Positions 1 through 64,000 of a stretch of DNA of 64,000 nt are shown here, piece by piece (the stretch's first letter is position 1; each line of letters begins with the position of its first letter). Position numbers and translations under genes: made by a program. This stretch comes from an uncultured bacterium (GTDB lineage: Bacteria > UBP4 > UBA4092). The stretch is taken from positions 62,001-126,000 of the forward strand of contig CAZXWN010000004.1 in assembly GCA_964644695.1 (NCBI GenBank), written 5' to 3'. The notes under the pieces are model-generated. The model made no database searches. It saw only the letters and a list, made by a program, of their open reading frames with translations, and was not told the DNA's origin.

Positions 1-595
1 GAGGGTCATATATCACAAAATACTGTATGAATTGATCATTATATGAAGTCACAGGAACATAAATAAGCACATCATTCCACCGTCCACCATATATCTTCTG
101 TACTTCATCAGGAATAAAAATCTCGGGAATATACCTGGAAACATTGTACACATTATCTTTTTTTACATATTCAGTAAAAGGCACATCCCTCTCGTAAGAA
201 TCAAGATCGACAATGTTTTCTCGGAGTGAACTTAATCGATAGTCATCTATTTTTTGATATCGATACTTCCGTATTAATGAAATAAATTCTGTCGATTTCA
301 TAGAAAAAGAATAATAAATTATCCGGGTAATATGATCACTCTGCTTATCAGTTATGTTAGACACTTTGACAGCAGTTTTACACCTGCTCATCAGCAAATT
401 ATCGAGATTCTTTTCAACTTGAACAGAATCTGGTCTTGGTTTTATCAAATATTGATAACTGAAAAAACTTATAACAGTTGATATAAGCACTAAAATTAAG
501 TGATAGGTTATTTTGTTTTTATATATACCCGACAAGCGGCCAATCAGGTATAAATGAAACAACGAACCTATGAACAATGCAACGAATTTATACAT
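1..595 (-). CDS. Hypothetical membrane-anchored protein, 3' end runs off the window
   Basis: Read by hand: ATG at 595-593 behind GAGAGGG; open to base 1 (MYKFVALFIGSLFHLYLIGRLSG...YFVIYDP); two N-terminal hydrophobic stretches; AT-rich; absent from the ORF track because it has no stop in the window. Confidence 0.65.
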   Translation of the reverse strand, partial: MYKFVALFIGSLFHLYLIGRLSGIYKNKITYHLILVLISTVISFFSYQYLIKPRPDSVQVEKNLDNLLMSRCKTAVKVSNITDKQSDHITRIIYYSFSMKSTEFISLIRKYRYQKIDDYRLSSLRENIVDLDSYERDVPFTEYVKKDNVYNVSRYIPEIFIPDEVQKIYGGRWNDVLIYVPVTSYNDQFIQYFVIYDP

Positions 596-835
596 TTAAA
601 CCCTCTCATTTCGATCTGAACCAAATTCGTTGTATCAAAATTGATTTTCCCATCATATACCCTTCATTAAAGACCCAGTTCATCCACATCAATTAATACC
701 ATGAGGAGTTTTATTCAGTTGACACGGTCTACCTATCGTTCCACCCATATAATAGGCAAACAGAGTTATCGTAGTCAATCCCTCTGGGTAAAACTTAAAC
801 AATACTCAGAACATTAAACTTGTCTCGGGACTAAA

Positions 836-880
836 CGAAGAAGCTACGAAGCAGCTCCGAGCAGGTCCGTGGAAGGTTCG
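836..880. repeat. 45-bp palindromic intergenic repeat, copy 1
   Basis: cgaagaagctacgaagcagctccgagcaggtccgtggaaggttcg; aligns without gaps to four other copies. Confidence 0.85.
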
Positions 881-915
881 AAAATATCAAACCATATTTA
901 CAGGGGGGATAAAAG

Positions 916-950
916 AAAAAACGGTCAATCCCTGAGGGGATTGACCGTTT
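916..950 (-). terminator. Rho-independent terminator
   Basis: Perfect stem aaacggtcaatccc/gggattgaccgttt with a U-run on the minus strand, just after the 966-1211 gene. Confidence 0.85.
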
Positions 951-965
951 GAATAGTCAAATAAA

Positions 966-1211
966 TTACTGAGCGGTGGTATCAGCCGCTGGAGCAGGTT
1001 CTGCCGGGGCAGCACCTTCCGCCGGTGCGGGTTCAGCTGGAGCCGCTGGAGGCTGTTCACCAGCCGGTGGCATACCAGGGTTCATCATGGGGTCACCCAT
1101 TTCACCAGCCGGGGCCGGACTTCCCAGATACGGTTTCGCCATTTTGTAACCAAACCAAGCCGCAGCAGCAATAGCGACAATGGCTATGATTGCAGTTAAC
1201 GCTTTTTTCAT
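966..1211 (-). CDS. Small membrane-anchored Pro/Ala-rich protein
   Basis: MKKALTAIIAIVAIAAAAWFGY N-terminal TM or signal, PAAPAEPAPA low-complexity tail, GAGGAG RBS before ATG 1211, followed by a terminator. Confidence 0.75.
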   Translation of the reverse strand: MKKALTAIIAIVAIAAAAWFGYKMAKPYLGSPAPAGEMGDPMMNPGMPPAGEQPPAAPAEPAPAEGAAPAEPAPAADTTAQ

Positions 1212-1349
1212 TAAGAATCTCACTCCTCTCAAAAAACATTTATAGAGTTTATTTCTATCAATTCGATATTATGGTTAGCATACAATAACACCCCACTATA
1301 TGCAAGGAAGAATCCACATAAACCCTGATTTTTAGCAGGAAGCCCTTAT

Positions 1350-1769
1350 TTATAAGTGATTGAACATGGCAGAAAATACAAAGAAACATATGACAAAATT
1401 TACAAGAAAACATCCCGCGCCAACAATCAATCCCACCCAGCTGTGAATTTTCCCCCGAACCTCCGGATGACGATAAGCTGCCTGTAATCCCCTGATGCCT
1501 GTAATAATAGCAATCAGTCCGGTCACTAAACCTAAAACAGGGATAATGGACAGTATCCCGGCATAATAGGAAATTAATGCCTCTTTGTTTTTATACGGAA
1601 CGAGCTTGATAAACGTGTCATCGGGTGATGGCGAAGAACTGGGAGGAGTATCCTGGAGTAAATTACCACATTGGTCACAATACTTATAATAAACGGGATG
1701 CTTTTTCCCGCACCGGGTACAAAAGATTTCCACATTACTGTTTTGTGCCTGCTGATTATCTTCCATCAA
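1350..1769 (-). CDS. Zinc-ribbon plus DUF4190-like two-TM membrane protein
   Basis: CTRC...CDQC ribbon followed by ALISYYAGILS...GLIAIITGIRGL...RGKIHSWVGLIVG. Confidence 0.75.
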   Translation of the reverse strand: MMEDNQQAQNSNVEIFCTRCGKKHPVYYKYCDQCGNLLQDTPPSSSPSPDDTFIKLVPYKNKEALISYYAGILSIIPVLGLVTGLIAIITGIRGLQAAYRHPEVRGKIHSWVGLIVGAGCFLVNFVICFFVFSAMFNHL

Positions 1770-1955
1770 AATGACCCCTCACTTATTCTATATTACGAGA
1801 AATCAGATTCATTGAACACCCAATACCGGCTCTGTTCAACCCCCTCATTCTAAAGAATCCAAGTCCATGATGCAACTTGATTTATGCTTGACACCACCCC
1901 CTGTGAATGAGAAAATTCCCTTAGGGTAAGAGAGATCCTCATTTTGGAGGTGTCT

Positions 1956-2624
1956 ATGAAAAAGATATTGACCCTGTCTCGAGAACTGGGGAGCGGGGGA
2001 ATCGCTATTGTACAAAAACTGGCACAACGGCTGGACTGGAAGATTATAGATAAGGAAATCATCACCAGAGTGGCTGAAATGGCAGAGTGTACAGAAGGCG
2101 AAATTGCTCCTTTTGATCAGGAAGAATTCCATCGTATAAAAATGTTATTTAAGGATATCGCCAGCCCTACAACGGGGGGAGGATTGATGTTCCCATTTGC
2201 CGCCGGCGGATATATGGAACCTTACTGGATACCCACTGGCGTCAATGACCCCAAGATTATCGATGAATCCCGTTATCTGCAGCTGACAAAAGCCGTCATT
2301 GAAAATCTGGCGGAAAAAGGAAATGTCATTATTGTGGGAAGAGGAGGTTGTGTCCTGCTCAAAGATAATCCAGACACCCTTCATCTCCGAATCGTATGTC
2401 CCATTGATGCCCGAATCAAACGATTAAAAGAAGTCAGTAGTATTGATGATGCACAAGCCAGACAGACCCTGGAACGACGAGACAAGTCCAGCGCTGATTA
2501 TCTGAAGTATTTCTATCATGTGGACTGGAACAATCCCTATCTCTACAATTTGATTATCAATACCGGACGGGGTACTCTGAACGACGCAGAACAAATCATC
2601 TATCATGCGCTGATGGAAGATTAA
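1956..2624 (+). CDS. Cytidylate kinase-like family protein
   Basis: TLSRELGSGG P-loop variant, VIIVGRGG, YNLIINT; GGAGG RBS before ATG 1956. Confidence 0.85.
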   Translation: MKKILTLSRELGSGGIAIVQKLAQRLDWKIIDKEIITRVAEMAECTEGEIAPFDQEEFHRIKMLFKDIASPTTGGGLMFPFAAGGYMEPYWIPTGVNDPKIIDESRYLQLTKAVIENLAEKGNVIIVGRGGCVLLKDNPDTLHLRIVCPIDARIKRLKEVSSIDDAQARQTLERRDKSSADYLKYFYHVDWNNPYLYNLIINTGRGTLNDAEQIIYHALMED

Positions 2625-2642
2625 GGAATCCAAATCAGAATT

Positions 2643-2680
2643 AAAAAAGCCCGCTGACTCCGATGAATCAGCGGGCTTTT
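2643..2680. terminator. Bidirectional terminator
   Basis: aaaagcccgctga...tcagcgggctttt between convergent genes. Confidence 0.85.
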
Positions 2681-2693
2681 AATATGCTATTTA

Positions 2694-3344
2694 TTATCCA
2701 AGAGAATCCAGTAACTGTTCCGTAATATCATCAAGAGACTCAATCACAGCATCAGCTCGACTGAAATCCTGCATCCTGGTATATCTGTGGGGGAACGCGA
2801 TACACTTCATCCCTGCATCCTTGGCTGCGGCAAGCCCATAATAAGTGTCTTCCAGAGCAACACATTCACTTGGACTGACTCCCACCTTCCTGGCCGCCGC
2901 CAGATAAATCTCCGGGTCTGGTTTTCCAATACTGACTTCATCTCCACCGGTAATGTAATCAAACCGATCTCGGACTTTTAATAAATTCAAAACCAGTTCA
3001 ATGTCCTCACAGATAGACCCAGAGGCAACAGATTTCTTCACTCCATAACGATCCAAACGATTCAACAGTTCACTAAGCCCCGGCATCTCCACTCCATTTT
3101 TCCGAATCAGCCGGCCATAGGCCTCCGTCTTCTGGACAAAAAATTCCGGATACTCCAAGGGAAGGTGATAGACCTTCTTCATATACGCATAATCATCAGA
3201 CAATCTTCTTCCCACCAGAGGAATATATTCTTCTTCTGAGAGCTGAACGCCCCACTGGGAAAGGACTTCATTGATCGACATCATCTGGATAGGTTCACTG
3301 TCAATAATGACTCCATCCATATCAAACATAAAAGCTCGCAACAC
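2694..3344 (-). CDS. HAD-family phosphatase (beta-PGM/CbbY-like)
   Basis: FDMDGVIIDSE motif I, KPDPEIY, ALED motifs. Confidence 0.9.
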   Translation of the reverse strand: MLRAFMFDMDGVIIDSEPIQMMSINEVLSQWGVQLSEEEYIPLVGRRLSDDYAYMKKVYHLPLEYPEFFVQKTEAYGRLIRKNGVEMPGLSELLNRLDRYGVKKSVASGSICEDIELVLNLLKVRDRFDYITGGDEVSIGKPDPEIYLAAARKVGVSPSECVALEDTYYGLAAAKDAGMKCIAFPHRYTRMQDFSRADAVIESLDDITEQLLDSLG

Positions 3345-3468
3345 ATTTAACTCCTGATTTTACTTGTTTATTCAAATAATCCTAGCATGCGAAATATTTT
3401 ACCCATAGCCAAAAGACATCTGTCTTAGATAAGATTAATCATTAAAGATTGTTTGAGGAGTCCCTGCA

Positions 3469-3732
3469 GTGTCCTTTTTGATTCTAGTCATTTTTGGCAA
3501 GGCCATTCAAATCTACAGCCTGGTTTTACTGGTTCGGATAGTCATGTCTTTCATCAATCCCGATCCCTGGAACCCCGTTGTACGCTTCATTTACAGGATC
3601 ACGGACCCTGCTCTGGAATTCATCAATCAGTTTATTCCCTGCCGTATTGGAATGATTGATTTCTCTCCAATGGTCCTTATGCTTCTGTTAAATTTGATTT
3701 ATAAAGTTCTTTTTAATTTACTGACTCGTTAA
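3469..3732 (+). CDS. yggT: YggT family membrane protein
   Basis: VRIVMSF.NPDPWNPVVRFIYRITDP...IDFSPMV signature. Confidence 0.85.
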   Translation: MSFLILVIFGKAIQIYSLVLLVRIVMSFINPDPWNPVVRFIYRITDPALEFINQFIPCRIGMIDFSPMVLMLLLNLIYKVLFNLLTR

Positions 3733-4065
3733 TCAGAGTTCCTGAAACACTATATTTCATGCCTGTTTCACCTGTTCACAAATCACACATCTCATCACTT
3801 TGAGTTTTCTGTTCTCTCTCTTTTCATCAAAGAAGGACTCTATTTTCTGACTCCACATCCGGAATGAAGTCTCTTTTGAAAAAAATATTTTAAAATATTT
3901 TTTCATGCACTCATTTCATCACATCAAAAATACGAAACGCTGGAAAGTGCATGAATGCTGATTATTTTCGATACGTTTAAAACACCTTGACGAAACTCTA
4001 TCGCAACCTGCGTTATAAACACCCTGCACATGACGGTTTTTTTTTAATTATTTGATTAACACCTC

Positions 4066-4093
4066 TTGACACGTCTTTGAATAATGTTATTAT
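4066..4093 (+). promoter_or_regulatory. Sigma70-type promoter of the histone H1-like gene
   Basis: TTGACA (4066-71), 16-nt spacer, TGnTATTAT extended -10 (4085-93); SD AAAGGAGGTGA downstream. Confidence 0.6.
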
Positions 4094-4120
4094 TGGATTT
4101 AATAAAGGAGGTGATTCGCT

Positions 4121-4390
4121 TTGGCTGGTGAAAAAAAAGAAATCAAAAAAGCAGTGAAACCCGCAGTGAAAAAAGCTGCCGTGAAACCTGCTCCTAAGAA
4201 AAAAGCCGCCGCTAAACCGGCAGCTAAACCCGCAGCAAAAAAAGCTGTTGCTAAACCGGCAGTAAAGAAGGCCGTCGCTAAACCGGCAGCTAAGAAAAAA
4301 GCCGCTCCGAAGGCAGCTCCAAAAGCCGCTCCGAAAAAAGCTGTTGCAAAAAAACCGGTAGCCGCTAAGAAACCCGCTGCGAAAAAGTAA
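4121..4390 (+). CDS. Histone H1-like Lys/Ala/Pro-rich nucleoid protein
   Basis: 89 aa almost entirely AAKPAAKK/AVKK/APKK repeats; perfect SD before a TTG start; own promoter and terminator. Confidence 0.85.
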   Translation: MAGEKKEIKKAVKPAVKKAAVKPAPKKKAAAKPAAKPAAKKAVAKPAVKKAVAKPAAKKKAAPKAAPKAAPKKAVAKKPVAAKKPAAKK

Positions 4391-4422
4391 GTTTATAAAA
4401 GTTCTTGCCACTTTAGTGCAAG

Positions 4423-4456
4423 ACCGTCCCACCCATCAATTGGGACGGTTTTTTTT
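4423..4456 (+). terminator. Rho-independent terminator
   Basis: accgtccca/tgggacggt stem plus T-run. Confidence 0.85.
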
Positions 4457-4549
4457 CCCCCAAATTTCCCACCCTCTTTATAAATCAAAACAAAAAACTG
4501 TTTTCAGCATGGCTACTGAAAACAGCTCTAACAACGATCTATTTAATTT

Positions 4550-5407
4550 TTATATATTGGCGATGGGAGATTCAGACGATTTCATTGCGGTACTGTTCAC
4601 ATTGATTCCATCCATCATATCCGATTCGTTCAAATCGGATGTCATCACATATACCAACCCATTTTTTTCCCAGGCCACCAGGTTGTAGTTGTTCACTTGC
4701 GCCCGATAGTAAGCGCCTTTTTGCTGAACCGGTAAGTCTACATCTTTTATGGAGGCTACCTCAAGTGATACAAAATGTCCCTTATGCTTAAACGCAAAAT
4801 AGACACTTGGTTTATCTTTTAAATGACAGAACCGACAACCATAGATTTCATTTTTCATCGTATCGATAGAAGGCATTGCTAACGCAAAATCCCGCTTATT
4901 GGACATATTAACTTTCTGGACAATGGCGGTCATGTCACCTTCCACATAATCAAACCCAGCCATGGGATGTGTATTTTGCTGATGACATTGAACAGCCGCC
5001 TCAGTCAACCATTGCTCTGATGTCGCAGAGGCAGGCCGCAACAAAGGAACAGCGACGACCAGACATAAAACAAACACAAACACTCCCGCCAGGACATAGG
5101 CTGGCATAGGCTGTTGAGAAAACCATGATTTTAATCTCTCCAATAAGGAGACTTTCTCACCCGCCAAATTTTGCCGGGCAGCTTCCTCTGCCAAGGTGGT
5201 GGAGATTCTTTGTTTTAAGACATCCGGTACAGGTTGGGGTTTAACTTTGGCTTTGAGCAAACTCCGGAAGTATTTTTCTCGTTCCAGATGAGTCTGGCAG
5301 GACTGACAGTGTTCCAGATGTTGCGTGACCGAATGATGTTCTTCAGAATCCAGTTCATTATCCATCCAGGCACTCATCAGATCTGCAATGTCATCACATT
5401 TCATCAA
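4550..5407 (-). CDS. Transmembrane zinc-binding anti-sigma factor (zf-HC2)
   Basis: HLEHCQSC (HxxxCxxC), single TM, extracytoplasmic C-terminal domain; directly downstream of an ECF sigma. Confidence 0.85.
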   Translation of the reverse strand: MMKCDDIADLMSAWMDNELDSEEHHSVTQHLEHCQSCQTHLEREKYFRSLLKAKVKPQPVPDVLKQRISTTLAEEAARQNLAGEKVSLLERLKSWFSQQPMPAYVLAGVFVFVLCLVVAVPLLRPASATSEQWLTEAAVQCHQQNTHPMAGFDYVEGDMTAIVQKVNMSNKRDFALAMPSIDTMKNEIYGCRFCHLKDKPSVYFAFKHKGHFVSLEVASIKDVDLPVQQKGAYYRAQVNNYNLVAWEKNGLVYVMTSDLNESDMMDGINVNSTAMKSSESPIANI

Positions 5408-5465
5408 TCATTTACCTCAGTCAAAATAAAATAGGGACAAAACCTTCATAATCCCTTACTATCCA

Positions 5466-6083
5466 TTAATCTTTGACATAACCTTCTTGCTTTGCATACT
5501 CCCACAGTATTTCCTGAAGCATTCTCCTGCCCCTTGAAATCCGAGAACGCACGGTTCCCGTCGGACAATCCATTATTTCTGCAATTTCTTGATAGGACAA
5601 ATCATTTAAGTCGCATAAAACAACCGCTGTTTTAAATTCTTCTGGCAACTGGTCTAATGCTTGTGTTACTTCATCCCCAAGCATCTTTCCAAAAACATCA
5701 TTTTCGACTTCTTTCATCATCTGTGCCGAATTATTCTTGGCCAGCCTCTCATAATAAGGTTCTATGATGTCATATCCGACCTTTACAGGTTCACTCACCT
5801 TTTTACGATACTGATTTATAAATGTGTTCCTGAGAATTTTTAACAACCAGGCTCTAAGATTAGTTCCCTGCTCAAATTGATAATAAAAACGGTACGCTCT
5901 CAAAACAGTGTCTTGCACAAGATCTGCGGCATCATCAGGATTACGGGTAAACCGCAGAGCCATATTAAACATGAGACCTGTGTGCGGGGCTATGGCTGTT
6001 TCAAACTCTTTATGGGCAATAGAGTTTCCTGCACCCTGTACGGGTGGCTGTACCGTTTGTGTTGACGTCCCGATAGTTTCCAT
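5466..6083 (-). CDS. ECF RNA polymerase sigma factor (SigR/SigH-like)
   Basis: DAADLVQDT...[22 protein letters not shown] (region 2) and [25 protein letters not shown] (region 4); start uncertain (6083 or 6170). Confidence 0.92.
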
Positions 6084-6258
6084 AAACGCCTCGCAATCTA
6101 CGATATAAGGACCTGTTTTTTCATTGTAGCCTATTATATATGGAATAACAAACCACTTAATCCATGACATCTCTAAGGACCGTTACTTGCGGAAAATCTC
6201 TAGCTGAACTAAGATAAATTACTTATAATCCATTGGTTTATCTGAGGAGATTTATCCT

Positions 6259-6780
6259 ATGTCCAAAAAAATGGATAACGAACGATATCATGTGGTCAGC
6301 GCTTTAGTTGAGAACCATCCAGGTGTCCTGGCTCGCATTGCCGGCCTTTTTTCCGCTCGGGGATTTAATATTGACAGTCTGACTGTCGGTATTACCGAAG
6401 ACCCTACCGTTTCTCGGATGACCATTGTGGTTCGTGGTGATGATGCTATTCTGGAACAGGTGACTAAACAACTGGATCGGTTACCCGTCACTATTGAAGT
6501 AAGAGATTTTGTCGGTCAGGACTTTGTTGACCGTGAACTCCTGCTAGTTAAAGTAGGCACTACCAGCAAAACACGGCCTGAAGTCCTGCAAATGAGTGAA
6601 GCATTTCGCGCTCATATCGTGGATGTCAGTCATCAGAGTTTGACTTTAGAGTTAACCGGCGGACTTAGCAAAATAAAAGCGTTCCTGGACATCTTAAGAC
6701 CTTTTGGAATTCAGGAAATTGCTCGGACAGGGCTGGTCGCCATGGCTCGCGGTCCTTTGAAAAAAACCGGTGACAGTTAA
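6259..6780 (+). CDS. ilvN: Acetolactate synthase small regulatory subunit
   Basis: LVENHPGVLARIAGLFSARGFNIDSLTVG ACT domain; EIARTG. Confidence 0.95.
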   Translation: MSKKMDNERYHVVSALVENHPGVLARIAGLFSARGFNIDSLTVGITEDPTVSRMTIVVRGDDAILEQVTKQLDRLPVTIEVRDFVGQDFVDRELLLVKVGTTSKTRPEVLQMSEAFRAHIVDVSHQSLTLELTGGLSKIKAFLDILRPFGIQEIARTGLVAMARGPLKKTGDS

Positions 6781-6868
6781 TCCCTGCTGACACCCCAATA
6801 CCTTGAACTATCCAGAAAATTGGCTTATTCTTAATTAATTCCACAGCCACTTTTCTTAGTGACTTTAA

Positions 6869-7891
<1,023 letters not shown>

Positions 7892-7920
7892 GTTATAACT
7901 CTTTGTAACTTAATATATAA

Positions 7921-7957
7921 AACAAAAGGGATTCGGTTTTACCGAGTCCCTTTTGTT
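7921..7957. terminator. Terminator after ilvC
   Basis: aacaaaaggga.tcggt...accga.tcccttttgtt hairpin. Confidence 0.85.
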
Positions 7958-8254
7958 ATTAAAAGAATGCATACCCTACATTTTTGTATCGTTTGCAATG
8001 ATTTTTATTTATTATTCATAATCCCACATAAAAGTATTGCCTATTAGACGTTTTTAGTTTATCCTGTTATGCTATAAGAAAGTAGTAATCCCAAGGTTGA
8101 CAATAACCGAGGGGATATAAGATAAGACTAATGGAAGCGTAAAACTGAAAGATCTGAAGTTGAATAATGGAAGATTGCAAAACAAAACGAACACAGGAAT
8201 TCAAGCTAGTAATATGAAAACGCTGTCCTCAGCTAAAAAATTTGAATTTGGATA

Positions 8255-8446
8255 CTATGGACTTTTTTCCTCGTACCAGACGGATATGAATATATATACC
8301 GAATCCATATACGCCGTCATATTTTGCTGGATATACTTAACTTCGACATTGTCATGCTTAGCAAGCCAACTGTTTAGAAGCTCCAGCAAATTCCAAATTT
8401 GGGTTTTTTCACCTACAGCTGCGGTGGCAAAGAAATGCACTTTCAT
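8255..8446 (-). CDS. Small protein, possibly Cse60/DUF2758-like
   Basis: 63 aa MKVHFF...LELLNSWLAKHDNVEVKYIQQ...FISVWYEE pattern; GAGG upstream of ATG 8446. Confidence 0.55.
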   Translation of the reverse strand: MKVHFFATAAVGEKTQIWNLLELLNSWLAKHDNVEVKYIQQNMTAYMDSVYIFISVWYEEKSP

Positions 8447-8665
8447 AAGCGAGCCCTCACTCCCTGTGACAGTTTCGTTCGAAAAATGCCATGGGCTTAT
8501 GATAGCCCAAGCAACAAACTTATGCAACCTCCCCAATTATCCCCCTGAATCCCGATATTTTCATGGGCTGAAAACAGGTCTTTTCCATCTTATCTAATGT
8601 TCCCTCCGTTGAAGCGTCAGGTTTGATTTTTTAAACCCGGCGATTATATAAAAGGAGGAATTGTT

Positions 8666-10237
8666 ATGGATCCCGTAACAATTGGTATTATCGTAGTATC
8701 TATCGTTGTCGTTGTGGCAGCTCTGGTTGTTGGACTCTATTATTTCAAAAAGATGAATGCCGACACCCAGATCAAGTCAGCTCAAGACGAAGCCGAAAGA
8801 ATCCTGCAAAAAGCTCGGGAAGAAGGCAAAGTTGCAAAACAACAGGCAATTCTCGAAGGCAAGGAAGAACTCCTCAAGGAGAAATCCAAGTTTGAACGTG
8901 ACATAAATGAACGCATGGGGAAAATCAACGGGTTAGAAAGACGCGCTGCCGATAAGGAAAGCTCAGTAACCCGAAAACTGGAACAAGTAGAGAAAAAAGA
9001 TAAAGAACTGACTGATAGAGAGAAAGAGTTATCCAAAAAAGAACAACGTATTGTTGAAAAAGAAACCCGACTAAACGTCCTTCTGGATGAGCAGAAAGAA
9101 AAATTACAGCAAATATCTGGAATGACCGCTGACCAGGCAAAAAAGGAACTTTTAGTAGCCCTTGAAGATGAGTTAAAAGCCGAAAGTGCCATGCTGGTCC
9201 GCAATATGGAAGTTGAAGCAAAAGATATTGCTGAACGGAAAGCCCGGCATGTAGTATTAACTGCCATTCAACGATGTGCTTCAGAACATACTTCAGAAGT
9301 TTCTGTCTCAAGTGTCCAACTTCCTTCCGAAGAAGTCAAAGGAAAGATTATTGGTCGTGAAGGCCGAAACATTCGAGCTCTGGAAGCCGCCACCGGGGTT
9401 ACTTTTATTATTGATGACACTCCGGAAACCATTGTTATTTCAGGTTTTGATCCACTGAGGAGAGAAATCGCCCGGGTATCCCTGGAACGGTTGCTGGCAG
9501 ATGGACGTGTTCACCCGGCCCGTATTGAAGAAGTTGTCTCTAAAACCCGCAAAGAACTCATTGAATTTGTCCGTGAGGCTGGAAAGCAAGCAGCTATGGA
9601 TGTGGGTGTTCATGGACTTCATCCGGAATTGGCAACCATCCTGGGTCGACTCCATTTCCGTACAAGCTTTGGTCAGAATGTGCTTAATCACGCCAAGGAA
9701 GTTGCCTGGATTGCTGAAAGCCTGGCGTCCGAGTTGGGATTTGATACTCATTTAGTCAAACGCGCCGCTTTACTTCACGATGTCGGTAAGGCTGTTGACC
9801 ATGAAATTGAAGGTCCACATGCTCTAATTGGTGCCGAATTAGCCCGTAAATACAGAGAACGCCCGGAAGTCGTAGCCGCTATCGGAGGCCACCACGGGGA
9901 AGTCCATGATCAGAGTATAGAAGCCATCATTGTACAGGCGGCTGATGCAATTTCTGGCGCCCGACCGGGGGCACGGCGTGATTCCATTGAAGGTTATATC
10001 AAGCGTCTGGAAAAACTGGAAGAGATTGCGGATTCGTTCCCCGGAGTTTCAAAAGCCTTTGCACTCCAAGCTGGCCGTGAACTTCGAGTTATAGTAGAAC
10101 CTGATGACATTGATGATAATGGCGCATTGTTATTGGCCAGAAATATTGCCAAGCGCATTGAAAGTGAAGTGAAATATCCTGGCATGATTAAGGTAGCAGT
10201 GGTTCGTGAAACCCGTGCCATCGAATATGCAATGTAA
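8666..10237 (+). CDS. rny: Ribonuclease Y
   Basis: N-terminal TM, coiled coil, KH domain (KGKIIGREGRNIR), HD domain (LLHDVGK). Confidence 0.97.
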   Translation: MDPVTIGIIVVSIVVVVAALVVGLYYFKKMNADTQIKSAQDEAERILQKAREEGKVAKQQAILEGKEELLKEKSKFERDINERMGKINGLERRAADKESSVTRKLEQVEKKDKELTDREKELSKKEQRIVEKETRLNVLLDEQKEKLQQISGMTADQAKKELLVALEDELKAESAMLVRNMEVEAKDIAERKARHVVLTAIQRCASEHTSEVSVSSVQLPSEEVKGKIIGREGRNIRALEAATGVTFIIDDTPETIVISGFDPLRREIARVSLERLLADGRVHPARIEEVVSKTRKELIEFVREAGKQAAMDVGVHGLHPELATILGRLHFRTSFGQNVLNHAKEVAWIAESLASELGFDTHLVKRAALLHDVGKAVDHEIEGPHALIGAELARKYRERPEVVAAIGGHHGEVHDQSIEAIIVQAADAISGARPGARRDSIEGYIKRLEKLEEIADSFPGVSKAFALQAGRELRVIVEPDDIDDNGALLLARNIAKRIESEVKYPGMIKVAVVRETRAIEYAM

Positions 10238-10254
10238 GTGACCCAGAGGTTTTA

Positions 10255-11043
10255 ATGCGGATATTATTTGTTGGAGATATATTTGGACGTCCTGGCAGGA
10301 GAGCTGTAGAAAAGTTTGTACCAGCTCTCCGAAAGGAATATGGTGTTGATTTCTGTATAGCTAATGCAGAAAACTCAGCTTCGGGAAAAGGTCTGACCCA
10401 GGAGATTGCGCATCAGTTACATTCCTGGGGAATTGATGTTCTGACGGGTGGAAATCACACATTCCACAACCGTGATGTTTTGGCACTGCTAGAGTCCGAT
10501 AATCGCGTTTTACGCCCAATAAACTATCCCGAAGGGGTTCCAGGCCAGGGATGGGGAATTTACAAGCCAGAATCGAAAAACATCAATATAGGCGTCATTT
10601 CCTCAATGGGTCGTGTATTCCTCCGAGAATTAGACAATCCTTTTCACGTCGTTCAAAAAAAGGCTGAAGAACTGTCAGGATCATGCCGTATTATTCTGGT
10701 TGATTTTCATGCAGAAGCCACCTCAGAGAAAATAGCCATGGGATGGCACCTGGATGGACTGGTTAGTGCCGTAATTGGGACTCACACCCACATTCCCACG
10801 GCAGATGAAAGAATCCTCCCCAACGGAACGGCTTATATTACAGATAGCGGGATGACAGGGCCCTATGACTCAGTGATAGGGGTTCGCAAAGATGTCATCC
10901 TAAATATGTTTTTAACCCAAATGCCCGTCAAACATGAAGTAGCTACCGGCCATATTCAGCTCCATTCAGTATTGATTGAAGTAGACGAGTTAACAGGTAA
11001 GGCTACCCATATTGAAAGAATCCGACGGGATTTGGGTGATTAA
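10255..11043 (+). CDS. ymdB: YmdB-type metallophosphoesterase
   Basis: ILFVGDIFGRPGR, ANAENS, DFHAEATSEK, GTHTH, GMTGPYDSVIG; conserved position after rny. Confidence 0.93.
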   Translation: MRILFVGDIFGRPGRRAVEKFVPALRKEYGVDFCIANAENSASGKGLTQEIAHQLHSWGIDVLTGGNHTFHNRDVLALLESDNRVLRPINYPEGVPGQGWGIYKPESKNINIGVISSMGRVFLRELDNPFHVVQKKAEELSGSCRIILVDFHAEATSEKIAMGWHLDGLVSAVIGTHTHIPTADERILPNGTAYITDSGMTGPYDSVIGVRKDVILNMFLTQMPVKHEVATGHIQLHSVLIEVDELTGKATHIERIRRDLGD

Positions 11044-11070
11044 CACCATCTTTCGGGTATAATCAATTTC

Positions 11071-12504
11071 ATGGAAATACAAAGAAACCGATACGGAAGG
11101 GCGGCAAATCAACCCCCGGCCACATCTGATTCAAATGATTTATTATCATTTTCACAGCCCCAGCGAAAAGTCTTCTCAGTCACGGAAATAACAGAATCCA
11201 TAAAGACTGACTTAGAGGATAAATATTCCGATATCTGGGTCGAAGGTGAGATAGGCAGCTTTAAATTATCAGGGCCAGGCCATGCCTATTTCAATCTAAA
11301 AGATGATAACAGCCTTATCAGTGCAGTGATTTTCGCAGGTTCAATGCGATCCATAAAATGCCCACTTAAAGATGGATTAAAGGTCCTGGCTTTTGGTCGC
11401 GTCAGTGTTTATCCCCCTCGTGGAAATTATCAACTCATCATTACTCGACTCGAAACTTCAGGCTTGGGTAATCTGCAACAAGCCTTTGAAGCATTAAAAG
11501 CAAAGTTATCTGCTGAAGGCTTATTTGATGAGAGCAGAAAAAGACCTCTTCCACTCCTCCCACGCCGAATCGGGATTGTCACATCTAAAACTGGAGCAGC
11601 ACTTCAAGATATCCTCAAGGTTATATATCGCCGATTTCCAAATGCCCGGGTTGTGATTGCCCATACACAAGTACAGGGCACAGATGCAGCCCCACAAATC
11701 GTTCAGGCAATCAAAAACCTCCATCAAACCGATGAACCTATAGATGTCATCATTGTTGCCCGTGGTGGAGGCTCTATCGAGGATTTATGGCCATTTAACG
11801 AAGAGATAGTCGCCAGAGCCGTTGCCCAGTCAGAGATACCCATCATATCTGGAGTTGGCCATGAGGTAGATTTCACTATCTGTGATTTTGTGGCGGATCT
11901 TCGGGCACCCACACCTTCTGCCGCAGCAGAATTAGTTGTTAAACGTAAGGAAGATATGGAATCAGAGGTCTTGGGATTTACCGAGTATTTGAGAAGGAAT
12001 ATGCGACAACTTATCGACAACTCAAGAGACAGGCTGAACAACATCAGCCAACGTCCAGTTTTATCCAGACCCCACCAGGCCATTGAACCGTATTTACAGC
12101 GGTTAGATGATTTATCTGGACAGTTGGAGAAAGGGACTGGATATTTTCTGGAGCGTATGAAAAGTCAAGTCAGCCATTCCCGATTGGTCTTGGATAAGCA
12201 CTCCCCCACAAATCAAGTAAAGATGGCATTCCAACAACAGACAACACTGGAACAAAAGTTACAGAGATGTTATAAACATCAAATTGAGATATTAAACGAA
12301 AAACTTGAGAACAAAGCCGGGCGGCTTCAGGCACTCAGTCCTCTTTCCATTTTAGGAAGAGGATATTCAATTGTTTTTACTGCGCAAGGTGAAGCCATCC
12401 GAGACAGCGCCTCTATCAAAGAAAACGATATTATCAGTGTCCGGCTCCATAAGGGCCAATTAAAAGCGAAAGTCATGGAAAAGGAGAATCCATCCAATGG
12501 CTGA
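11071..12504 (+). CDS. xseA: Exodeoxyribonuclease VII large subunit
   Basis: WVEGEI, GHAYFNLKD, ARGGGSIEDLWPFNEE, GHEVD, RAPTPSAAAE. Confidence 0.96.
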   Translation: MEIQRNRYGRAANQPPATSDSNDLLSFSQPQRKVFSVTEITESIKTDLEDKYSDIWVEGEIGSFKLSGPGHAYFNLKDDNSLISAVIFAGSMRSIKCPLKDGLKVLAFGRVSVYPPRGNYQLIITRLETSGLGNLQQAFEALKAKLSAEGLFDESRKRPLPLLPRRIGIVTSKTGAALQDILKVIYRRFPNARVVIAHTQVQGTDAAPQIVQAIKNLHQTDEPIDVIIVARGGGSIEDLWPFNEEIVARAVAQSEIPIISGVGHEVDFTICDFVADLRAPTPSAAAELVVKRKEDMESEVLGFTEYLRRNMRQLIDNSRDRLNNISQRPVLSRPHQAIEPYLQRLDDLSGQLEKGTGYFLERMKSQVSHSRLVLDKHSPTNQVKMAFQQQTTLEQKLQRCYKHQIEILNEKLENKAGRLQALSPLSILGRGYSIVFTAQGEAIRDSASIKENDIISVRLHKGQLKAKVMEKENPSNG

Positions 12505-12778
12505 TACCAAAAAAACAAAGTCTTTTGAAGAAGCCATGCAAAGACTGGAAGAAATTGTCAGACAAATGGAAACAGGAGATGTCCCTCTGGAAAAATCCCT
12601 TCAGTTATTCGAAGAAGGAGTTAAGTTATCGCGGCTATGCCATGAAAGACTTAATGAAGCAGAGAAAAAGATTACCCTATTGATGGAAGACAAAAACACA
12701 GGGAAATTAGTCGAGACCGAATTAAGGACTGATACCAAAGATAACTTATTCAATGAGGACGAGAATGTCCCCTTCTGA
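12497..12778 (+). CDS. xseB: Exodeoxyribonuclease VII small subunit
   Basis: SFEEAMQRLEEIV...LEKSLQLFEEGVKL. Confidence 0.95.
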   Translation: MADTKKTKSFEEAMQRLEEIVRQMETGDVPLEKSLQLFEEGVKLSRLCHERLNEAEKKITLLMEDKNTGKLVETELRTDTKDNLFNEDENVPF

Positions 12779-13670
12779 TGAAAATCCAGTAAATGTGAAA
12801 CAATACTTTGCGGATAAAGTCGTCATTATTAACGAGAAATTGACTACACTATTACCTGAACCATCCAATCGATTAAGAGAAGCCATGCGATATGCAGTTC
12901 TTAATGGCGGAAAACGATTCAGACCCGTATTAGCCATAGCCACCTCGGAAATGCTAAAGGGTGATATCCAAGAAGTATTGCCTCCAGCCTGTGCCTTGGA
13001 GTTTATTCATTGTTATTCACTGGTTCATGATGATTTACCCTGTATGGACAATGATGACCTGCGGCGAGGAAGACCCACCACCCACAAACAGTTTGATGAA
13101 GCAACTGCATTATTAGCTGGAAATGCACTTATCTCTCTGGCTTTTGAGGTTGTCAGTAAATCCGCGCAATCTTCATCTCTACCTGAAATTCAAAAGATAA
13201 ATATCATTCAAGAGCTGGCAGTCGCCAGTGGTATGAATGGTATGGTGGGAGGTCAGGTTGCCGACTTGGAATCTGAAGGACAGCCCATTGACGAAACAAG
13301 ACTGGCCTATATTCATTCACATAAAACAGGTGCATTAATTAGAGCAGCCGTTCTAATGGGTGCTTATGCCTCCAATGCCACAGAAGAACAAATTATCCAA
13401 TTAAGGTCGTATGCCGAGAAAATTGGTCTTTTATTCCAAGTCACAGATGACATTCTGGACATTGAAGGGAATGAAGATCAACGAGGAAAGAAAATTGGTG
13501 GTGATTTAGAGCATGATAAGGCCACCTATCCAAAGATCCACGGAATGGCTCGCGCCAAGGAATTAGTTCAGGAATTAATGCAGGGCTGCCGAGATGATTT
13601 ATCCATATTCAGCGATAGAGCTAAAGTTTTAGTTGCTTTGTCAGATTATGTAGGCAATAGAAAAATCTAG
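12765..13670 (+). CDS. ispA: Farnesyl/geranylgeranyl diphosphate synthase
   Basis: GGKRFRP, HDDLPCMDNDDLRRG, FQVTDDILD; start uncertain. Confidence 0.93.
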   Translation: MSPSDENPVNVKQYFADKVVIINEKLTTLLPEPSNRLREAMRYAVLNGGKRFRPVLAIATSEMLKGDIQEVLPPACALEFIHCYSLVHDDLPCMDNDDLRRGRPTTHKQFDEATALLAGNALISLAFEVVSKSAQSSSLPEIQKINIIQELAVASGMNGMVGGQVADLESEGQPIDETRLAYIHSHKTGALIRAAVLMGAYASNATEEQIIQLRSYAEKIGLLFQVTDDILDIEGNEDQRGKKIGGDLEHDKATYPKIHGMARAKELVQELMQGCRDDLSIFSDRAKVLVALSDYVGNRKI

Positions 13671-13687
13671 TTATTCAAGAAATATAA

Positions 13688-13720
13688 ATAGCCCGGGAAT
13701 CAAACGATTCACCGGGCTAT
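13688..13720. terminator. Hairpin terminator between convergent genes
   Basis: atagcccgg.gaatc...gattc.ccgggctat. Confidence 0.7.
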
Positions 13721-13741
13721 ATAATTTTCCAAACTTAATGA

Positions 13742-14053
13742 CTATTTAGAATCAGCGGGTGGAATGGGTAAAACATTGTTTTTCTGTTCAACAATGAATA
13801 CCGGCATGGGCTTCGTCCAATAGACTTCAATCCGTTTATTGTTGATATTTGTTTCTACCGGGGATTGTGGCGTATTTCTTACATACACATCCGTCAACAT
13901 GACAGGATTACCCTTTTCATCGGTTATGCCCGGTAAACGTGTTAAAGCATCAGCTGTTGGAATAAAGACCAAACCTTTCAATACCAGACAGAATAAGAAA
14001 AAAGCAATCAGTGTCAACATTGTTTTGGTATATCGATCCGTATGAATTACCAT
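13742..14053 (-). CDS. Small exported or membrane-anchored hypothetical protein
   Basis: GGAGG RBS; DRYTKTMLTLIAFFLFCLVL hydrophobic N-terminus. Confidence 0.7.
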   Translation of the reverse strand: MVIHTDRYTKTMLTLIAFFLFCLVLKGLVFIPTADALTRLPGITDEKGNPVMLTDVYVRNTPQSPVETNINNKRIEVYWTKPMPVFIVEQKNNVLPIPPADSK

Positions 14054-14149
14054 GAATAGTATCCTCCTATAAAGTGCACCCAATATAGTTTTAAGTTATT
14101 CCATCAGAATAGCCAAGTCCATGGTTTTTGTAAAGCCTGAAACAATAAA

Positions 14150-14905
14150 TCAGAACTGGCGGGTAATTTTAAAATGCTCACAACCAATACGCGCAGCGGC
14201 CTGTTCAGCTTCTTTTTTGCTTCGTCCCTGACCCAATCCATACTCAGTGTGATTCACAGTGACTCGCACATTAAAACGCTTATCATGGTCAGGACCTGAT
14301 TCACTGACGATGGTATAAACAGGAATCGTATTAAAACGAGCTTGCACAAATTCCTGAAAAATGGATTTATAATCCCGAAGAAAATAATCCTGCCCTGATT
14401 TATCGAGATCATCCTGTAGTTGTTCAAGAATAAATTTACGAACAGGCTCGATCCCACCATCCAGATATATCGCCCCAATAACTGCCTCGAACGCATTTCC
14501 GAGATTTGATATTCGATCTGCTCCACCCGATTTAGTTTCACCTTTACCCAATTTCAGATAACTGCCCAGTTCCAACTGTTTCGCCAAAGAAGCCAAGATT
14601 GGCTCGCTGACCAGGAAAGATTTCAGTTTAGCCAGTTTCCCTTCCGCTAAATCAGAGAACAAATTATAGAGGTGATGGGATACCACGAAATTCAATACAG
14701 CATCGCCAAGAAATTCCAGTCGTTCATTATCCATGACATTCTGAGAACGAGCTTCATGCCGATAAGAGCTATGGGTCAGGGCATGATCCAGATGCTGAAG
14801 AGACTGAAATTTATATCCCAAGGCCTTCTGCAAGGACTCCAATGACACTATTCGTTCAGGATCCATCAAAGCGACGTCCTGAGTTATTGTTGAATCATTT
14901 TTCAT
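14150..14905 (-). CDS. rnc: Ribonuclease III
   Basis: NERLEFLGDAVL signature plus dsRBD (GPDHDKRF...SKKEAEQAAA). Confidence 0.97.
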   Translation of the reverse strand: MKNDSTITQDVALMDPERIVSLESLQKALGYKFQSLQHLDHALTHSSYRHEARSQNVMDNERLEFLGDAVLNFVVSHHLYNLFSDLAEGKLAKLKSFLVSEPILASLAKQLELGSYLKLGKGETKSGGADRISNLGNAFEAVIGAIYLDGGIEPVRKFILEQLQDDLDKSGQDYFLRDYKSIFQEFVQARFNTIPVYTIVSESGPDHDKRFNVRVTVNHTEYGLGQGRSKKEAEQAAARIGCEHFKITRQF

Positions 14906-14915
14906 AGAATTTAAA

Positions 14916-14951
14916 ATGCCTGGCAGCTCCCCAAAAGGAACTGCCAGGCAT
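14916..14951 (-). terminator. Strong hairpin between fabF and rnc (terminator or processing site)
   Basis: atgcctggcag/ctgccaggcat stem with a short U-run on the minus strand. Confidence 0.6.
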
Positions 14952-14983
14952 GATAGTTACAATTCCGAACGGGTTCCGTACGG

Positions 14984-16228
14984 TTATTCTGTATATTTTT
15001 TTATCAACAAAGCCGCATTATGGCCACCAAATCCAAATGAATTGGAAATGGCGACATTGACGGGCATCTTACGGGCTACATTGGGCACATAATCCAAATC
15101 ACAATTCGGATCAGGCGTTGTATAATTGATGGTCGGATGTACCATACCGGTATAAATAGACATTGTTGTTGCGATGGCTTCAACACCACCACCTGCACCT
15201 AACAAATGCCCCGTCATTGATTTAGTAGAACTAATGGCTAATTTTTTCGCATGTTCACCAAAAACATTTTTAATAGCCGTCGTTTCATACTTATCATTCA
15301 ATTCAGTGGATGTTCCATGTGCATTAATGTAATCCACATCGGAAGGTTTTAAACCAGCATCTTTAACGACCAATTCCATTACACGGGTCATGCCCATAGC
15401 ATTTTCATCCGGATGGGTAATATGGAAGGCATCAGAGGTCATGGCATAACCAGCAACTTCAGCATAAATCCGTGCACCACGCTTTTGCGCATGCTCCAGA
15501 CTTTCCAGAAGTACCACACCAGAACCTTCACCCATAACAAAACCATCACGATTGGCATCAAAAGGTCTTGATGCGCCAGCAGGGTCATCATTACGGGTAG
15601 AGAGTGCTCTCATGTTGGTAAAGCCGGCGATTCCGGTTCGCGTAACAGCTGCTTCGGTACCGCCTGCCAGCATAACATCTGCATCTCCACGCTGAATAAT
15701 CCGAACTGCATCACCGATATTATTAGTACCGGTTGCACAGGCTGTGACGACAGCACTATTTGGTCCTTTCAGACCAAATCGAATAGAAACCATGCCACTG
15801 GCCATGTTGACAATCAGTTGAGGAATCAGGAAGGGGGAAATTCGACGGGGACCCCGTTCAAGAAGAACGGCCACCTGTTTTTCGATGGTGTCCAACCCGC
15901 CAACGCCAGCACCAATCATAACGCCCAAGCGATAAGCATCTTCCTTGGACAAATCGATACCAGCATCCTTTACCGCCATTTCGGAGGCAATGACTGCTAA
16001 ACAAACGAACCGATCGGTTCGCCGGACCTCTTTTGGGTCCATATAATCCTCCAGAACAAGGTCCTGGATTTCGCCGGCGATTTTCACGGGATAGTCTGAG
16101 ACGTCGAATTTTTCAATCAATCGAACGCCACTTTTGCCGGCGAGCAGGGCTTTCCAGAAGTTGTCCAAACCAATACCGTTTGGAGAAACAACGCCCATGC
16201 CCGTGATAACTACTCTTCGTTCATTCAT
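14984..16228 (-). CDS. fabF: Beta-ketoacyl-ACP synthase II
   Basis: VTACATG, INAHGTST, KSMTGHLLGA, SNSFGFGGHN. Confidence 0.97.
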   Translation of the reverse strand: MNERRVVITGMGVVSPNGIGLDNFWKALLAGKSGVRLIEKFDVSDYPVKIAGEIQDLVLEDYMDPKEVRRTDRFVCLAVIASEMAVKDAGIDLSKEDAYRLGVMIGAGVGGLDTIEKQVAVLLERGPRRISPFLIPQLIVNMASGMVSIRFGLKGPNSAVVTACATGTNNIGDAVRIIQRGDADVMLAGGTEAAVTRTGIAGFTNMRALSTRNDDPAGASRPFDANRDGFVMGEGSGVVLLESLEHAQKRGARIYAEVAGYAMTSDAFHITHPDENAMGMTRVMELVVKDAGLKPSDVDYINAHGTSTELNDKYETTAIKNVFGEHAKKLAISSTKSMTGHLLGAGGGVEAIATTMSIYTGMVHPTINYTTPDPNCDLDYVPNVARKMPVNVAISNSFGFGGHNAALLIKKYTE

Positions 16229-16294
16229 AAATATTCCTGTTCGGTTAAAGCGGGAAATAACAAGTATTTTTCACCCGGTTTATTCTCGAACGGT

Positions 16295-16540
16295 TTACTT
16301 GTCGGCCATCTTTATTTCAACGAACTTCATGGCATCGCCGACAGTCTGGATTTTCTCGGCTTCTTCATCAGGGATATCAATACCAAACTGTTCTTCGAGT
16401 TCCATGACCAGTTCAACCTGATCAAGAGAATCAGCACCCAGATCATCAGTGAATTTTGCGTCGTCTTTCACCTGATCTGCGGTAACACCCAGCTTCTCGA
16501 CAATAATCTTCTTGATTTTGTCTTTGATCTCATTAGACAT
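16295..16540 (-). CDS. acpP: Acyl carrier protein
   Basis: DLGADSLD phosphopantetheine site. Confidence 0.97.
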
Positions 16541-16627
16541 GATTGAAGTTAACCTCCTAAGGGTCTTCTTACAAAAAATATCGGTCCGTGACCGTCAAAC
16601 TATTAAGTATAATACAAATCTAATGTT

Positions 16628-17347
16628 TTAGATAACCATTCCACCGTCAACCCGAATCACCTGCCCGGTAATGTAGGAAGCATCCTCGGTACATAAAAAA
16701 CGGACAACCGCCGCGACATCTTCAGGCTTACCCAATCGGGCCAAGGGTATCATGGACAACATTTTAGTTTTCAAATCATCAGGCAAAATGCCTGTCATTT
16801 TTGTTTCAATGAAACCGGGGGCTACGGCGTTCACACGAATGTTCCGTGTTGCCAGTTCTTTTGCCATAGATTGAGTGAAAGCAATCAATCCGGCCTTACT
16901 GGCAGCATAGTTACCCTGCCCGGCATTTCCGATTTGACCAATGATACTGGATATATTTATAATGCATCCAGAACGCTGCTTCATCATAATGCGAGCGACA
17001 GATCGTGTACACCGGAAAGCACCCTTTAAGTTGGTATCCAGTACGGCATCCCAGTCTTCGTCTTTCATACGGATCAGCAGGGTATCCCGAGTCATCCCGG
17101 CATTATTCACCAGAATATCCACCCGGCCAAAAGTCTCCATAGCCATATTGATCAAGTTATCACAGGATTCGGTAGAGGTCACATCGGTAGGAACAATCAG
17201 TTCTTTATCGTCCACCTGTTCCATCTTTTCGGCACTGCGATATGCCCGAACAACAGCCGCACCCTGTGCTTTCAACTCACTGGCTACGGCCTTTCCAATA
17301 CCACTGCCGGCACCGGTCACAACCGCAACTTTACCATCCAAAACCAT
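16628..17347 (-). CDS. fabG: 3-oxoacyl-ACP reductase
   Basis: TGAGSGIG, NNAG, YAASK, VAPGFIET; next to acpP-fabF. Confidence 0.95.
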   Translation of the reverse strand: MVLDGKVAVVTGAGSGIGKAVASELKAQGAAVVRAYRSAEKMEQVDDKELIVPTDVTSTESCDNLINMAMETFGRVDILVNNAGMTRDTLLIRMKDEDWDAVLDTNLKGAFRCTRSVARIMMKQRSGCIINISSIIGQIGNAGQGNYAASKAGLIAFTQSMAKELATRNIRVNAVAPGFIETKMTGILPDDLKTKMLSMIPLARLGKPEDVAAVVRFLCTEDASYITGQVIRVDGGMVI

Positions 17348-17755
17348 AGGGTCACCTTATTCAGATATATAGAGATTATCCATTTTAGCAAATTCTCTCA
17401 CATCAGGACAATCCGTCAATACCCTATTGAAAAAAATAATATATTCTCTTCCGGAAGAGGGTGCTTATATGAAAATGGTTTGAGGGTATTATTTTGAATA
17501 AAAGCTCATGGGGTGGGGTTTATATTTTCGACCTTCCCCCTTCGTTTCTGCTTCGTTCATCATCAGGATTTAAAGTGGTAGGAGAATGGTTCGGAAATAC
17601 AAAATAGATTCACATTCCAGGTTAGCAATTAACCAGAAAAAGTACCAGCCTTCAGAGGAACTGGATCATTGTGGGAGCACACTAAACATTGCAGACAGAG
17701 ATAGTTTGAGTAGATTTCGGACTTGAAAGGCCGTATCATGATAGAATATAAGACT

Positions 17756-19297
17756 ATGTCCCATAAAAACTTGCCTATTTTAGCCCTTATTGGGCGCCCA
17801 AATGTCGGAAAGTCAGCCCTGTTCAATCGATTGGTTGGCTGCCGGCAAGCTATTGTTGAAGATATCCCAGGAGTCACCCGTGACAGGAACTACGGAGAAA
17901 GCGACTGGAATGGCCGTAGTTTCACAGTCATTGATACGGGGGGATTCATACCCGGTTCTATGGATGAAATTGAGGCCGAGGTTCGGGATCAGGCAGAGTT
18001 TGCCATCCGGGAAGCCGATGTTATTCTGTTCATTGTGGATGGAAAAGTTGGCTTCATGGACAGTGATATTGAAGTCGCCAATCTGCTGCGTAAACATAAC
18101 AAGCCCCTGTTACTGGTCGTCAACAAGATAGACAACACAACAGATTATTCCTCCTGGACTGAGTTTTACAAATTAGGATTGGGCGACCCGCATCCAATTT
18201 CATCTCTGCATGGCAATGGCCTGGGTGATGTGTTGGATGAAGCCGTCAAACTATTTCCGCCGCAAGATGAGGAAAACGAAATCAACCCCGCCGCTCGAAT
18301 CGCCATTGTCGGCCGGCCGAATGTTGGAAAGTCCTCTTTATTAAATGAATTACTGGGTCAACGGCGCTCCATCGTTTCCGATCAATCGGGAACAACTCGC
18401 GACTCCATAGATACCGTGATAGTCAGAAACGGTAAAGAATATATTCTGATTGATACCGCAGGAATACGAAAAAAATCGCGCGTCAATGAAAATGTAGAAT
18501 ACTACTCTGTCAATCGCGCCCTGCACGCCATCCGGCGTTCCGATGTTGCTATCCTGGTAGTCGATGCTCAAGAGGGCATTACAAGTCAGGATGCAAAACT
18601 GGCTGGCTACATTGCTCAGGAAGGTACTTCCTGTATATTAGTGATAAATAAGTGGGACTTGATTGAAGAAAAAGTGGATGATTATCTCGCCCGGTTCAAA
18701 AAACGGGAAGAAGATCCCAAATTCCAGAGTGATGATGAAGATGAACTGTTTGAAGATGGAAAGCCAAAAAAAATCCCCTTCAAGAAGTTCAAAAAAGAAA
18801 AAGCCCCTAAAGTTTATGTCGATCAAAGTATGTTGTTTGAGAGCATGCTGCCGCAGGACCGTGGTGCCAATATTCATCTAGCGATGCGGGAATATCAGAA
18901 ACATGTTGAAAAAAACCTTTATTTTATGACCTGGGTTCCAGTTCTCTATACCAGCGCCACTCAGGGAAAGCGCGTTGAGCGAATCTTTGAATATGTGGAT
19001 CAGGTGATGGAAGCCCGTCACTCTCGTGTTTCAACGGGTGAATTAAATCGATTCCTGGAAGGTGCCATTGAACATTGGCAGCCACCGGAAATCCATGGCA
19101 AAGAAGTAAAAGTTTATTATATGACTCAAACCGATACAGCTCCGCCCCACTTCACTCTGTTTGTGAATTTAAAAGATTCCATACCCAGTGACTATACTCG
19201 ATATTTAATGAACTGTATTCGAAAAGCATTTGGCTTTATCGGCTGTCCAGTCACCCTCAATATTCGGTCAAAAAAGAAACTTAAACAACGGTCATAA
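17756..19297 (+). CDS. der: Ribosome biogenesis GTPase Der (EngA) with an internal insertion
   Basis: Two GRPNVGKS G domains, DTGG/DTAG, NKID/NKWD, C-terminal KH-like domain. Confidence 0.96.
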   Translation: MSHKNLPILALIGRPNVGKSALFNRLVGCRQAIVEDIPGVTRDRNYGESDWNGRSFTVIDTGGFIPGSMDEIEAEVRDQAEFAIREADVILFIVDGKVGFMDSDIEVANLLRKHNKPLLLVVNKIDNTTDYSSWTEFYKLGLGDPHPISSLHGNGLGDVLDEAVKLFPPQDEENEINPAARIAIVGRPNVGKSSLLNELLGQRRSIVSDQSGTTRDSIDTVIVRNGKEYILIDTAGIRKKSRVNENVEYYSVNRALHAIRRSDVAILVVDAQEGITSQDAKLAGYIAQEGTSCILVINKWDLIEEKVDDYLARFKKREEDPKFQSDDEDELFEDGKPKKIPFKKFKKEKAPKVYVDQSMLFESMLPQDRGANIHLAMREYQKHVEKNLYFMTWVPVLYTSATQGKRVERIFEYVDQVMEARHSRVSTGELNRFLEGAIEHWQPPEIHGKEVKVYYMTQTDTAPPHFTLFVNLKDSIPSDYTRYLMNCIRKAFGFIGCPVTLNIRSKKKLKQRS

Positions 19298-19302
19298 CCT
19301 CC

Positions 19303-19905
19303 ATGATTCTTTTGATTGCAATCGCCCTCGCCTATTTGCTGGGATCCATTCCCACAAGTTTCTGGCTGGGTAAACTCGTCAAAGGAATCGATATCCGAGA
19401 ACATGGCAGTAAAAATCCCGGTGCCACCAATGCTTTAAGAGTATTAGGGAAACCCCTCGGATTCACCACATTACTGGTAGATATTTTAAAAGGGACTGCC
19501 GCGGTACTGGTTGCCATGAAATTGCTGGGAATCACCTTGGACTGGCAACTTCTGCTGGTGGGATTAGCCGCAGTATCAGGCCACATTTTCACCCTGTTTT
19601 TAAGATTTAAGGGAGGGAAAGGTGTCGCCACTACCTTCGGGATTTTCCTGGCGTTAGCCCCATGGGCCACCATTTATACACTGGGGATATTTATAATCGT
19701 GGTCACACTCAGTCGGTATGTCTCCCTGGGTTCCATCATTTCAGCGGTCTGTTTCCCCCTGTTTATTTATCTGATTGATGGGAACATCCTATATACTGCT
19801 TTGGCCATTCTCATAGGGACATTCATCATCTGGCGGCATCGGAGTAATATCCAACGCATCCGCGAAGGTAAAGAAAATAAAATCTTCAGCAAACCAGCCG
19901 CTTAG
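19303..19905 (+). CDS. plsY: Glycerol-3-phosphate acyltransferase
   Basis: YLLGSIP, GSKNPGATN, FKGGKGVAT, RHRSNI. Confidence 0.96.
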   Translation: MILLIAIALAYLLGSIPTSFWLGKLVKGIDIREHGSKNPGATNALRVLGKPLGFTTLLVDILKGTAAVLVAMKLLGITLDWQLLLVGLAAVSGHIFTLFLRFKGGKGVATTFGIFLALAPWATIYTLGIFIIVVTLSRYVSLGSIISAVCFPLFIYLIDGNILYTALAILIGTFIIWRHRSNIQRIREGKENKIFSKPAA

Positions 19906-21278
19906 TTTTTCTGCTCCACCTTCGATTTCATCTGGAAGTATGCACGATACATCAGCCATACCATTGTGGAAGCAAATAAGAGAAGAATAGCCGTAGCAAT
20001 GTATTCCCGAGTGTGAAGCGACGGCATTGGAACTTTCCCATCCCAGCTCCATTCCCAGTGTTCCCAATAATGTGGAAGATACTTTTTCGCTCCCGGCACA
20101 TATCGATTTGCGTAATCCTGCAACCAGAGATAACGAGCGGCAGGATGTCGATTCAAAAACAGTGCAAACAATAAACTCAATCCACCCAATCCATAAACAA
20201 CTATCTGTCCCACCCGAGGAAGTTTTTCCTGAAAAACTCGAATTGTCAGAATTGCCAATACCGGCATTACAGGCAGGAGAAACCTCCCGGCTGTTGTCCA
20301 TCCAATAAAGAAGGGGGGCTCATAGGAGAGGAAACCATAATAGGCCAGGAAAACACAGGGAAGTATCCAACCCCAGCGATGCTCTTTCCATGCAAGATAA
20401 CCACCCAGGATAGAAACCAGATAAACTGGGGATTGGAATAAGAACCCATATTGAGGGTCCAGCAAATAGATTAACCAAGTCTGGCCCAATCGGCGATAAC
20501 TGCTCCAATTATATCCAACATAAGGGCCAAATATGGAAAAGTTCCCATATACCATCCATCCCAATAAGCACATTTCCAGAATAATTAATCCAACCCAACC
20601 GGTGAGAATTCCTTTCCACACCCAGCCTTTGCATCGAAAGAAAAAGAGCACACCAAAGACACCAATCAAAAAGGAAAACTTCAGATGCAGCAGTGGTAAA
20701 TAAGCCAATCCCAACAAAACGCCTATCATTGACAGTCGAGTGGGACCTTTGATTAAAACATACAAGAAATAACTCACAAGAAACATTGCTATTACTTCGG
20801 TATAAACCTGCCCTGCAAAAGAAAGCCAAGGGGTTGATAACCCAATCGCCCATAATGGAAAAATATTTGTCATATTAGTTCCAGCCAACATGCCAGCCGT
20901 TCGCCAACACAAAATCAGAGAGCTCAACATGACCAAACTGATAAACACTAAAACAGCAGGGTATCCTCCAATGGCATAGGGAACAGTGAGGATTAGCGGT
21001 AGGCCGAAGTTGTGAATAGAATAAGGAGTTTTGTCGAAGTTGTGCGGCTCAAGAGACTTTTCCTTATAAAAAATCTTCCAATCTTGATTCTGGTAATTAT
21101 TGGCCAGATTGATATCGTGGTCATATACCAGACTGTGGGTAATCAACAAGTAATGAGGTTCGTCTCCAGTAGGCACAAATTTTCGATGGGACACCCTGTA
21201 ATCCGAAGCCAGAAATAAAACCCAAATCCCAAGGAAAGAGAACACACATAAAAACAACCAATGCCGATTCGTCATCAA
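19902..21278 (-). CDS. Polytopic membrane protein, GT-C-like glycosyltransferase
   Basis: GDEPHYLLITHSL after the first TM and many further TM segments; stop overlaps the plsY stop. Confidence 0.65.
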   Translation of the reverse strand: MMTNRHWLFLCVFSFLGIWVLFLASDYRVSHRKFVPTGDEPHYLLITHSLVYDHDINLANNYQNQDWKIFYKEKSLEPHNFDKTPYSIHNFGLPLILTVPYAIGGYPAVLVFISLVMLSSLILCWRTAGMLAGTNMTNIFPLWAIGLSTPWLSFAGQVYTEVIAMFLVSYFLYVLIKGPTRLSMIGVLLGLAYLPLLHLKFSFLIGVFGVLFFFRCKGWVWKGILTGWVGLIILEMCLLGWMVYGNFSIFGPYVGYNWSSYRRLGQTWLIYLLDPQYGFLFQSPVYLVSILGGYLAWKEHRWGWILPCVFLAYYGFLSYEPPFFIGWTTAGRFLLPVMPVLAILTIRVFQEKLPRVGQIVVYGLGGLSLLFALFLNRHPAARYLWLQDYANRYVPGAKKYLPHYWEHWEWSWDGKVPMPSLHTREYIATAILLLFASTMVWLMYRAYFQMKSKVEQKN

Positions 21279-21341
21279 AAAAAGAACACCTTCCCTATAA
21301 TTTCATACCACCAGCCAGAAGATTATACTACATTACATATT

Positions 21342-22073
21342 TTAATTTGAAGGAATTAATACATAAATTTTATTTGATGCAGGCAAGATTGCATTACTAA
21401 TTCGTAGGGTGCTGCTTCCCAGTCGGGTCACATTCTTTTGGGATTTCAGGAAATCATCAACAGGACGTAGAGGAATTTTAATTTGGTCTGTCTTGTAATG
21501 CATGGGAATGGTGATTCGAGGATTAATTTGAGCAATTACATCCGATAATTTTGACGAGTCCAAAGTATAAACGCCACCGGCAGGAATCAGTAACACATCA
21601 ATCGGACCCTTCTTTAGAATTTGTTTTATTTGGTCCTGCGTCAACTTTTGTCCCAGATCCCCCAGATGACATATTCGAAGACTGTCGATTGAATACACAA
21701 AGATGAGATTCTTCCCACGCGCTTTGCCTTGTTGGTCATCATGAAAAGATTCAATCCCCTGAATTGATACATTATTGATTTGTGAATACCCGGCACTTTT
21801 AATCACGCTGGGTTTTCCTGGAAGACTGGATACATCGTTGTGGTCTGCATGGTCATGGCTGACAGTTACACCATCGGCCTTTATCGTAATAGTGCTGTAA
21901 TTTACTGCACCCCCAAAACCTTTTGGTTCGTAAGGGTCGGTGATAATTTTTGTGCCATCCTTAGCAGTGAACAAAAACGCTGCCTGACCAAACCATTGAA
22001 TCTGGACAGACCAAACCGATGATAAACCTACAAGACATACCATCAATAATAAAAAGATATTTTTCTTCGACAT
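21342..22073 (-). CDS. Exported MBL-fold metallohydrolase
   Basis: Signal peptide; ITDPY, SHDHADH, HLGD, IPMHY motifs; GGAGGAG RBS. Confidence 0.88.
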   Translation of the reverse strand: MSKKNIFLLLMVCLVGLSSVWSVQIQWFGQAAFLFTAKDGTKIITDPYEPKGFGGAVNYSTITIKADGVTVSHDHADHNDVSSLPGKPSVIKSAGYSQINNVSIQGIESFHDDQQGKARGKNLIFVYSIDSLRICHLGDLGQKLTQDQIKQILKKGPIDVLLIPAGGVYTLDSSKLSDVIAQINPRITIPMHYKTDQIKIPLRPVDDFLKSQKNVTRLGSSTLRISNAILPASNKIYVLIPSN

Positions 22074-22111
22074 ATTATCTCCTCCATACCTATTCTGATT
22101 GTACCCCAAAT

Positions 22112-22148
22112 AAAAAAGCGGAGAAGACTTTTATATCTTCTCCGCTTT
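22112..22148 (-). terminator. Terminator after carA
   Basis: aaagcggagaaga/tcttctccgcttt stem plus U-run. Confidence 0.85.
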
Positions 22149-22168
22149 CGTGATTTACTCAATTTTAT

Positions 22169-23314
22169 TTAACGGCTTTTTTCCATATTTTCGACAAACT
22201 TATCGAATAGGTAGCGGGCATCATGAGGTCCGGCTGAAGATTCTGGGTGATATTGAACACAGAAAATTGGGAGTGTTTCGTGCTCCATACCTTCATTCGA
22301 CATATCATTGAGATTCAGGTGAGTAATTCGCAAACCGGAATTCTTCACCGAATCAAGGTCCACACAGAAACCATGGTTCTGAACAGTAATTTCAATTTTC
22401 CCAGTAGCTAATTGTTTGACTGGATGGTTAGCACCACGATGACCAAACTTTAGTTTATATGTTTTGCCACCAAAGGCCAAACCTAGAATCTGTTGACCTA
22501 AACAAATCCCGAAAATCGGCTTTTTCCCAATGAGTTTTTTTACATTCTCAATGAGGTATGTGACAGCTTCAGGATCACCAGGTCCATTGGACAGGAAGAT
22601 ACCATCAGGATTAAACGCCAAAACATCTTCCGCGGACATATCCGCTGGAACAACGGTAACTTTGCAGTTATGCGCTGCCAGCAATCGGAGAATGTTCAGT
22701 TTGATACCACAGTCGTAAGCAACCACATGGAACTTCGCTTTATCGGGAGAATAATCAGCGTAGCACCCATTCCATTCAAGGTCGGACTTGTTAGGGACAA
22801 ATACATAGGGCTTTTCAATCGTAACTTCTTTGACCAAATCTCGCCCGACTAAGTGGGGGGAATTCTTCGCCTTCTCCACAAGTCTTTCAGGATTATCATC
22901 CACCGTCGAAATGACGCCTTGTTTTGCACCATACGTCCGGAGATGTTTGGTCAGTGCACGGGTATCCACACCCTCGATACCGACGATACCATGTTTGTTC
23001 AAATACGTACCAAGATCACTGTCAGCCCGATAGTTACTAGTAATGCCGGAGTATTCTCTGATGATAAAACCTTCAACATAGGGTTGGCGAGATTCCACAT
23101 CTTCAGCATTAACTCCGTAATTACCAATCAACGGATAGGTCATGGTAACGATTTGACCCTTATAGGATGGATCTGTCAGGATTTCCTGATAACCGGTCAT
23201 GGAAGTATTGAATACAACTTCCCCGTAATTCTCACCTTCAGCACCGAAGGCATAGCCATGGAAGACTTTTCCATCTTCTAAGGCAAGGATGGCAGGTTTT
23301 TTAACTTTATTCAT
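22169..23314 (-). CDS. carA: Carbamoyl-phosphate synthase small subunit
   Basis: GEVVFNTSMTGYQE, SNGPGDP, GICLG, QYHPE. Confidence 0.97.
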   Translation of the reverse strand: MNKVKKPAILALEDGKVFHGYAFGAEGENYGEVVFNTSMTGYQEILTDPSYKGQIVTMTYPLIGNYGVNAEDVESRQPYVEGFIIREYSGITSNYRADSDLGTYLNKHGIVGIEGVDTRALTKHLRTYGAKQGVISTVDDNPERLVEKAKNSPHLVGRDLVKEVTIEKPYVFVPNKSDLEWNGCYADYSPDKAKFHVVAYDCGIKLNILRLLAAHNCKVTVVPADMSAEDVLAFNPDGIFLSNGPGDPEAVTYLIENVKKLIGKKPIFGICLGQQILGLAFGGKTYKLKFGHRGANHPVKQLATGKIEITVQNHGFCVDLDSVKNSGLRITHLNLNDMSNEGMEHETLPIFCVQYHPESSAGPHDARYLFDKFVENMEKSR

Positions 23315-23416
23315 GATTATTAATTATAGCGTAACCCTGCCCAACTCCTGAATAACATCCAATAAATATCATGTTGTACAACTTTAATAGACAATTTAGT
23401 CAACTGATGTTAATTT

Positions 23417-24664
23417 ATGGAAAATTTATCAAGGAGAATTGTTTATATGCCGATATGCAGAGGGAAGCTAATTCAACTTCAAACATTTATCTTGTGCCTT
23501 TCACTGGCAGGAGCTTCATTCGGGCTCACATTAAATCTCAAGAATGGAGCGGGTCTGGAAGGTAAACTCATTGAGCGTTTCAACAACCAGGTTACGATGG
23601 AAAACAAAGGGATTCGGACTACGGTCCCAGTCAGCAGGGTGAACGATCCAGAAACTACCTGGATGAAAGAAGCTCAGGATGCCTTTGATAAAGAGGATTA
23701 TGCCACCTGCCAGGATTATTGTAAGCAGATCCTGATATGGAATTCTGCATCAGCAGAGGCACAGAATTTATTAAAGCAAGCGGCAGTGGGGTCCAAGAAC
23801 CGAGTCACAAAACTTGAGGCAGAACGTATTGCCAAAGAGCAACAGGAAGCCGCCCAAAAGGCACTGGAAGCGCAAAAGAAACTAGAAGCCGCGACCAGTA
23901 TATCGAGCACTTCAAGTAAACAAACTACCGCTCATAACAATGGATCCGCGATAGATATTAATACGATCCTCACTAATATCCAAAATACTTATACAGCCAT
24001 TGACGCCTTCAAGATGTCCACAAAGGTTAAAATCTCTACCAATATACTGGGCATGAGAGAAACGAGTGAGCATATTGTCTCTATGGAATCCATACCATCT
24101 AAAAAACTGTTTAAATACAATAATTCCAACTCGGCTATGCATTCGGATGGTAAAAATATTTACCTGCTGTCTCAAGCGAAAAAACAATACATACAATTTT
24201 CAATAGCCGAAGCATTATCTCAAGATCCTAATAATGAATTATCCGAATTAATGGATGCACTAGGTCCTATCGCTACAATTACGAAATCGAAAAACCCCGC
24301 ATTTTTACGGGAAGAAACCCTTACTGTAAACAATCAACCGCATGACTGTTATGTCATTCGAATAGATGCCGACCCCAATCCATCAAAATCGCTTATCAAT
24401 GGCCCAATACTCTATTGGGTAGATAAGAATACCTGGTACATATTGAAAAAATATGCCAGTAAGGGAACCAAAGATGGAAAAATGACGACGGAACAGACAA
24501 CCTATATCAATAATTTTGATCCACACCCACAGTTTGCTGCCAATCATTTCAATTTCAGTCCACCTTCAGGCTACCAATTTGTTGATATGAAAAAGATACA
24601 AGATTCCTTCCAAAAGCCAAAAGAAAAAATTTCACAGGCAAACAAGCGCCAGACTTTACGTTAA
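23417..24664 (+). CDS. Exported protein with a LolA-like domain; N-terminal part of a frameshifted LolA-TlpA fusion
   Basis: Signal-like segment, LNLKNG..LEG beta domain, helical region, then SDGKNIYL...YWVDKNTWYI...FNFSPPSG LolA-like features. Confidence 0.6.
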   Translation: MENLSRRIVYMPICRGKLIQLQTFILCLSLAGASFGLTLNLKNGAGLEGKLIERFNNQVTMENKGIRTTVPVSRVNDPETTWMKEAQDAFDKEDYATCQDYCKQILIWNSASAEAQNLLKQAAVGSKNRVTKLEAERIAKEQQEAAQKALEAQKKLEAATSISSTSSKQTTAHNNGSAIDINTILTNIQNTYTAIDAFKMSTKVKISTNILGMRETSEHIVSMESIPSKKLFKYNNSNSAMHSDGKNIYLLSQAKKQYIQFSIAEALSQDPNNELSELMDALGPIATITKSKNPAFLREETLTVNNQPHDCYVIRIDADPNPSKSLINGPILYWVDKNTWYILKKYASKGTKDGKMTTEQTTYINNFDPHPQFAANHFNFSPPSGYQFVDMKKIQDSFQKPKEKISQANKRQTLR

Positions 24665-25050
24665 AAGCCATCAATTACAATGCCTCATACAACTTGAAAA
24701 GCTTGAGAGGAAAAGTAGTTTTGATAGACTTCTTTGCATCCTGGTGTCCCCCTTGCAGAAAAGAACTCCCTTCCATAGAAAAATTGCATAAGGAATTTGC
24801 TCCAAAAGGATTGGTCGTTTTAGGAATCAATGACGAAAAGAGATCAGTTATTGATGATTTCAGAGGGAAAAGGGGATTAACTTTCCCGATATTAGATGAC
24901 ACTCAAAATATGATTTCGAGAAGCTATCATGTCACAGGGATTCCAACAACACTTGTCGTTTGGAAAAATGGTGTTGTGGTGGCACATTTTGTTGGAGCAG
25001 CAAGCGAACAAAATTTGAGAGATGCTTTAGCAAAAGCAGGTATTCGTTAA
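24631..25050 (+). CDS. TlpA/ResA-type thiol-disulfide oxidoreductase domain in the -1 frame of the upstream gene
   Basis: Frame reads FTGKQAPDFTLK...LRGKVVLIDFFASWCPPC...GIPT; no evident start or RBS before the conserved APDFTL. Confidence 0.8.
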   Translation, partial: FTGKQAPDFTLKAINYNASYNLKSLRGKVVLIDFFASWCPPCRKELPSIEKLHKEFAPKGLVVLGINDEKRSVIDDFRGKRGLTFPILDDTQNMISRSYHVTGIPTTLVVWKNGVVVAHFVGAASEQNLRDALAKAGIR

Positions 25051-25071
25051 ACATATACTTTGTTAAAAAAG

Positions 25072-25106
25072 AAAAGACCGACCTTCGAAAAGGCCGGTCT
25101 TTTTTT
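25072..25106. terminator. Bidirectional terminator
   Basis: aaaagaccg.cctt...aagg.cggtctttt between convergent genes. Confidence 0.85.
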
Positions 25107-25117
25107 ATTACTGTAAA

Positions 25118-25582
25118 TTAAAGACTTTTCAGAACATCCAGGAAAGCGGACAAATCCCGTTCTTTAACCAACTCATTCACATGGGTAAACCTGACCACTC
25201 CTTGTTTATCAATGATGATCGTGGCTCTTTGAGCAATCCCGTGGTCGTCTGCATAGACACCATATTTTTTAGCAACATCGCCTTTGGGATGAAAATCTGA
25301 CAACATGGGGAACTGGGACACTTTACAATGCCCGGCAAAGGCTTTCAATGTGTACAAAGAATCCACACTGACAGAGAAAAACACGGTATCATTAGCGGTT
25401 AATTCAGCAATGTGCTTTTCAAAATTGGGCATCTCATTAGCACACACGGGAGAGAAAGCCAGCGGAAAGAAGAATAATACGACATTCTTTTTACCCTTGA
25501 AATCAGATAGTTTTACTTTTCCTTCACCCAGAGTGGAGGCAAGTTCGAAATCTGGAGCAGATTGACCGACATTAATTGGCAT
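25118..25582 (-). CDS. Peroxiredoxin (AhpE-like)
   Basis: FFPLAFSPVC peroxidatic motif, LSDFHPKG, RATIIID. Confidence 0.9.
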   Translation of the reverse strand: MPINVGQSAPDFELASTLGEGKVKLSDFKGKKNVVLFFFPLAFSPVCANEMPNFEKHIAELTANDTVFFSVSVDSLYTLKAFAGHCKVSQFPMLSDFHPKGDVAKKYGVYADDHGIAQRATIIIDKQGVVRFTHVNELVKERDLSAFLDVLKSL

Positions 25583-25649
25583 TTCAGTAACTCCTTCTAT
25601 TCATTTATGAGTTTTGCTTGATAAAGAAATAAACCCATAAACAACAGAA

Positions 25650-27224
25650 TTAGTTCCTGAGAATTTTACCGGCGAGAGCTCCGGTATGGATACCTTCTTC
25701 AATGATGGTTTTGCCATTCACTAAAACATATTCAATACCCAATGGATATTGATGAGGTTTCATGAAGGTTGCGGTATCCTTGATACGGTTAATATCAAAA
25801 ATCACGATGTCCCCGTAATAATCCTTTGCCAGAATCCCACGGTCTTTCAGATGCAGAATTTCAGCATTCAGTCCTGTCATTTTACGAATGGCCTCTTCAA
25901 GGGAAAAGAGATTCTTCTCCTTTGAGTAATGAGAAATAACCCGGGGGAATGTGCCGTAAGCACGGGGATGGGGCTGGTCTTCATTCAACGGAGGATAAGG
26001 TGCACGGGCCGTTGTATCCGAACCAATAGAGACCCAGGGTTGAGAAATAAAAGCATCCGTTTCGGTATCATCCATAGAGAAAAATATTGCGCTGACCATT
26101 CCGTCTTCTTCCAGAAGAATATCGCACACCGTATCCGGAATAGACTTATTGCGTTCAGCGGCGATACTCTGAAGTTGTTTGCCTAGTAAATCATGATTTT
26201 TATGCACAGAAGAAATGAGTGTGTCTTCATAACCTGACTCCTGCCCAATATTAGCGACAATTTCTTCAATGATTCGAGCCCGGGATTGGGGATCCCGCAG
26301 ACGCTCCAACATGCGAGCCATACCGCCATCATGAGCCCAGTCTGGCAACATTGAGGATAACTCTGTCGAAGAGGCAATATAGGGATAACGGTCGGCATGA
26401 ACCGGCAACCCGGCATCAACCGCCATCTGTATCAGTTCAATCGCCCATTTTCCTTTGCCCCAGTTTTTCCGACCTGCCGATTTTAAGTGGGAAATCTGAA
26501 CGGGGATTTTTGCACGCCGCCCGATAGTCAAAGTCTCCGTAATAGATTCCAGCAACAACCGGCCTTCACTTCTCATATGCGAAGCATAGATGCCACCTTT
26601 AGCCGCCACAACTTTAGCGATTTCGACAATTTCATCCATGGCAGCAAAACACCCCGGAGGATAAATCAACCCGGTGGTTAATCCCAAGGCCCCCTGCTCC
26701 ATTGATTTTTCCATTTCATATTTTTGCTTATTCAATTCCTCAGGAGTCGGCGGTCGGTTATCTTCGCCCATACAATAGATCCGTAATCCGCCATGCCCAA
26801 TAAACGAACCATAATTAGTCCCTATACCTTGTTTTTCTAATCGGGAATAGAATCCACCTATATCTTCCCAATCGAGCTCCAAACCATGTTTCTTCATAAA
26901 TTCCCGGGTCTCAACATGTCCAATAGGACCGATAGGGAATGGGCTGATACCACAATTACCAGAGATATCAGAAGTCACCCCCTGACGAATTTTACTTTCT
27001 GAGCGGGGATTTACCAGTAATGACACATCTGTATGGGAATGGATATCAATAAATCCGGGACAAACACATTTGCCGGACGCATCAATAATCCGGTTGGCTT
27101 TGTTTTCCGGAATACCGGATTCCATAGCAACAATCTTTTCACCCTGGATGGCAACATCCGTTTTTATGCGGGGCTTTCCAGTCCCATCGATTACTTCTCC
27201 GTTTTTTATCAGCAAATCAAACAT
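25650..27224 (-). CDS. N-acyl-D-amino-acid deacylase (D-aminoacylase family)
   Basis: PGFIDIHSHTD, GNCG, SHMRSEG, ISHLK, HPRAYGTFPR. Confidence 0.92.
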   Translation of the reverse strand: MFDLLIKNGEVIDGTGKPRIKTDVAIQGEKIVAMESGIPENKANRIIDASGKCVCPGFIDIHSHTDVSLLVNPRSESKIRQGVTSDISGNCGISPFPIGPIGHVETREFMKKHGLELDWEDIGGFYSRLEKQGIGTNYGSFIGHGGLRIYCMGEDNRPPTPEELNKQKYEMEKSMEQGALGLTTGLIYPPGCFAAMDEIVEIAKVVAAKGGIYASHMRSEGRLLLESITETLTIGRRAKIPVQISHLKSAGRKNWGKGKWAIELIQMAVDAGLPVHADRYPYIASSTELSSMLPDWAHDGGMARMLERLRDPQSRARIIEEIVANIGQESGYEDTLISSVHKNHDLLGKQLQSIAAERNKSIPDTVCDILLEEDGMVSAIFFSMDDTETDAFISQPWVSIGSDTTARAPYPPLNEDQPHPRAYGTFPRVISHYSKEKNLFSLEEAIRKMTGLNAEILHLKDRGILAKDYYGDIVIFDINRIKDTATFMKPHQYPLGIEYVLVNGKTIIEEGIHTGALAGKILRN

Positions 27225-27314
27225 GATATTTACTCACATTCTCCACATTCATTAAAAGCACATTAAAATCCTTGACTTATTATAAACCTATTATTCACTT
27301 TTCCGCAGGTAAAG

Positions 27315-27347
27315 AAAAAGGAACGGGACTCTTCCTCCGTTCCTTTT
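27315..27347 (-). terminator. Terminator
   Basis: aaaaggaacgg/ccgttcctttt stem. Confidence 0.75.
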
Positions 27348-27369
27348 GACATTCTTGTGAAGTTCAATA

Positions 27370-28704
27370 TTATCCTGTTATTTTCTTTGCCTGGACCAGT
27401 GTTCTCTCCGCCAAATCTGTAAACCGACTGTGAGTAAAACCTACCACATCAGAATGAAGGGTATCATTCAGAGGGCCTGTCCATTTGTGGGGAAGTTGTA
27501 CAGCACCCAGGAAAGCCCCCATGATGGAGCCGGCGGTAGCACCATTACAATCAGTGTCCCAACCTCCCATGACAGCCAGAGTGATTGCCTTTTCATAATC
27601 ACCCTCAGAATAACACAGGGCATTGATGACAATAGCCGCATTGTTGATAGTATGAACAGCATGATACCGACCAAACACATCCCGAATCCGGGAAATAGTC
27701 TTCATGGGGTCTTTATCTTCAATGACCCATGTCCGAACCTGCTGGATGGCTTCAAAAAGTCGTGATGTTTTGGGGATTTCAGCCAGCCCCGCATCAATAG
27801 CCTGGTCCAGAGTCTTTGATGTGAAAGCCGCCGCAATAATGGCCGCAAACATCATCTCTCCATAGATACCATTTTTCACATGGGAGATACAGGCATCCTT
27901 ATAGGCCAGTTCCGCCGCTTTCTCAGGCCATCCTGGGGCGACATAACCAAAAGCATCCGCACGAATTTGGGCTCCGATCCATTCCCGATAAGGATTGTTT
28001 CGGGTGGCAGAATCCGGCGGATTGATATTACGGGTGAAGTTCCAGTAAGCTACTTTTTCCGCAGTATAAACCCGGTTATAAGGCAATTTCATTGTCCATT
28101 CGAGGGCGACATTTTCCGGGGTAAAACCTTCCCCATATTTCTCCACATAATGAAGTCCCAGACAGGTGTAATCCATATCATCATCCCGTTCACAGGCCTT
28201 CAGGACATCCCGGTCGATAATCTTCATTTCATGGGCCCAATGATGATAATTAATTTTTTCAGGGACCTCTAAAGTCGGGTAAGGTAAATAACCTGTAATG
28301 GGCCAACATCCATGGGCTTTCAACATTTTTACCATGGCGTCATATTCATTCATAAACGGTTCAACAAGTTTTCCCAGAGTACATCCGGCACCACGACCCA
28401 GCCATGCCCCCAGAATCTTATCCTTCAATACGTCGTCAGAGGGTAGTTTCTTAAATCGGCGAATTCCCCGACTGCGTTTCTTCAGAATTTTGGAATAGTC
28501 ACTGGGTTCCTGATAAGGATAATCTTTACGGGGTTTGAGTTTAGCCGCTTTCTTATATAAGGCTTCGCACTTCTTCTCTGCCTGAGGATCTTTCTCGGAT
28601 ATAGCTTCATAGTGAGCCGTCAATTCAGCGACATCACAACCTTCCTCTGCCAACTGGCGAAGCTCGTTCTTAAATAACTGATACAGTGTTTCAGTAAACA
28701 GCAT
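27370..28704 (-). CDS. ADP-ribosylglycohydrolase family protein
   Basis: DDDMDYT, EWIGAQIRAD, GWDTDCNGATAG. Confidence 0.88.
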   Translation of the reverse strand: MLFTETLYQLFKNELRQLAEEGCDVAELTAHYEAISEKDPQAEKKCEALYKKAAKLKPRKDYPYQEPSDYSKILKKRSRGIRRFKKLPSDDVLKDKILGAWLGRGAGCTLGKLVEPFMNEYDAMVKMLKAHGCWPITGYLPYPTLEVPEKINYHHWAHEMKIIDRDVLKACERDDDMDYTCLGLHYVEKYGEGFTPENVALEWTMKLPYNRVYTAEKVAYWNFTRNINPPDSATRNNPYREWIGAQIRADAFGYVAPGWPEKAAELAYKDACISHVKNGIYGEMMFAAIIAAAFTSKTLDQAIDAGLAEIPKTSRLFEAIQQVRTWVIEDKDPMKTISRIRDVFGRYHAVHTINNAAIVINALCYSEGDYEKAITLAVMGGWDTDCNGATAGSIMGAFLGAVQLPHKWTGPLNDTLHSDVVGFTHSRFTDLAERTLVQAKKITG

Positions 28705-28727
28705 TTGATTATCCTCCGGATACTAAT

Positions 28728-28754
28728 AAAAAAAGGGCTGAATCAGCCCTTTTT
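28728..28754. terminator. Terminator after yajC
   Basis: aaaaagggctga.tcagcccttttt. Confidence 0.75.
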
Positions 28755-28786
28755 AGAATACTTATTTTTATGATTCCGAAATACTC

Positions 28787-29152
28787 CTACTTTTCAGGAG
28801 CAACCGGTGACTCAGCACTCTGAACAGAAACGATAGCCGTACGGGAGATATCCAGTTTCACATTATCTGCCACTTTCACTTTCAGGACATCACCGGAAGC
28901 ATTGGTGATGATGCCATGGATTCCTCCAGAGGTAATGACCTTATCGCCTACCTTAAGGTTGTTTAAACGCTCCTGATGTTTTTTCTGTTCTTTTCGCTGT
29001 GGGGCAATCAAAAAGAAATAGAAAATCACCATAATGATGACCATCATAAATATGGGGTTAGCAAAAATGGCGGCCGGGCCTGTCGGTTGTGCACCACCTT
29101 GAGCGGCTGGAGTACCCATTGCATACGCATTCTGAATCAAAAATCCAAACAT
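28787..29152 (-). CDS. yajC: Preprotein translocase subunit YajC
   Basis: IFYFFLIAPQRK...LKVGDKVITSGGIHG; follows tgt. Confidence 0.95.
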   Translation of the reverse strand: MFGFLIQNAYAMGTPAAQGGAQPTGPAAIFANPIFMMVIIMVIFYFFLIAPQRKEQKKHQERLNNLKVGDKVITSGGIHGIITNASGDVLKVKVADNVKLDISRTAIVSVQSAESPVAPEK

Positions 29153-29181
29153 AGTCTTAATTCTCCTTAATAAATTCGTCT

Positions 29182-30348
<1,167 letters not shown>

Positions 30349-30404
30349 TCAAACGATATTTGTAAAATTATACCGTACCTAATGTCCCGTTAATGGAGAA
30401 TAAA

Positions 30405-30449
30405 CGAAGAAGGTACGGACCAGGTCCGAGCAGCTCCGTGAATGAATCG
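30405..30449. repeat. 45-bp palindromic intergenic repeat, copy 2
   Basis: cgaagaaggtacggaccaggtccgagcagctccgtgaatgaatcg. Confidence 0.88.
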
Positions 30450-30525
30450 AATGGATGAGGAATCCCCGTCGAACCAAATCAGGTATTTACACGGATTATT
30501 TTGACAGAAACAAAAGAACTCCCAT

Positions 30526-33500
30526 TTACTTTTTGGGGGATTGATCCATCATCAAATTAAGGAATATTCGGGTAATACGGGGATCGAACTGAACTCCAGA
30601 TAATTCCTGAATGTAATTCCAGACTTTCTCTGGAGGCCAGCCCTTTCGATAAGGACGGTCTGAAGTTAAGGCATCCCAGACATCCACCAGAGTAAATATC
30701 CGGGCGGCGATGGGGATTTCTTCGCCTTTCAACCCTCTGGGATATCCTGTCCCATTCCATTTTTCATGGTGACAATAGGGAATGTCTATGGCTGGACGGA
30801 GGTATTCTATCGGATATATCATTTCATAGGCATACACGGGGTGCATCTCCATAATGCCCCATTCCTCATCAGTCAACGGACCCGGCTTTAATAAAATTGA
30901 ATCAGGCACACCAATTTTTCCAATATCATGCAGTAGGGCACCACGCTTGATTTGAGTTATTTCTTCACCCCGGATACCTAAACGAGTGGCCAGCTCCACT
31001 GTAATTTGAGCCACCCTTTGGGTATGTCCCTCAGTATCTTTATCACGCAAATCCATTGCCCTCGACCACCCTTCCAAGGTAGTTTCATACGCTCGGAGAA
31101 GTTCAGTGTTTGTCTTTTGTAGCCCCTCAAATAATTGAGCATTATCAATAGCAATGGCAGCCTGAGTCCCCAGATTTTCGAAAAATTCAAGCCAATCAGG
31201 ATCGTCAGGTAATGCAGTTCGGGAATATACTTCCATAACGCCCTTAATCTCACCTTTACTGATGAGCGGGACGCCACCATAAGCTCTGAATCCTTCTTTT
31301 CTGACCCATTCAGTAAATTTCGAACTAACATTAGAATATTCAAAAATATTTAAGATAATTTTGGATTGTTTTTCTAAGGCAATCTTCCCGGCAAACCCCT
31401 CTGTTAAATCCAATTTAGCTGTAAAATGGTCCTGTAAATGGAATCCTATCCCGGACTTATATTCCAACAAGAAACTTGCAGGATTCAACAGCAATATTTC
31501 TACGGCATCTACTCTTAACTGAACCTGAACTCGTCGCAACACCGAATGAAGATTAGCCTCCAGATTTGCACCGCTGGTGATTAACAGGTCAATCTCATGC
31601 AGCACATGGATATGCTCCAACTGGTGAATGGCTTTTTGTTCAGATTCCAATCGAACCTGAATTTGCTTCTCTAATTCCAGAGCCTGATTTTTTAAATCCT
31701 TAAACAAGATATCGTTAGCAATTAGGGCCCCTACTGGATTCGCTATAATCTGCAAGTGTTTTACGTCAGTCTCTGTAAAACGAATCAACTTGTTTGAGGA
31801 ATATACACCAATAATCCCAATCACCTTATCGCCAACAATCATTGGAGCGCCCGCATAAGATATAAATTCATAACCACCTTTATACATGGCTGTGAAGTTA
31901 GATAATCGAGAATCACTGTGAACATCGTTGATAACTATTGGTTTTTTATCCCGTAGTATCAGTTTTCCCAACCCTAAACGGCCAGACATGATGGGAATCT
32001 TCCCAGACTCAGGTAATCCGCTACTGGCAAGGAGATGTAGATCCTGATGTTCATCTAAAGTACGGATAACACAGGCATCTAAATGGAATGCATCTTTTAC
32101 ATATCCTGCAATCTTTTCACATTTATCTGCCAACGGCTCATCACCTGGCATCGCCGTCGTTATACTGGCCAGCAGTTCTAATCGGCCTACATGATACCGG
32201 AGCTCATCTTCGTTTTTTTTCCGTAAAGAAATATCGCGAATAATAAATTGAATATATGTTTCATCTTCTATGGAAATCTGGCTGATACTTATTTCAGCCT
32301 GGAATACCTGTTGATTTTTCTTAATATGGTTTGCAACAATAATCTGCCCCGTTTCAGTCTTTAATTTTTCACGTATTTCTAACAAGAGAGAGCTGCACTC
32401 CGGGGCAAATAGTTGTTCTATCTTCATGGATTGAATTTCATCTTGAGTATACCCATACAGTTTTTCAGCTTGATGATTAGCTTCAATAATCCAACAATCC
32501 TGGTTTGCCAGTACAATCGTGTCATAAGCATTTTGAGCAAGCAGCTCATAACGCCCCTGGTATCGTTTCTTTTCCATCTCATTTTGCAGGGCCAAGTTCT
32601 CCAAGTGAACTTGTTGCTGCTTCCAAATCAATAAAATAGTAAAAAGACAAAATCCCACTAGAATAATGACCGTTCCCAATATCCACAACCCTTTTTCCTT
32701 AGCAGGTGCTAACACTTCATCTAGGTCAACTTTTGCCACTAAATACCAGCCACTCCCTGGAACAGGCTTGGCGGCAGAAAGCACCCATTTCCCACGATAA
32801 TCCTTACCAAAAGAGATTTCCTTTTCACCTTTGATAGCTCTGACAGCAACCAACTCTGATCGACTTAAGGGAATTCGCATTTCCAAGGGTTTTGCTTTAC
32901 TGTTCCGAAGGGGACTGATGAATACCACTTCCTTGCCTTCTTGGCGAACCAGGAAGGATTCTGAAGTATTCGTGGGATTCGTCCATTTTTCCAGATAAGG
33001 ATATAAAAATTGATCCGGGTCTATTTCAAGAATTATTGCCCCCACCACAGGCGCATCGTATTCGTTACTGGGATATAAAATGGGAATCCATAAATCCATG
33101 TGGGGTTTGTTGTTAAAGGGAGAAACATGTATGTCAGAAAGAAAAATCGTTTTTTTATGAATAATATCCTTTGAAATGCTTTGAGCATAAGGGCCTAAAG
33201 CATTATTTTCTTTAGAACCTGATAACAATACTTTTCCCTGATTGTCTATAAGCCGATAATCCCTATACTGATAAGCCTGCATATACTTATCAAAGATGTA
33301 TAACAAGACCTTCTGTTGCTCTTTATTTCTTTGGCTAATAAATTGATTAACCGCATCTGAAATACTCTTACTACTCTGTATCAGTTTGGCATCACCAAGC
33401 CGTTCATTCTGCCAACGAACAATTTGCTCAATCTTCAAATCAGTTAGATTGTTAAGAGTCCTCAGAGCCTCAATTTTCAATGTTTTATTATCTTTGTAAT

Positions 33501-33600
33501 AATTAAGAATTCCTCCACCGATAACGACAATTATCAGAAGGCACATAATTATCAAAATGTATCGAAAGGACCTGTTTATTTTCACATTTTCCACTGTCAT
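30526..33600 (-). CDS. Membrane-bound HD-GYP c-di-GMP phosphodiesterase with Cache-like, PAS and two GAF domains
   Basis: Two TMs flanking a periplasmic domain, PAS (EANHQAEKLYGY), two GAF-like segments, LHDIGK and HHEKWNGTGYP. Confidence 0.9.
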   Translation of the reverse strand: MTVENVKINRSFRYILIIMCLLIIVVIGGGILNYYKDNKTLKIEALRTLNNLTDLKIEQIVRWQNERLGDAKLIQSSKSISDAVNQFISQRNKEQQKVLLYIFDKYMQAYQYRDYRLIDNQGKVLLSGSKENNALGPYAQSISKDIIHKKTIFLSDIHVSPFNNKPHMDLWIPILYPSNEYDAPVVGAIILEIDPDQFLYPYLEKWTNPTNTSESFLVRQEGKEVVFISPLRNSKAKPLEMRIPLSRSELVAVRAIKGEKEISFGKDYRGKWVLSAAKPVPGSGWYLVAKVDLDEVLAPAKEKGLWILGTVIILVGFCLFTILLIWKQQQVHLENLALQNEMEKKRYQGRYELLAQNAYDTIVLANQDCWIIEANHQAEKLYGYTQDEIQSMKIEQLFAPECSSLLLEIREKLKTETGQIIVANHIKKNQQVFQAEISISQISIEDETYIQFIIRDISLRKKNEDELRYHVGRLELLASITTAMPGDEPLADKCEKIAGYVKDAFHLDACVIRTLDEHQDLHLLASSGLPESGKIPIMSGRLGLGKLILRDKKPIVINDVHSDSRLSNFTAMYKGGYEFISYAGAPMIVGDKVIGIIGVYSSNKLIRFTETDVKHLQIIANPVGALIANDILFKDLKNQALELEKQIQVRLESEQKAIHQLEHIHVLHEIDLLITSGANLEANLHSVLRRVQVQLRVDAVEILLLNPASFLLEYKSGIGFHLQDHFTAKLDLTEGFAGKIALEKQSKIILNIFEYSNVSSKFTEWVRKEGFRAYGGVPLISKGEIKGVMEVYSRTALPDDPDWLEFFENLGTQAAIAIDNAQLFEGLQKTNTELLRAYETTLEGWSRAMDLRDKDTEGHTQRVAQITVELATRLGIRGEEITQIKRGALLHDIGKIGVPDSILLKPGPLTDEEWGIMEMHPVYAYEMIYPIEYLRPAIDIPYCHHEKWNGTGYPRGLKGEEIPIAARIFTLVDVWDALTSDRPYRKGWPPEKVWNYIQELSGVQFDPRITRIFLNLMMDQSPKK

Positions 33601-33750
33601 ACAGATTGTCCTGCCATACCCTAGTGTACCATTGATTTAGCCGTTTTACATCCCAAATTCAAAGGGTTACCCATAAGTTAACCATTCACATCATCACCCT
33701 GTGTAATATGCTAGATTTAATTAAATAGAACCCATCAGGAAAAGATTCTC

Positions 33751-34596
33751 ATGACACCCCCATCAACTCGTTTATCACATCGAATTATTAGAAGGGCCAC
33801 CCAATTTGGATTAGCCTTCGGTCTCGGTGGGAGTCAATTAGCTACTCGACAGGAACATGCCTGGGTTCAAACGGTTCACCTGAAGGTTCCTGTTCACAAA
33901 TTACCAGATTCCCTGCAGCATTTTAAAATTGCCCACCTGACAGATATTCACCGCAGTCGTTATGTCTCCCGTAAATTTATTAAGCACTGTGTCCAAATGA
34001 CCAATGAGGAACATCCAGACATCATCTTATTAACTGGAGATTATGTCACCCATAGTATTCGTTACATCCCCATGGTTATGGAAGATTTGGCACACTTAAA
34101 AGCTAAATATGGCGTATATGCCGTATTGGGGAACCATGATTATTGGACAGACCCTGAGTTGACTATGGTCTGTATGCAGAAAGCCAATATTACCCCTCTA
34201 GTCAATGAAAGCGTATTTGTTCCCTGCAAGGATAGCGGGATTTGGATATGTGGAGTGGATGACCTGTGGGCAGGATTATTCGATTTGGATAAAACCTTCG
34301 AGGGAACATCCGGAGACCATCCCAGAGTCCTGTTAATGCATAATCCTGACTCATTTAAGGAAGCCACCCAGTTTCATCCGGATTTGATATTATGTGGACA
34401 CACGCATGGAGGCCAGGTTTCTCTACCCACCTATGGTCCCATTATTGTTCCTTCGAAATATGGAAAGAAATATGCTTCAGGATTGTTCCATCATGGATCC
34501 ACAACCATGTTTGTTAATAAAGGATTGGGACTTATTACTCCACCCGTCAGGGTCAATGTCCGGCCTGAAATAGCCATTATCACCCTCCAAAAATAA
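33751..34596 (+). CDS. Calcineurin-like metallophosphoesterase (YkuE-like)
   Basis: DIH, TGD, GNHD, HNPD, GHTHGGQ. Confidence 0.9.
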   Translation: MTPPSTRLSHRIIRRATQFGLAFGLGGSQLATRQEHAWVQTVHLKVPVHKLPDSLQHFKIAHLTDIHRSRYVSRKFIKHCVQMTNEEHPDIILLTGDYVTHSIRYIPMVMEDLAHLKAKYGVYAVLGNHDYWTDPELTMVCMQKANITPLVNESVFVPCKDSGIWICGVDDLWAGLFDLDKTFEGTSGDHPRVLLMHNPDSFKEATQFHPDLILCGHTHGGQVSLPTYGPIIVPSKYGKKYASGLFHHGSTTMFVNKGLGLITPPVRVNVRPEIAIITLQK

Positions 34597-34614
34597 CCAG
34601 GGATATTTCCGCTG

Positions 34615-36111
34615 CTATTTTGCCTTTTTTATTTGTTTCTCAGCAGCTTTGATGGCTGTTTCTAAGACCTTGATTCGGGCATACCGCTTACAATTGGATT
34701 CCACAATCGTCCATGGAGCATACGTCGTACTGGTCTTTAAGAGCATATCTTCGTAGGCTTCTTTATACAGAGCCCATTTCTCACGATTCCGCCAGTCTTC
34801 TTCTGTGATTTTCCATTGTTTGGCAGGGTCATTTTGTCGTGTTTCAAATCGAAGGATTTGCTCCTCCGGGGTAATATGAAGAAAGAACTTCACGACGACT
34901 ATCCCAAAACTGGTAAACTGTTCCTCCATCTCATTTATTTCCTGGTAAGCTCTCTTCCACTCAGTTTCTGTGCAATAGTTCTCAATCCGCTCTACCAATA
35001 TTCGCCCATACCACGTTCGGTCAAAGATGGCGATATGACCCGCCTTCGGAACATTCTTCCAGAATCGCCAGAGATAATGATGGGCTTTTTCCAACGCAGT
35101 TGGGGCCGCAATCGGTACCACCTCATATCCACGAGGATCCAGATTAGCCGTCAAGCGCCGAATGTTTCCACCTTTGCCCGCAGCATCCCAACCCTCAAAA
35201 AGAATTATCATCGGGATTCGGTGACGATATAAATCAAACTGGACACTACGAAATTCATCCTGGAGTTTACCCAGCTTTTTATCATATTCAGCCTTATCCA
35301 GAATATGACTCATATCCAGTGAGTCCAAGATTGAGTTCCTTGCTAAAAGCGTAGCAGGTTCAATCCTTTTTTTCTCCGGTAATGTTGTAGTTCCACCAGA
35401 AACTTGATTCAACCTTTCCTGGATTCGGCGTTCAAACTCCTGCATAATTTTGACCGCAGCATATCGAGTGTCATGGGCCTCAACAATTGTCCAGGGAGCA
35501 TAGACCGTATCTGTTGCTTCAATCATTTCATCGCCCGCCTGCAAATACTCATCATACCGCCGGCTTTTCTCCCAGTCTTTCTTAGTTACCCGCCATGCAC
35601 TTTCTGGATTCTCTTCAAATTTCTTGAATCTCTTCTGTTGCTCCTTGCTGCTAATATGCAGGTAATACTTGATGATGACCATCCCATCCCGGGTCAACTG
35701 CTCTTCAAAGGAGTTTATTTCTTCATAGTCATTCAGGCAGTCCGCTCTATTTTTCCCATTCTCAACACGTTCAGAAAACACCCGTTGATACCAGCTTCTA
35801 TCAAATAAATGGATTCGGCCCCGCTCTGGAGTCTTGACCCAAAACCTCCAGAGAAAAGGTCGTAATGCCTGTTCCTCATCCGGAGGTTTTACCGTATATA
35901 CTTTGAATCCCCTGGGATCTAATGGCAGAATCAAACGATTTATTAACGTCCCTTTCCCTGCGGCACTCATCCCCTCAAAAACAACCATAACAGGTATCCC
36001 CGCCTGTTTAGCCTGACGTTGTAATTGCCCCAAACTGATTTCCAGGGTTTCTATTACAGACTTATATTCGTCTTTGTTCAAACGAACCTTCAAATTGATG
36101 TCCTGTAACAT
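34615..36111 (-). CDS. pap: Two-domain PPK2, polyphosphate:AMP phosphotransferase
   Basis: Tandem PPK2 domains (FEGMSAAGKG...DPRG...FDRSWY and FEGWDAAGKGG...DPRG...FDRTWY); GGAGG RBS before ATG 36111. Confidence 0.88.
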   Translation of the reverse strand: MLQDINLKVRLNKDEYKSVIETLEISLGQLQRQAKQAGIPVMVVFEGMSAAGKGTLINRLILPLDPRGFKVYTVKPPDEEQALRPFLWRFWVKTPERGRIHLFDRSWYQRVFSERVENGKNRADCLNDYEEINSFEEQLTRDGMVIIKYYLHISSKEQQKRFKKFEENPESAWRVTKKDWEKSRRYDEYLQAGDEMIEATDTVYAPWTIVEAHDTRYAAVKIMQEFERRIQERLNQVSGGTTTLPEKKRIEPATLLARNSILDSLDMSHILDKAEYDKKLGKLQDEFRSVQFDLYRHRIPMIILFEGWDAAGKGGNIRRLTANLDPRGYEVVPIAAPTALEKAHHYLWRFWKNVPKAGHIAIFDRTWYGRILVERIENYCTETEWKRAYQEINEMEEQFTSFGIVVVKFFLHITPEEQILRFETRQNDPAKQWKITEEDWRNREKWALYKEAYEDMLLKTSTTYAPWTIVESNCKRYARIKVLETAIKAAEKQIKKAK

Positions 36112-36130
36112 GGAAAGTCCTCCACCCCCT

Positions 36131-36162
36131 AAAAGAAAACCGGCGGCATCACTGCCACCGGT
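36131..36162 (-). terminator. Terminator-like hairpin upstream of pap
   Basis: accgg.ggca/tgcc.ccggt plus U-rich tail on the minus strand. Confidence 0.55.
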
Positions 36163-36171
36163 CATTATCTT

Positions 36172-36552
36172 TTATTTTTCAGGTTCATCCTGGCTGTCTT
36201 CATCCATCTCCGGCATATTCCCGACATCCAAAGCATTCATATATTCGGTAATAATGAACCTTGCATTATCTGCCTCCGAAGAAATAACCCAGAGATATCC
36301 ATCTTTAAACATATAGGGAATCTCCGAATCACGCATGATGTTGGCATACAAAGCGGCCTGAATCCCATCCTCAATCGGCATCAAAGGTTCCATGCTCTTG
36401 GGTTCATTGGATTCCTCATCATCACCCGGGAAACCAATATCGGCAGGCTCATCAAATCCCTTCGGTTGCTCTTCGACTAACTCAATTTGGCAATCCGGAC
36501 ATAGTTTTCGGCCCGGCATATACTCAAATCCACACTGTGGACACCAAGGCAT
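36172..36552 (-). CDS. Zinc-ribbon plus DUF2007-like acidic protein
   Basis: WCPQCGFEY...CPDCQIELVE, then ALYANIMRDSEIP. Confidence 0.75.
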   Translation of the reverse strand: MPWCPQCGFEYMPGRKLCPDCQIELVEEQPKGFDEPADIGFPGDDEESNEPKSMEPLMPIEDGIQAALYANIMRDSEIPYMFKDGYLWVISSEADNARFIITEYMNALDVGNMPEMDEDSQDEPEK

Positions 36553-36578
36553 ATATTATCTCCTCTATAACTTTCAGT

Positions 36579-37793
36579 TTAATCCAACTTTAGATTGGTA
36601 ATGTCATTTTTTATGATTTCGCCAGGTCGAGTGGTTAATCCAGGCCAAATCTTCCGTCCTGGATATATGCCTGTTTTAATGCCGATGCGGGCACCCGCTC
36701 CAATCACCGTTCCGAACCGTTCCCGCCCCGTATCCACCAAGGTAGACTTTACGACAGATTTCACGGTACTCCCATCATGCCGCCAATTGGCAACAACGGT
36801 CGAAGCTCCCACATTGACATTCTCAGCCAACACCGAGTCTGCAATGTAACACCCGTAATTGATCACACTGTTATTCATAACAATGGAATTCTTTAACTCA
36901 GTTCCGTGCCCGACCGTCACCCCATTACCCAAGGTTGTTTTCGGGCGGATAAAGGCTCCAGGGCCAATCAGACAGTCTTCTCCAATCAAAGTTGGGCCCT
37001 CAATATAAGCTCCGCTGCAGACTCGGGTTCCCTTTCCAATCACGACGGGTCCCTTAATCACAGCGCCCGGTTCAACATCGCCCTGGATATCTGCTTCCAA
37101 CGATTCCAGAAAGTATTCATTGGCATTCAGTAAATCCCATGGAAAGCCGATGGGAGACCAATACCCTTGAAGTTCAAGACACTGCACCGGGGTCATACTC
37201 GCCAAACGGTTGGTTCCATCAGCCGCTTCATATTCACCCCTAGGTGATTTTGGGATATTTTTCAAGCACTCAAAGATTCTCCGGTCAAAGGTGTGTAATC
37301 CAGTACTGGCCAAATCACCCACAAACTCTTTTGGTTTTTCTACAATCTTCTGAAGAATCCCATCCTGATGGGTTAAAACCCCAAAAGACTGTGGATTGGG
37401 TACGCGTTTCCCAACCGCACTATTGGGGTACTGTAAGGCAGCCTCAATATCCACACGCGCACAAAGATCGTCACCCACCATCATCACAAACCGGTCTCGG
37501 ATAAAAGGCTCTGCCTGCAGTATTGCATGGCCAGCCCCCAGTTGTTCCTTTTGCTCTACATATATCAATCGGATACCCCGATATTCATTCCCAAAGTGGT
37601 TTTCAATCATATCCCTACGATATCCGACGATTATTACCGCTTCATCCACCAACCCCACTAATCGGTCCAAATTATGGGCTAATATGGGTTTATTAGCAAC
37701 AGGAAGCAAGGGCTTGGGTTGAGTAACAGTTAAAGGGTAAACGCGGGTTGATTTTCCAGCGGCCAGAATTACAGCCTGAGGTTTATCAGACAT
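36579..37793 (-). CDS. Archaeal GlmU-type sugar-1-phosphate nucleotidyltransferase with a left-handed beta-helix domain
   Basis: ILAAGKSTR..PLT...PKPLLPVANKP, VEKP, hexapeptide repeats, ANWRHD...VDTGR..FG C-terminus. Confidence 0.85.
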   Translation of the reverse strand: MSDKPQAVILAAGKSTRVYPLTVTQPKPLLPVANKPILAHNLDRLVGLVDEAVIIVGYRRDMIENHFGNEYRGIRLIYVEQKEQLGAGHAILQAEPFIRDRFVMMVGDDLCARVDIEAALQYPNSAVGKRVPNPQSFGVLTHQDGILQKIVEKPKEFVGDLASTGLHTFDRRIFECLKNIPKSPRGEYEAADGTNRLASMTPVQCLELQGYWSPIGFPWDLLNANEYFLESLEADIQGDVEPGAVIKGPVVIGKGTRVCSGAYIEGPTLIGEDCLIGPGAFIRPKTTLGNGVTVGHGTELKNSIVMNNSVINYGCYIADSVLAENVNVGASTVVANWRHDGSTVKSVVKSTLVDTGRERFGTVIGAGARIGIKTGIYPGRKIWPGLTTRPGEIIKNDITNLKLD

Positions 37794-37868
37794 AAATAAT
37801 TACTCCATCTTATTAAAAAATCACTACAATGGGTAACATTTTATCTGATTTGAATGAAAAGGGGGAAT

Positions 37869-37908
37869 AAAAAAAAGGCGGCATCACTTTTACAAGTAAT
37901 GCCGCTTT
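37869..37908 (-). terminator. Terminator after the prepilin gene
   Basis: gcggcat.actt/aagt.atgccgc stem plus long U-run. Confidence 0.85.
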
Positions 37909-37934
37909 GTTTCTTATTTTAAGAAAACTTATGA

Positions 37935-38540
37935 CTATGGACCACGGCGCCAAACGTCACCACCGGAAGTGGTTCCATTGGTCGGATCATAGGTAAACGG
38001 AGAATTTTCGAGCTTGAAGCCTGCGGCCTGACCCATATAGTTGTCATTCCAAGCAGATTCTTCAGCCATTGTTGTGCTACCGTAACCATCGACTACGTCC
38101 GGACCATAAGAAGAAATGATCCAGCCAGAACCGGGCCAGTTACCCTGACGCTGTCCAGCGGTAGCCGGACCACCATTATAACCATAGAAACCCTTACCGT
38201 TTTGACGGAATGGATCTTTGAATAGGTTGCTAATGAAAGCAACCGGAGTGGTTAATGCACGGGGAAGAACACCACCATTAGCATAATCACCATCAACCGG
38301 GCTGAGGATGAATTGCGGTGGAACAGCGGTATTCACGGCATCCGCACGGGGATAAATGTTGTTATCAACATAATAAGATTCCAAAGCGGTAGCCATGCTC
38401 TGCATTTCAGCTTTAACCTTAGAAACTTTAGAACGAGTTTGCGCGGCAAGGAAGTTCGGAATCGCAATGGCCGCGAGGATAGCGATGATAGCAACGACGA
38501 TCAACAATTCAATTAAGGTAAACCCTTTATATCCTTTCAT
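37935..38540 (-). CDS. Type IV pilin or T2SS pseudopilin (prepilin N-methylation domain)
   Basis: KG|FTLIELLIVVAIIAILAAIAIPNF class III signal; AGGAGG RBS; C-terminal SYGPD and YDPTNGT motifs. Confidence 0.92.
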   Translation of the reverse strand: MKGYKGFTLIELLIVVAIIAILAAIAIPNFLAAQTRSKVSKVKAEMQSMATALESYYVDNNIYPRADAVNTAVPPQFILSPVDGDYANGGVLPRALTTPVAFISNLFKDPFRQNGKGFYGYNGGPATAGQRQGNWPGSGWIISSYGPDVVDGYGSTTMAEESAWNDNYMGQAAGFKLENSPFTYDPTNGTTSGGDVWRRGP

Positions 38541-39070
38541 ATTTTTCCCTCCTTTCTACTTTAAAATTGTAATTCTTTACTGTCAGAATTATATCGCTTT
38601 TTTTTGATTTCAACATTAAATCTGTCTTAATCATTATATAGTTGTAATTTTAAAATACAACCACCTTGCAAATATACTAGGTTACATTGGGGTTGTCAAG
38701 AATTATTTTATAATACAAATCCACCCCTGGATTCTTTTAAATTCTATCACATATTTATGCCAACTTCGACAATTCATTTAATCAAGTTATAGTACCTTAT
38801 TTTACTGTGAATAAATACCACATAAACCATTGATATTGTTTATTTTAAATACGCATAAATAAGTCCGACAACAGTTTCCAGAATCACAGAGAATTGATTA
38901 ACGCTTGATACAGAAGTCTATTAAAAACCCAAAGAAATCTACGACCCCTGTTTATATCTTGAAATCGATATAAGGGCATACAAAAAGGGGTTAAATCAAA
39001 CCATCCTTCAACCGACTCTTCTTTTCAAAGATAACTCCCTGTTTATAAAAAGGTTAAGTCCCTTACATAC

Positions 39071-39115
39071 CGAAGGATTCACGGAGCAGCTCGGAGTAAG
39101 CCCGTGGATGATTCG
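39071..39115. repeat. 45-bp palindromic intergenic repeat, copy 3 (core inverted)
   Basis: cgaaggattcacggagcagctcggagtaagcccgtggatgattcg; its reverse complement closely matches copy 5. Confidence 0.82.
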
Positions 39116-39127
39116 TCACCAGACAAT

Positions 39128-39162
39128 AAAAAAACCGGAGAATTTTCATAGATTCTCCGGTT
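39128..39162 (-). terminator. atp operon terminator
   Basis: aaccggagaat/attctccggtt stem plus U-run. Confidence 0.85.
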
Positions 39163-39180
39163 ATAGGATTTTCTTTTAAC

Positions 39181-39456
39181 TTATTGGTCGTTTTCGTCTT
39201 GGGCGATTGAATCAGAGAGAATGGTCACTTGGTTAGAAGACACTTCCAACATACCACCCTGGATGTCATATAGGGCTTCCTGTCCATTTTCTAGTCTGAT
39301 GGTCAATTTACCATTGCTTAAAGCCGTCATTAAAGGGGCATGGTGGGCCAAAATACCAATATACCCCATAATACCCGGCGCGATAATAGATTCTGCGGTA
39401 CCGTTAAAAACAATCCGTTCCGGGGTCACAATTGAGAGTTTAAAGGTATTGGCCAT
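39181..39456 (-). CDS. atpC: ATP synthase epsilon subunit (N-terminal domain only)
   Basis: IVTPER...PGIMGYIGILAHHAPL...GGMLEV; last gene of the atp operon. Confidence 0.93.
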   Translation of the reverse strand: MANTFKLSIVTPERIVFNGTAESIIAPGIMGYIGILAHHAPLMTALSNGKLTIRLENGQEALYDIQGGMLEVSSNQVTILSDSIAQDENDQ

Positions 39457-39475
39457 GCTAAGAGTATCCTATATC

Positions 39476-40906
<1,431 letters not shown>

Positions 40907-40918
40907 TCAGGGATTGAC

Positions 40919-41800
40919 TTAGCTCTTAAGAGCTTCAGACCCACCGACAATTTCAGAAATTTCCTTAGTAATCTGTGCCTGACGAATCTTGTTGGCCTTA
41001 AGGGTCAGGCTGTCTATCATATCCTGTGCGGCCGTTGTTGCATTTTTCATGGAAATCATCCGGGCACTGTGCTCGGAAGTAAAGGATTCTGCCACTGCGC
41101 TGAACATTCGAGTGCCCAAATAACGAGGCAGGAAATCGTGGAATATCTTGGCAGCATCGGGTTCGAATATATAATCCAATTCCATTTCATGTCCCGATTT
41201 TTTGGCAGAAGAATCCGGTGAGACTTGTATTTCAAAAGGCAGATACTTAAACATCGTCGGTTCATAACGCATGGCAGAAAGATATCTAGTGTGGAGCAGA
41301 TAAATCTCATCTGCTTCGCCCGACTCAAATATGCCAATTACTTTCTGGGTAACTTGATTAATCCGTGCATAATCGACATTCCCCAAAAGGTCCGTAATGC
41401 TCATGACAATCGGCCATTGCCGCCGCTTAAAGTAGTCATAAGCCTTTTTACCGATAATAGCCAGTTTTACATGGTCTTTGGGTTTGGAGAGGAGAAATTC
41501 TTCGGCCTTACGGATAATGTTCATATTATAAGAGCCGCAGAGGCCTTTGTCGCTGGCAACGATTACTAAAAGGGTGGACTTGACCGTTCTTGAGTCCAGC
41601 AGGGGATGAGATAAATCCCGGACGCTGGGTAAAAGGCGGTTCATCAGTTCTTCCATTTTTCGGCAATAGGGCCGGGATGACATAAGGCGAAATTCAGATT
41701 TTTTCAGCTTCGCCGCTGCCACCATTTGCATGGCTTTGGTTATCTGACGCGTGTTTTTAACACTGCGGATCTGATTGCGTGTCTGTCTTAATGATGCCAT
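40919..41800 (-). CDS. atpG: ATP synthase gamma subunit
   Basis: QITKAMQMVAAAK, SDKGLCG, RQAQITKEISEIVGG. Confidence 0.97.
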   Translation of the reverse strand: MASLRQTRNQIRSVKNTRQITKAMQMVAAAKLKKSEFRLMSSRPYCRKMEELMNRLLPSVRDLSHPLLDSRTVKSTLLVIVASDKGLCGSYNMNIIRKAEEFLLSKPKDHVKLAIIGKKAYDYFKRRQWPIVMSITDLLGNVDYARINQVTQKVIGIFESGEADEIYLLHTRYLSAMRYEPTMFKYLPFEIQVSPDSSAKKSGHEMELDYIFEPDAAKIFHDFLPRYLGTRMFSAVAESFTSEHSARMISMKNATTAAQDMIDSLTLKANKIRQAQITKEISEIVGGSEALKS

Positions 41801-41806
41801 TACAAG

Positions 41807-43315
41807 TTATGCCTTATATGAAGTTTTAAATTGTTTAATCGCCTGTTCCAATTCAGCAGCCAGTTCATCACTGAGGACTTTCGTATCAGCGATATCATGC
41901 ATAATCTTGGGATATTCTTTTTGAAGGAATAAGACCAGTTGTTTTTCGAATTTCTTCAACAATTCAATCGGCTGGTCATCTAACAACCCTCGAGTCGCTG
42001 CAAAAATGATGACGACTTGTTGTTCCAAATTCATGGGGACATATTGGCCTTGCTTCAGCACTTCAACAACTCTTTCACCGCGAGTTAACTGGGACTGAGT
42101 GGCTTTATCTAAGTCAGAGCCGAACTGGGCAAATGCGGCTAATTCACGATACTGGGCCAAATCAAGACGTAAGCGCCCTGCAATCTTCTTCATGGCTTTT
42201 GTCTGCGCTGCACCACCAACACGCGACACAGAAATACCAACGTTGATAGCAGGCCGAACCCCTGCGTAGAACAAGTCTGTTTCCAGAAAGATTTGACCAT
42301 CGGTAATGGAGATAACATTCGTAGGAATATAAGCCGAGACATCGCCCGCCTGTGTTTCGATAATGGGTAATGCCGTCAAAGAACCCCCGCCTAATTCCTG
42401 AGACAATTTGGCGGCTCTTTCCAACAATCGGGAATGGCAATAGAAAACATCACCCGGATAGGCTTCCCGTCCCGGAGGACGACGTAATAGAAGTGATAAT
42501 TGACGATAGGCCTGTGCCTGTTTAGTTAAGTCATCATAGACGACCAGAGCGTGTTTTCCGTTATACATGAAATATTCGCCCATAGCACATCCGGCATATG
42601 GAGCGATGTATTGCAGAGACGCAGCATCATCAGCGGGTGCAGATACAATGGTGGTATATTCCATAGCGCCGTGTTTTCGTAACTCTTCGGCTACACCAAC
42701 GATGTTTGAAGACTTCTGCCCAATACCCACATAAATACAATAAACACCTTTACCTTTTTGGTTAATAATGGTGTCTACGGCAACAGCAGTCTTTCCAGTT
42801 TGCCGGTCACCGATGATCAATTCACGTTGACCACGGCCAATAGGAATCATCGAGTCCACTGCTTTAAGCCCAGTCATTAACGGCTCATAAACAGGCTGTC
42901 TCTGTAACACATTCGGAGAACCTGCTTCTATGGCGCGGAATTCCTTGGTAGCGATGGGGCCTTTGCCATCCAGTGGATGTCCTAGTGAGTTTACAACACG
43001 ACCCAATAACGCTTCACCCACCGGTACCTGGGCAATCCGGCCGGTCCGTTTTACCAAGTCACCTTCTTTGATATCACGGTCTGAACCGAACAAAACCGCA
43101 CCCACGGAATCTTCTTCCAGATTGAGTGCCATACCCATAACATCGCCAGTGAACTGGAGCAGCTCACCACTCATCACATTGTCCAACCCATAAATCCGGG
43201 CAATATTATCACCAACCTGCAGGATGATACCAACATCTTCCATCTTCAGGTCGCTTTTATATCGTTCCAGTTCTGCCTGGATTATGGAGCTGACTTCTTC
43301 GGGTCGTAATGCCAT
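41807..43315 (-). CDS. atpA: ATP synthase alpha subunit
   Basis: [32 protein letters not shown] before ATG 43315. Confidence 0.98.
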
Positions 43316-43384
43316 ATTTATCTCCTTGAACAACCTGGTAATTCACTCCAGGCTTTTACCGTTCAAAATGTATATGCAATCTTC

Positions 43385-43933
43385 TTAATGAACATGCACC
43401 GACATAAGTCGGTCTCTTAAATTATTTAATTGGCTGCGAAAACTTCCGTCAATCATATGGTTATGAAAATTCACTATTACGCCGCCCAATATCCGTTTAT
43501 CTACTTTATGTTCCAACCGGATTTGTTTACCCGTTAACACTTGCAGTTTCAGTTGTAACTTATTCGAAAGGTCTTCCGACATGGGAACAGCTGTAATCAC
43601 CTGGGCCTTCTGAATGCCAGCTTCCTCATCCACTTTTTCAAAGAAAAACTCAATTATCTCAGACATCTGGCTGATACGCTTATGCCGTAACAAAATCAGA
43701 ATAAATTCGTATGTAAGCTGGGAGACTTTCCCCTCCAGAACCGCCCGAATAAATTTCATTTTCTCATCCAGGGAGAACTGTGGACCTTCGATAAATCGAC
43801 GAAAGTCCTGTTTTGTTTCCATGATGGGTTGAAACAACTGCATTTCACTGACAATCTGGTCCAGAATCCCCAACTTACGAGATTCCTGATAAAGCGCATG
43901 CGCATAGATTATGGAGGATATGGGATCTTTCAT
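43385..43933 (-). CDS. atpH: ATP synthase delta subunit
   Basis: YAHAL..., VITAVP, VDKRILGG...IDGS; operon position. Confidence 0.92.
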   Translation of the reverse strand: MKDPISSIIYAHALYQESRKLGILDQIVSEMQLFQPIMETKQDFRRFIEGPQFSLDEKMKFIRAVLEGKVSQLTYEFILILLRHKRISQMSEIIEFFFEKVDEEAGIQKAQVITAVPMSEDLSNKLQLKLQVLTGKQIRLEHKVDKRILGGVIVNFHNHMIDGSFRSQLNNLRDRLMSVHVH

Positions 43934-44424
43934 TTAAGCTGCCCAATCTCATCAATAAAATCTTCTATTTCCTTCCGATGACGTGCCTCATCAAGCTGGT
44001 CTTTGATAACCTTTTCGGCAGCAGCCATAGACAATGTTACAATCTGATTCCGGAGTTCCATTCTCGCCTTAGAGACTTCCAACTCGATGCTGGTTTTCGC
44101 TTTTTCCAGAATTTCGTGGGCTTCTGTGCGAGCTTTGGTTTGCATTTCAGTAGAGACCCTATGTCCTTCACTTATAGCCAGGGCTTCTTTTTCCCGAGCA
44201 ATCTGGTCGATATGGGCCAGCTTCTCATTCAAATCATCACGAATTTTCTCGACATCCGCTCGAGCCTTCTCAACTTTGGCAAAGTCGTCCAGAATCTTCT
44301 GCTTCCGAGCATCCATCATCGCAAGGAGAGGACCCCAGGCAAATTTCTTTAATAGCCAAAATAGAAGGATAAATCCTACTATCTGTGTCAGTAGTTGTTT
44401 TATTCCAATATCCAATGCAGTCAA
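43930..44424 (-). CDS. atpF: ATP synthase b subunit
   Basis: QIVGFILLFWLLKKFAWGPL TM plus coiled coil; operon position. Confidence 0.93.
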   Translation of the reverse strand: MTALDIGIKQLLTQIVGFILLFWLLKKFAWGPLLAMMDARKQKILDDFAKVEKARADVEKIRDDLNEKLAHIDQIAREKEALAISEGHRVSTEMQTKARTEAHEILEKAKTSIELEVSKARMELRNQIVTLSMAAAEKVIKDQLDEARHRKEIEDFIDEIGQLK

Positions 44425-44526
44425 CCTCTCTGTAGTTCCGGTCAGGTTACTCCGGAATGGATAAGTATTCAGAAAAGGGGATTTGACCTGTTGCCAAATC
44501 CCTGAATCTCAAGACTAATCCAGTGG

Positions 44527-44760
44527 TTATCCGATTTTGCCCATTAAGACAAACACCGTTGCAAACGCATAAATCGTTAAGGCTTCGATAAGCGCACAAC
44601 CAATGATCATGGACGTCAGGATTTTACCCTGAATTTCAGGTTGACGGCTCATGGCTTCCATTGCGGCAGCGACAGCCCGTCCTAAACCTAAGGCCGAACC
44701 AAAGGCAGCGATACCCAGTCCCAGCGGCAGTGCAAATGCTAATGCAGTTCTAAAATCCAT
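44527..44760 (-). CDS. atpE: ATP synthase c subunit
   Basis: RQPE loop; ion-binding Glu in ALIEALTIY. Confidence 0.96.
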   Translation of the reverse strand: MDFRTALAFALPLGLGIAAFGSALGLGRAVAAAMEAMSRQPEIQGKILTSMIIGCALIEALTIYAFATVFVLMGKIG

Positions 44761-44791
44761 GTCTATTCCTCCTAAAATGAGTTCCAGTTAT

Positions 44792-45715
44792 TTAAGCGTG
44801 TTTTTCTTCCGTCACCCCAGAACTTTCATGTTCGTGAGGCAGCATCAGGAATATATATATTGTTGATAACAAACTAAAAACCATGGCCTGAATAGTACCC
44901 GTCAGAATTCCCAGCAGTAAGAAGGGGAATTGCAATGGAACCCCAATCGGGCTGTGGATAAAACTGACCATCATAATTCCAATGGTAATAAAAATACCAA
45001 TCACCAAATCTTCGCCCATGACATTACCAAAGAGTCGTAATCCCAGAGAAATGGGCTTAATCAATTCTTCCATAATATGAAGGGGCATCATCAGGGGCAC
45101 CAACATCCAGGTAATGAGATCGTTAGGTGAACCACACAAATGGTGAAGGTACCCTAAAATACCATTTTCTTTTATAGCGGTGAATTGAACATAACAAAAC
45201 ACACAGATACCCAGGGCAAACGTTGTTTCAATCATGCTGGTGGGTGATTTAACAAACGGAATCAATCCCGATATATTCATACACCAGATATAGACAAACA
45301 AGGTCACAATGAATGGCGTGTACTTTCGGCCCCTGGGGCCACACATTTCACAAACCAGGGAATCGACCGCCTCAAGAACCATCTCAAACAGATTTTGTAA
45401 TCGATTGGGAATGAGTCCTCTGTTACGGCTGGCGATCAAAGCCAACACCAAGATAACACCACCCACGATAAAAGCAAAAAACTGCGCCTCAAAATGATGG
45501 AGAAATTCAATTACTGCATTATGCGGAAAATACTGATTCAATAAAACAATCAGGTTGGGCGGTTCCAATTCGGGACTATGAGCCGCCTTTTCTGCCACAT
45601 GGGCAACAGTATTGATTGCTTCCGATGGATATAAAGGCACCGGAGCCGACGAGGCTCCGAGGGTTTCTTCGATGATTTTCGTTGTTGCTTGTGCTAGTAA
45701 GTGTTCAGAAGGCAT
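44792..45715 (-). CDS. atpB: ATP synthase a subunit
   Basis: PNRLQN, KPISLGLRLFGN, IQAMVFSLLSTIY. Confidence 0.96.
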   Translation of the reverse strand: MPSEHLLAQATTKIIEETLGASSAPVPLYPSEAINTVAHVAEKAAHSPELEPPNLIVLLNQYFPHNAVIEFLHHFEAQFFAFIVGGVILVLALIASRNRGLIPNRLQNLFEMVLEAVDSLVCEMCGPRGRKYTPFIVTLFVYIWCMNISGLIPFVKSPTSMIETTFALGICVFCYVQFTAIKENGILGYLHHLCGSPNDLITWMLVPLMMPLHIMEELIKPISLGLRLFGNVMGEDLVIGIFITIGIMMVSFIHSPIGVPLQFPFLLLGILTGTIQAMVFSLLSTIYIFLMLPHEHESSGVTEEKHA

Positions 45716-45735
45716 ATATATATTCTACTTAAGGT

Positions 45736-46152
45736 TTACTCTTTTATGTCAGTAATCTCTTGTTTTCCTGTTACAACTGGGACCAACATCCGTCCCATAA
45801 CTTTCAAGATGATGACGGCAAAAGGAACATGAAATCCAACCATCAGACTTAATATCGGAAATTGTCCGGACATCATCAGCCACGCACCCGTACCATACAG
45901 AAGGGGAAACTTGATCAATACCCCTAATAATAACTGACGGATTGGCTTCCGGGGTGTAACCAAACCACCCACCAGTAACCACTTGATTAACCACAAATTG
46001 GCAATGTTCCATAACGAACCCACCAATATGCCGTTGGCCCAGTCTATCCGGGAATAAACACTCATAAAAACATATACCAGCGCCGTGATGACTCCCGACC
46101 ATATCAAGACATGGTTAAACCACTCAATATCAAATCCTTTGCTGATTTTCAT
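45736..46152 (-). CDS. atpI: ATP synthase protein I (four-TM)
   Basis: Four hydrophobic segments with G..W...N and K.PL motifs directly upstream of atpB; start uncertain. Confidence 0.75.
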   Translation of the reverse strand: MKISKGFDIEWFNHVLIWSGVITALVYVFMSVYSRIDWANGILVGSLWNIANLWLIKWLLVGGLVTPRKPIRQLLLGVLIKFPLLYGTGAWLMMSGQFPILSLMVGFHVPFAVIILKVMGRMLVPVVTGKQEITDIKE

Positions 46153-46584
46153 GGAATTATAACCTGTTCTGTGGGTTTTCGCACTCAACAACCTGCTTTA
46201 TTTAATTTTATCATTAATTACATTTTAGGAATATAGTTTCCATGAAGGAATTGCATTCCTAATTAACAGTAATCGGATATGAATATAAAACAATCCGGGC
46301 ACGAATCCTGTTCCCGGAATTATGTTTATGGTATTGACAATATCATATTTAGAACTAGCATGCCAAACCTTGCAAAATAGGGATATTTTACTAGAAAATA
46401 ATAAGTCCCTACCACGATAAATTATCTCCAGGGATACTTCAAAGACCAGCGCCCCAAATGTTGGGATGTATTTACACTTTTGGGTCCAAAATGGAAACGA
46501 AAGGAGATTATTTTATGTTTTAGATAAGAGGCCATCAGACCAAACAATCAAAAACAAACTAACGGAAAGGGTAAGGTATTTATT

Positions 46585-48522
46585 ATGTCTGGTGAACTAA
46601 ATTCAGTCACAGAAAGTAAACTTGTCTATTATGTCCCGCCAAGTCAGCACAGTGCGGATGCAGTGGAGAAACTATTACGGGATCATCCCGAGATAAAATT
46701 TGTCTCTCTGGTTGGAGTGGACCTGGGAGGAAACGATACTGACGAAAAAATCCCCATCCCCTGCTTTCTAAAGAATATCCGGCAGATGTTGTCCCAGGGA
46801 GTCCAAACCGACGGCTCCAGCGTTATTCTTCCAGAAATAGCAACCCTCAATAATGCCCGCGTCGATTTAATTCCCGATATGGATGTCAACTGGTTTGTGG
46901 ATTATAACGATTCCTTCGTGGATGATGCCACAGGTTTACCGGTCGGCACTTTAAGGATTCCGGCATTTCTCGTTCATAACGATACTCACCGCGTAGATTC
47001 ACGCTCCGTCTTAAAAAATGCGACAGATTATTTCAAGAAAGAACTTCTTGAATTATTAAAACAACACCCGAGAATTCTCAGCCAGTTCAGCATTGAATCT
47101 GTGGATGAGATTGCGGATATCACTTTAACCGCCGCGACCGAACTGGAATTCTGGGTCAAAACACCTGATTATGAAGCCGATGTTGAACAGCTCACAACTT
47201 CACAGGTCCTGCAGGAACAGTATTGGAAACGAACGATTGGACCGGTCCGCAGTGCGCTTGAAAAAACCCTTCTGGTTCTGGATGAATACGGACTGGGTGT
47301 CGAGATGGGCCACAAGGAAGTCGGTGGCGTTAAAGCCAAACTGGCTCAAGGCGGCAATTTCGACCACATCATGGAGCAATTGGAAATCGACTGGACTTAC
47401 AGTAATGCTCTTCAGACAGCGGACAACGAATCTCTGGTCAGAAACCTGGTAAAAGATACCTTTATCCGATACGGGCTTGAAGTTACTTTCATGGCAAAAC
47501 CGATTGAAGGGATTGCCGGTAACGGAGAACACACCCATCTGGGGATGTCTGTAAAATTAAAAGATGGCCGCAAGATCAACCTCTTTTCTCCACCGGATAT
47601 GAAATCTGATTTTATGAGTCCCATCGGTTGGGGTGCTTTAATGGGACTGTTAAAAAATTACGAAGTTGTAAATCCTTTTGTCTCTGCCACCAATGATGCA
47701 TTAAATCGACTGAAACCCGGGTTTGAAGCCCCGGTTTGTATTGTCGCCTCTGTCGGACATCAGGTAGAGGTCCCGTCCCGTAACAGAACCGTTCTGGCGG
47801 GTCTGGTCCGCGATATGACCAATCCATTATCCACTCGCTTTGAATTGCGGGCACCAAATCCGACAAGTAATACCTACATGGTTCTTTCCAGTGTCATTAT
47901 GGCGATGATGGATGGAATAAAGGCCGCAGTTGCTTCCGGGAAATCGGCCAAAGAACTGGAAACAGAATTTTCCAAACCTGCGGGTGAAGATAAATTTTAT
48001 CTGGAGACCAATCGGGCCTATCGAAGTGAAGAAGATGTGTTTGAACATTTCTCCAGTGAACAACGGGATTCCCTGTTTGGGATTCCTCCCGCCACAGTCT
48101 GGGAGAATCTCTCCAATCTAATGAATCACCCTTCGAAGCTTCAGGCACTTCATCAGGGAAGTGTTTTCAGTGATGCCATCATACGGTCCTACTCACAGGC
48201 CATTTTGAGTTTGTGGGCAACTGAATTGAAGACTCGAATTATTCCCGACAATATGGATTTTGTCCGAAGCTGTCACCGGATGAAACAATCGGATAATGTA
48301 GCGGACCTGGATGTGGTGACCTGGGAAAAAATCAACAACCTCCGCAACTATCTGATGAAAGACCGCCTCAATCATAAATCCTTATTTACCCGTATTAGGG
48401 AAAGTATTGATAAACGGGATTATGCCACTGTTTCCCGCCTGCAAGTGGAAATGAGTGAGCGGGTATCCGAGTTAGCCTATATCTATGCAGAATATAAAAA
48501 GAATCTTTTTGAACTCGATTAA
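46585..48522 (+). CDS. glnA: Glutamine synthetase, large clostridial-type form
   Basis: QTDGSS, TELEF, GHKEVGG, FMAKP...GNGEHTH, RLKPGFEAP, SRNR, RFELRAP. Confidence 0.88.
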   Translation: MSGELNSVTESKLVYYVPPSQHSADAVEKLLRDHPEIKFVSLVGVDLGGNDTDEKIPIPCFLKNIRQMLSQGVQTDGSSVILPEIATLNNARVDLIPDMDVNWFVDYNDSFVDDATGLPVGTLRIPAFLVHNDTHRVDSRSVLKNATDYFKKELLELLKQHPRILSQFSIESVDEIADITLTAATELEFWVKTPDYEADVEQLTTSQVLQEQYWKRTIGPVRSALEKTLLVLDEYGLGVEMGHKEVGGVKAKLAQGGNFDHIMEQLEIDWTYSNALQTADNESLVRNLVKDTFIRYGLEVTFMAKPIEGIAGNGEHTHLGMSVKLKDGRKINLFSPPDMKSDFMSPIGWGALMGLLKNYEVVNPFVSATNDALNRLKPGFEAPVCIVASVGHQVEVPSRNRTVLAGLVRDMTNPLSTRFELRAPNPTSNTYMVLSSVIMAMMDGIKAAVASGKSAKELETEFSKPAGEDKFYLETNRAYRSEEDVFEHFSSEQRDSLFGIPPATVWENLSNLMNHPSKLQALHQGSVFSDAIIRSYSQAILSLWATELKTRIIPDNMDFVRSCHRMKQSDNVADLDVVTWEKINNLRNYLMKDRLNHKSLFTRIRESIDKRDYATVSRLQVEMSERVSELAYIYAEYKKNLFELD

Positions 48523-48537
48523 TCAGTAAAAATTAAT

Positions 48538-48569
48538 AAAGCCGGTCGAAACCATTCGGCCGGCTTTTT
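48538..48569. terminator. Terminator after glnA
   Basis: aaagccgg.cgaa/ttcg.ccggcttttt. Confidence 0.85.
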
Positions 48570-48587
48570 CTTATCTCTAAAACTCAA

Positions 48588-48866
48588 TTACTCATCATTT
48601 CGATAATCGTTGTAATCCCAACTCCATCCGATTTCTTGCCGGTCCTGGTGAGAACTATTGCCCTGCACCTTTTCATCACCAAATCGATAGGATACCCGGG
48701 GTTCACAAAGATATTTCTTTAACGGTGAAGTCCGGCCACATTTCATACACAAATACCGGGCAGGATATACCCGTTTCATGTATTCCCCAGGATAACGATT
48801 CATTTGTCCTTCCTCAACCCATTTACATAAGGTCAATTCAGGGTTAAGTTTTCGTGCTTTTTTCAT
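48588..48866 (-). CDS. Small 4-Cys protein, paralog B
   Basis: C-x25-C-x2-C-x10-C (LCKW...RYLCMKCGR...KKYLCEP). Confidence 0.7.
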   Translation of the reverse strand: MKKARKLNPELTLCKWVEEGQMNRYPGEYMKRVYPARYLCMKCGRTSPLKKYLCEPRVSYRFGDEKVQGNSSHQDRQEIGWSWDYNDYRNDE

Positions 48867-48995
48867 AAATTTTGTCTGCTCTTTCGAGTATTAAAAGGTC
48901 ATGTGATATACATCACCCTCTACTTGATAAAATACCTGATTTCAGTGATGAAGGCAACTTCAGGAGACCCATGGAGGGAAACTGGCAGGGGGTAT

Positions 48996-49229
48996 TCAGG
49001 AGTTTTTTGATATTTCCTTGATTAGCCGCCAGACCTGACGGGCAGACGCAACAATCCCTAAAATAACAAGCGCCACAGTCAACCAGGGATCGGTTCCAAA
49101 TCTTTTATCCAGCCAGCGACCCAGAAAAGCGCCCACAAGAGGACCCGCCGCCATCAGTCCCGGTATTGTGAGTCCTATTCCCAACTGTCGGGTCAGTCTT
49201 AATTTCTCTTTTTCAGATTCCCTGCGCAT
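48996..49229 (-). CDS. atpZ: AtpZ (ATP synthase gene 1 family) two-TM protein
   Basis: GPLVGAFLGRWLDKRFGTDPWL...LGIVAS signature; alternative start at 49253. Confidence 0.85.
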   Translation of the reverse strand: MRRESEKEKLRLTRQLGIGLTIPGLMAAGPLVGAFLGRWLDKRFGTDPWLTVALVILGIVASARQVWRLIKEISKNS

Positions 49230-49259
49230 GTATCCATTTTGACATAAATACACCTCAGG

Positions 49260-49493
49260 TTATATCTGACCGGGTAATTCTATGATGTTCTCATCTTCCT
49301 TGTTATCCAGGATTTTCTGGATATTCTTAGGTTCACAGAGATTCTTTTTATTGTGGGCTACCCGACCACACTTTTTACAGACATATCGAGGGGATAACAC
49401 CAGTTTCAGGTAGTCTTCGGGAAAATCCTTCACTGCATCACGCTTGGCTAAACAACAAAGCGCTTCATCGTCATCAAACTTCTTCTTACTCAT
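49260..49493 (-). CDS. Small 4-Cys protein, paralog A
   Basis: C-x25-C-x2-C-x10-C (LCCL...RYVCKKCGR...KKNLCEP); AAGGA RBS before ATG 49493. Confidence 0.75.
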   Translation of the reverse strand: MSKKKFDDDEALCCLAKRDAVKDFPEDYLKLVLSPRYVCKKCGRVAHNKKNLCEPKNIQKILDNKEDENIIELPGQI

Positions 49494-49595
49494 CAAAGGA
49501 GTCCTTTTTATGTAAGTTGATATAGTAGCAACACAAGCCAGGATAAAAAGGGTTCCGATTCCCCCAAAATAAATATTCCACATTCGAACCAGAAA

Positions 49596-49640
49596 CGAAG
49601 AGGGTACGGACCTGCTCCGAGCAGCTCCGTGGATGATTCG
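49596..49640. repeat. 45-bp palindromic intergenic repeat, copy 4
   Basis: cgaagagggtacggacctgctccgagcagctccgtggatgattcg. Confidence 0.88.
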
Positions 49641-49662
49641 TTATCTGATTGAATCTTCACAC

Positions 49663-49698
49663 AACAAAAAGAGGGTCCAACCGGACCCTCTTTTTGTT
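49663..49698. terminator. Terminator at the end of the GH20 array
   Basis: aacaaaaagagggtcc/ggaccctctttttgtt perfect stem. Confidence 0.88.
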
Positions 49699-49714
49699 AA
49701 TAACGCATGATTCT

Positions 49715-52501
49715 TTAAGGATTTACGCCTGTTATGGCGAACAACATCGGGGAAGCTTCCGTTGGAGAAGATTCCACATCAATGGTAGATATCACTTTCC
49801 CCGGATAAGGATTGACCCATTTACAGGCATTTATCCACCAGGGGATGTTCCCCTCACAGACCCCATAAGCCGCCACATTTCCCGAACAATAAGTATCCAT
49901 ATCCAGCCAGCCATAAATAGTCTGACCATACTTCAGTTCAATCGTGGCACTGGTTCCATCCGCATAGTTCACCCTGTACACTCCCACCTTACGGTTGACG
50001 GGTACAGAGAAAAGACAGGTATGAAGAAAATTCAATTCCGAGGCTTTCCGATTTACTTTTATTCCCTTTACCATGGCAGGGAAATTACGGGTCAGTCCTG
50101 AACCCTTCAACAACAACCCCTTACCCGATAACTGATAATACCGGTCATCCAATAAGTGAACTGCATTACCGGAAGGTAATCCCGACAAATCAATTCCTTT
50201 TCCATAACCCAGGAATCCCGATTGTCCATCATCCGTCAGAGAAATATTCACCGGAAGATTGACGGTAAATCCAGATTTGCTGGGAGTCTTCCATTGCGGT
50301 TCATCATACCAGACTTCCCGAAGAACTTTGGCTGGATAATAGGGCAGCACATAACCCGGTTCACTTTTCTTATTTCCAGCATTTTTCACAGAGGCCCGAT
50401 TATTAGGATTCCACCCTAAATCAGATTGAACGACATATCCCATCACCTGTTTCAGTTCTTTCTCCATGATTTTGTCGAACCCTGTCCATCCGGCCCAGGT
50501 GGTGTACATCATCCCTTCAACACCCCGGTCAGCACAATACTTGGTAAAGTAATTCATGTTGTCCAATCGATACCACGAACACCCAATGACATCCAACCCA
50601 TTCCCTCGATAAAGGTCAATTGTGGGATAGTCTTTCCATTCTTTATAATTCCAGTCTGCAATCACAATATCTTTCGGCAGATACTTGATATAGGACTGGA
50701 AGGAAGGTTTCTGGAGAATATCACCCCACATCACCATTCTGATTCCACGGGCTTTCAAGAAGTTATAAAATTGAATTGCTTCGGCAAAATACAGCTTCTC
50801 ATTTCCAATGGCCTTACAGGTTTCGTGGGTCGGGAAGGGTTGGAAATAATCGTGTTCATCCATCCCTACATGGAAATATTTCAAATCACCAAACAACTCA
50901 ATACATTCATCCAGGATGGGATATAAAACCTCCCGGGATTCTGGATTTAATGGACAATAAATCTTCGGATTATCGGAGTTTTCGGCAATATCCACATTCT
51001 GTCCATTGTTGAATAAACACCCATGTCCCAGGGTTTGAACTTCCGGCATCACTTCCATGTGATATCGTTTTGCCAGTTCAATGAGAGGTTTGATATCTTC
51101 CGGTTTCACAGAAAAAGGAGACTTCAAATTCGGTGCTGTTTTCCAGGCAATCCCCTTCTCCACTTCAATCAAAAGGTTATTGACCTTATACCGGGCAAAT
51201 ATCCGTTTCAGCATCTTGGCATGTACGACGGGAGAGGTTGTATCCACCAGGAAATGAATCCCACGATAGGCAAAGAAGGGCTTATCCCACACCTGAACCG
51301 CAGGTGCAGTGAGAGTTCCTTTTTCCGCTTTTCTCAATAATTGTTTGAAAGATTGAACACCGTACAAACTGCCCCGCTGGTCAGAACCGGCAATCAAGAC
51401 GACATTCGGCATCACCTTTAGAATATAACCTTCAGGACCCGGTTCCGTCGGTGATACTGTCAGATTGTTTTCTTCCAATAACCGGGCAACGACACCATTG
51501 TTCTCAGGCTCACCAATGACGATACAATTTTTCACACTTTTCACATCAGCTTCCTGGAGCACCTGAAGCGTAAATCCGGCAAGTCGCTGTATTTCCTCAT
51601 TCAAATCTTCAGAAACGATATTGTCTGCCTTGTCCGAGTTTGCAAGAACAATTTGGGTTTGTTTATTCAGGACAAAAGTCCCCGCCTGCCATTCACACTT
51701 CACAGGTTCAGGAATAATCTGTATGGGGCTGGATTTATAGGCCTGAGCGGCGGCCAGATTTTGGGTCGCTCTGGCACCCAGAATAACAGGGAGTGGATGA
51801 ACATCTTTTTTGTAGGTAATGAACTTTCCATCAAAATCTATCCCGGTTAATTTCCCCAGATACACGGGGTCTAAAAAAGAACCGGCCGTTTTGGAAAACG
51901 AAGAGAGTTCTTTGGAAGGTGTGGCGTTCCGGGTCACATTGACCCTCCACCACTTTTCGTTAGACATGGGTTTGGCTAATTCAGATAAGGGAATGGACAC
52001 TTCCGCCGTCCATTTATCCTTATATTTCTGCGTCTTGATGACCCAATTCACGACGACTCCGGTGTTAGCCTGACAATCCGAATATCGAATCCCGTTAATA
52101 TTCCCAACGAAATGATATAAGTTATCAACCGTAGCTACTTCTGCCGGAGATATAAATATCTCAATACAGTCATCATTGTAGGCTGCCATATTATCAATCG
52201 TTGCATTGGCAACAGTTTTCTCTATCCTAGATTCATAACAGGTAATCCCCAAATAGATATTTTGATGATCATAAAGAATCCGGAATTCCGTCTTCTCCTT
52301 AGTCGCGGCACCGGAGGTGTAATTCCCCAAAGTATAGACTGGAGCCTTACTCCAGTCAGTCTCATCTAAAGCGCCATTGATTTTCAGCGGAGATGTTGCC
52401 GATGCGGCCTTGGCTTCATACAAGACAGGTTCAGATGTCAGACCCCATCCCACCAGCATAATTCCGATAATGATTGTTCCTAATTGTCTCATCCACTTCA
52501 T
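49715..52501 (-). CDS. Secreted CBM9-like + GH20 beta-N-acetylhexosaminidase, paralog 4
   Basis: Signal peptide; INGALDETDW...DDCIEIFI...WTAEVSIP CBM9-like domain; IIPEP...EGYIL...GSD..G.LYG GH20b; HVGMDE catalytic pair; C-terminal beta-sandwich. Confidence 0.88.
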   Translation of the reverse strand: MKWMRQLGTIIIGIMLVGWGLTSEPVLYEAKAASATSPLKINGALDETDWSKAPVYTLGNYTSGAATKEKTEFRILYDHQNIYLGITCYESRIEKTVANATIDNMAAYNDDCIEIFISPAEVATVDNLYHFVGNINGIRYSDCQANTGVVVNWVIKTQKYKDKWTAEVSIPLSELAKPMSNEKWWRVNVTRNATPSKELSSFSKTAGSFLDPVYLGKLTGIDFDGKFITYKKDVHPLPVILGARATQNLAAAQAYKSSPIQIIPEPVKCEWQAGTFVLNKQTQIVLANSDKADNIVSEDLNEEIQRLAGFTLQVLQEADVKSVKNCIVIGEPENNGVVARLLEENNLTVSPTEPGPEGYILKVMPNVVLIAGSDQRGSLYGVQSFKQLLRKAEKGTLTAPAVQVWDKPFFAYRGIHFLVDTTSPVVHAKMLKRIFARYKVNNLLIEVEKGIAWKTAPNLKSPFSVKPEDIKPLIELAKRYHMEVMPEVQTLGHGCLFNNGQNVDIAENSDNPKIYCPLNPESREVLYPILDECIELFGDLKYFHVGMDEHDYFQPFPTHETCKAIGNEKLYFAEAIQFYNFLKARGIRMVMWGDILQKPSFQSYIKYLPKDIVIADWNYKEWKDYPTIDLYRGNGLDVIGCSWYRLDNMNYFTKYCADRGVEGMMYTTWAGWTGFDKIMEKELKQVMGYVVQSDLGWNPNNRASVKNAGNKKSEPGYVLPYYPAKVLREVWYDEPQWKTPSKSGFTVNLPVNISLTDDGQSGFLGYGKGIDLSGLPSGNAVHLLDDRYYQLSGKGLLLKGSGLTRNFPAMVKGIKVNRKASELNFLHTCLFSVPVNRKVGVYRVNYADGTSATIELKYGQTIYGWLDMDTYCSGNVAAYGVCEGNIPWWINACKWVNPYPGKVISTIDVESSPTEASPMLFAITGVNP

Positions 52502-52577
52502 ACCCAAGCTACTCCTTTTCAGTCGCACTGATCAAGCGCTTATTATTGTACCTTGTGACACCGGGAACAGGATATAG

Positions 52578-52611
52578 AAAAAGCCCCGGAATTGTAAAAT
52601 TCCGAGGCTTT
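52578..52611 (-). terminator. Terminator between GH20 paralogs 3 and 4
   Basis: aaagcc.cggaatt/aattccg.ggcttt. Confidence 0.75.
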
Positions 52612-52631
52612 CATGTTTTTAAGTTAACAGC

Positions 52632-55433
52632 TTAATACAAGGGGTCTGTTCCCGTTACGGCAATCAAGAAGGGTGATGCCAGTAGATAGTCACAAATGAA
52701 ATCAATGGAAACAATCTCACGGTCAGGCCGGGGGTTCTTCCAACTCATCTGGCGCAGATATACGGGTTGGCCGGTCGAGGTACAACCCTGAAATGCCAAT
52801 TGACCATTGAAATAACCCTGCAGGTCCTGCCATCCCGAAATATTGGTTCCGTAATATAACGGAATTTCGAGCGAAATCCCATCTTCAAAATTTACATGAT
52901 ATCGGCCCACCAATGTTTGTGGCGGTGCATTTAACAATGTCCCGTGGAGAAATTCTAAAGTATCCGTTTTCTTATTTACTTGAATATTTTCAATGATAAT
53001 GGGGCAATCCAATGTAATACCGCTTCCACGCAAGAAAATTCCGACAGGTTCATTACCCTTCTCGCTCAGCCGATAATGAACATCATTTATGGCGTGCAGG
53101 TCTCCCTTTTGCGTTGAGTTTACCAGGCAAGAAAGATCATTCCCAACACCGGCATTCATAAAACCTAACTGTCCATTATCTTGAAGTTTTATGTTGGCAT
53201 AGGGAGATAAATCTACTGCAAATCCAGACTGTTTCCGCTTCTTAAAAAGGTTGCCATAATAAAGTCGTCGCAAGATATTATCTGCATTGTACTCTGGATT
53301 CTTCCAGTCCCGATTTACAGGATTCCAGAACCAGTCCCCAGCTACAATATAGGATGCCATTTGATGAGGCTCTCTTTCTAACAGAGAAGCACTTCCATAA
53401 TACCCCGCCCATGTCGTGTGAAGCATTCCTTCACTACCCTTTTTGTAAGCCTGTTCACTAAACCGGGCAATGTTAGCCGGGTGATAAAAAGTTGAGCCCC
53501 AGATTTGCAGGCCTTTGTCCCGGTAAAAATCCACACTCGGTTGTGTTAAAGCCGGGTCATAGTGCCAGTCAGCTATTACCATATCCTTTGGTAGGGCATC
53601 CACATAAGGACGGTGATTATCCCGAAGGAAGATGTCACCCCACATGACCGGAGTGATTCCTCTGGCCTTCAGGAAATTGTAAACATACAGAGTGTCGCTA
53701 AAGTAGAGTTTCTCGATACCAACCGATTTACAAGTCTCATGATTCGGGAATTTTCCCGGATTGTCTATTTCATCATGACCAATATGGAAATACTTGGGAT
53801 TGTCGTATATATCAATAGCTTCTTTATACAAATCAAAGATGAAGTCGTAGGATTTGGTATCCATCGGGCAATATGCCCAGGGAGCGGAAGAATCCTCACA
53901 GAAATCAATGTTAGTGCTGTTATTCCGGAACATCCATTCTCCGTGCCCTAAGGATTGGACTAACGGATAGACTGCGATGTGCCGTTGTTTGGCCAGCTTC
54001 ACCAATTCTTTGATATGTTCTGGGGACACGGAATAGTTACAGAGGAGTTCCGTGTGACTCTTCCATGCCATTCCATGAGAAGACTCAAATATCAGAGTAT
54101 TAAATTTATAACGACTGAATATCTTCCGAATCATCCAGGCATGAGCAAGGGGAGACTCATTATCAATATGGACATGAGCTGCTCTTATTTTGAAGGCCGG
54201 TTTATCCCAAATATCTGCGCCTAACACCATGACTGATTTGTCAGCTTTGGCACGCATCAGCTGCTTGAGTGATTGGACACCATAATAGGTCCCATCCTCA
54301 TCCGAACCACCAATCAATATTTGTCGGGGCCGAACTGTTAAAACATACCCTTCCGGTCCCGGGGAAGATGAATCGACACTCTGGCCCAGTTCATTCAGCG
54401 CAGATTTTAAGGCGGGGAATTTATCGGCCTGACCTAAAACAATTGAATTTGTATAATTCTTCGGGGTATAAAGACTGTAGGTAATGATCGCTATGGAATC
54501 CAGTCCATATTCTTCATTCAGTTCCTCATTAATCTCATCAGCCGCACTCCGAATCCTTTCAGAAGCATTATCAGGAATGACAATCACTGTACGGGATCCT
54601 AATTCAAAAGGACTGGATTGCGGAACCAACTTCACGGGTTTGGGTATCACTACTAAAGGAGAAATGTATGGGTCATAAGCCGCAGGAAGAGGAATAGCTC
54701 TTCGTCCCTGTTCAGAAGTCTCCAATTGGCTCAATGATTTCTTAAGCCCAATAAATTTACCATCCAGGTCTATTCCCTCAAGAATCCCAAAACTATAGGG
54801 GGTATGGAATCCCAAAGGTGTCTTAGCCCAGGATGAAAACTGCCCCTGACCGCCTATCCATCGTTCCCGAAACAGGTTTATTCGCCAAAAAGCAGCATTC
54901 GTATTGGGGTCAACAATGGTAGAGAGTTTGATGCGAATCTCTACCGTCCAGGATTCGGATTGACGATTCGTTTTAACATTCCAGATAGGAAGGCGTTCAG
55001 GATATCGCGTATTTGAAGTGTATTTTACTCCATTACTATTTGATACCAGGTGGATATAGGATTCCGACTGCGGAGCTTCCTCACCCGAAAGCATAACTTC
55101 CACACAATCGTCCATGAAGACAGCACTATTTTCAGCAGTACATTTTGCAACCACATTCGCCATGTCTGATTCATGGCACTGAAATCCAATATATAGATAC
55201 TCACGGTCATACATTAACAAGGCAGAAGTGTTTTCTTTGAGAATTTCCCCCGTTTCATATTGACCCAAGGTAACTTCTCTGGCAGAACTCCACTCCGATG
55301 AGTCTAGAACCCCATCCAGTACCGGAGGGTTCTCCGTCCAACCCGGACTGACTCTGGGTAAATCTTGTGCAGCACTAACCCCCATACATAAAACAAACAA
55401 CAACCAGACCTTAAGGCCTCGTCCAACAAGCAT
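52632..55433 (-). CDS. Secreted CBM9-like + GH20 beta-N-acetylhexosaminidase, paralog 3
   Basis: Same architecture; HIGHDE; GAGGAG RBS before ATG 55433. Confidence 0.88.
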   Translation of the reverse strand: MLVGRGLKVWLLFVLCMGVSAAQDLPRVSPGWTENPPVLDGVLDSSEWSSAREVTLGQYETGEILKENTSALLMYDREYLYIGFQCHESDMANVVAKCTAENSAVFMDDCVEVMLSGEEAPQSESYIHLVSNSNGVKYTSNTRYPERLPIWNVKTNRQSESWTVEIRIKLSTIVDPNTNAAFWRINLFRERWIGGQGQFSSWAKTPLGFHTPYSFGILEGIDLDGKFIGLKKSLSQLETSEQGRRAIPLPAAYDPYISPLVVIPKPVKLVPQSSPFELGSRTVIVIPDNASERIRSAADEINEELNEEYGLDSIAIITYSLYTPKNYTNSIVLGQADKFPALKSALNELGQSVDSSSPGPEGYVLTVRPRQILIGGSDEDGTYYGVQSLKQLMRAKADKSVMVLGADIWDKPAFKIRAAHVHIDNESPLAHAWMIRKIFSRYKFNTLIFESSHGMAWKSHTELLCNYSVSPEHIKELVKLAKQRHIAVYPLVQSLGHGEWMFRNNSTNIDFCEDSSAPWAYCPMDTKSYDFIFDLYKEAIDIYDNPKYFHIGHDEIDNPGKFPNHETCKSVGIEKLYFSDTLYVYNFLKARGITPVMWGDIFLRDNHRPYVDALPKDMVIADWHYDPALTQPSVDFYRDKGLQIWGSTFYHPANIARFSEQAYKKGSEGMLHTTWAGYYGSASLLEREPHQMASYIVAGDWFWNPVNRDWKNPEYNADNILRRLYYGNLFKKRKQSGFAVDLSPYANIKLQDNGQLGFMNAGVGNDLSCLVNSTQKGDLHAINDVHYRLSEKGNEPVGIFLRGSGITLDCPIIIENIQVNKKTDTLEFLHGTLLNAPPQTLVGRYHVNFEDGISLEIPLYYGTNISGWQDLQGYFNGQLAFQGCTSTGQPVYLRQMSWKNPRPDREIVSIDFICDYLLASPFLIAVTGTDPLY

Positions 55434-55519
55434 ATAGGTACTCTCCTCTGACAAGAAAACAATACAACAAGGTGTTAAAGTGTATGCCAATTGATATCAG
55501 CATTATACACTATAAAAAA

Positions 55520-58297
55520 TCAATACATCGCTCCTGTTACAGCGAATAGAAATGGTGCTGCATCAGGAGATACCACTTGCACAGATAAATTCGATATCAC
55601 TTTATCCGGATTTGGATTAACCCAAATAAATTGAGATAGGTAAACCGGTTTGTCATAATCATTGGTTCCAGCCCACGACAAACCACCCTTGTAATAAGTA
55701 GATAACTCATTCCATCCCGGACAATTCCGCCCAGCAACGTCACAGGTAACTACTGACTTATCTATATATTGTACCTTATATTTCAAAACTGAAGTAGAGG
55801 AAGATACGCCAATTAGTGCTCCCTGAAGAAAATGAAGCGCCTTTGCTTTCCGATTTACGGGAATAGCACTTATCTCCCGGGGAAATTGCTTCATAATATC
55901 AGGACCTTGCAACAATATAGCCGAGGGCATACCTATTACTTCTGAAATATGGTAAAAAACACCATCAAGCCCCTGCAACACATGTCGTATACCTTGCTGA
56001 TCCACCATCTTCGTCAGTTCAAATCCCGGCAAGCCAGAGCCCGTTACCGGAAGATTTGCATAAGGTGCCAAATTCAAAACAAATCCAGACTGCGTTCTGG
56101 GTGTACTGTCCTGCCCAAACCATATCTTCCGTAACAGGTTATCGGGATTATAAGATAAATTCCAAACATCACGGTTCACTGGATTCCACCAGATGTCAGC
56201 CGCTCCGATATATCCGGCAACCTGCTCTGGAGCACGTTGTACAATCGTTGAATTTTTGTCATAACCCGCCCAAGTCGTCTGCATCATCCCAAGACACCCA
56301 ATACGGTGTGAATAATTGGCAAATCGATTGTAATTATCAGGTCTGTACCATGTTCCGCCTATTACCGGAAAACCCAGTTTCATATACATTTCATTTGTGG
56401 GCTGTTCATTTTCATAGGTGTAATGCCAGTCCGCAATCATAATATCTTTGGGCAAGGCCTTCAGATACTTTTCATACCCTTCTCTGCGGAAGATATCACC
56501 CCATATCATCGTTTTGATGCCGCGAGTCGAGAGGTAATTATAAGTAATCATGGTGTCGGCATAATACAGTGCCTGATTGGATACGGCTTTACACCAGGGG
56601 TGATTTGCATACTTACCGTTGAATGTGTATTCATCATGCCCAATATGAATGGTCTTGGGATGGTTGAAGTAGTCAATGACCTCATCATAAATCGAGAAAA
56701 TAAAGTCATAGGACCGCGGGTCCAACGCACAGTATGCGTAGGGATACGGGGACGCATCCTCACAGAATTCCAAATTAGTACGGACACTTCGTCCTGTGGA
56801 ATCCTTGGTAGAGAACATCCATTCGCCATGGCCCGGGTGGTTGATCAAAGGCACCACTTCAATAAAATTGTCATTGGCATAAGCCACCAATTCCCGAACT
56901 TCGTCGGGCTTCATGGCATAAGGTTTTACAATTTCGGGATGACTCTTCCAGGCAACGCCATGTTCTGCTTCCATCACCAGCTGGTTATATTTGTAACGGG
57001 CGAAAATGTCTCGAATCATCTTCTTATGTACAGTGGGTGAATCCCTATCCAGAAGGATGTGACAGGAGCGCACCTTGAATCCCGGCTGGTCCCAGACCTG
57101 AGCCCCCTTCAGTTTCCATACCTTCTCTTCCTGAGCCACTAACTGACGGAGTGACTGGGCGCCATAAAAGATACCCGGTCCATCTGTGCCAAGAACAACC
57201 GCCAGACTCGACTTGACGGAGAGGGTATAACCTTCCGGACCAGGAGCAGAATCGCCACTATATCCAAGGGATATCCATTTATCACCACGGCTCCGCTCAG
57301 CAAAGATGATGCAGTTCTGTAAGGGAGCACCAGACAATTCGGACAGCGTAAGAATCGGGAGCGTAAGACCACTACCCCGCTCTGTTAATTCTTCATTGAT
57401 GACCTGCGCCGCCTTTTTTTCACCATAACTGGGATAATCCGGCAATACGATTTTAGTTCCGGAGTTAATATTCATGTTCCACGGAGTAAGTTTCATCGCC
57501 ACGGGTTTAGGAATAATATCTAACGGCATTTCATAGGGAGCAATAGCGGTCTTCAAATCCATAACAGATTTGATAGAACCGGCATCCCTGTGGACCGGAG
57601 TAACGGGTTTACTGCGTCCAATAAATTCACCATCAATATCTATCCCGGATAACCGGCCAAAACACCATGGAGAATGAAAATATCCCGGCGTTGTCGCCCA
57701 TGAGGTCAATTCATGTTGGGGCAGCCGCATCCGCATCAAATTTATGCGCCAATATTCCATATCCCGCAGCGGGTCTTTGAGGTCTTTGAGAGCAACCGAA
57801 AACTCTGCAGTCCAGGATTTACCCTGCCTGTCGCCGGCACATTGGAAGTCAGGACGTCGCGGGCGGTCCAGATAATTGCACCAATACCCTGCACCCAGAG
57901 CATTGATAGCAAAATGGAAGTAGTTATAAGATGTCGCGCTTTGATAGGGTGCAATCATCAACTGCACACAATCATCGTCATAGACATCTGCATTTTCAAA
58001 GGTTGCACCTAAGTGGAGTTTATCCATAAAGGGTTCTTCACAACGGAACCCTACATACAACCGTTCATTGTCATACATCAGGTAGGCATCTGTTTTCGCA
58101 TGGGCGGGCTGCCCGGACGATGTCTGCACAAAAGTAACATGGGCAGCATTATCCCACTCACCCGGTGTAAGTTTTCCATCCATCTTCGGAGGCACCGAAG
58201 TAAAAACAGGTTTCACCTCCGGCACATCCGCCGCAAACACAGACACAGCGGTAACAACACCAAACACAAATCCAACCAGTACACTTTTAACCTGCAT
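55520..58297 (-). CDS. Secreted CBM9-like + GH20 beta-N-acetylhexosaminidase, paralog 2
   Basis: Same architecture; HIGHDE; signal peptide ending VFA. Confidence 0.88.
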   Translation of the reverse strand: MQVKSVLVGFVFGVVTAVSVFAADVPEVKPVFTSVPPKMDGKLTPGEWDNAAHVTFVQTSSGQPAHAKTDAYLMYDNERLYVGFRCEEPFMDKLHLGATFENADVYDDDCVQLMIAPYQSATSYNYFHFAINALGAGYWCNYLDRPRRPDFQCAGDRQGKSWTAEFSVALKDLKDPLRDMEYWRINLMRMRLPQHELTSWATTPGYFHSPWCFGRLSGIDIDGEFIGRSKPVTPVHRDAGSIKSVMDLKTAIAPYEMPLDIIPKPVAMKLTPWNMNINSGTKIVLPDYPSYGEKKAAQVINEELTERGSGLTLPILTLSELSGAPLQNCIIFAERSRGDKWISLGYSGDSAPGPEGYTLSVKSSLAVVLGTDGPGIFYGAQSLRQLVAQEEKVWKLKGAQVWDQPGFKVRSCHILLDRDSPTVHKKMIRDIFARYKYNQLVMEAEHGVAWKSHPEIVKPYAMKPDEVRELVAYANDNFIEVVPLINHPGHGEWMFSTKDSTGRSVRTNLEFCEDASPYPYAYCALDPRSYDFIFSIYDEVIDYFNHPKTIHIGHDEYTFNGKYANHPWCKAVSNQALYYADTMITYNYLSTRGIKTMIWGDIFRREGYEKYLKALPKDIMIADWHYTYENEQPTNEMYMKLGFPVIGGTWYRPDNYNRFANYSHRIGCLGMMQTTWAGYDKNSTIVQRAPEQVAGYIGAADIWWNPVNRDVWNLSYNPDNLLRKIWFGQDSTPRTQSGFVLNLAPYANLPVTGSGLPGFELTKMVDQQGIRHVLQGLDGVFYHISEVIGMPSAILLQGPDIMKQFPREISAIPVNRKAKALHFLQGALIGVSSSTSVLKYKVQYIDKSVVTCDVAGRNCPGWNELSTYYKGGLSWAGTNDYDKPVYLSQFIWVNPNPDKVISNLSVQVVSPDAAPFLFAVTGAMY

Positions 58298-58366
58298 GAT
58301 AAAACCTTTCAAAGGATATAAATCCCTCTACGGTTCCCTGACAAATAACAAAGAAATACTATATGT

Positions 58367-61225
58367 TTATTCAGCGCCAGTTATAGCCATCAGTAACAGA
58401 CTGACTGGATTCCCTGTCTGTTCCATATCAATGGACTGAATTGTTTTCTCAGGATGTGGATTGCTCCAGTTGTATTTCTTCAAATAGACTGGGGATCCAT
58501 TTCCTTTTTTAATCAAGTTTAATAATTCAGTCTTGTGGAAACGCATTGGAGCCTGCAGGTACACCGGCTGACCCGTCCGGGTATTACCAGACCAGACGAA
58601 ATTACCGGAGGAATACTGGCCTCCATCCTGCCAGGCAGACAAATTCACACCATACACGATAGGAATCACAATGTTGGTTCCATCAGTATATTTGATAGTG
58701 TATCGGCCTACGGTTGAACCTGTGGGGGTGGAATACAGGCAAGTGTGCAGGAAATTCAGCGATGAGGCTTTCCGATTGATGGCGATGTTCTTCACCTGAG
58801 TGGGGAAGGAGTTGCTGATTCCACTACCCTGTAGCAGGACACCGACCGGAGTTCCATTCATTGTTGTGAATTTATAGGTGACACCATCCAACAGCTGTGT
58901 CTTACCCGGAGCGGTCAACAGCGACAGGTCATAACCAGGTTTCACCTGGAGGAATCCACGCTTCGCAGAATCATCGGACAGGGTAATATTGGCAACAGAG
59001 GACAGGTTAACACTAAACCCTTTTCTCAGGGGTTTGTCAGCAGCCATCTGATACCACTGGCGATACAGAATAGTGAAAGGTTCATAACCCAGATTGTTAA
59101 TATCACGGTCCACTGGGTTCCAGAAATAATCGCCGGCAATAATATAGGCCGCAATCTGGCTGGGATATTTCTCAACCAGGACATCATTATTGTTGTAGCC
59201 GGGCCAGGTGGTCTGCATCATACCCAGAATTTTGTTTTGATGTCCATATTCAGCAAATCTGGAGATATTGGTTGGGATATCCCAGGTACCGCCGATGATG
59301 GGCAGATTGTATTCTTTATATGTCGTTACGGACGGATATTCAAAATTGGGGGAATACCGCCAGTCAACAATCACCAGATCTTTGGGGATTCCATTCAGAT
59401 ATTTCACATAGTTTTTTGTGGCCAGGACATCGCCCCACATCATGGTTTTGATACCTTTGGACTTCAGGTAATTGTAAAGCTTGATGGTATCCATGAAATA
59501 GAGTCCACCGGCACCAATAGCTTTGCATTCCTCATGAGACGGGAAGTGTCCGCGCATTTCGACTTCATCATGGCCAATATGGAGATACTGGGGATGGTCA
59601 AAAACATCAATGGCTTCATCAAACAGGGCAAAGATGAAATCATAGGATTTCTTGTTCAGAGGACAATAGGCATAATGAGAGGCCGTCTCTTCACAGAAGT
59701 CTTCATTCATCCATGTCCGGGTTTTCTGCCAGGTCGTATTACTGAACATCCATTCACCATGACCGAGAGACTGAACCATGGGGACCATATCCAAAAACAG
59801 GCTCTTTCCATATTTGACCAGTTCTCGAACTTCCTCTTGGTTGGCGGCGAAGGGTTTATTGATTTCAGGATGGCTCTTGAACTGAAGACCATTTTCCAGT
59901 TCTACAACGACCTGATTATATTTGTACCGGGCAATAAGGTCCCGGAACTGACGGCGATGAATCTTGGGAGAATTGTTGTCCAGAATAATATGGACTGAAC
60001 GGACCTTGAAGGTGGGTTCATCATCAATATTGGCACCTTTGATAACGAGCTTTTTGGCAGTGCCACGGATGAGCTGTTTCAAGGACTGGGAACCATAGAA
60101 GGTACCCCGTTCGTCACTACCGGCAACAACGATAGTATCCGGGAAACTCCGGAGGATATATCCTTCAGCACCCGGCATCTTGACTTTGTAATTATCACCA
60201 AGGGCTTTCATGGTGAGAGTTTTCTTGGCTTCACCCAGGACGATGGTATTCTTCAAATCAACTTTAAGAACATCGTCCACTTTGACGATGGGTAATGCAC
60301 TAAAACCGAAGTACTCTATCAGTTCTTCATTAATTCCCTGGGCGGCGATTTCTTCACCATGAGAGGGTTTGTTCGGGATCAGTATCCGTGTTTCAGGAGT
60401 AATCACAAAATCCGTTCCGGTCATTGTGATGGATTTCGGGAGAGGAATCACATGAACGGGTAAATCCAGGGGGCTGGTCGCAGTGGCTAAGGAATAGACT
60501 GCTGTCTTATCGCCTTTAACTTTGAGGGGGGATAAGACGGACCGTAATCCAATAAACTTTCCATTCCGGTCCAGACCGGTCAGACGACCGAAGACTTGTG
60601 GATTATGGAAGGGGCCTTTGGTGGGGATCCAGCTGGTGTATTCCGGAGGAGTTCCCTGTCTTTCACGCATCAGGTTGATTCTCCAGAAGGCCGCATTCTC
60701 ATTGGGGTCCACAATAGAATCGAGTTTGATGGCCATTTCGATGGTCCACTGGTCGGCAAATTTACCCACCGCAGACTTAATGACCGGGTTCCGATCAGGA
60801 TATTTCAAATCAGAAGCATAGACATAATTATTGGCATTAATGCCGATATGAACGTAGTTTCCTTCTGAGGCAGACTCAGCGGAAGCGATCATGATTTCCG
60901 CCACATCATCCAGGAATATCAGGTCGTCATCACAAGTGGCTTTTGCATAGATATTCTTGATATCTGATTCAAAGCAACGGTAGGCGATGTAGAGATTATC
61001 ATCATCACAGGTCAGATAAACAGTCGTTTTATGGGGAGCGGGTGTTCCGTCCATGTGTTTATTCAATTGAACGGAAACGGCATTTTTCCATTCCGCATCA
61101 CTGAGTACACCATCCAAAACAGGAGGAGTATTAACTCGGGTGGGTTTCAAAGTTGGAACTTGTGAATACCCCCAGACAGACAACATCGATACGGCAACAA
61201 TAAAAAGTAGAATCCTTTTTCCCAT
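58367..61225 (-). CDS. Secreted CBM9-like + GH20 beta-N-acetylhexosaminidase, paralog 1
   Basis: Same architecture; HIGHDE; signal peptide. Confidence 0.88.
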   Translation of the reverse strand: MGKRILLFIVAVSMLSVWGYSQVPTLKPTRVNTPPVLDGVLSDAEWKNAVSVQLNKHMDGTPAPHKTTVYLTCDDDNLYIAYRCFESDIKNIYAKATCDDDLIFLDDVAEIMIASAESASEGNYVHIGINANNYVYASDLKYPDRNPVIKSAVGKFADQWTIEMAIKLDSIVDPNENAAFWRINLMRERQGTPPEYTSWIPTKGPFHNPQVFGRLTGLDRNGKFIGLRSVLSPLKVKGDKTAVYSLATATSPLDLPVHVIPLPKSITMTGTDFVITPETRILIPNKPSHGEEIAAQGINEELIEYFGFSALPIVKVDDVLKVDLKNTIVLGEAKKTLTMKALGDNYKVKMPGAEGYILRSFPDTIVVAGSDERGTFYGSQSLKQLIRGTAKKLVIKGANIDDEPTFKVRSVHIILDNNSPKIHRRQFRDLIARYKYNQVVVELENGLQFKSHPEINKPFAANQEEVRELVKYGKSLFLDMVPMVQSLGHGEWMFSNTTWQKTRTWMNEDFCEETASHYAYCPLNKKSYDFIFALFDEAIDVFDHPQYLHIGHDEVEMRGHFPSHEECKAIGAGGLYFMDTIKLYNYLKSKGIKTMMWGDVLATKNYVKYLNGIPKDLVIVDWRYSPNFEYPSVTTYKEYNLPIIGGTWDIPTNISRFAEYGHQNKILGMMQTTWPGYNNNDVLVEKYPSQIAAYIIAGDYFWNPVDRDINNLGYEPFTILYRQWYQMAADKPLRKGFSVNLSSVANITLSDDSAKRGFLQVKPGYDLSLLTAPGKTQLLDGVTYKFTTMNGTPVGVLLQGSGISNSFPTQVKNIAINRKASSLNFLHTCLYSTPTGSTVGRYTIKYTDGTNIVIPIVYGVNLSAWQDGGQYSSGNFVWSGNTRTGQPVYLQAPMRFHKTELLNLIKKGNGSPVYLKKYNWSNPHPEKTIQSIDMEQTGNPVSLLLMAITGAE

Positions 61226-61433
61226 GATCCTGATTTCCTTCCAATCCGAAATTATCAAACCCTTAGAAATAGCAATTCACCTAATATTCTAACCTTGATA
61301 GAGAGTCTCGTGTGTATTAAATCTTTGTGTAACCGGTTTAACCTGCAAAAATATTTTCACTTACATACAAATCGCCCTTGTTTTTTGGGCTTTTCCCCTG
61401 AATTTCGGCAATATTTCAATACTGTTGAACTGA

Positions 61434-61478
61434 CGAATCATCCACGGACCTGCTCCGAGCTGCTCCGTGACTTCTTCG
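61434..61478. repeat. 45-bp palindromic intergenic repeat, copy 5
   Basis: cgaatcatccacggacctgctccgagctgctccgtgacttcttcg. Confidence 0.88.
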
Positions 61479-61545
61479 TTCAGAAAATACAGATAATACT
61501 AGGGTGATTTCCTCGTTTTTAGGGGGTGAAAGGCTTTTCAGAGCG

Positions 61546-61725
61546 ATAGGTCCTATACGACCTATGAGTCCTATAAGTCCTATGAAATCAGCAACTATGG
61601 CTCTGCTCTGGGTCTTGTTTTTGGCTCTCCGTCTTTTCCATGAGGGGTGGCAGTCTTCAGCGAGATTATTAGCCCTTCCCTATTCCTATCGGACCCATAG
61701 GACCTATGAGACCTATTGGACCTAT
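61546..61725. repeat. Two clusters of 9-bp CCTAT-core tandem repeats about 100 bp apart
   Basis: 61546-61585: ataggtcct atacgacct atgagtcct ataagtcct atga; 61685-61725: cctatcgga cccatagga cctatgaga cctattgga cctat. Confidence 0.8.
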
Positions 61726-61766
61726 TTTCCAGTTTCAGCCGGGGTGGTTAGAACTTGAATAATTTA

Positions 61767-62618
61767 TTAGGTGAGGCTGTTGGCAAGCCGGGCAAAATCA
61801 GACATGGAGAGCTGTTCCCCCCGGGCATCCGGTGATATGTTCAGTTCGCGTAATCGAGCAACAAAAGCATCCTTCTCCAAACCACGAGTAAACGCAAACG
61901 AGGCCATGGCATTAGAGATTTTCTTTCGACGCTGACCAAACCCCGCTTTAATGGTATTAAAGAATACCTTTTCATTGGTTACCGGGACGGGTGGAGTTGT
62001 GTGCCGTGCCAATCGAAGAACAGTCGAATCCACTTCGGGAGCGGGGAAGAAGGCCTTCCGAGGGACATCTGCGACCCGTTCCACCTGACACCGATATTGA
62101 ACAGACAGAGTCAGAACTCCATAATCCTTATTGTCGGGTACGGCCATAATTCGGTCCGCAACTTCCCGTTGTATCATGATGACAATAGACTCAAACGGAA
62201 CTTCCGTCTCAATAAGTTTCATCAAAATGGGAGTGGTGATGTAATAAGGCAGGTTGCCGACAATCTTAAAGGGTCTTCCGGGGAAATTATTCACGAAAGG
62301 CATCAAGTCCATTTCCAATATGTCACCTAATATATAGGCAATATTTCCATATTGGGATAGACGGCGTTTGGCGAGAGATTGGACTTCACGGTCGATTTCT
62401 ACGGTGATGACATTCCCTGCCTGGTGGGCCAGTCCTTCCGTCAGTTGTCCGGTGCCGGTCCCAATCTCAAAAACCACATCGTCTTTGGTTGGATTTACGG
62501 CATCCACGATCTGTGCCAATGACTTCTCATCTGTCAGTAACGATTGGCCCAGACCCTTTTTTAATCGGACTTTACTTTTTTGGAGGGACTTTATTAATTC
62601 ATGATTGGATTGCGGCAT
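61767..62618 (-). CDS. rsmA: 16S rRNA m6,2A1518/1519 dimethyltransferase
   Basis: KKGLGQ, EIGTGTG, VEID, VGNLPYYITTP, MIQREVA, FFPAPEVDS, QRRKK. Confidence 0.96.
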   Translation of the reverse strand: MPQSNHELIKSLQKSKVRLKKGLGQSLLTDEKSLAQIVDAVNPTKDDVVFEIGTGTGQLTEGLAHQAGNVITVEIDREVQSLAKRRLSQYGNIAYILGDILEMDLMPFVNNFPGRPFKIVGNLPYYITTPILMKLIETEVPFESIVIMIQREVADRIMAVPDNKDYGVLTLSVQYRCQVERVADVPRKAFFPAPEVDSTVLRLARHTTPPVPVTNEKVFFNTIKAGFGQRRKKISNAMASFAFTRGLEKDAFVARLRELNISPDARGEQLSMSDFARLANSLT

Positions 62619-62658
62619 AAGTAATATCTATTATCGCATAGATGCTAATGCAATCTAT

Positions 62659-63225
62659 TCAGGGTGCTACCATACGAAACCAATCTCTTATTACTTGCTT
62701 TATACGTGCGTGCTCCTCATCACTGATGACTGACATATGACATATATTATTACGTAGATGCGAAATATGCTTTGCCTCTTCTATAAGAGACTTATCTCTC
62801 ACACTTTCGGCAAAATAGTCTTTCCATAATGCATTCATAATAGCTACCAATTGACTATATGTCAGTAAACGCTCTTTTTCTCTGCCTGTTATTGCCATCC
62901 AACTCTTCTGATTTTCTATAGTTTCACTTTTACGAATGTCATCAATAATATTTTCTGGTATTATTTTCCACCATTCGTTCTTTGCTTTTGATGACAATTC
63001 TGCAACAACAAACTCACGCAAATAATTCTCAAAAACAAAAAAAAGTTTATATGATTCCGCAGCCTTTGTAGCATCGCGAACACTGTCCGGTAATAATTCA
63101 GCTAAATTAATTGTATTGGAAAGATAAAGGGGTATATCGTTTGTAACATTTACATCTTCAGATATTTTTTTATTAGCTATTTGGCCTAAAGTCAAAAACA
63201 GTGCCAGTTTTTCGGCATTAATCAT
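62659..63225 (-). CDS. Swt1-like HEPN domain protein (predicted RNase)
   Basis: YKLFFVFENYLREFV...WW, LTYSQL..I...W..F, and RNNICH (RxxxxH) at 62737-62754. Confidence 0.78.
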   Translation of the reverse strand: MINAEKLALFLTLGQIANKKISEDVNVTNDIPLYLSNTINLAELLPDSVRDATKAAESYKLFFVFENYLREFVVAELSSKAKNEWWKIIPENIIDDIRKSETIENQKSWMAITGREKERLLTYSQLVAIMNALWKDYFAESVRDKSLIEEAKHISHLRNNICHMSVISDEEHARIKQVIRDWFRMVAP

Positions 63226-63824
63226 TTAAATACCTTTCGGATTGCACTAAAAATATTCAAATATGTTTCTTCTGAACAATTGCTTGGCAAATGTACCTGA
63301 ATGTTAAAGTGAAAGTCCGTTGTAAATCCATCGTTGCTAGGAGCAACGGCCAATTTATCAGCAAACACCTCATCCCTTTCTTCTTCCTCTTTATCGCTGT
63401 TGTACGAAAAGTCTGCCAATGGTACTAAGGCCTTAAAAGTCCCTAGTATTTTGCTTACTTGGGCACTATCTCCACCGCTAACTTGTGAAACAATACCCTT
63501 CATTTCCTCATTACCTAGAACATGTATATTTTCATTAGCTGCATATAAATCTCTGTATGCTTCCTTTATAGCGTCAGCCATCACTTTTCTAGAAGCAGTA
63601 TCATTTTTGTATAATTTATATCTTTCCGTTGGCTTACTTGTAGTATCCAAGAACCCTAACGATCGCAAAAGTGAAATCAATGCTCTATCCGCAGTGCTTT
63701 TAAGCCCTATGGTATGGGATAAAAATTTATGAGTAAAAGCATCCGGAATCTTTGCTGATTTCATTTTTTGGAACAAAGCACCGACATTTTTATATGATGG
63801 TAGGTATGGAATTTCGTTTTTCAT
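63222..63824 (-). CDS. DUF5343-like protein
   Basis: FTHKFL...GLKS..DR...LLRSLGFLD...PTERY...AIKEAY.DL and C-terminal FNIQVHLP...Y..IF.AI; AAGGAG RBS; ATGA overlap with the HEPN gene. Confidence 0.72.
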   Translation of the reverse strand: MKNEIPYLPSYKNVGALFQKMKSAKIPDAFTHKFLSHTIGLKSTADRALISLLRSLGFLDTTSKPTERYKLYKNDTASRKVMADAIKEAYRDLYAANENIHVLGNEEMKGIVSQVSGGDSAQVSKILGTFKALVPLADFSYNSDKEEEERDEVFADKLAVAPSNDGFTTDFHFNIQVHLPSNCSEETYLNIFSAIRKVFK

Positions 63825-64000
63825 GCAGTTTCTCCTTATTTATCTGTTTTTTTGTTAATTGATACAACTCTAAGGCATCATGTCTTTTATAAAAATCAGC
63901 GATATCATCGTCCTCATATTTATCCCCCAGGAATTTCTTCAATGAAACAATAAATAAAACATTAAGACCAATATATTTATTAACTACATGTTTATCATTT
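63790..64000 (-). CDS. 3' end of an unknown gene entering from the right edge
   Basis: Open for 69 codons from 63999 (NDKHVVNKYIGLNVLF...KRNSIPTII) to TAA at 63792-63790; overlaps the DUF5343-like start by 35 nt. Confidence 0.6.
   Translation of the reverse strand, partial: NDKHVVNKYIGLNVLFIVSLKKFLGDKYEDDDIADFYKRHDALELYQLTKKQINKEKLHEKRNSIPTII

Follow-up and report, generated by a model that had tools for sequence, protein, structure and literature searches.

A mobile gene pair upstream of rsmA that couples a DUF5343 protein to a Swt1-like HEPN protein is a copy of the catalogued defence candidate PDC-M34

What does a short, AT-rich pair of overlapping genes do immediately upstream of rsmA, at the end of a 64,000-nucleotide stretch of DNA (the window) from an uncultured bacterium? 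An earlier note, written from the sequence alone, had read the segment as an uncharacterised defence or toxin–antitoxin cassette of a DUF5343-like protein and a Swt1-like HEPN protein. The three minus-strand open reading frames it described were found again: one of 188 aa (62659–63225), one of 200 aa (63222–63824) and one open from 63790 onwards. The upstream frame, which had been called truncated, does run open to the end of the window, but beyond the window it proved to be a whole gene of 282 aa (hereafter the orphan). The features of the locus are as follows, the DUF5343 gene being designated A and the HEPN gene B.

61767–62618, minus strand: rsmA, host flank outside the system (PF00398, E 1.2e-58)
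62619–62658, no strand: 40-bp gap between B and rsmA, with a candidate insert boundary near 62643/62644 (related-strain contigs)
62659–63225, minus strand: gene B, Swt1-like HEPN protein, 188 aa, PADLOC PDC-M34B, predicted RNase
62737–62754, minus strand: HEPN catalytic motif R158-N-N-I-C-H163 (alignment)
63157–63216, minus strand: residues 4–23 of B, hydrophobic N-terminal helix, candidate docking helix (model and conservation)
63222–63225, minus strand: ATGA stop/start overlap of A and B, putative translational coupling (sequence)
63222–63824, minus strand: gene A, DUF5343 protein, 200 aa, PADLOC PDC-M34A (PF17278, E 3.1e-41)
63225–63320, minus strand: residues 169–200 of A, C-terminal strand-like and helix module, FHFNIQVHLP...YLNIFSAI
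63321–63404, minus strand: residues 141–168 of A, variable low-confidence linker (pLDDT <50 at 148–168)
63405–63824, minus strand: residues 1–140 of A, winged HTH and second helical HTH-like lobe, predicted to bind DNA
63790–64000, minus strand: 3' end of the orphan, which extends to C4:126638 (window-equivalent 64638)
63832–63837, minus strand: Shine–Dalgarno sequence AAGGAG of A, within the 3' end of the orphan frame (sequence)

The pair measures 1.17 kb. The ATGA that had been described as coupling the last two genes lies at 63225–63222, and the RNNICH motif ascribed to the 188-aa protein, at 62754–62737, corresponds to R158–H163. The AAGGAG of A is spaced 7 nt from its ATG. Between the stop codon of the HEPN gene and the rsmA ATG at 62618 lie 40 bp, in which a terminator scan found none, as the note had stated; the only minus-strand match in the vicinity, where A meets B, is a weak stem of 5 pairs. 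Terminator matches in the region (4 vs 2.8 ± 1.8 in shuffles) and promoter sites (17 vs 15.7 ± 4.1) were close to the shuffled numbers.

The assignment of B as a Swt1-like HEPN protein was borne out by HMM search (PF18731, E 1.7e-13, over the Pfam cut-off). Homologues numbered 140, the best 120 of them at about 43–57% identity. HEPN RNases act as dimers. The model of B (pLDDT 80) has the expected HEPN fold, matching AbiF (8vz6; Z 8.5, rmsd 4.1, 132 aligned residues) and yeast Swt1 (4pqz; Z 8.2, rmsd 2.9, 104 aligned), with more HEPN entries ranked below them. All 64/64 aligned homologues keep R158 and H163, the R-x4-H motif is present in 83/83 locus copies, and B is predicted to be an RNase. 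In the model, the N-terminal helix formed by residues 4–23 lies outside the HEPN core; it is conserved at G14 (64/64), F10 (63/64), A8 (61/64) and A17 (59/64). B thus shares the HEPN fold and R-x4-H with the AbiF and Abi2–Swt1 HEPN RNases (8vz6, 4pqz, PMC3710099). However, AbiF in 8vz6 is a 297-residue dimer bound to ncRNA, whereas B, at 188 aa, is paired with a protein, and the pair loci showed no conserved element upstream. The Swt1-like fusions listed in the accessible part of PMC3710099 comprise a DUF499 ATPase and wHTH-containing giant proteins, and the A–B pair is absent from that list.

The DUF5343 domain of A was likewise recovered by HMM search (PF17278, E 3.1e-41, over the Pfam cut-off), and of its 591 homologues the best 120 are about 43–57% identical. 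In the AF2 model (pLDDT 83), roughly the first 140 residues fold into a helical domain; a disordered linker follows, and the C-terminal segment ends in a helix. Most fold matches of A cover only a winged helix of 60–80 residues. In a first fold search, six of 50 rows aligned 132–156 residues at Z 4.8–6.0, namely FokI, N.BspD6I, BrxA twice (7zge and 3bhw), SspB and BpuJI. A second search placed SspB at the top (Z 6.4, 139 aligned) and added PaqCI, with five of 50 rows long. Taken together, the long alignments span 128–156 residues at Z 4.1–6.4, rmsd 3.4–4.5 and 7–12% identity, all below the Z of 8 that marks a meaningful match for the tool. Because these long matches form one coherent set, with Z below 8, the N-terminal 140 residues of A are weakly assigned to a double-HTH arrangement like that of the BrxA, SspB and FokI recognition domains. 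Foldseek of A against PDB and viral structures returned none at E <= 0.001, and neither did a PDB sequence search with alignment A1 return a match. The N-terminal region has a median net charge of +5 among 64 homologues, and A probably binds DNA. The linker had been called acidic, which holds for this copy (residues 141–168 contain nine D/E vs three K/R) but not for the homologues, in which it is variable and sometimes Pro-rich. The conserved C-terminal NIQVHLP module is real: F171, N174, Q176, P180, I191, F192 and F199 are invariant in 64/64. A search for fused or longer forms of A (414–2000 aa) found none among 7999 candidates, which is weak evidence.

As far as accessible in the sources, BrxA binds dsDNA and has a fold common to SspB, BpuJI and FokI (PMC9240713), it resembles these recognition proteins (PMC12839542), and its role in BREX is unsettled (PMC9240713, PMC12839542). 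A shares the two-lobed HTH arrangement, over 128–156 residues, with BrxA (BREX), SspB (Ssp) and FokI/BpuJI/N.BspD6I. Unlike these, it continues into a linker and a C-terminal module and has its nuclease partner encoded by a separate, coupled gene, and no BREX, Ssp or methylase genes are conserved beside it. A BREX system was rejected, as brxB, brxC, pglX and pglZ are absent from the locus itself and no neighbour recurs in 66 loci.

The earlier note had offered the pair as a candidate uncharacterised system and had named a match to an already named system as something that would remove this novelty. The PADLOC HMMs gave such a match for both proteins: A to PDC-M34A (E 1.6e-50, covering 1–205 of 208) and B to PDC-M34B (E 1.8e-24, covering 22–191 of 192). 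Judged by sequence, the pair is a copy, and an ordinary member, of the catalogued PADLOC candidate PDC-M34, both families being matched over nearly their full length and in the same A–B order. According to the accessible text of Payne et al. 2024, PDCs are 145 predicted candidates, described there as untested, that were picked out from within BREX, DISARM or type I RM loci (10.1101/2024.01.29.577857); the present copy, by contrast, stands outside any RM, BREX or DISARM locus. The main text of that study, in its accessible part, names neither M34 nor Swt1 nor DUF5343 (10.1101/2024.01.29.577857). Full-text searches for DUF5343, PDC-M34, PF17278 and hepnswt1, with a coverage that takes in few subscription journals, found no literature. 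A search for 'Swt1-like' returned PMC3710099 only, and a search for a combination of HEPN and winged helix returned none. The accessible texts of the DefensePredictor, S. thermophilus, integron and Mordret preprints contain no such pair, which their supplements or figures could list. The fold reading of A, the effector partners, the integron copies and the loci with a broken A are new here.

Extension of the contig past the window, as the note had proposed, gave the orphan, abiEi, abiEii and glmS beyond A. The gene order is rsmA, B, A, the orphan, AbiEi and AbiEii on the opposite strand, and glmS. The orphan (C4:125790–126638; 282 aa, or 268 aa from the second Met) overlaps the start of A by 35 nt. 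It matches no Pfam, PADLOC or NCBIfam model over cut-off, and a PDB profile search gave no match; its nearest named cluster in the Atlas is PF00211 at 0.89, a lead only. It carries a class III cyclase-like motif; an alignment of three sequences shows two aspartates conserved, along with a GG motif. Three other representatives were found as relatives at E <= 0.001. These traits, together with its co-orientation and overlap with A, would fit a signalling system of three genes like CBASS or Pycsar, in which a cyclic nucleotide made by the cyclase-like protein activates the HEPN protein through A. We regard such a system as very improbable. A homologue of the orphan stands in 0/83 pair loci, which removes the upstream frame as a system member; moreover, the fold searches give A no nucleotide-sensor fold, A has a Shine–Dalgarno sequence of its own, and the GC content of the orphan (0.283) is unlike that of the pair (0.354). 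A CBASS/Pycsar-type system was rejected on the same count, a cyclase being conserved beside the effector in 0/83 loci. The orphan is a co-inserted neighbour outside the system.

The surroundings characterise the locus as a site of insertion. In the same-family genome G002 the site is empty, with glmS and rsmA about 130 bp apart, and in G001 an anaerobic ribonucleotide reductase-like pair (as read from the ORFs) occupies the interval; because of this empty site and this other cargo, the glmS–rsmA site is one of variable content and the segment a small insert in it. The claim that it is more AT-rich than rsmA and GH20 agrees with GC contents of 0.354 (GC3 0.27–0.30) for the pair vs 0.477 for rsmA (GC3 0.49) and 0.458 for GH20; glmS has 0.501 (GC3 0.53) and the genome 0.421. 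Equal-sized windows as low in GC as the pair make up 6.9% of 2620 in the genome. The proposed horizontal acquisition is supported. Two related-strain contigs align through rsmA to position 4644 of L001 (window 62643) and continue past it with 23 and 28 unlike letters, and a third ends at 4642, a weak hint that the left boundary of the insert lies near window 62643. Four related-strain runs gave little or no cover of L001 4645–6756 (B, A and the orphan), which is not taken as absence, and none of the related-strain contigs bridges this part. Cargo of a Tn7 element at attTn7 was rejected, since the 3.8-kb interval contains no tns genes and no terminal repeats; the only repeats that stand out belong to the AbiE operator and the glmS terminator.

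The AbiE neighbours match PF13338, PF08843 and the PADLOC AbiE models; together with the empty site in G002, they give the pair the defence-type setting that the note had expected. AbiE, a type IV TA, occupies the same glmS–rsmA insertion site; it differs in lying on the opposite strand with its own inverted-repeat operator and in being without homologues at any of the 83 pair loci. It is an independent module.

Low GC is not peculiar to this copy, the pair lying below its flanks in 46/48 loci. In L019 and L049, paired and near-identical attC sites stand on both sides of the pair, and GTTAG occurs 10–70 nt before A in 12/47 loci vs a background of 2.2%. By sequence, some copies are integron cassettes. 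The strict attC rate by itself (upstream in 3/45 loci, downstream in 3/65, background in 9/375 windows) is not clearly above background, and at the locus studied here a simple scan, which missed sites visible by eye elsewhere, found no attC flanking the pair. Viral contigs searched with alignments A1 or A2 gave no match. Two different A proteins used as queries gave no match among phage and plasmid records, the plasmid records numbering 72,556 (tblastn). In its own phylum, DUF5343 was present in one of five genomes, G000 itself.

A metagenome scan with the alignment of B yielded a set of loci, the best 80 of 191 confirmed. Conserved pairing, as anticipated, was found in the neighbourhoods: A stands directly upstream of B in 80/80 of these loci (78 by HMM and two more with the C-terminal end of A), and A has an NTGA overlap-type end in 69/79 scored loci. 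No third gene recurs among 327 neighbouring ORFs in 66 dereplicated loci. A domain scan of the nearest 150 of 303 neighbouring ORFs from 57 loci, picked by length and therefore partly spurious, gave raw counts of 15/57 loci with defence-type Pfam domains adjoining the pair and 42/57 with none among the scanned neighbours. The domains include Abi_C, TIR, SIR2, Mrr, HNH, BglII with a methylase, the AbiU2 and DUF4145 HEPNs and others. Mobile-element domains occur in 5/57 loci, and PADLOC models match 13/150 neighbour proteins at E <= 1e-12, two of them generically. We consider it likely that the pair has a defence-type role.

How A and B would act together is a separate matter, for which a toxin–antitoxin pair has to be weighed first, since a TA pair of type II would have the same gene order and overlap. 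B would then be a constitutively active toxin and A the antitoxin that neutralises it through the C-terminal module; once A was lost following host shut-off, B would be set free, possibly as abortive infection. A small partner gene upstream of an HEPN RNase is also seen in HEPN-MNT and other HEPN TA pairs and in PrrC-type guards. In the accessible part of PMC3710099, HEPN TA pairs typically have the antitoxin gene first, and a suicidal or dormancy output is predicted for these pairs and for the PrrC-type guards embedded in RM loci. The NTGA coupling in 69/79 loci, the anatomy of A (HTH, linker and short C-terminal module), the integron cassettes and the AbiE TA next door point the same way. 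A itself, however, is neither a nucleotidyltransferase nor an ABC ATPase, but a predicted DNA-binding protein.

Against an antitoxin stands the state of A in some loci. Of the 67 loci whose upstream DNA reaches 600 nt or more, five have a broken A and a whole B, through one IS3 insertion, two 5' truncations and two frameshifts, and A is also broken in L082, L140 and L141. In the genome set selected by A, A is broken in two loci (L140 and L141) and B in none, B is absent from one (L133) and both are deleted from one (L135). The broken alleles may reflect polarity on B, a lost promoter, assembly error or selection on an intact B, as the 82 loci had been picked by their best B match, so that a broken B could not appear. 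The operator expected upstream of a TA operon was not seen either: no motif is enriched in 46 regions upstream of A, in a crude test across divergent hosts, and inverted repeats occur there in 14/46 vs a shuffle mean of 14.8. Plasmids, in which addiction modules are expected, gave no tblastn match in the 72,556 records.

A third line of evidence came from the partners of DUF5343 proteins in genomes. PF17278 was found in 10/401 genomes of a cross-domain sample and in 47/401, 11/381, 2/79, 3/206 and 1/17 genomes of five phyla; 53 genomic DUF5343 loci were examined, about 19 weaker places of the 47/401 sample being left out. By pattern search, the C-terminal module is present in 20 of the 53, and in 19 of these 20, L133 being the exception, a nuclease-type gene follows directly downstream. 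The partners are a Swt1-HEPN in 12 loci, a Ymh-HEPN (PF09509) in four, an unnamed R-N-x3-H protein in two and a DNase of the PD-(D/E)XK type (REase_DpnII-MboI, PF18742, E 2.4e-23) in one, counts that are descriptive, as kin are not independent. The unnamed partner, in L104 and L107, has no Pfam match over cut-off and no PADLOC, NCBIfam or PDB match; with an hhalign probability of 0.15 against alignment A2, it is unproven as an HEPN protein. The PDC-M34B models miss the Ymh, DUF4145-like and unnamed partners at E <= 0.001. To judge from these sequences, DUF5343 relatives occur next to nucleases of several kinds, which is how a reusable sensor would behave.

If A were an antitoxin, such exchange means that one blocking protein would have to fit RNases and a DNase. 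Promiscuous antitoxins such as Panacea exist, and toxin exchange would resemble them. Because the same family of A serves RNases and a DNase, because A is broken beside a whole B in the loci described above and because no operator signal was seen upstream of A, a sensor or activator is slightly favoured over an antitoxin. The type II TA pair is thus left as a possible, though somewhat doubtful, explanation.

Activation by A is the reading that we put forward, with a confidence somewhat short of even: a mobile two-gene abortive defence module, in which a DNA-bound A switches on the HEPN RNase. The BrxA/SspB/FokI-like domain would hold A on DNA, and A would be joined to B by its own C-terminal module and the hydrophobic N-terminal helix of B. 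When A meets invading DNA, or when infection disturbs its DNA-bound state, it would bring HEPN protomers together into the active dimer, and the activated RNase would arrest the cell, as in abortive defence. B alone would be largely inactive, and A would be a sensor and activator with an exchangeable effector. Foreign DNA, DNA mimics or degradation of the host DNA might be the trigger, a guess by analogy that draws on the BrxA-like fold and the embedding criterion of the PDCs. Physical contact of A and B is proposed from coupling and conservation only. A prediction of the A+B complex (alignments A1 and A2) reached a median score of 0.30 vs a mark of 0.32 and is not counted as evidence. Should A be such a DNA-bound activator, DNA recognition of the BrxA type would be tied to abortive defence, in a two-part switch whose trigger and effector can be studied separately; should the pair be a plain TA, A would represent a new antitoxin family for several unrelated toxins. 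The pair is small, self-contained and directly testable.

The remaining 33 genomic loci, those lacking the module by pattern, bear on whether the function is anti-phage at all. In two, a variant module accompanies a DUF4145-like partner (L125/L140, below cut-off); one more is what a deletion left behind, another two match weakly, below the cut-off, and 28 are free of a nuclease, as judged by ORF inspection with two neighbours scanned. The latter fall into about four lineages, 17 beside secA, five TPR-fused and two solo groups of four and two, and stand in fixed housekeeping contexts (secA, valS, two-component genes). These divergent proteins keep a degenerate strand–helix tail, because of which the C-terminal module of A may serve self-oligomerisation rather than effector docking. 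Fixed contexts of this kind, the many pair loci that stand alone among housekeeping genes and the identity of about 50% across distant taxa, high for a defence gene, would suit a DNA-binding protein of stress or regulation working with an RNA-processing HEPN protein, or else a selfish cassette without benefit. The patchy distribution (1/5 genomes of the own phylum, 10/401 across domains), the low GC, the integron and island contexts, the exchanged nuclease effectors and the PADLOC embedding criterion speak for anti-phage function instead, and we hold a role outside phage defence to be unlikely.

An extension of the activator reading to the whole family is offered tentatively, as a possibility with rather more doubt attached. 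DUF5343 would be a widespread minimal family for DNA surveillance, in which a BrxA-like protein with a module switches on exchangeable nucleases, that is, Swt1-, Ymh- and DUF4145-like HEPNs, the unnamed R-x4-H protein and the PD-(D/E)XK DNase. Such a protein might serve as a guard or decoy, set off by phage DNA, by anti-restriction proteins that mimic DNA or when the host chromosome is lost, and the nuclease-free branches would have been kept as ordinary DNA-binding proteins. If true, PDC-M34 would widen to a modular sensor family with a new kind of trigger. The interest of the family lies in a probably DNA-binding, unstudied protein that is coupled to several nucleases. In a tree of 43 DUF5343 proteins with a weak backbone, A grouped by partner type; the Ymh and DUF4145-like clades received full support, and the Swt1 partners fell into several separate clades. 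DUF5343 proteins fused to TPR repeats were seen in the genome searches.

In genome G001 the interval between glmS and rsmA carries an nrdD/nrdG-like gene pair, and this site, which in our genome holds the DUF5343 gene and its Swt1-like HEPN partner, therefore accepts varied cargo. The structured leader of the nrdD/nrdG-like pair resembles, by eye, a cobalamin riboswitch. Genome G088, which also carries a DUF5343–nuclease pair beside glmS, is unrelated.

L098:2579-5361 (G001): nrdD/nrdG-like pair inside the same glmS-rsmA interval
L107:778-1920 (G088): another pair of DUF5343 and nuclease genes, immediately 3' of glmS and in the opposite orientation to it
L104:759-1286 and L107:778-1302: DUF5343 partners of 175 aa, from an unnamed family bearing the motif RNECAH

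Library searches with the 175-aa family returned no match over the cut-off, and it is possibly a new HEPN family.

Two further features lie beside the pair at our own locus.

Window 63790-64000, on to C4:126638 of our contig: gene of a near-orphan protein, GC 0.28
C4:126866-128373 (L001:6867-8374 in our locus): complete AbiEi-AbiEii pair, just past the window end
L001:6812-6869: 27-bp inverted repeat, 5' of AbiEi-AbiEii

Only three other representatives of the near-orphan protein were found; its Atlas clusters, at 0.96-0.97, are unnamed, and its two-aspartate pattern is class III nucleotidyl cyclase-like. In a single contig of sequencing run X3, L001 8448 runs straight into 6757; this junction may stem from the 1.7-kb AbiE unit in circular form or in tandem copies.

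DUF5343 genes also occur in other arrangements. One clade without the nuclease (L111-L114, L116-L118, L120-L124, L126, L128-L130, and L138; phylum of G058) has the fixed gene neighbourhood secA-like, DUF5343, 155-aa hypothetical, and SPFH-like (the last by our reading), and looks domesticated. In L145-L149 (one family, f293), DUF5343 continues through a fused, long acidic linker into a TPR-like C-terminus, and response regulators are encoded alongside. The neighbour of a deletion remnant in G677 looks like an MNT-HEPN pair.

L135:1357-1725 (G677): deletion remnant, first 57 matched residues of the DUF5343 protein joined to a HEPN C-terminal end

Two regions outside the insert were also recorded.

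Window 49715-61258: tandem array of at least four paralogues, ~930-960 aa each, the GH20 genes of the earlier note
C4:136751-139077: second AT-rich patch, three small membrane-protein genes just before smpB

Each paralogue has a similar N-terminal carbohydrate-binding-like domain. Two of the membrane-protein genes are near-duplicates, with an assembly gap. The largest contig of our genome (C1, 838 kb) has a GC of 0.388, compared with 0.411-0.459 in the other 27, all higher, possibly reflecting a binning or replicon difference.
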